Assembly: GCA_048939765.1 (NCBI GenBank)
Contig: JBHLPF010000054.1
Coordinates: 1 to 15,745 of the forward strand
Origin: Promethearchaeota archaeon
GTDB taxonomy: Archaea; Asgardarchaeota; Thorarchaeia; Thorarchaeales; Thorarchaeaceae
Direction of reading: 5' to 3'
Length of the DNA: 15,745 bases
A program made the translations under genes and the position numbers. Numbering within the stretch: the first letter of the stretch is position 1; each line of letters begins with the position of its first letter. Below the pieces are notes generated by a model that had not been told where the DNA came from, searched no databases, and saw only the letters and a program-made list of their open reading frames with translations. This document shows positions 1 through 15,745 of the stretch, in pieces.

Positions 1-1661
1 GCGCTCGAACAGGCTATGCCTCTTCCTTTACTCTGCGAATCCCTCAGCTAATCTCGTACCAGGTCAGAAAACTAGTGGCCACTTTCCATAAAGCGATCAA
101 AGCGAAGGGCTACGGGGGCGAGTTTAGTGCTGTATATCCAGTGAAGGTGAATCAACGGCGGGACTATGTGGTACAAGTCCTTCATACAAATCCAGACTAC
201 GGTCTTGAAGCCGGCACAAAGGCAGAGCTGTTTCTCATCAAATCCGTTGTGGAGAATGAGAAACACCGACTCATTATCTGTAATGGAGCCAAGGATCCTG
301 AATACCTCAACACAATACAGGCTTGCATTGAAGAGGGCTACAACATAGCAATATCCATTGAGTCACTTCATGAAGCTCGACTCATTGTAGACAAATTCCA
401 TCCTGGAAAGGTCAACATGGTTTTGAGAATCAAACCATACATTACAGCCAGGGGCCATTGGTCACATTCAGCAGGACGCGACTCTAAGTTTGGCCTTAGT
501 ATTCACGACCTGTTCGATGTGTTACACCTGCTGAAGGCAAACGGATTCGAGGACTCAGTTTCCACTATTCTGGGACATGTTGGCTCTCAAATCACAGCGA
601 TTGAGGATTTCGTAGGATTCGCGGAGTTTATGACGAGGGCATTCATGGAGTTGCGGCAGAATGGCCTCACAAATCTCATCACGATTGATTTTGGTGGCGG
701 ACTCCCCATCGATTATACTAGTACATACGCCTCAAACTTGATGGAGCAATATGCTGAATCGTTGGTCAAAGGCATCCAGAATGAGCTACTCAAATGGTCG
801 AAGGGAGTTGCTCCAAACATAATGGTTGAGTCTGGGCGAGGACTAACCGCTCTTGGTTCTGTGGTACTGGTCAAAGCCTTGGAGGTACGGTCTGTATTCC
901 CACGCCTTGAGGACATCGGCGAGAGTAGCAGGGAGCAATACGAGGCTGTGGTGAAAGAGATAGTAGATGCTGCTTCTGTCAACGAACTCGCGGAAATCTG
1001 GAACTCCTTCCAGAGGGGCAAGAGCACTCTGGCGGACTCCCTTGTTGCACTAAGGGAGAGAGAGGCGCTAATCGGTCAAGTGAGAGCTGAGATTCGTAAT
1101 AAAATCGCAAGATTGGGAGTAACAAGCTTGAGGTCTGACGCATTGAGTGAGAGCCTGTGGCATCCAGACCATATTGTGATAGGAAACTTCAGTGTGTTCA
1201 ATAGTGCTTGCGATTACGTTCTGGTGAAACAGCATTTTCCAATTGTTCCTATTCGAGATCTTCATCTTCGCCCCGAAACAACTGTGCGACTTTGTGACTT
1301 AACCTGTGATTCAGATGGCGAGATTTCACAGTTCCATAGAAAAGGTACTGGAGAGGCCTGGTTCACTCGAGATTACCGCCCAGTGACCATGCCTATAGGG
1401 CAGATGGGAGAGGGAATTCCTGTTGGGTCAATCAAGAACATACCCGGCTCATACTTCGCTATCGCCCTAACAGGCGCGTATCAAGATGTGATAGAGATGA
1501 ACCACAATCTCCTAGGAGACCTTCCTGATGTCGAGCTCATCCTCAACAAAGAAGGAAAGTGGCAGGTCAGGTGGATGAGCGGTGCTGAGAGCATGGAGCA
1601 CATTCTGGAGGAGATGGGATTCGTTGGCTTCGACATCGACGAAGATCCGTACATTTCCTGA
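1..1661 (+). CDS. speA: Biosynthetic PLP-dependent arginine decarboxylase (fold type III), 5'-truncated by the window edge
   Basis: The frame is open from nt 3 (ARTGYASSFTLRIPQLI..., matching SpeA LRFPxIL), so the true start is upstream of the window. SpeA motifs in order: YPVKVNQ (PLP Lys), GLEAGTKAE, ICNGAKD, SKFGL, HVGSQI, DFGGGL, ESGR, NFSVFNS, FPIVPI, DLTCDSDG, GAYQDV..NHNLLG. Confidence 0.9.
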   Translation, partial: ARTGYASSFTLRIPQLISYQVRKLVATFHKAIKAKGYGGEFSAVYPVKVNQRRDYVVQVLHTNPDYGLEAGTKAELFLIKSVVENEKHRLIICNGAKDPEYLNTIQACIEEGYNIAISIESLHEARLIVDKFHPGKVNMVLRIKPYITARGHWSHSAGRDSKFGLSIHDLFDVLHLLKANGFEDSVSTILGHVGSQITAIEDFVGFAEFMTRAFMELRQNGLTNLITIDFGGGLPIDYTSTYASNLMEQYAESLVKGIQNELLKWSKGVAPNIMVESGRGLTALGSVVLVKALEVRSVFPRLEDIGESSREQYEAVVKEIVDAASVNELAEIWNSFQRGKSTLADSLVALREREALIGQVRAEIRNKIARLGVTSLRSDALSESLWHPDHIVIGNFSVFNSACDYVLVKQHFPIVPIRDLHLRPETTVRLCDLTCDSDGEISQFHRKGTGEAWFTRDYRPVTMPIGQMGEGIPVGSIKNIPGSYFAIALTGAYQDVIEMNHNLLGDLPDVELILNKEGKWQVRWMSGAESMEHILEEMGFVGFDIDEDPYIS

Positions 1662-1692
1662 TCATCATGCGATTTCATGCTGGTTCTCAACG

Positions 1693-1699
1693 CTTAAAG
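1693..1699 (+). promoter_or_regulatory. Candidate archaeal TATA box for larE (CTTAAAG)
   Basis: AT-rich hexamer about 35 nt upstream of ATG 1731 in a 69-nt intergenic gap; weak match to the consensus. Confidence 0.3.
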
Positions 1700-1730
1700 A
1701 CTGGAGAGAGCAACTGACATAGAACAAGAA

Positions 1731-2534
1731 ATGCCAGAGTCATATCATTCCAAACTAGAGGTTTTGAGAGAGTCACTCAGAGGGAAGAAGGTGCTTATAG
1801 CTTTTAGTGGCGGCGTTGACAGCTCGACTCTAGCCATGATAGCGCGAGATGTAGCAGATAAAGTGGTTCTCTTTACGATGAATTCTGTCACCTTTGCTGA
1901 ATCAGAGCTCGAGGTCGCCAAACGTGTCGCATCAGAACTTGGGCTACCGCATGACATCGAATGGCATGACTGGTTGGCGGAGGGAGAGCTTGCAGAGAAT
2001 CCGAGAGATCGATGCTATCAATGCAAGAAGAAACTTGCAAAGCGATGGATCCAAGAAGCAGAAAAGCGAGGACTCGACCTTGTCATCGACGGTACTACAG
2101 CAAGTGATGCTGATAGTTATCGACCGGGAGAGAGCGCGCTAAGAGAAACCAGCGTTCGCTCACCATTGCTTGAGGTGGGTATGACAAAAGACGAGGTCCG
2201 GGATATCGCGCGAGAGAATGGCTTGTCAGTAGCTGATCGTCCTTCTTTGGCATGTCTGGCCACGAGATTTCCCTATGGGACCCAGATAACGAATGAGAAG
2301 CTCGAGATTGTCGCTGGAATTGAAGACTTCGCTCGACTCCATTTTGGAGTAAAGAGTGTGCGTGCACGTTATCACGGAGATTTGGTGCGACTGGAAGTTG
2401 GACGGGATGAACGCTCAAAGCTGTTTGATGAAAATAAGCTTGATGAGTTCCAAAAGTATGCAAATGACCTGGGCTTCGCTTTCGTTACTATTGATGTATT
2501 TGGATACAGAACTGGAGCTATGGATGAAAGCTAA
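1731..2534 (+). CDS. larE: LarE-family ATP-dependent sulfur insertase (PP-loop, TIGR00268-like), 3-Cys form
   Basis: PP-loop AFSGGVDS, NPRDRCYQCKK (C95/C98), DGT..D..YRPG, SPLLE.G.TK.EVR, PSLACLATRFPYG (C175), VRARYHG..RLEV, GF.FVTID..GYRTGAM. Confidence 0.9.
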   Translation: MPESYHSKLEVLRESLRGKKVLIAFSGGVDSSTLAMIARDVADKVVLFTMNSVTFAESELEVAKRVASELGLPHDIEWHDWLAEGELAENPRDRCYQCKKKLAKRWIQEAEKRGLDLVIDGTTASDADSYRPGESALRETSVRSPLLEVGMTKDEVRDIARENGLSVADRPSLACLATRFPYGTQITNEKLEIVAGIEDFARLHFGVKSVRARYHGDLVRLEVGRDERSKLFDENKLDEFQKYANDLGFAFVTIDVFGYRTGAMDES

Positions 2535-2575
2535 TGCCTATCATGCCCTCGATTAGATAAGCTGACTGGAATTGA

Positions 2576-2791
2576 TCAAGTGATTTCCAGTTCGATATCC
2601 TCTCCTGTCCACTGCTTGACCAAAATATAGAGATGCTTTATCTGATGTGGCTTGAGACGTGGCATCGTTTCCGATATCCACTTTCTCATCATGAATGAGT
2701 TCAGATACTGCTCTCGCAACTTCTTCGTAGCATTAGACAAAGGAAACCCTCCTGATGACATTCCTTTTCTAGGACCGTACCTATTAGCCAT
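2576..2791 (-). CDS. Small basic hypothetical protein (71 aa, MANRYGPRKG...)
   Basis: The ORF fills the gap between larE and the peptidase. ATG 2791 avoids overlap with the peptidase, whereas the track start 2854 overlaps it. No family recognised. Confidence 0.55.
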   Translation of the reverse strand: MANRYGPRKGMSSGGFPLSNATKKLREQYLNSFMMRKWISETMPRLKPHQIKHLYILVKQWTGEDIELEIT

Positions 2792-2823
2792 GGTAGTCAC
2801 ATAAACCTTTGCGAAGAATTTTA

Positions 2824-4005
2824 CTAGATGCAGATTAGCTCCTTCTGAGGGCACGAAAGGAGCTCGCAGCCCTTCCTGGTGATGAGGATATCCTCCTCCA
2901 AGCCTACTTGTCCGTAGTGTTCGGTCGTGACGTAAAGTTCCAGAGTGAATACGTTTCCGACCTCAACCACCCCCATGGGCGTTTCGCCATATCGTTCCCA
3001 TCGTGGTCCAAGTAGTGCGCCTCCATCATGAGCTTGCCGTCCAACTTGGTGCCCCAATGCATGTTGATATTCATCATACCCACGTTCCTTGACAAAGTCA
3101 CGAGCTATCGTGTCGACTTCATATCCCACCGCACCGGGACGTATCCAGTCAGCGGCAGCTTGAATGGCATCTCTGACGGTTTCAAAGGCATTCTGAACTT
3201 CTTCAGGCACGTCCTTGGGCTTTCCAAAGAAGAACATCCTTTGAATATCAGAGCAATAATCCATATACTTCACGCCAAAATCAAAGTGGAGGAGATGTCC
3301 ATCCTTAGTAACATGAGAAGTAGGGCCTGAATGACCAAACTGCTTGTAGGGACCAGCATCGACTGCTGGATTATGGTCGCTTTCCCAGGCGAAGCCAACT
3401 CCGTGCCTGCTCATTGCTTCGTGAAACTTGCTTTGTATCTCAACTTCCGTCATATCGACTTTAAGAAATGTCTTGGCCTCCTCAAAGATGGATTCCGTGA
3501 TTCTTACAGCTTCTCTAATTCTATCAATCTCGGTCTTAGTCTTGCGTCCGCGTAATTTGGATACGACATTCTCTGCACTCACAAGACGATTCTTGAAATC
3601 CGAGTCAGCAAGATAGTCTTGGAGAATTAGATACATGCCATAAGAGAGACCATCCGCGGCAACATCATTCTTGCTGTAATTGATTGCGATCTTCACTGGT
3701 CCTAGTCGGTTCAATTCTTTGATGAGGACCTCCTTAATGTCCTTAGTGTAAGGAATAACTCCATCAAAAAGGTCAGTCGCTCTTGCGGCATCCGCATCGA
3801 AGTTGCCGACTATCGCGATAGGCCTTTTATTCAATGGGAACAGCAACGCAGACTGCCACACAAAACTCCCTGGATAGATTAGTTCAAGAACTGGGTCGGC
3901 CATCTGAGAGGTTTCTCGAACCCAAACCAGCCATAAATCAGTGTCATCCTCAGTGAGAATTTGAGATATCTGCTTCACCTTTTCCTTCTGCAATTCATTT
4001 TTCAT
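2824..4005 (-). CDS. M24 family Xaa-Pro aminopeptidase/dipeptidase
   Basis: LRGRKTKTEIDRIREA linker, then pita-bread metal ligands HFDFG, YCSDIQR, HALGHQVG..HD, FTLE, LEEDILIT. Confidence 0.9.
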   Translation of the reverse strand: MKNELQKEKVKQISQILTEDDTDLWLVWVRETSQMADPVLELIYPGSFVWQSALLFPLNKRPIAIVGNFDADAARATDLFDGVIPYTKDIKEVLIKELNRLGPVKIAINYSKNDVAADGLSYGMYLILQDYLADSDFKNRLVSAENVVSKLRGRKTKTEIDRIREAVRITESIFEEAKTFLKVDMTEVEIQSKFHEAMSRHGVGFAWESDHNPAVDAGPYKQFGHSGPTSHVTKDGHLLHFDFGVKYMDYCSDIQRMFFFGKPKDVPEEVQNAFETVRDAIQAAADWIRPGAVGYEVDTIARDFVKERGYDEYQHALGHQVGRQAHDGGALLGPRWERYGETPMGVVEVGNVFTLELYVTTEHYGQVGLEEDILITRKGCELLSCPQKELICI

Positions 4006-4021
4006 AACCGGTTTCCCCCTC

Positions 4022-5140
4022 TCAGATGTGTTGATCGTTGGGACTGATAACCGCCTTCACTGATTCGTGACGTTCCTGTGTTTCTAATGCCTCCTGCGCC
4101 TTGTCAAGTGAGAACCTATGCGTCACGACATCTTCAAACGGAAATTCGTCGTAGTTGTCAGCAATGGTACGGACCGCTTGGTATACATGCGTAGTTTCCG
4201 AACCCCAGACTGTGCGGATATCGAGATGCTTTCGATTCATTAGATGAGGATTGATTTCCACCGTCCCACTGTCTGTGTATTGGCCGCAGATTGTATAGGT
4301 TCCACCTTCCCTCACAAGCTCAATCCCCTCGGGGATGGCCAACGCATTTCCTGTTGCTTCATATACGATATCAGGACCATGCCCATCAGTGATGTTCCGC
4401 AGGAAATCATAACGTTCCTTCAACGAGGTCTCCCTGATGTTCAGGGTATGAGTTGCTCCGAACTTCTCAGCCAGCTTGAGTCGGTGGGGTTCCATGTCGA
4501 TTGAGGTGATTGTAGCAGCTCCATTGATCTTGGCGAGTGATAGAAGCATAAGGCCCACAGGGCCTGCACCCTGAATCACAACGTTTGAACCCCACTTCAA
4601 GGGACTACGAGTTACTGTGTGCACTGCTGTTGGCATAGCACAACCCACCGCACCCGCGCCATCGAAACTCACATGATCAGGGATGTGAATTACATGCGTT
4701 CCAGGGGAAAGATACACATACTCACTATAAGCTCCAATGAGATGAGGCCATTTGGTAGAGTCCATGGTGATGCCATACACTTCCCGATTGGGACATTTTG
4801 TAGGAGCCTTGGCAATCAGACAAAACCAGCAGGAATAGCAGGTCTTCGTCACATCATGAATAGTGACCCTGTCTTCAACTTTTATCTCGTGACCATCTAC
4901 ATTCTTGATCTTCTTTGGTCCTATGGCTTCAACTGTTCCCACCATCTCATGTCCAGGAATCAGGGGATATGGGACACCAGCTAGCTTCCCATGCCATAAA
5001 TGAACATCAGTTCCGCAAACGCCTGCATTCGCCACTTTAAGCAGAGCAGCACCGGGTTTCAGCTCAGGAATCTCAAACTCCCGAATTTCAACAGGAGCAT
5101 CTGGCTTGGGGATTACAGCTGCACGACTTGTCTTGGGCAT
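4022..5140 (-). CDS. Zinc-dependent medium-chain alcohol dehydrogenase (MDR; TM0436-like), probably NAD(H)-specific
   Basis: GVCGTD, GHE and VGC catalytic-Zn ligands; CYSCWFC......KC structural Zn; GAGPVG Rossmann motif with an acidic IDME. Start placed at ATG 5140 (MPKTSRAAV), preceded by a GAGGT RBS. Confidence 0.9.
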   Translation of the reverse strand: MPKTSRAAVIPKPDAPVEIREFEIPELKPGAALLKVANAGVCGTDVHLWHGKLAGVPYPLIPGHEMVGTVEAIGPKKIKNVDGHEIKVEDRVTIHDVTKTCYSCWFCLIAKAPTKCPNREVYGITMDSTKWPHLIGAYSEYVYLSPGTHVIHIPDHVSFDGAGAVGCAMPTAVHTVTRSPLKWGSNVVIQGAGPVGLMLLSLAKINGAATITSIDMEPHRLKLAEKFGATHTLNIRETSLKERYDFLRNITDGHGPDIVYEATGNALAIPEGIELVREGGTYTICGQYTDSGTVEINPHLMNRKHLDIRTVWGSETTHVYQAVRTIADNYDEFPFEDVVTHRFSLDKAQEALETQERHESVKAVISPNDQHI

Positions 5141-5265
5141 CTTGACTACCTCATTGCCAACAATTCGTTGGTAGTTGATTGGAAAACCCCGATTTAACAC
5201 TGAGGCTTTAACCAATATGCGGCAAATGAAAAATGCTAAAGAGTGGTAGTCTTGGTTTCTAACTC

Positions 5266-5670
5266 ATGGGAGAAACATTCAAGCTCTACCTCCACGAGAT
5301 TCAACCGAGTCAACTCTATATCAGCCAGGCAAAGCTAGATGCGGTCATCAATGGGAGGAACAGGGGAAACTTGGCCATGTATGCGCCAATCCCGATCAAG
5401 GAGCTAAATGGGGAGCTTGTGTCTACAGATGGACACACACGAGGAATAGCGTGGCTACTTGAAGGCTATGAAGAAGCAGAGGTTGAATGGGAAACAGTAG
5501 AGATGGACTGGGAGGAATATGCGGTCTATGTCCAATGGTGCAAAGATGAGGGAGTGTTTTCCATAGAGGACCTCAAGAATCGCATCATTAGTCACGACGA
5601 TTACAAGGTACTTTGGTATGAGCGATGCAAAGCATTCCAAGATGAATGGGCCTTGAAAAAGCAAGACTAG
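5266..5670 (+). CDS. Small stand-alone ParB/sulfiredoxin-like domain protein
   Basis: IQPSQ at the N-terminus, PIPIK and the TDGHTR signature of the ParB/Srx fold, followed by an acidic, Trp-rich C-terminus. No HTH. Confidence 0.65.
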   Translation: MGETFKLYLHEIQPSQLYISQAKLDAVINGRNRGNLAMYAPIPIKELNGELVSTDGHTRGIAWLLEGYEEAEVEWETVEMDWEEYAVYVQWCKDEGVFSIEDLKNRIISHDDYKVLWYERCKAFQDEWALKKQD

Positions 5671-5713
5671 ATGGCTCTAGGACGTTCAAGGGGCATGTCC
5701 GCAACAATGAAGG

Positions 5714-5756
5714 TTATAAGGAATTAACTATGGTTTATCAAATGATGGTTAGGTGA
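5714..5756 (+). promoter_or_regulatory. Candidate promoter (TTATAAG TATA box) and AGGTGA RBS for the tusA-dsrE-iscS-iscU operon
   Basis: TTATAAG at 5714-5720 with purine-rich sequence upstream; AGGTGA at 5751-5756, 8 nt before ATG 5765. Confidence 0.5.
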
Positions 5757-5764
5757 AATCCTTC

Positions 5765-6007
5765 ATGTCAAGTATTGAACCCGTTGAAACACTTGATTGC
5801 ATTGGACTGTTCTGTCCACAGCCGCTTTTCCAGACAAGAGAAGCAATAGACAGTATCGCAGCCGGCGAGGTCCTTGAACTGCTCGCCGATGATCCTGCGG
5901 CAGAGGAAGATATCAAACGATTCTGTAAGAGAACTGGGCATGAACTCCTCAGTTTCGAGAGACTGGAGGACGGTACACAAAGATTCCTGATCAGAAGAAA
6001 GGAGTGA
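5765..6007 (+). CDS. tusA: TusA/SirA-family sulfur carrier protein
   Basis: LDCIGLFCPQP (CPxP persulfide Cys), GEVLELLADDPAA..DI..FC...GH, final RFLIRR strand. ATG 5765 chosen because the GTG at 5753 lies inside the RBS. Confidence 0.92.
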   Translation: MSSIEPVETLDCIGLFCPQPLFQTREAIDSIAAGEVLELLADDPAAEEDIKRFCKRTGHELLSFERLEDGTQRFLIRRKE

Positions 6008-6014
6008 CTCAATC

Positions 6015-6368
6015 ATGAGCAGTATACTTTACGTGCAGACCAGCGACGACCCGGAGAGACAGTATTCACCCCTTGTCCTCGCTCAGAGCGCAAAGGCGAT
6101 GGATATCGAAGCGGCGGTATATTATCTCGGCCAAGGCCTGAGGATACTCCGGCCGGGTGCAGCTGACAAGATACAGGTTGGCAGCTTTCCAAGTGTCGCT
6201 GAAATGCTTAGGAAGACAATGGAGATGGGAATTAAGGTCTATGTGTGTGAAGCCTCAAAACAGATGCTCGGATGGGAAAAGGTAGAGCTAGTAGAGGGGT
6301 GCAAAATAGTTGGTGCGGCAACACTCAACGACTTAGTCCTAGAGCACGATGCCACAATGTGGTTCTAG
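6015..6368 (+). CDS. DsrE/DsrF-like sulfur-relay protein
   Basis: 117 aa with an A..A.AMD..A.VYY.G.G pattern, GIKVYVCEAS (conserved Cys) and VGAATL..L..E.D...F at the C-terminus. Starts 7 nt after tusA. Confidence 0.85.
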   Translation: MSSILYVQTSDDPERQYSPLVLAQSAKAMDIEAAVYYLGQGLRILRPGAADKIQVGSFPSVAEMLRKTMEMGIKVYVCEASKQMLGWEKVELVEGCKIVGAATLNDLVLEHDATMWF

Positions 6369-6378
6369 GTGAAAGCGA

Positions 6379-7557
6379 GTGGGCGACATAAGAGAGGTGT
6401 ATCTGGACTACCAAAGCTCGAAGCCTGTAGATCCGCGTGTCATTGAGGGCATGCTACCTTATTTCCATGAGCGCTTTGGTAATGCTTCAGCTCTTCACCG
6501 TGTGGGGGATGTAGCCACTGAGGCTCTTGAAGAGAGTAGACGGGTTATTGCGGATTACATCAATGCCGACTATGATGAGATCATCTTCACATCTGGTGCA
6601 ACAGAGTCGAACAACATGGCCCTAATAGGCTATGCCATGAAGAACAAGAGTAAAGGAAACCACGTAATCATTTCAGAGGTTGAACATATTTCTATTAGTA
6701 ACATAGGTAAGTACCTAGAGCGCCAGGGATTCGAGGTCTCAAAGGTGCCTGTGGATATGTATGGGCGAGTGCCATTGAAGAAATTGGAACGCAGAATAAG
6801 AGATGATACAATACTCATTTCAATTCAATATGCCAGCAATGAGATTGGTACGATTCAGCCAATCCAGGAAATTGGAAAATTGGCTGAAAAGAAGGGAATT
6901 GCATTTCACACCGATGCGGTAGCAGCTCAAGGATTAGTGCCAATTGACGTGAAGAGAGACAATATTCACCTCATGTCCCTGTCATCGAATGACTTCTATG
7001 GCCCCAGAGGAATAGGGGTACTGTTCATGAAGAAGAGATACAGAGTCAATCCCATTTTGATTGGAGGCGGACAGGAAAGAGGGTTGAGGTCAGGGACCGA
7101 GGATGTTGCAGGAATCGTTGGCATGAGACTTGCCATCGAAATAATGAAAGAAGAGATGCCAGACGAAGTCAAGCGGCTCCAGGGATATCGTGACCGCTTG
7201 ATTGACACAATACTGGATGAGGTCCCAGATAGCCATCTGAATGGTCACCCGACAGATAGACTCGCAAGCAATGCCCATTTCAGATTCGATGGAGTGGAAG
7301 GCGAATCGTTACTCTTGTCATTCAAGGACAAAGGAATTGCTGTGTCTACGGGCTCAGCCTGCACTTCCAAGACGCTTGCCCCATCAGCAACTCTTATTGC
7401 AACTGGGCTTATTCACGAAGAAGCACATGGATCACTACAGCTTACACCTGGAAGATTCAACACTGATGATGACATTGACAGAGTCCTCGAAGTAACTCCA
7501 GAGGTACTCATGCGAATTCGAGGTATGTCTCCAATCTATAAGCCAAAGGCGATGTGA
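6379..7557 (+). CDS. iscS: IscS/NifS class-I cysteine desulfurase homolog lacking the PLP lysine (Archaeoglobus-type)
   Basis: YLDY...P.D, FGN.S..H, IIFTSGATESNN, EH, NEIGTIQPI, HTDA, GGGQERGLRSGT, STGSACTS (Cys328 intact). The PLP-Lys motif reads SSNDFYGPRG. GTG start with an AGGTGA RBS overlapping the dsrE stop. Confidence 0.92.
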   Translation: MGDIREVYLDYQSSKPVDPRVIEGMLPYFHERFGNASALHRVGDVATEALEESRRVIADYINADYDEIIFTSGATESNNMALIGYAMKNKSKGNHVIISEVEHISISNIGKYLERQGFEVSKVPVDMYGRVPLKKLERRIRDDTILISIQYASNEIGTIQPIQEIGKLAEKKGIAFHTDAVAAQGLVPIDVKRDNIHLMSLSSNDFYGPRGIGVLFMKKRYRVNPILIGGGQERGLRSGTEDVAGIVGMRLAIEIMKEEMPDEVKRLQGYRDRLIDTILDEVPDSHLNGHPTDRLASNAHFRFDGVEGESLLLSFKDKGIAVSTGSACTSKTLAPSATLIATGLIHEEAHGSLQLTPGRFNTDDDIDRVLEVTPEVLMRIRGMSPIYKPKAM

Positions 7558-7563
7558 TGAAGA

Positions 7564-8346
7564 ATGAAGTCTACTCAATACAGTGAAAAGGTACTCGAGC
7601 ACTTTCGCAATCCACGAAATGTCGGTGTATTGGAAGGAGATGACGTAGCGAGCGGTCGTGTGGGAAATCCCACCTGCGGAGACCTGATGGAGGTTTTCAT
7701 CAAGGTCGAGGATGATAGAATAGTCGATGCGAAGTTCAGGACGTTCGGATGTGGTTCGGCGATTGCCACAAGTAGCATGACCACAGAGATGGTGAAAGGG
7801 ATGACACTCGACGAAGCCATGCATGTCACTAGAGAAGACGTCGCTGAAGAATTGGATGGTCTGCCCCCCATCAAGATGCACTGCTCTAATCTTGCTGCGG
7901 ATGCGCTTCATGAAGCCATCAAAGCCTATCGTATAAGGGAGAATCCCGATGAGGCAGCAGCAAAGGAACCCAAGTATGAGCAGCCGGCTTGTGCGATAAT
8001 CGGGCAGGACGAATTCCTTGATAAGGGGGTCTATCTCGATGTGGATGATCTCGAGGACTTCGCCGATCAAAGGGTGCTAGTCCTCCATAGCGGTGACGAA
8101 TCAATTGAGGCAGCTCTTGAACTCACAGCACAAACAGATCGTGTGGTCCTGTTGACTCAAGAGAAAGAAGTTGTCACCAATGACACACTACGGGAGGAAC
8201 TTGAAGCCTCCAGTGTGAAAGTAATCACTGAGTCACGGCTACTGGAAATTCGAGGCGAGTTTGAAGTAGAGAAGGTACTCGTTCATAATCTCGATGAGGA
8301 TGAGAAGTACGAACTGTTCGTGGATGCCGTTGTACTTATCGAGTAG
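7564..8346 (+). CDS. iscU: IscU/NifU Fe-S scaffold fused to a degenerate TrxR/FNR-type NADPH-binding domain
   Basis: aa 1-125: YSEKVLEHFRNPRNVG, GNPTCGD, FGCGSAIA, LPPIKMHCS (all three Cys plus Asp and His). aa ~146-260: GQDEFLDKGV...RVLVLHSGDESIEAALEL...VVLL...LEIRGE..VEKVLV.N......ELFVDAVVL resembles the TrxR-family NADPH domain. Confidence 0.9.
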   Translation: MKSTQYSEKVLEHFRNPRNVGVLEGDDVASGRVGNPTCGDLMEVFIKVEDDRIVDAKFRTFGCGSAIATSSMTTEMVKGMTLDEAMHVTREDVAEELDGLPPIKMHCSNLAADALHEAIKAYRIRENPDEAAAKEPKYEQPACAIIGQDEFLDKGVYLDVDDLEDFADQRVLVLHSGDESIEAALELTAQTDRVVLLTQEKEVVTNDTLREELEASSVKVITESRLLEIRGEFEVEKVLVHNLDEDEKYELFVDAVVLIE

Positions 8347-8395
8347 TATTAGCTAATCCGGTAGATACAATTGTCCGCTCTACTTCATTAGCAAC

Positions 8396-8854
8396 ATGCG
8401 GACTGTGAGAAAAGCCACAAGTTCTGACAAAGATCTCCTTGTCAATCTATTCATTTCCGAAGTAGAAGACAAGAAAGACCTCGCTGAAGCTTTTGCCACC
8501 GATCTACTAAGATTTCAGACCATTCTCAGCCTTGATGACGACAAAATTGTAGGCACAGTGAGCTGGGATGTTAGGGGTGGCCTTGATGATGGCGTTGTTG
8601 AGTTGATTGGGCTTGGAGTGAACCCTGATTATAGAAGAAAAGGCGTTGCAAGAGAACTTGTCCAAACACTGATCCATGATGTATCAAAGCACTACTCAGA
8701 ACAGGGCCACAAGCTGCGAGTTATCTACCTCTTCATGGAGAAGAGCAATGAGGGAGGAAGAGCGTTCTATGAGTCTGTTGGGTTCAAGGAGGTTGCTGAT
8801 GTTCCAGACCTCTATCCACACGATGATGCTGCTATATGGACTATGCATCTATGA
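8396..8854 (+). CDS. GNAT-family N-acetyltransferase (RimI-like)
   Basis: VRKAT..D start, LGVNPDYRRKGVARELV acetyl-CoA motif A, N.GGRAFYESVGF motif B. Confidence 0.88.
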   Translation: MRTVRKATSSDKDLLVNLFISEVEDKKDLAEAFATDLLRFQTILSLDDDKIVGTVSWDVRGGLDDGVVELIGLGVNPDYRRKGVARELVQTLIHDVSKHYSEQGHKLRVIYLFMEKSNEGGRAFYESVGFKEVADVPDLYPHDDAAIWTMHL

Positions 8855-10917
8855 GGGAAAGAATTGTGGTGTATTTAGAGAGAGGCTTCCCTAGTGAGGC
8901 GATCGATGAGATTGCGTGGAGTGAAAGCAACTCGAGGAAGCCGATATACCATATGCACAAATGGTTTGCTCGAAGAGTAGGTAGCACCTTCAGAAGCATA
9001 ATCCTAAGCCTCTTCCTGGACGAGAATCCAATGACGCGATTCTACGAAGAAGTCGTATTGAAGAACGCTGACGGCGAAATCCCGATTATATTGGATCCAT
9101 TCATGGGGGGTGGGACCACCATTGTTGAAGGGCATCGTCTCGGGTGCAGGACCATCGGTGTGGATATCAATCCCATGGCCTGGTTCATTACGAAGAAGGA
9201 GTTGGAGGCTGTTGACGTCACTCAATTGGAGGACGAATTCCAGATAATTAGAGAAGCCGTTGGGTCAAAGATCCTTTCTCTCTACAGGACGATGTGTCCT
9301 GAGGGACATGAAGCAGACACAATGTATACGTTCTGGGTAAGAAGTGTAAAATGCCAGTCTTGTGACTTTGAAGTTCCTCTCTTCAAATCCTTCATCATTG
9401 CGAAACCCAAGGACAAGAGTGTAGTCTATTTCTGCCCATCTTGCAATGAGATCACTGTAGATGGACCCCTGTGCCACTGTGGAATGGACCTGACTAATCC
9501 ATATGCCACAAACAAGAGCTACCGTTGTCCAAATTGCCATCATACAGGGGATTTGACAGAAGCATGGTTGGCGGAGGATAGCCCTCCCCGGGAGAGGCCA
9601 TATGCACTCGAGTTCCACTGTTGTAAATGTGGGAGAGGGTACAAGACGCCAGAGGATCTAGACCTCAAGAGGATAGATGATGCTGAGAGGGAGTATAGTC
9701 AAAGAAAAGGGAGGCTAAGGGGCATGTTGATTCCGAACGACATGGTTCGCTGGAGCAATATGGCTACAATGCGTCCACGTTGTAATGTGTATAGAAGATA
9801 CAGTGACTTCTTCAATTCGCGTCAATTGCTTGCCCTTTCCTTGATTCTCGAACAGATTCTGCAAGTTCACGACAGAACAATCAGAGAATTCCTGCTTCTC
9901 ACATTTTCAGACACTCTCAATGCCAACAACATGTTTTGTATCTACAATGTTCATGCTTCGAAACTTGAGCCTCTTTTCGGCGGACACTATTTTTCCCCGC
10001 CCACTACTCCAGTTGAAAACAATGTATGGGGTACAAGGGTTGGTCGGGGAAGCTTCAGTAGATATGTAACCAAGGGAATACGGGCTCTAAGGTATCAGAA
10101 GAGTCCCTACGAGATTCGTTTTGCTGACGGGCACTCTGGAAAGAGCGAGCCTACAAGAATTAGGGAGAAAGTCAGTGTAGGAGATAAGATAGAAGCTCAG
10201 TTTGTAGAAAGATTCCAAGACCTGCAGTTTCGGAAGAGTTCCTTGCTGAAATGTCAATCATCAGAGAACTTGGACTTTATCCCAGACAAAGCTGTCGATG
10301 CGGTAGTCACTGATCCTCCCTACTTCGACAATATCATGTACTCCGAGCTTTCAGAGTTCTTCTATGTATGGTTGCGCCCGCAATTGCATGAAGCATATCC
10401 CTCGATATTCGGTCGAGAATCCAGCAACAGTGCAGATGAAATCCTCGTGTACAATAAGACTGGCAAGGATGCCGACTTCTATATCGAATCCATGACACGG
10501 GTTTATAGTGAACTCCATAGAGTGATGAAGGACAATGCCAAACTCGTGTTCGTCTTCCAGCATAAACGACTCAAAGCGTGGTCCGCCATATTGCAGATTC
10601 TTGTGAATGCAAGATTCTTTGTGGAAGCGGTATATCCGACGCATGGCGAAACGCCCAGCGGTGTTAGAGCATATGGCATCAACCGCAATGCGCTTCTCGT
10701 ATGCAGAAAGGTGGCTGACTCAAAAGCTAAAACAGAGCGCGCTCCCAGAGATGTGGCAGTGAAGAATATTGGCGAAGTGAGCCGTTCATCCCTCATGCTT
10801 CACCTTGGAAAGGCATTAGCTGCCTACTCGCAATACCCAAGCGTACATGAGGGGAGAATAACTGATGAGTGCATCAAAGACTTTGAATCGTTTGTCAACG
10901 ATAAATTGATGCAATGA
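8851..10917 (+). CDS. Adenine-specific DNA methyltransferase with Zn-ribbon insert (COG1743/DUF1156-like)
   Basis: LERGFP...I..E, MHKWFARR, motif I LDPFMGGGT..VE, several CxxC/CxxH pairs (CPEGH, CQSC, CPSC, CHC, CPNC, CCKC), F..RQLLAL, motif IV TDPPYFDNIMYSELSEFFYVWLR. ATG 8851 overlaps the GNAT stop (ATGA). Confidence 0.85.
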   Translation: MRERIVVYLERGFPSEAIDEIAWSESNSRKPIYHMHKWFARRVGSTFRSIILSLFLDENPMTRFYEEVVLKNADGEIPIILDPFMGGGTTIVEGHRLGCRTIGVDINPMAWFITKKELEAVDVTQLEDEFQIIREAVGSKILSLYRTMCPEGHEADTMYTFWVRSVKCQSCDFEVPLFKSFIIAKPKDKSVVYFCPSCNEITVDGPLCHCGMDLTNPYATNKSYRCPNCHHTGDLTEAWLAEDSPPRERPYALEFHCCKCGRGYKTPEDLDLKRIDDAEREYSQRKGRLRGMLIPNDMVRWSNMATMRPRCNVYRRYSDFFNSRQLLALSLILEQILQVHDRTIREFLLLTFSDTLNANNMFCIYNVHASKLEPLFGGHYFSPPTTPVENNVWGTRVGRGSFSRYVTKGIRALRYQKSPYEIRFADGHSGKSEPTRIREKVSVGDKIEAQFVERFQDLQFRKSSLLKCQSSENLDFIPDKAVDAVVTDPPYFDNIMYSELSEFFYVWLRPQLHEAYPSIFGRESSNSADEILVYNKTGKDADFYIESMTRVYSELHRVMKDNAKLVFVFQHKRLKAWSAILQILVNARFFVEAVYPTHGETPSGVRAYGINRNALLVCRKVADSKAKTERAPRDVAVKNIGEVSRSSLMLHLGKALAAYSQYPSVHEGRITDECIKDFESFVNDKLMQ

Positions 10918-10922
10918 CATTT

Positions 10923-12170
10923 TCATGCTATCTGATAGAGCCTAAACCCCAAGGGCAAACCATCCTCTGAATCCGAAACTATTCTGTCAATAACCCTTCG
11001 TATTCGTTCGGCACCTATTTCCGATACGGTGGCAAATCCAACAACATACGCACGAGATGATTCTGGCACGAGTTCTGGCAATTGCACCATGATGAATCTC
11101 CTGTTTCCGCCATCTGCCTGATTCTGTTCTAGCACAGCATGGGCAGTCGTACAGGATCCAGCAAAGAAATCCAGCACTATATCGTTCCGATCCGGCTCAG
11201 TACCAATATGCAATATCCGCTTCATGAGTCTAAGTGGCTTCGGGGTTTCAAAAACACCCACGTCGCCAAATATCTGGCGGATTGCTCTTCGAGCCTCTTG
11301 ATTATCCCCGACCTCACTCCGGTGCCATATGGTGCAAGGAGTTAGGCCTTGCTTGACTTCAGACAAGAATCGCTTGAGCCGCGGAACATTACTTCCCTCA
11401 GGGCCAAACCATATGCGATTGTCTGTCACCAGACTATTGAAGGAATCAAGACTCATGCCCCAACATCGTCCTCGCGGCGGACATACCTCTCGTCCGGATG
11501 GCGTTCTTATCACATAATCGTAGTCTTTGTTGTACGTTTTGACAGTCAAATCGCTTGATGTCCAGGGTCCTCTGGAGTCGCCATCAAGATTCTTGTAGCG
11601 AGAGTCCGTTTCATCGGTTCTTGGAAGCAGGCGAGGTCTCCACAATTCTTTGTTCCTCGCATAAACAAGAATGTAATCATGGTTATCTGAAAACCATCGA
11701 GCATCATTTTGGGGAGAGAACTTCTTTTCCCAGATTATTGTAGCCACGAAATTATCCTCCCCAAATACTTCATTCATAACCATTCGTAGATTATGAACCT
11801 CATTGTCATCAATTGACACAAAGATTACTCCGTCTTCACGCAGGAGTTCTCTTGACAATAGGAGGCGTGGGAAAATCATAGAAAGCCAATCAGCGTGAGT
11901 TTCGGCAAGCCTGTCACTATAGACGAAGCTGCCGCCTTTGTTATAGGGAGGGTCGATATAGATCACTTTGACCAATTCACAGTGGCTTTCGCGCAGAATC
12001 TTGAGAGCCTCCAGATTATCACCTTCAATGAACATGTTCTCAGTGGTTTCAGGAGAAATGGACCGCTCTTCCAGAAGCTTCAATGAATGAGGTGAACGCC
12101 CAGCTGCAGCAATCCTAGCGTCCTCTTTGCCAGGCCATGTAAATCTGCATTCAATGGAATCATTCTTCAA
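10923..12170 (-). CDS. Type III Mod-like (beta-class N6/N4) DNA methyltransferase, compact with no C-terminal domain
   Basis: FTWPGK, NMFIEGDNLEALKIL, IYIDPPYN, H.DWLSMIFPRL, DGVIFVSIDDNE, TRD (YKNLDGDSRGPW...PPRGRCW), FETPKP, VLDFFAGSCTTAHAV, RRFIMVQLPE, GFRLYQI. Probable TTG start at 12170 with GGTGG just upstream. Confidence 0.85.
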   Translation of the reverse strand: MKNDSIECRFTWPGKEDARIAAAGRSPHSLKLLEERSISPETTENMFIEGDNLEALKILRESHCELVKVIYIDPPYNKGGSFVYSDRLAETHADWLSMIFPRLLLSRELLREDGVIFVSIDDNEVHNLRMVMNEVFGEDNFVATIIWEKKFSPQNDARWFSDNHDYILVYARNKELWRPRLLPRTDETDSRYKNLDGDSRGPWTSSDLTVKTYNKDYDYVIRTPSGREVCPPRGRCWGMSLDSFNSLVTDNRIWFGPEGSNVPRLKRFLSEVKQGLTPCTIWHRSEVGDNQEARRAIRQIFGDVGVFETPKPLRLMKRILHIGTEPDRNDIVLDFFAGSCTTAHAVLEQNQADGGNRRFIMVQLPELVPESSRAYVVGFATVSEIGAERIRRVIDRIVSDSEDGLPLGFRLYQIA

Positions 12171-12237
12171 GACATGTCCACCAGGCAATAAGATGTGAAG
12201 CAAGAAACGCTCTTGGGGACTCCATATTTCAGTATTT

Positions 12238-12414
12238 TCAACGACTCTCAAGTTGATTGTGGGCAACACCAATATTCTTCTTAGGCCGGGAGAGATGCTA
12301 TCTAATTGTTCGGGATGGAATGCCCAACACCTCACCTAGATGCTCCGCTGATGCTTTTGCGCCAACCATGTCGAGGGTCCCAATAATGAACAGATCTTTC
12401 TTGTCTAACGCCAT
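12238..12414 (-). pseudogene. Lrp/AsnC-like HTH regulator remnant interrupted by an in-frame TAG
   Basis: Manual translation from ATG 12414: MALDKKDLFIIGTLDMVGAKASAEHLGEVLGIPSRTIR*HLSRPKKNIGVAHNQLESR*. It matches the Lrp/AsnC pattern LD..D..I...L......S..ELA..LG.S..T.R.R...L, with TAG at 12300-12298. Confidence 0.6.
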
Positions 12415-12570
12415 TGCTTGCGTCAGTGAATCGCTTCCGATTGGCTATCACCCGAGTTTCCCATTTACCGATGTGTTTCTGAGCACCAAAAGATTACGCT
12501 ATTGATAACCCTTATAAAAAATAACTCAGCACTTCTGGGCTTGAGCAAGTGTTAGTGGCAACACGATGGC

Positions 12571-12611
12571 TTTAATATGGCCGAAAGTTGCTATTATACA
12601 CCTGACGGTGA
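12571..12611 (+). promoter_or_regulatory. Candidate TATA box (TTTAATA) and GGTGA RBS for the wHTH gene
   Basis: TTTAATA at 12571-12577; GGTGA at 12607-12611; ATG at 12618. Confidence 0.5.
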
Positions 12612-12617
12612 TAACAG

Positions 12618-12902
12618 ATGCGCCTGCCGTTCAACCTAACAAGAAGTTCAATTGTTATACTAGACACATTGGCTTATGACGGTCCGATGTATCCGCAGGA
12701 GATCGCAACAAAGGTGGGACTCGCTCCCAGAACTGTGACGCTAGCACTCAGCAACCTCTTGAAACAAGATCTCTGTCATAAAGTTGCGAATTTCGAAGAC
12801 ATGCGTAAACCACTCTATCACGCAGATATAGCTACGGTTCAGAAGCTTAGAAAGGAAATTGAAATCTGGAAATCAATTGCAGCATTGCGCTTCCGAGTCT
12901 AG
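12618..12902 (+). CDS. Small winged-helix (MarR/ArsR-like) DNA-binding protein
   Basis: LTRSSIVILDTL..DGPM.PQEIA.KVGLAPRTV..AL..L.KQDL HTH, followed by a wing with DMRKPLY (MarR-like DxR). Confidence 0.8.
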   Translation: MRLPFNLTRSSIVILDTLAYDGPMYPQEIATKVGLAPRTVTLALSNLLKQDLCHKVANFEDMRKPLYHADIATVQKLRKEIEIWKSIAALRFRV

Positions 12903-13026
12903 GCGTGTGCATGATTATTCACATTCCTCAATAGGTCCTATCGCTCCTGTGGGAATCGAGAGGCCCTCACGTCTATCGAGCTAGATGACAGAATGACTTA
13001 TCGCGGGCTCTGAATCACAGCGATTG

Positions 13027-14043
13027 ATGATTATTCACGAGGCATTGACAGCGCTCCCAAAAGTAGAGCTCCACATACACCTGCTTGGCACTATAAGACC
13101 CTCGACTCTGCTTGATTTCATAGATGAAGCTGAAATCGATACGCCTTACAATTCAGAGCCAGACTTGGCTCAGCTTTTCCAGTATCAAGACTTTGGCCAC
13201 TTTATCTCCGTCTATGGAGAAGTTGTCGACTATATAACCAAGGAGAAGCAGTTCGAGAGACTCGCATATGAGATGCTTGAAGATCTTGCGGAGCATAACG
13301 TCAGGTATGCAGAGATTAGCTTCTCAGCTCCAGACCACATGAGAAGAGAGCTTGAATTCAATGCAATGCTCGACGCAATTGGCAGAGGCATACGTCGCGC
13401 AAATCGGAAGATGAGGATTGAGGCAGATGTGAGAATCGACTTAGTAAGGAATTATGGACCTGAATCAGCCTCGGAAGTCTTGGACTGCATTCGAGATAGA
13501 CCTGACAGCATTGTTTCTGTGGACATCGGTGGAAGCGAACACAAGTTTCCTGCAAAGCCTTTTTTCCCTGTATACAACGAAGCCCGAGAAATGGGACTGC
13601 ATCTTGTTGCACATGCAGGAGAAGCAGAAGGACCTAAATCAATTTGGGATGTGATTAGGTTTCTAGGAGTAGAGCGGATCGGCCACGGAACATCAGCTAT
13701 AACCGACACCAAATTGATGGACCATATCAAGGAAAAAGGAATAGTGATCGAGTCATGTCCCGTGAGCAATGTCAGAACAGGAGTGGTCGCCTCGATCGAA
13801 GAACATCCAATCAGAGAATTCTATGAAAGGGGGCTCTTGGTCACGGTGAGTAGTGACGACCCTGCGTTCTTTGACACCGATATTTCATTTGAATATGTTC
13901 AGCTCCACGACCATCTGGGATTCTCCTTATCGGACCTTTACTCAATTACACAAAATGGAGTCAGGTCTGCCTTCATATCAGATAGCAAGAAAGATGCACT
14001 CCTTGATGAAATTGAAGAAACGTACGACAGAATCATGACATGA
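13027..14043 (+). CDS. add: Adenosine/adenine deaminase-family amidohydrolase
   Basis: LPKVELHIHL.G, NVRYAEI.F, AHAGE, ERIGHG, IESCPVSN, HPI, VSSDDP. All metal and catalytic residues are present. Confidence 0.85.
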   Translation: MIIHEALTALPKVELHIHLLGTIRPSTLLDFIDEAEIDTPYNSEPDLAQLFQYQDFGHFISVYGEVVDYITKEKQFERLAYEMLEDLAEHNVRYAEISFSAPDHMRRELEFNAMLDAIGRGIRRANRKMRIEADVRIDLVRNYGPESASEVLDCIRDRPDSIVSVDIGGSEHKFPAKPFFPVYNEAREMGLHLVAHAGEAEGPKSIWDVIRFLGVERIGHGTSAITDTKLMDHIKEKGIVIESCPVSNVRTGVVASIEEHPIREFYERGLLVTVSSDDPAFFDTDISFEYVQLHDHLGFSLSDLYSITQNGVRSAFISDSKKDALLDEIEETYDRIMT

Positions 14044-14044
14044 A

Positions 14045-14383
14045 TTATTCCGTGAAGCATTGCCTTAGGACCGCATGCATGATGGCGCCTCTGATGTGGT
14101 CAACGTCTGGAATTCCTACTATTACTTCCCCGCAGATCTGTATAGTTGGGAGACCCAATGGTCCATCGAAATCAAGCCTCTCCGGGGTGACAGAGTCTGC
14201 ATTAACCAAAGATATTGCTTCGTATGGAAGACTGAAGTCAGAAACGACCTCCTTTAGAATCTCCCAGGCAGTATCGCAGAAGAAGCAGCCATCTCCAGTG
14301 TAGAGAGTGATACAGCCAGTCTTTCCGCAAGGTGTTTTACACTCTGCGCAGTCGTACAGGGGTTGATGGGTCCAGACAGTCAT
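14045..14383 (-). CDS. Thioredoxin/glutaredoxin-fold protein with a Cys-rich N-terminal extension
   Basis: ITLYTGDGCFFC..A..IL (beta-CxxC-helix), GLPTIQI.G.VIVG.P (cis-Pro motif), and an extra CAECKTPCGKTGC. Confidence 0.75.
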   Translation of the reverse strand: MTVWTHQPLYDCAECKTPCGKTGCITLYTGDGCFFCDTAWEILKEVVSDFSLPYEAISLVNADSVTPERLDFDGPLGLPTIQICGEVIVGIPDVDHIRGAIMHAVLRQCFTE

Positions 14384-14408
14384 TGCAATAAATCCAGTTG
14401 AAAGCGAG

Positions 14409-14416
14409 TATATAGG
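14409..14416 (-). promoter_or_regulatory. Candidate TATA box (CCTATATA) for a leaderless thioredoxin-like transcript
   Basis: TATATA ends 26 nt upstream of ATG 14383, which is the spacing expected for an archaeal leaderless mRNA. Confidence 0.45.
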
Positions 14417-14585
14417 CGATTGTAGAAAAACTCTCCACCAATAATCTTGCGAGATTAAGCGTCTAGCTAAGCTCTATGAAAGATATCTTGGAACAGTTGT
14501 TATTCTCCTCGGGTTCTCTTCCACTGGAGATTCGGAGGCGTCCTAGAGCCTACATGCCGACTTAACAAACGGCCATTCATAGAGT

Positions 14586-15745
14586 TCAACAAGTCTTGTC
14601 AAGGGCATTCTGTAAGTCAGACAGCAGATCGTTGGGATCCTCAATTCCCACAGACAATCGGATTGTTGATTCTGAGATTCCCATTTCAGCAAGCACATCA
14701 GGAGCCAGACCGTAATGAGTAGAGAGAGCAGGGATACTTGCTAGGCTCTCAACACCACCAAGTGACACAGCATTGAGGAATATATCCAGCGAATCAACAA
14801 ACGTTTTGGCAGCCTCCAAATCACAGTCCAAATCAATGGAGAGCATGCCTCCAAATCCTCGCATCTGTCTCTTAGCCACTGAGTGATTCGGATGTTCAGG
14901 AAGGCCAGGGTAATGAACACGTCTGACTCGAGAGTCAGTGGACATCTCTTTAGCCAAGAATGATGCATTGTAATTATGCTGCTCAACACGAACTGACAAG
15001 GTCTTGATTCCTCTATCTAACAGAAACGCAGCAAAGGGATCCATGGTCCCCCCTAGGAGCTTCGCAGCACTTCGAATCTTGGCCATGATTTCCTTGGAAC
15101 CTGAGAGAGTTCCTGCGATAATGTCACTATGGCCGCCAAGATATTTAGTGGCACTGTGCATGACAATGTCGACTCCAAGCTCATGTGGCTTCTGATTGAT
15201 CGGAGTTCCAAATGTGCTGTCAATCATGCTAATTATCCCTGTGGCACGCGCCGCATCTGCCGCTTTTTCAATATCCACTATCTTGAGAGTTGGATTTGTG
15301 GGGGTCTCAAAGAAGCATAGCTTATACTTGCCTTCTGATTCCATCACGTGGTCATGGAAATCATCTGTTTCGGCATAATCGACTTGAATCCCATATTCAG
15401 GAAGCACGTCATCGAAGAAATGGACGGTACCGCCGTAGATTGATTCGCTGGCTAGGATTCGTTCGCCCCCTTTTACCAGGCCAATTATAGCGGTAGAGAT
15501 TGCAGCCATGCCTGAGGAAAGGGCAAGTGTGTCTTCAGTTCCTTCGAGTGAGCTGATCTTTGCCTCCACATTACGTGTGGTTGGGTTGCTCCAGCGTGTA
15601 TACACATCTTTTCCAGACTTGCCAGTGACAGAATCAACCATGTCAGTTTGGTCCTCGAATACAAATGTGGATGTCTGAACTATCGGAACAACGGCCGGAC
15701 CTGATTTCTGGGCCTCAGTGCCTTGAACGCATAATGTGGAAGGGC
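14586..15745 (-). CDS. Cys/Met-metabolism PLP enzyme (cystathionine gamma-lyase/synthase family), 5'-truncated by the window edge
   Basis: The frame is open to the window end (PSTLCVQG...AVVPIVQTSTFVF). Motifs: YTRWSNPT, SSGMAAI, YGGT, ETPTNP, DSTFGTP, HSATKYLGGHSD (PLP Lys), VHYPGL, GFGGM, SLGGVESL, IRLSVGIED. Confidence 0.9.
   Translation of the reverse strand, partial: PSTLCVQGTEAQKSGPAVVPIVQTSTFVFEDQTDMVDSVTGKSGKDVYTRWSNPTTRNVEAKISSLEGTEDTLALSSGMAAISTAIIGLVKGGERILASESIYGGTVHFFDDVLPEYGIQVDYAETDDFHDHVMESEGKYKLCFFETPTNPTLKIVDIEKAADAARATGIISMIDSTFGTPINQKPHELGVDIVMHSATKYLGGHSDIIAGTLSGSKEIMAKIRSAAKLLGGTMDPFAAFLLDRGIKTLSVRVEQHNYNASFLAKEMSTDSRVRRVHYPGLPEHPNHSVAKRQMRGFGGMLSIDLDCDLEAAKTFVDSLDIFLNAVSLGGVESLASIPALSTHYGLAPDVLAEMGISESTIRLSVGIEDPNDLLSDLQNALDKTC

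Follow-up and report, generated by a model that had tools for sequence, protein, structure and literature searches.

A Candidate DsrE/TusA Relay Encoded with a Lysine-less IscS-IscU Pair in a Thorarchaeota Operon

Layout of the locus

The stretch of DNA that we analysed (the window) is 15,745 nt long and comes from a Promethearchaeota archaeon of the Thorarchaeia. It holds an operon of four genes, tusA, dsrE, an iscS-like gene and iscU, all on the + strand. The initial annotation gave the gaps between these same-strand genes as 7, 10 and 6 nt, and we recovered the same values from the coordinates. The features are as follows.

5714-5719, + strand: candidate TATA-like box TTATAA, about 46 nt 5' of the tusA ATG (by eye)
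5752-5756, + strand: candidate ribosome-binding site GGTGA for tusA (by eye)
5765-6007, + strand: tusA, 80 aa sulfur carrier (PF01206, 1.7e-25)
6015-6368, + strand: dsrE, 117 aa DsrE3-like sulfur carrier (PF02635, 5.6e-17)
6379-7557, + strand: iscS-like gene, 392 aa, GTG start (Aminotran_5, PF00266, 2.3e-70)
7564-8346, + strand: iscU gene, scaffold domain plus tail
7564-7953, + strand: IscU scaffold domain, residues 1-130 (PF01592, 2.6e-49; TIGR03419)
7990-8346, + strand: IscU tail, residues 143-260, acidic, resembling a degenerate TrxR/FNR NADPH domain (model and Foldseek)

The candidate ribosome-binding site GGTGA lies 8 nt 5' of the tusA start, and by eye the same motif is found 7 nt 5' of the iscS start. 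The operon has no counterpart of HscBA, Fdx or IscA, and a profile search of the window found none of these genes. There are no sHdr genes in the window either.

The encoded proteins

The IscS-like protein has a class V aminotransferase fold and resembles IscS/NifS over its full length. PF00266 matches over residues 7-368, and Archaeoglobus fulgidus IscS2 (4EB5_A) matches over residues 7-388 with an E-value of 3.6e-132. Where HK-type relatives have S-x-H-K at the Schiff-base site, this protein has SLSSNDFYGP, with Asn204-Asp205 in place of His-Lys, and the site aligns with ISSNDIYGP of A. fulgidus IscS2. The mobile-loop Cys328, in the motif STGSACTS, is the sole cysteine of the 392 residues. 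The initial annotation had proposed that this IscS lost the PLP lysine and kept the loop cysteine, and that it matches the published inactive A. fulgidus IscS, which has an Asp at this site. Both proposals agree with what we see.

The lysine-less IscS proteins form a clade with a single origin in the tree, and four pocket positions are altered across it. Among its 89 members, Lys has become Asp in 86, His has become Asn in all 89 and Gln has become Ala in 84, and the substrate Arg is lost in every one. The Thr, His, Asp and Ser that hold the ring persist in 88-89 of the 89 members, and Cys328 in all of them. Judging from its sequence, the operon IscS is of the known inactive A. fulgidus type (IscS2 or MisS type). 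For more than ten years the A. fulgidus IscS has been known to be inactive and yet to form a cluster-bearing complex with IscU; the PDB entries of this IscS2-IscU complex are 4EB5, 4EB7 and 4HVK, with 4R5F for the D199K variant. The protein is reported to lack desulfurase activity, to bind PMP and to contribute a cysteine ligand for the [2Fe-2S] cluster that IscU carries (PMC8918507, PMC13066941, PMC7585200).

IscU matches NifU_N (PF01592) over residues 5-126 and scores 191.6 with TIGR03419, where the cut-off is 187.9. The residues that mark it as a scaffold (C38, D40, C63, H106, C107 and the LPPIK motif) are all present and are invariant in 35 relatives. Its model fits IscU structures with an rmsd of 1.2-2.5 Å.

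The rest of the protein is less usual. Residues ~140-257 gave weak Pyr_redox matches, all of them under the Pfam cut-offs. The model of the tail has a pLDDT of 89.9, and with Foldseek it superimposes on the NADPH domains of TrxR/FNR proteins (2ZBW, 3F8D, 3LZW) with an rmsd of 1.4-1.9 Å over about 120 columns, at 21-28% identity. In the tail, GGG has become HSG and HRR has become TQE, and there are 32 Asp/Glu against 10 Lys/Arg. We rejected the tail as a thioredoxin reductase or ferredoxin-NADP reductase because it has no FAD domain, no CxxC, no Gly-rich loop and no HRR, and we consider a working reductase unlikely. Of the initial annotation's intact IscU fused to a reductase domain, the intact scaffold residues and the extra domain therefore stand, but the word reductase was too strong.

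TusA scores 89.1 bits with PF01206 (cut-off 28.6) and has the CPxP cysteine of the family. This is Cys17, in LFCPQP, which is invariant in 33 sequences. Among proteins of known structure E. coli TusA (1DCJ/3LVJ, 1.6e-13) is the nearest, and its active cysteine, Cys19, aligns with Cys17. With the E. coli-type equivalog model NF001423 the protein reaches 64.3 bits, below the cut-off of 78; it is a member of the family and not an orthologue of E. coli TusA. A second cysteine, Cys12, is typical of the subclade that joins Thorarchaeota and bacteria, where 71 of 73 sequences have it, and is absent in deeper modules; as it is restricted to that subclade, we rejected it as a general resolving cysteine. 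There is also a weaker match to the YedF selenium family (1.3e-10). We rejected a role in selenium metabolism, as this match was the only sign of it in the sequence and we found no supporting literature.

DsrE has its active cysteine, Cys78, in VYVCEAS. It is invariant in 27 archaeal and bacterial sequences, which have a mean column identity of 82%. Of the solved structures 3MC3 is the best match (3.9e-13), and the YVC motif and its cysteine align; the DsrE2B structure 2QS7 gave only 0.18. The 3MC3 protein is Saccharolobus SSO1125, which is named DsrE3A in PMC11094781, and published work shows that sulfur goes from DsrE3-type proteins to TusA (PMC4175335, PMC11094781). Elsewhere the genome has another locus, with a TusA and a TusBCD-like set, so the carriers in the operon look dedicated.

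Conservation of the cassette and other Fe-S genes of the lineage

We surveyed the linkage of these genes in the 80 closest loci, which come from Thorarchaeota and at least six bacterial phyla. In the closest loci, tusA is immediately upstream of iscS in 70 out of 70, dsrE is found 5' of iscS in 59 out of 70, and iscU is present in approximately 64 out of 67. The four-gene arrangement is not due to chance, since some 70 independent loci, archaeal as well as bacterial, have the genes in this order. The lysine-less clade has one origin, so the linkage reflects long retention and not repeated association. The cassette passes between phyla, and from one domain to the other, as a block of four genes that includes no desulfurase. 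The flanking genes (LarE, an M24 peptidase, ADH, GNAT and a 134-aa ORF) are common within Thorarchaeota only; the bacterial loci share none of them, and we dropped LarE as a part of the system for this reason.

The initial annotation had raised a preference of tusA and dsrE for lysine-less over HK-type IscS, and the comparison came out positive. In an Asgard sample, TusA is within 3 kb of 25/31 lysine-less genes, compared to 2/34 HK-type genes and 0/5 bacterial HK-type genes. The six lysine-less Asgard loci without a nearby TusA include one, L111, that has no upstream sequence. We also looked at whether the DsrE subfamily of the operon is exclusive to the cassette and found that it is not: approximately a quarter of the metagenomic loci that have it (~16/62) have no adjacent IscS, in mixed contexts. 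Neither partner is obligatory.

There is one HK-type iscS-iscU pair, L137, that has tusA-like and dsrE-like genes downstream, and adjacency alone therefore does not give the direction of sulfur flow. The arrangement at L137 fits the canonical direction, from IscS to TusA. In the openly accessible literature that we searched, we found no interpretation of the linkage of tusA and dsrE to a lysine-less IscS-IscU pair.

The source genome is 88.5% complete. The SufB/D model (PF01458), which was positive in 14/14 control genomes, had no match in it. Of 16 same-genus genomes, 15 were also without a match, and so were one complete Thorarchaeota chromosome and three complete WOR-3 chromosomes. An HK-type IscS was not found in the source genome, in five same-genus genomes or in the complete Thorarchaeota chromosome, and an A-type carrier was not found in the source genome. 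The source genome has one NifU_N match. Every IscU in this genome, in the same-genus genomes that we checked and in the complete Thorarchaeota chromosome is paired with a lysine-less IscS. This constant pairing, with no SufB/D and no normal IscS found beside it, is a new finding.

We considered two established systems for this genome and rejected both. A SUF or SMS system does not fit because we found no SufB/D-type scaffold in the genome. Canonical ISC does not fit because the IscS lysine is lost, we found no A-type carrier in the genome, and HscBA, Fdx and IscA are missing from the window. Since dead IscS-IscU pairs are the only Fe-S scaffolds that we found, the carriers are the best clue to the sulfur source. 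The lack of SufB/D and of a normal IscS in the lineage suggests that the dead-enzyme system is the main route and not a side copy.

Known systems and a possible route for sulfur

One of the known systems closest to the operon is A. fulgidus IscS2-IscU. It also has SSND for His-Lys, a loop cysteine that is kept and an adjacent IscU gene (2e-45 for IscU), and in the published reading too the desulfurase is inactive and contributes a cysteine ligand. The two differ in IscU, as the crystallised A. fulgidus chain (4EB5_C) has 153 residues while the operon IscU has a 118-residue TrxR-like tail. The accessible literature on A. fulgidus IscS2-IscU does not mention sulfur carriers, and a literature search for AF0564/AF0565 found nothing relevant. 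The top 120 matches of a protein homologue search were all close Asgard relatives.

MIS is made up of archaeal MisS and MisU, a pair of homologues of IscS and IscU (Garcia et al., following PMC13066941). The operon shares with it an IscS-like and IscU-like pair, the lack of chaperones, A-type carrier and ferredoxin in the operon, an anaerobic archaeon as host and a debated sulfur source. However, MIS has two components, and the operon constantly adds tusA (70/70), dsrE (59/70) and the scaffold tail. In the Thorarchaeota lineage there is also no accompanying SMS/SufBC. The initial annotation had set the operon apart from minimal MIS systems, which went too far: going by the description in that review, an IscS-IscU pair of the A. 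fulgidus type fits MIS in our judgement. We read the operon as MIS with two carriers and a scaffold tail added to it, and not as a system apart.

Another similar locus is isc1 of Methanosarcina acetivorans, where IscS1 (MA0808) has no lysine and IscU1 (MA0807) is enlarged, at 24.2 kDa (PMC7585200). That paper does not study isc1 and neither names nor interprets its neighbours.

In E. coli the TusA and IscS families also work together (3LVJ), with IscU as scaffold. There IscS is active and donates to TusA, whereas the operon IscS is lysine-less, and E. coli tusA is unlinked to isc. The carriers themselves also resemble the relays of sulfur oxidisers, which combine a DsrE3-like protein and TusA with conserved cysteines (Metallosphaera cuprina DsrE3A/TusA, PMC4175335; Hyphomicrobium sHdr, PMC11094781). 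Transfer from DsrE3 to TusA has been demonstrated in those relays. They feed a sulfur-oxidising Hdr-like complex for energy metabolism, whereas the neighbours in the operon are Fe-S assembly proteins.

The explanation that we favor, and that we consider somewhat probable as a whole, is a DsrE/TusA relay that feeds a non-catalytic IscS-IscU pair in an Fe-S assembly unit of the MIS/ISC kind. We infer which way the sulfur flows, where it comes from and what the tail does as follows. IscU would be the scaffold. Because the lysine-less IscS cannot form an internal aldimine and has lost the residue for the substrate carboxylate, it would have no catalytic role and would instead bind IscU and contribute its Cys328. 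Sulfur would arrive as protein-bound sulfane sulfur, going from Cys78 of the DsrE3-like protein to Cys17 of TusA, and then from TusA to Cys328 of IscS or straight to IscU. Cys328 might coordinate the cluster, which is what the A. fulgidus structure shows, or be a point in a persulfide relay, and the acidic tail, without a cofactor, may be a structural or docking element. DsrE could first be loaded by sulfide, polysulfide or thiosulfate, given an anoxic sulfidic habitat, or by an orphan SufS-like desulfurase.

A bolder version is that Thorarchaeota and several other anaerobic lineages do all of their Fe-S synthesis on dead IscS-IscU pairs, with sulfur taken from the environment by a dedicated DsrE-to-TusA relay. 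We put this forward tentatively, as possible and rather doubtful. The environmental sulfur in such a cysteine-free version would be sulfide, polysulfide or thiosulfate. If it is true, cells would have a housekeeping Fe-S pathway in which cysteine is never cleaved and which has spread between archaea and bacteria as a four-gene cassette.

A recent review calls MIS the least studied Fe-S system, one for which the source of sulfur and the electron donor are still under question (PMC13066941). The carrier pair conserved with the lysine-less IscS offers concrete candidates for the missing sulfur donor, and our results suggest that a dead-enzyme system would serve as the main route in an organism rich in Fe-S enzymes. 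Because the cassette moves as a whole from one domain to the other, these ideas are testable in more tractable hosts.

The sulfur could instead come from cysteine in a split form of ISC, with an orphan SufS-like type II desulfurase that loads TusA or DsrE for the lysine-less IscS-IscU pair. The genome has a SufS-like gene, on contig C12, with an intact His-Lys and catalytic Cys (motifs SVHKMCGP and GAHCVHP), and the enzyme could load the carriers. It is an orphan, with no SufB/C/D/E/U adjacent. Each of the five same-genus genomes that we checked has an orthologue (E ~1e-111 to 1e-115), and so does the complete Thorarchaeota chromosome. However, the gene is unlinked to the cassette in every locus that we examined, and the cassette travels between phyla with no desulfurase. 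The usual acceptors of type II desulfurases are SufE, SufU or CsdE, and we saw none of these beside the SufS-like gene. A 98-aa ORF upstream of it was considered as a small acceptor and rejected, as it matched no family and by eye does not resemble SufE. We think that the split form is unlikely, though well worth keeping in mind.

We find it improbable that IscU and the lysine-less IscS build clusters straight from free sulfide, with TusA and DsrE there to buffer, detoxify or sense sulfane sulfur or for protection or repair of the scaffold. In sulfidic habitats carriers might not be needed if free sulfide is enough: sulfide-dependent assembly without a sulfurtransferase has been reported for SMS, and the review draws MIS in the same way (PMC13066941). 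Some lysine-less IscS-IscU pairs have no nearby carriers, as noted above, and a rubrerythrin gene, which is often upstream of the bacterial cassette copies (14 loci), hints at a stress context. On the other hand, the invariant cysteines of both carriers, the exceptional conservation of DsrE across two domains and the presence of tusA next to iscS in all of the close relatives point to a stoichiometric working partner and not a loose helper.

An outward flow, in which IscS-IscU gives sulfur or selenium to TusA/DsrE for tRNA thiolation, molybdenum cofactor or selenium metabolism, has in its favor the canonical E. coli direction (3LVJ), the YedF match and the HK-type exception L137, but it is very improbable, since with the Schiff-base Lys and substrate Arg lost and the A. 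fulgidus orthologue inactive (PMC8918507) the IscS would itself produce no sulfur to pass on, and the genome has its separate TusA and TusBCD-like set.

A four-gene operon on contig C10

The window is a contig (C10) of an archaeal genome of 3.37 Mb that is 88.5% complete, and its nearest public relatives are Thorarchaeota-type Asgard MAGs with protein identity of up to 94%. The initial annotation described an operon of four genes, which we confirmed: they lie on the same strand with intergenic gaps of 7, 10 and 6 nt, and have the family matches listed here.

Genes of the operon (the cassette), 5765-8346 (+)
First gene, +: TusA, 80 aa; PF01206, 1.7e-25
Second gene, +: DsrE-family protein, 117 aa; PF02635, 5.6e-17
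Third gene, 6379-7557, +: IscS/NifS-like class V enzyme, 392 aa; PF00266, 2.3e-70
Fourth gene, 7564-8346, +: IscU, 260 aa; NifU_N, 2.6e-49 over residues 5-126; tail with weak Pyr_redox similarity

Reading by eye, we found a putative TTATAA box about 46 nt upstream of tusA and putative GGTGA motifs 7-8 nt upstream of tusA and of iscS.

Other genes in the window
1731-2534, +: LarE-family ATP-dependent sulfur transferase (TIGR00268, 252 bits, over the cut-off); synteny with the cassette limited to Thorarchaeota
5266-5670, +: 134-aa ORF with no family match, directly upstream of the putative operon promoter region; kept at the same place in 15 Thorarchaeota loci
8836-10917, +: 693-aa DNA methylase with DUF1156 similarity (anti-phage-associated NF042963 at 1.3e-37, far under the cut-off); overlaps the end of a GNAT gene (8396-8854) by 19 nt

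Lysine-less IscS and the adjacent sulfur carriers

The top solved-structure match of the operon IscS is Archaeoglobus fulgidus IscS2 (4EB5_A, E 3.6e-132), and both have SSND at the His-Lys site of active enzymes. The A. fulgidus protein is reported to be PMP-bound, to be without desulfurase activity and to supply a cysteine as ligand of the IscU-bound [2Fe-2S] cluster (PMC8918507, PMC13066941, PMC7585200). This inactive IscS-IscU pair is already known. In the literature covered, which leaves out subscription journals, its link to TusA/DsrE was neither named nor interpreted in any paper found.

The pocket of 89 lysine-less clade members was set against that of 29 relatives that have the normal His-Lys (HK-type), with positions numbered as in E. 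coli.

Pocket residues in lysine-less and HK-type IscS
Lys206: Asp in 86/89 lysine-less; Lys in 29/29 HK-type
His205: Asn in 89/89; His in 27/29
Gln183: Ala in 84/89; Gln in 21/29
Arg354 (substrate carboxylate): Arg in 0/89; Arg in 20/29
Thr76, His104, Asp180, Ser203, Cys328: retained in 88-89/89; largely retained

Judged from these residues, the ring-holding part of the lysine-less pocket is predicted to be intact and its chemistry to be gone. Cys328 is the sole cysteine of the operon IscS.

Among the closest 80 loci, from Thorarchaeota, WOR-3, Zixibacteria, Aminicenantes, Stahlbacteria, Eisenbacteria, Actinomycetota and others, all readable IscS sequences have S-x-N-D. Where flanks exist, tusA is upstream of iscS in 70/70 and dsrE in 59/70, and iscU, almost always tailed, is downstream in about 64/67. 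The genes flanking the cassette are common to the Thorarchaeota loci only. The unit that has been retained and moved is the four genes.

As a control, we looked for a TusA-family gene within 3 kb of 70 IscS-like loci drawn from 150 Asgard genomes. It was present at 25 of 31 loci with a lysine-less N-[D/E/S] IscS, as against 2 of 34 Asgard HK-type loci and 0 of 5 HK-type loci from complete bacterial genomes that also have the cassette. The test put forward in the initial annotation, whether tusA and dsrE adjoin lysine-less IscS more often than HK-type IscS, is positive. Both HK-type exceptions matter, and only one of them is on the same strand: in genome G050 (L137:3405-5726, -), tusA-like and dsrE-like genes come after an HK-type iscS-iscU pair.

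The lysine-less N-[D/E/S] sequences form a single clade in a FastTree phylogeny (support 99, 89 rows), so we count the carrier association as one old event and not as independent co-occurrences; it has outlasted many rearrangements and one or more inter-domain transfers. The converse linkage is looser: a lysine-less IscS adjoins this DsrE subfamily in about 46 of 62 metagenomic loci, and the remainder are in mixed contexts. The cassette is a real variant of the MIS/ISC kind, both conserved and mobile, and its sulfur carriers appear to be dedicated to it.

Copies of the DsrE subfamily that have no adjacent iscS are beside an FTR1-family iron permease on three metagenome contigs (L232:1133-2008, -; L239:503-1387, +; L244). 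In 14 bacterial loci (e.g. L050:2459-3106, +) the cassette is directly preceded by a same-strand rubrerythrin gene. In some Thorarchaeota (L165, in the same-genus genome G011; L014; L023) iscS and iscU are separated by an insertion of about 2.5 kb, which holds a 542-aa ORF on the opposite strand (L165:4037-5662, -) with no Pfam match. Genome G004 has the cassette split into two distant pieces, with iscS truncated. Another Asgard family encodes, about 1 kb from iscS and just past iscU on the same strand, a protein of some 800 aa that has a TusA-like CPGP motif.

Loci of the CPGP protein
L094:6634-9069, +
L096:1106-3541, -
L100:6627-9008, +
L095:3-2192, - (cut by the contig end)

Other Fe-S assembly genes in the lineage

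SufB/D (PF01458) had no match in this genome or in 15 of 16 others of its genus, nor in CP070761, a complete Thorarchaeota chromosome, nor in any of three complete chromosomes from WOR-3; the same search had a match in 14/14 control genomes, methanogens included. Within the 150 Asgard genomes, SufB/D is present in only 1/19 and 0/3 genomes of two further families, both of which have the lysine-less cassette at the loci examined. The operon IscU is the single NifU_N match in this genome, and HK-type IscS was found neither here nor in the complete Thorarchaeota chromosome nor in five genomes of the same genus, so every IscU found in the lineage is by or near a lysine-less IscS. For an organism of many Fe-S enzymes, such a pairing speaks for a competent system with a central role.

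A second lysine-less paralogue is on contig C81 of this genome (13033-14355, +; L091:7034-8353), with LDGHHIHGPKG and Lys changed to His, and is followed by a rubrerythrin-like gene (L091:8882-9292). A short IscU adjoins paralogues of this type in relatives; none was seen there in this genome. Its clade is Thorarchaeota-only, has H, R, V or L for Lys, and in 5/6 members has also lost the stacking His. Because it is nested in the HK-type clade, its lysine was lost independently.

Proposed sulfur transfer and the IscU scaffold

The active Cys of the operon TusA is in register with that of E. coli TusA, and this Cys17 is invariant. The nearest structure to the operon DsrE is the DsrE3A-type 3MC3, with the YVC cysteine aligned; Cys78 is invariant, and mean column identity across archaea and bacteria is unusually high at 82%. 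Contig C48 (340-3083; L166) holds a second sulfur-relay locus, in which a further TusA and DsrE accompany a DsrE/DsrF/DsrH (TusBCD-like) trio; this suggests that the operon TusA and DsrE are a dedicated set.

In the proposed relay, DsrE Cys78 would hand sulfur to TusA Cys17, which would deliver it to IscS Cys328 or to IscU, and IscS would serve as a non-catalytic adaptor and ligand donor. Transfer from DsrE3 to TusA has experimental precedent (PMC4175335, PMC11094781). Beyond the genes and residues themselves we infer every step, and we lean slightly towards the mechanism as a whole, which we hold to be the likeliest. With the cassette, a long-standing question can be put to experiment directly.

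Contig C12 (48853-50097, +; L090:6866-8098) encodes an orphan type II desulfurase, SufS-like, in which His-Lys and the catalytic Cys are intact. Its gene lies between those of an Lhr helicase and RPA, with no suf partners next to it. The 5 genomes of the same genus that were checked all have an orthologue, as does the complete Thorarchaeota chromosome. This enzyme could load the operon carriers from cysteine; the computed evidence does not separate it from sulfide, polysulfide or thiosulfate as the source.

The IscU ligands C38, D40, C63, H106 and C107 are all invariant. Its AlphaFold model (pLDDT 89.9) has two domains with a disordered linker between them, and the predicted tail superposes at 1.4-1.9 A on the NADPH domain of thioredoxin/ferredoxin-NADP reductases. 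The tail has neither the FAD domain nor CxxC, has HSG for GGG and TQE for HRR, and is strongly acidic (32 Asp/Glu vs 10 Lys/Arg); it is probably a structural or docking domain. In a single-contig Asgard genome of another family (G036), an intein with a LAGLIDADG homing endonuclease splits the IscU gene (L259:1191-2729, +), so that the NifU_N match falls into two parts, broken close to the first cluster cysteine.

Follow-up and report, generated by a model that had tools for sequence, protein, structure and literature searches.

A conserved relic of a reductase domain on the IscU scaffold of Thorarchaeia and Lokiarchaeia

Introduction

Why does an IscU, the central Fe-S scaffold, end in the middle third of a flavoenzyme? 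The question is raised by a 260-residue protein encoded in the window, by which we mean the whole stretch of 15,745 nucleotides that was analysed (contig JBHLPF010000054.1 of a Thorarchaeia genome). A sequence-only reading of the gene had placed an IscU domain and an NADPH-type domain of the TrxR/ferredoxin-NADP reductase (FNR) family in one protein, and Pfam, a profile search against the PDB and Foldseek bore this out. This thorarchaeotal gene encodes IscU (or MisU), the scaffold on which a minimal IscS-IscU system of the A. fulgidus type assembles Fe-S clusters. The last 117 residues of the protein are a vestige of the NAD(P)H-binding domain of an FNR-like flavoprotein that has the TrxR fold and lacks a CxxC. 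This pseudo-reductase domain is conserved in Thor- and Lokiarchaeia alike, among them cultured relatives of the eukaryotic host lineage, and is very probably the relic of a reductase that is non-catalytic yet functional. In the explanation that we find best overall, to which we give a probability of roughly 0.55, the relic is kept on the scaffold as a non-catalytic adaptor.

Results

A complete IscU joined to a domain of the TrxR fold

The protein runs from a complete IscU through a disordered linker containing Cys143 (codon at position 7990) to a 117-residue NAD(P)H-type domain (residues 144-260), and the final base of the stop codon is at 8346. The parts of the gene, with the evidence that defines them, are as follows.

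7564 to 8346, + strand: whole gene, 260-residue IscU/MisU scaffold with a C-terminal relic reductase domain (open reading frame)
7564 to 7941, + strand: IscU (NifU_N) domain, residues 1-126 (Pfam NifU_N, TIGR03419, solved IscU chains)
7942 to 7992, + strand: flexible linker, residues 127-143, ending in the extra Cys143 at 7990-7992 (pLDDT, dN/dS)
7993 to 8343, + strand: relic NAD(P)H-type domain of the TrxR fold, residues 144-260 (profile search against the PDB, Foldseek, dN/dS, tree)

The first domain leaves little doubt about its identity. Pfam NifU_N (PF01592) spans residues 5-126 with an E-value of 2.6e-49 (167 bits against a cut-off of 22), NCBIfam TIGR03419 scores above its cut-off (191.6 versus 187.9 bits), and the solved IscU chains 7c8m (E 1.2e-52) and 4eb5_C (E 2e-45) match. 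The full IscU set of three cluster-ligand cysteines, conserved Asp and His, and an LPPVK-like motif is present: Cys38, Asp40, Cys63, His106, Cys107 and LPPIK (residues 100-104) are all invariant in 37 orthologues, and the N-terminal Tyr6 is found as well. The source genome (88.5% complete) contains this single IscU gene, and SufB/D was found neither there nor in any of three genomes of this thorarchaeal genus at 88-92% completeness. The IscU with the relic domain thus appears to be the sole recognisable Fe-S scaffold of the genus.

The second domain is recognised only weakly by family models. Pfam gives weak matches to Pyr_redox_3, Pyr_redox and Pyr_redox_2 within residues 138-257, and the Pyr_redox-type matches cover the middle of the profiles only (positions 135-228 of 305 and 141-232 of 291), with scores of 24-26.5 against a gathering cut-off of 30 for PF13738, 16-18 against 26.1 for PF07992, and, against 22 for PF00070, 21 in the whole protein and 22.8 in the isolated piece. 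Likewise, residues 144-257 align with positions 116-231 of 300 in the NCBIfam model TRX_reduct (TIGR01292) at 50 bits, versus a cut-off of 343. A profile built from 26 orthologous C-terminal pieces and run against the PDB returned the NADPH domain of TrxR-type proteins, with 2zbw_A at the top (E 2.3e-13, 131-247) and YumC (3lzw) after it (E 5.5e-9). An AlphaFold model of the C-terminal piece (pLDDT 80), in which the Rossmann β-α-β core is intact, superposed by Foldseek on the NADPH domains of TrxR/FNR proteins with an E-value of ~1.9e-12, TM-scores of 0.78-0.82 and an rmsd of 1.2-2.0 Å. These matches uphold the earlier suggestion that the piece is a TrxR middle domain of CxxC-less, YumC-like origin, and the C-terminus has the predicted TrxR NAD(P)H fold instead of an unrelated one. 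A full-length AlphaFold model showed no confident packing between the domains (pTM 0.50), and for that reason no surface could be assigned to the relic domain.

Loss of the binding motifs and retention of an acidic hairpin

Four features of the relic domain bear on what it may still do.

8086 to 8103, + strand: HSGDES, a degenerate GxGxxA dinucleotide-binding loop at the GGGxxA position (alignment, motif counts)
8155 to 8163, + strand: TQE at the HRR position, the 2'-phosphate site of NADPH-dependent TrxR (alignment, motif counts)
8239 to 8337, + strand: β-meander, residues 226-258 (..IRGEFEVEKV..NLDEDEKYELFVDAVV..), the most conserved part (invariant and near-invariant columns)
8293 to 8304, + strand: acidic hairpin loop DEDE within the β-meander (acidic-residue counts)

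The motif details that had been read from the letters alone all held. The CxxC is missing (GVYLDVDD aligns with GVSYCATCDG of TrxR), the GGG loop has become HSG (8086-8103) and HRR has become TQE (8155-8163), and no FAD-domain sequence precedes or follows the relic domain, there being neither an N-terminal GxGxxG nor a C-terminal GD segment. The pattern extends to the relatives. GxGxx[AGS] occurs in 0/178 truncated domains, versus 110/112 full-length fusions (described below) and 56/60 standalone enzymes, and [HYCL]R at the HRR columns in 0/178, 60/112 and 40/60, respectively. Judged by these motifs, the form found in Thor- and Lokiarchaeia retains neither half of the FAD domain, and the glycine loop and the 2'-phosphate site went with them; it would be unable to act as a reductase by itself.

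The domain could nevertheless still bind NAD(P)H, ADP or a similar nucleotide, and it might then sense the redox or energy state for the scaffold or pass a hydride to it directly. The predicted Rossmann core would allow this, the central Gly of the loop is retained in 173/178 truncated domains and might permit some residual binding of a phosphate or nucleotide, the Asp/Ser/Ala positions after it are largely retained, and the language-model features of the domain resemble those of Pyr_redox. However, the first Gly of GxGxxA is gone in 178/178 and the central Gly in a few, the HRR site is gone in all, no flavin domain is present that could take up a hydride, and the Pfam scores lie at or under the gathering cut-offs, all of which makes nucleotide binding quite improbable in our view.

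The acidity of the domain suggests another possibility. With 32 Asp/Glu against 10 Lys/Arg in 117 residues, close to the earlier hand count of about 30 and 10, its acidic excess per residue (0.188) lies beyond the 99th percentile for the whole proteins that the source genome encodes (0.116). E. coli CyaY, IscX and ferredoxin dock on a basic patch of IscS, and an acidic domain in cis might play the part of a frataxin/CyaY-like module, delivering Fe2+ to the IscU site or docking on the basic IscS patch. Besides a charge far beyond the proteome background, two observations speak for such a module: genes for frataxin, IscX and ferredoxin are absent from the operon, and the hairpin loop has at least three acidic residues of four in 173/178 truncated domains and 94/112 full-length fusions, versus only 6/60 standalone enzymes. 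The acidic DEDE-type loop is thus specific to the fused lineage. The overall charge behaves differently, with net values of -17 to -24 in most thorarchaeal proteins, -5 to -14 in those of most other lineages and +3 in one clade. Strong overall acidity is therefore a feature of Thorarchaeia only, which weakens any model that relies on a general acidic surface. Since the relic folds as a Rossmann-type TrxR domain and lacks the α-β sandwich of frataxin, and no metal-binding motif was found in the relic domain, we consider the frataxin-like reading unlikely.

Distribution, selection and the linker cysteine

The sequence-only reading did not recognise the architecture, which is already present in public databases in hundreds of genomes, under no other name than 'NifU scaffold' or, wrongly, 'ferredoxin-NADP reductase'. 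Conservation on this scale goes well past what chance could give. The C-terminal part has 249 homologues, nearly all of them proteins of 257-260 residues with NifU_N, and the fusion was seen in 31 named genomes. A profile match (E ≤ 1e-8) was obtained in 274/400 Asgard genomes, some of these being weaker matches to standalone TrxR-like proteins. Open frames of 257-290 residues occur in the thorarchaeal family and several further families, and a protein of ~260-280 residues is found in most of the Thorarchaeia and Lokiarchaeia genomes searched, with orthologues in the cultured P. syntrophicum (QEE15270.1) and L. ossiferum (UYP44078.1), the latter annotated 'Ferredoxin--NADP reductase' despite having no FAD domain. 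The literature searched contains no description of the relic domain or of the full-length IscU-TrxR-like fusion, so that a scaffold-bound pseudo-reductase represents a piece of Asgard housekeeping biochemistry undescribed there.

The missing catalytic motifs, and nothing more, might suggest an assembly chimera or a functionless, decaying pseudogene remnant. This reading is refuted by two lines of evidence and retains practically no probability: hundreds of assemblies made independently of one another share the architecture, some of them closed genomes of cultured strains, so a chimera unique to one assembly is ruled out, and the relic domain has a dN/dS of 0.04-0.09, indicating strong purifying selection, with 27 invariant columns in its alignment. 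The values for the IscU domain are 0.025-0.063. Among the best profile matches, standalone or otherwise fused copies of the relic look like fragments, frameshifts or single-contig chimeras.

The linker (dN/dS 0.11-0.43) is under looser constraint than either domain, and residues 131-143 have a pLDDT below 50 in the full-length AlphaFold model. The one additional Cys that had been noticed in the linker is indeed there (Cys143), and 141-144 of the 153 unique truncated fusions still have one. The Promethearchaeaceae type has its Cys in the C-terminal tail instead, and one clade (P0122) has no extra Cys. This move from the linker to the tail in one lineage suggests that the Cys is under selection in its own right.

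These data also bear on a purely structural role, in which the relic would stabilise or dimerise IscU or shield the nascent cluster, with neither an external partner nor Cys chemistry. The strong conservation of the domain is consistent with it, no partner has been identified, and IscU dimerisation is a requirement for [2Fe-2S] to [4Fe-4S] chemistry. However, TrxR-type proteins, as established from their structures, make their dimer contacts through the FAD domains and not the NADPH domain, the relocated Cys implies selection on the Cys itself, and AlphaFold predicts no fixed packing on IscU. A purely structural role is rather unlikely on balance.

Full-length fusions and the origin of the relic

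The domain is not the orphan that it had been taken for. P0154 and more than 100 clusters, of ~444 residues, combine NifU_N with a complete Pyr_redox_2. Methanoperedens, ANME-2/Methanosarcinales and Jordarchaeia have such full-length fusions, with both FAD and NAD(P)H domains, at the place in the operon that the truncated form takes in the window; one Asgard genome (G117) encodes a full-length fusion of 449 residues. The window protein is 36-39% identical to the full fusions in the NADPH domain and 67-71% in the IscU domain. In a careful maximum-likelihood tree, 33 truncated domains formed a single clade with support of 100/100, and the truncated and full-length fusions together were split from 23 standalone TrxR/FNR proteins by a branch with support of 98/94. 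In a tree of the IscU domain, the truncated forms again made one clade (SH-aLRT 88), their order relative to the full fusions was unresolved, and some plain ANME-2 IscUs were nested among the full fusions. Taken together, phylogeny and synteny place the relic and the full-length IscU-reductase fusions in what is, by these sequence comparisons, one fused lineage.

Because all the fused domains lie on one side of the 98/94 branch, the Asgard form was most likely derived by loss of the FAD domain. The tree is unrooted, and the direction (loss rather than gain of the FAD domain) is read from the discontinuous topology of the FAD domain in TrxR.

The operon and candidate partners

Within its operon, the scaffold gene is preceded by three others.

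5765 to 6007, + strand: TusA/SirA-family sulfur carrier, first gene of the operon (Pfam TusA, E 1.7e-25)
6015 to 6368, + strand: DsrE-family sulfur-relay protein (Pfam DsrE, E 5.6e-17)
6379 to 7557, + strand: IscS/MisS partner, 392 residues (Aminotran_5, E 2.3e-70; 4eb5_A, E 3.6e-132)

The adjacent IscS-IscU pair, with no HscAB, Fdx or IscA, has the MIS-type gene order. In the IscS, SSND (6982-6993) stands in place of SGHK, so that the PLP lysine is an Asp, and the Cys of the mobile loop is retained (GSACT, 7351-7365); we infer by analogy with the A. fulgidus enzyme that this IscS probably lacks desulfurase activity. The fusion is almost always found within a TusA-DsrE-IscS-IscU operon with a PLP-lysine-less IscS. 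DsrE upstream of IscS is conserved in loci of the Thor, Loki and Methanoperedens types, and TusA, conserved in the loci examined, also adjoins the full-length fusion of G117. We considered whether the FAD domain and the PLP lysine of IscS disappeared together and rejected this, as SSND is present in 64/64 IscS partners (53 beside truncated fusions, 8 beside full-length ones and 3 unclassified).

A search of the whole genome by tblastn with two full fusions revealed no FAD-only open reading frame that could complement the relic; it found only complete TrxR-like genes (on contigs C34, C80, C48 and others). The gene on C34 encodes a complete TrxR-like protein that stands alone, has no CxxC and shares 46% identity with the reductase portion of P0154, which makes it a candidate for a partner acting in trans.

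Discussion

A proposed adaptor role

We propose that the relic domain is retained on the scaffold as a non-catalytic adaptor. Its acidic β-hairpin and meander (EVEKV...DEDExYEL) would form a contact surface for a partner that was formerly present in cis, and the conserved Cys on the flexible hinge arm could contribute to sulfur or cluster chemistry at the IscU site, either by providing a fourth ligand or by resolving persulfides with its thiol. As to the nature of the role, we lean slightly towards docking or cluster handling as opposed to the binding of a ligand or metal. The first candidate for the partner would be an electron donor acting in trans, for example the standalone TrxR-like FNR of the same genome, or a ferredoxin, and the lysine-less IscS would be an alternative; that the partner is specifically an electron donor is a tentative suggestion.

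A 2026 review treats the MIS electron donors as unknown (PMC13066941), and the full-length scaffold-reductase fusions offer a concrete candidate for the donor of this minimal system. Read as a 'Rosetta stone', the IscU-TrxR-like fusions might mean that a CxxC-less, TrxR-fold, FNR-like flavoprotein was the ancestral MIS electron donor, that its flavin part has come to work in trans in Thor- and Lokiarchaeia, and that the relic is a docking handle placing the mobile Cys at the assembly site. We offer this scenario as a speculative one.

Comparison with known systems

The closest solved IscS is that of the A. fulgidus (IscS-IscU)2 complex (4eb5_A; PDB 4EB5/4EB7), which shares both SSND and the loop Cys with the IscS of the window, and in both systems the core consists of two genes without HscAB or ferredoxin. 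As summarised in PMC7585200, the A. fulgidus IscS is inactive as a desulfurase and may supply a Cys as ligand. The two systems differ in that the solved A. fulgidus IscU chain has 153 residues and no reductase-type domain, whereas the window IscU adds 134 residues of linker and relic, and in that TusA and DsrE genes stand ahead of IscS in the window locus. The isc1 locus of M. acetivorans, with a SirA/TusA protein (MA0810), DsrE (MA0809), a lysine-less IscS1 (MA0808) and a 24.2-kDa IscU1 (MA0807), has the gene set and the lysine-less IscS of the window operon (PMC7585200). IscU1 is ~10 kDa larger than IscU2 and IscU3, an extension that is not discussed there (PMC7585200).

Among scaffolds with added domains, NifU is similar in that an IscU scaffold is joined in cis to a redox-related module. 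However, NifU carries [2Fe-2S] ferredoxin-like and Nfu domains, whereas the window protein has a different added fold without cofactor-binding motifs: it matches TIGR02000 (NifU) at positions 3-123 of 290 only (147.5 bits against a cut-off of 273), and neither the Fer2 nor the NifU C-terminal Pfam domain was matched in it.

By profile and fold, the best solved relatives of the added domain are T. thermophilus 2ZBW, B. subtilis YumC (3LZW) and B. cereus FNR2 (6GAS). 2ZBW and YumC lack a CxxC (GVYY..V type), like the relic domain, but TrxR-type FNRs are complete FAD- and NADPH-binding homodimers, and the window domain is the middle third only, with degenerate binding motifs. Retention of a domain with a degenerate NADPH site has a parallel in the TrxR-like flavoenzymes that are independent of pyridine nucleotides (ferredoxin- and F420-dependent TrxRs, DDOR); those enzymes retain FAD and redox activity, unlike the window protein, which has no FAD domain. 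The nearest counterparts are the full-length fusions (for example P0154, P0303, P0363 and P0382, which exist as database entries only). They retain both FAD halves (GxGxxG and the GD motif) and the GxGxxA loop, and about half of them HR(K/R), none of which is left in the window protein; they share with it a preceding lysine-less IscS and an acidic EDE hairpin like that of the relic.

Fold and domain make-up of the fused IscU

The window IscU lies in an operon with TusA, DsrE and IscS, in which the gaps around the TusA and DsrE genes are 7-10 nt.

5765-6007, + strand: TusA, first gene of the operon
6015-6368, + strand: DsrE, after TusA
6379-7557, + strand: IscS partner, after DsrE
7564-8346, + strand: window IscU, 260 aa, its stop codon ending at 8346
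from 7990, + strand: codon of Cys143, at the end of the IscU linker

Pfam matches NifU_N in full over aa 5-126 (E = 2.6e-49) and, weakly, three Pyr_redox families, mid-profile only, at aa 138-257. When the C-terminal pieces of 26 orthologues were aligned (A1) and used as a profile against solved structures, the NADPH domain of TrxR-fold proteins was matched. The top match was the CxxC-less T. thermophilus 2zbw_A (E = 2.3e-13, residues 131-247), followed by several thioredoxin reductases (TrxRs) and B. subtilis YumC (3lzw, 5.5e-9). The AlphaFold model of the C-terminal piece (pLDDT 80, with disorder in the first 18 residues) retrieved the same domain of 2zbw, 3lzw, 3f8d and others in Foldseek (TM 0.78-0.82), with superposition at an rmsd of 1.2-2.0 Å over ~120 columns. 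NCBIfam TRX_reduct aligns aa 144-257 with its positions 116-231 of 300, and the ESM-Atlas features of the domain are consistent with Pyr_redox. Because profile, fold, TRX_reduct and ESM-Atlas matches agree, the YumC-like TrxR/ferredoxin-NADP reductase (FNR) origin proposed in the sequence-only reading holds, and the C-terminus is homologous to the NADPH domain of TrxR-fold proteins. The full-length model (pTM 0.50) does not fix the mutual placement of the two domains, so that their interface is not readable from it.

Losses and constraint in the relic domain

The degeneration noted in the sequence-only reading was borne out at each motif. GVYLDVDD stands at the place of TrxR GVSYCATCDG, leaving no CxxC; HSGDES replaces GGGxxA and TQE replaces HRR; and no part of the protein is able to form an FAD domain. 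Features were counted over unique domain sequences in truncated fusions (IscU and relic), full fusions (IscU and a whole TrxR-like protein) and standalone proteins.

Feature counts over unique domain sequences (truncated fusion; full fusion; standalone)
GxGxx[AGS] loop: 0/178; 110/112; 56/60
HR-type 2'-phosphate site: 0/178; 60/112; 40/60
Acidic hairpin loop (DEDE, 8293-8304; at least 3 of 4 acidic): 173/178; 94/112; 6/60

The relic is a reductase remnant that lacks the sequence features needed to bind FAD or NAD(P)H. A residual nucleotide sensor would fit the NADPH-domain fold, and with both nucleotide-site motifs at 0/178 we regard it as very unlikely. Frequent in truncated and full fusions and rare in standalone proteins, the acidic loop is thus a signature of the fused lineage, with or without the flavin part.

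The relic is under strong constraint: its final 33 residues (8239-8337) are almost invariant, and dN/dS is 0.04-0.09, compared with 0.025-0.063 in IscU and 0.11-0.43 in the linker. We consider the relic functional and non-catalytic, with a probability of about 0.9. A purely structural or dimerising domain, which such constraint could also accommodate, is rather unlikely.

The hand count of the sequence-only reading (~30 Asp/Glu against ~10 Lys/Arg) was close to the 32 against 10 found in 117 aa, an acidic excess of 0.188 per residue; over whole proteins of the window genome the mean is 0.026 and the 99th percentile 0.116. Most Thor proteins have a net charge of -17 to -24 and most of the other lineages one of -5 to -14, and in one truncated-fusion clade (P0122) the acidity is absent (+3). 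A frataxin-like iron or IscS binder, suggested by the acidity but spoken against by this spread of net charge, is unlikely.

The single extra cysteine reported for the linker is Cys143, at its end. Of 153 unique truncated proteins, 141 have a Cys in the linker, as do three more that the script misparsed; the P0122 clade has no extra Cys, and Promethearchaeaceae-type proteins have one in a short C-terminal tail instead. The orthologues of both cultured Lokiarchaeia likewise carry it in the C-terminal tail and none in the linker. In TrxR structures both ends of the NADPH domain lie side by side as crossover strands, and because these ends adjoin, the linker and tail cysteines would, by analogy, occupy one place.

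Distribution of the truncated fusion

With the C-terminal part as query we recovered 249 proteins, nearly all of 257-260 aa with NifU_N, and the named ones were Thorarchaeota or Sifarchaeia; a genome scan gave 31 loci, with names almost all Thorarchaeota. At E <= 1e-8 the A1 profile matched in 274 of 400 Asgard genomes, partly through weaker standalone TrxR-like matches. Open frames of 257-290 aa with strong matches (E from 1e-37 to 1e-68) were found in 76 of the 85 genomes of the window's family, and also in Asgard families f22 (115/135 genomes), f21, f17-f19 and f23. Exact look-ups identified the Lokiarchaeial orthologues.

L071:2602-3441, + strand: UYP44078.1 of Candidatus Lokiarchaeum ossiferum, labelled 'Ferredoxin--NADP reductase'
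L070:2593-3417, + strand: QEE15270.1 of Candidatus Prometheoarchaeum syntrophicum, labelled 'scaffold protein'

The UYP44078.1 label is wrong, because the protein has no FAD domain. The fusion is real and widely conserved. A chimera confined to one assembly, raised earlier as a possible refutation, is ruled out by the same architecture across Asgard genomes and cultured Lokiarchaeia, and we give an artefact of any kind virtually no credence.

A TusA-DsrE-IscS-IscU operon with 48% relic identity was also seen in a MAG labelled 'uncultured Syntrophus sp.' (CAZKHU010000059.1), through either a binning error or gene transfer. Variants of the family include a shorter truncated fusion whose relic lacks the first hairpin (P0447, 231 aa) and a relic followed by a ~55-aa Asp/Glu tail, which may be an artefact (P0121, 160 aa).

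Full-length fusions and origin of the relic

When 1.8 billion representatives were searched exhaustively with a profile, the best complete TrxR-like match was itself fused to IscU: P0154 (443 aa) consists of IscU and then a whole TrxR-like protein with GxGxxG, GGGNSA, HRKDELRA and the GD motif, CxxC being absent. Such ~444-aa fusions make up more than 100 clusters, of which those with a name are from Methanoperedens, Methanosarcinales/ANME-2, Methanosarcinaceae and Jordarchaeaceae, and one Asgard family has a 449-aa full fusion (genome G117). The window IscU shares 67-71% identity with full fusions in IscU and 36-39% in the NADPH domain. These uncharacterised proteins are its nearest relatives.

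In a careful, unrooted maximum-likelihood tree built from 69 NADPH-domain rows, all 33 truncated domains group in a single clade (support 100/100), and a 98/94 branch parts truncated and full fusions from 23 standalone TrxR/FNR proteins. The only row labelled 'standalone' to fall with the fusions, P0174, begins MHC and so probably comes from a cut fusion. Synteny is consistent with the tree: TusA-DsrE-IscS-IscU is kept in Thor, Loki and other families, Methanoperedens-type contigs have DsrE-IscS-IscU-TrxR, and G117 has TusA-IscS-orf-IscU-TrxR. The FAD domain of the TrxR fold is built from the two stretches that flank the NADPH domain; most simply, therefore, the short form derives from a full fusion that lost both FAD segments, a direction that we infer, the tree being unrooted. 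The evolutionary explanation of the fusion is now clear.

Methanoperedens also has standalone reductases that share 78-89% identity with the reductase portion of the fusions (P0357-P0359, 322-324 aa); P0358 carries the label partial, and P0359, of 324 aa and encoded on a 3.3-Mb contig, appears to be a genuine split form.

Scaffold status and possible partners

No IscU-domain gene other than that of the fused protein occurs in the window genome (88.5% complete), in which, within the limits that MAG incompleteness sets on all absences here, no SufB/D or SmsB (SUFBD_core) was found. SufB/D is also absent from the genus's two other genomes at least 90% complete, and occurs in 22 of 40 family genomes at least 90% complete. 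The fused IscU may be the sole Fe-S scaffold. The window genome also encodes a candidate trans-acting partner.

C34:10456-11412 (= L037:1447-2382), - strand: standalone CxxC-less TrxR-like flavoprotein

This FNR-like protein is complete (GGGDTA, HRKDEFRA and a KPYW end; CxxC absent) and shares 46% identity with the reductase portion of P0154. A KamA-like radical-SAM gene and a gene for a flavodoxin-domain protein lie next to it.

We infer that the relic acts as a non-catalytic adaptor on the scaffold, and somewhat favour docking or cluster handling as its role. The conserved acidic hairpin and meander would form a contact surface for a partner once in cis, either the lysine-less IscS or an electron donor such as a ferredoxin or the C34 protein. 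That the partner is an electron donor is less likely than not. The mobile Cys would serve as a fourth ligand or resolving thiol in the chemistry of sulfur or of the cluster.

Flanking genes and operon variants

A GNAT acetyltransferase gene (8396-8854, +) lies directly downstream, a position kept in most Thor loci (48-90% identity) and not in Loki loci. Two N6/N4 DNA-methylase-like genes follow tail to tail (8836-10917, +; 10923-12335, -) and may belong to a restriction or defence locus; the first, of 693 aa, overlaps the stop of the GNAT gene and has a weak DUF1156-like N-terminus and Cys-rich zinc-ribbon-like stretches. Upstream of TusA, a 134-aa ORF with no Pfam match (5266-5670, +) is kept across the genus at 74-82% identity, with weaker conservation in two further Thor loci. 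The operon is occasionally broken up, since the fused IscU lies apart from IscS, TusA and DsrE in the Thorarchaeota bin8 chromosome (CP070658.1; L007 / L049) and IscS lies 2.6 kb upstream of it in L010.

Comparison with known systems

A literature search found no description of either the truncated or the full-length IscU-TrxR-like form, and the fusion is apparently undescribed. The window protein has all features of the IscU family, of which it is a member; it is not a TrxR, FNR or NifU, because it lacks defining features of each. It belongs to the minimal IscS-IscU assembly system (MIS) of the A. fulgidus type, whose electron donors are stated to be unknown in a 2026 review (PMC13066941). 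The nearest solved relative of the window IscS is A. fulgidus IscS (4eb5_A, E = 3.6e-132), and the two share a motif change and a retained loop Cys.

6982-6993, + strand: SSND motif of IscS, at the place of desulfurase SGHK, with Asp for the PLP lysine

SSND was present in 64/64 partner IscS proteins examined, beside truncated and full fusions alike. A. fulgidus IscS is described as inactive as a desulfurase and as a possible supplier of a Cys ligand for the cluster (PMC7585200). The TusA-DsrE-IscS-IscU gene set of Thor and Loki matches the M. acetivorans isc1 cluster (MA0810-MA0807: SirA/TusA, DsrE, lysine-less IscS1 and IscU1), in which IscU1 is 24.2 kDa compared with 13.9 kDa for IscU2 (PMC7585200). 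M. acetivorans IscU1 probably belongs to the same family as the window IscU.
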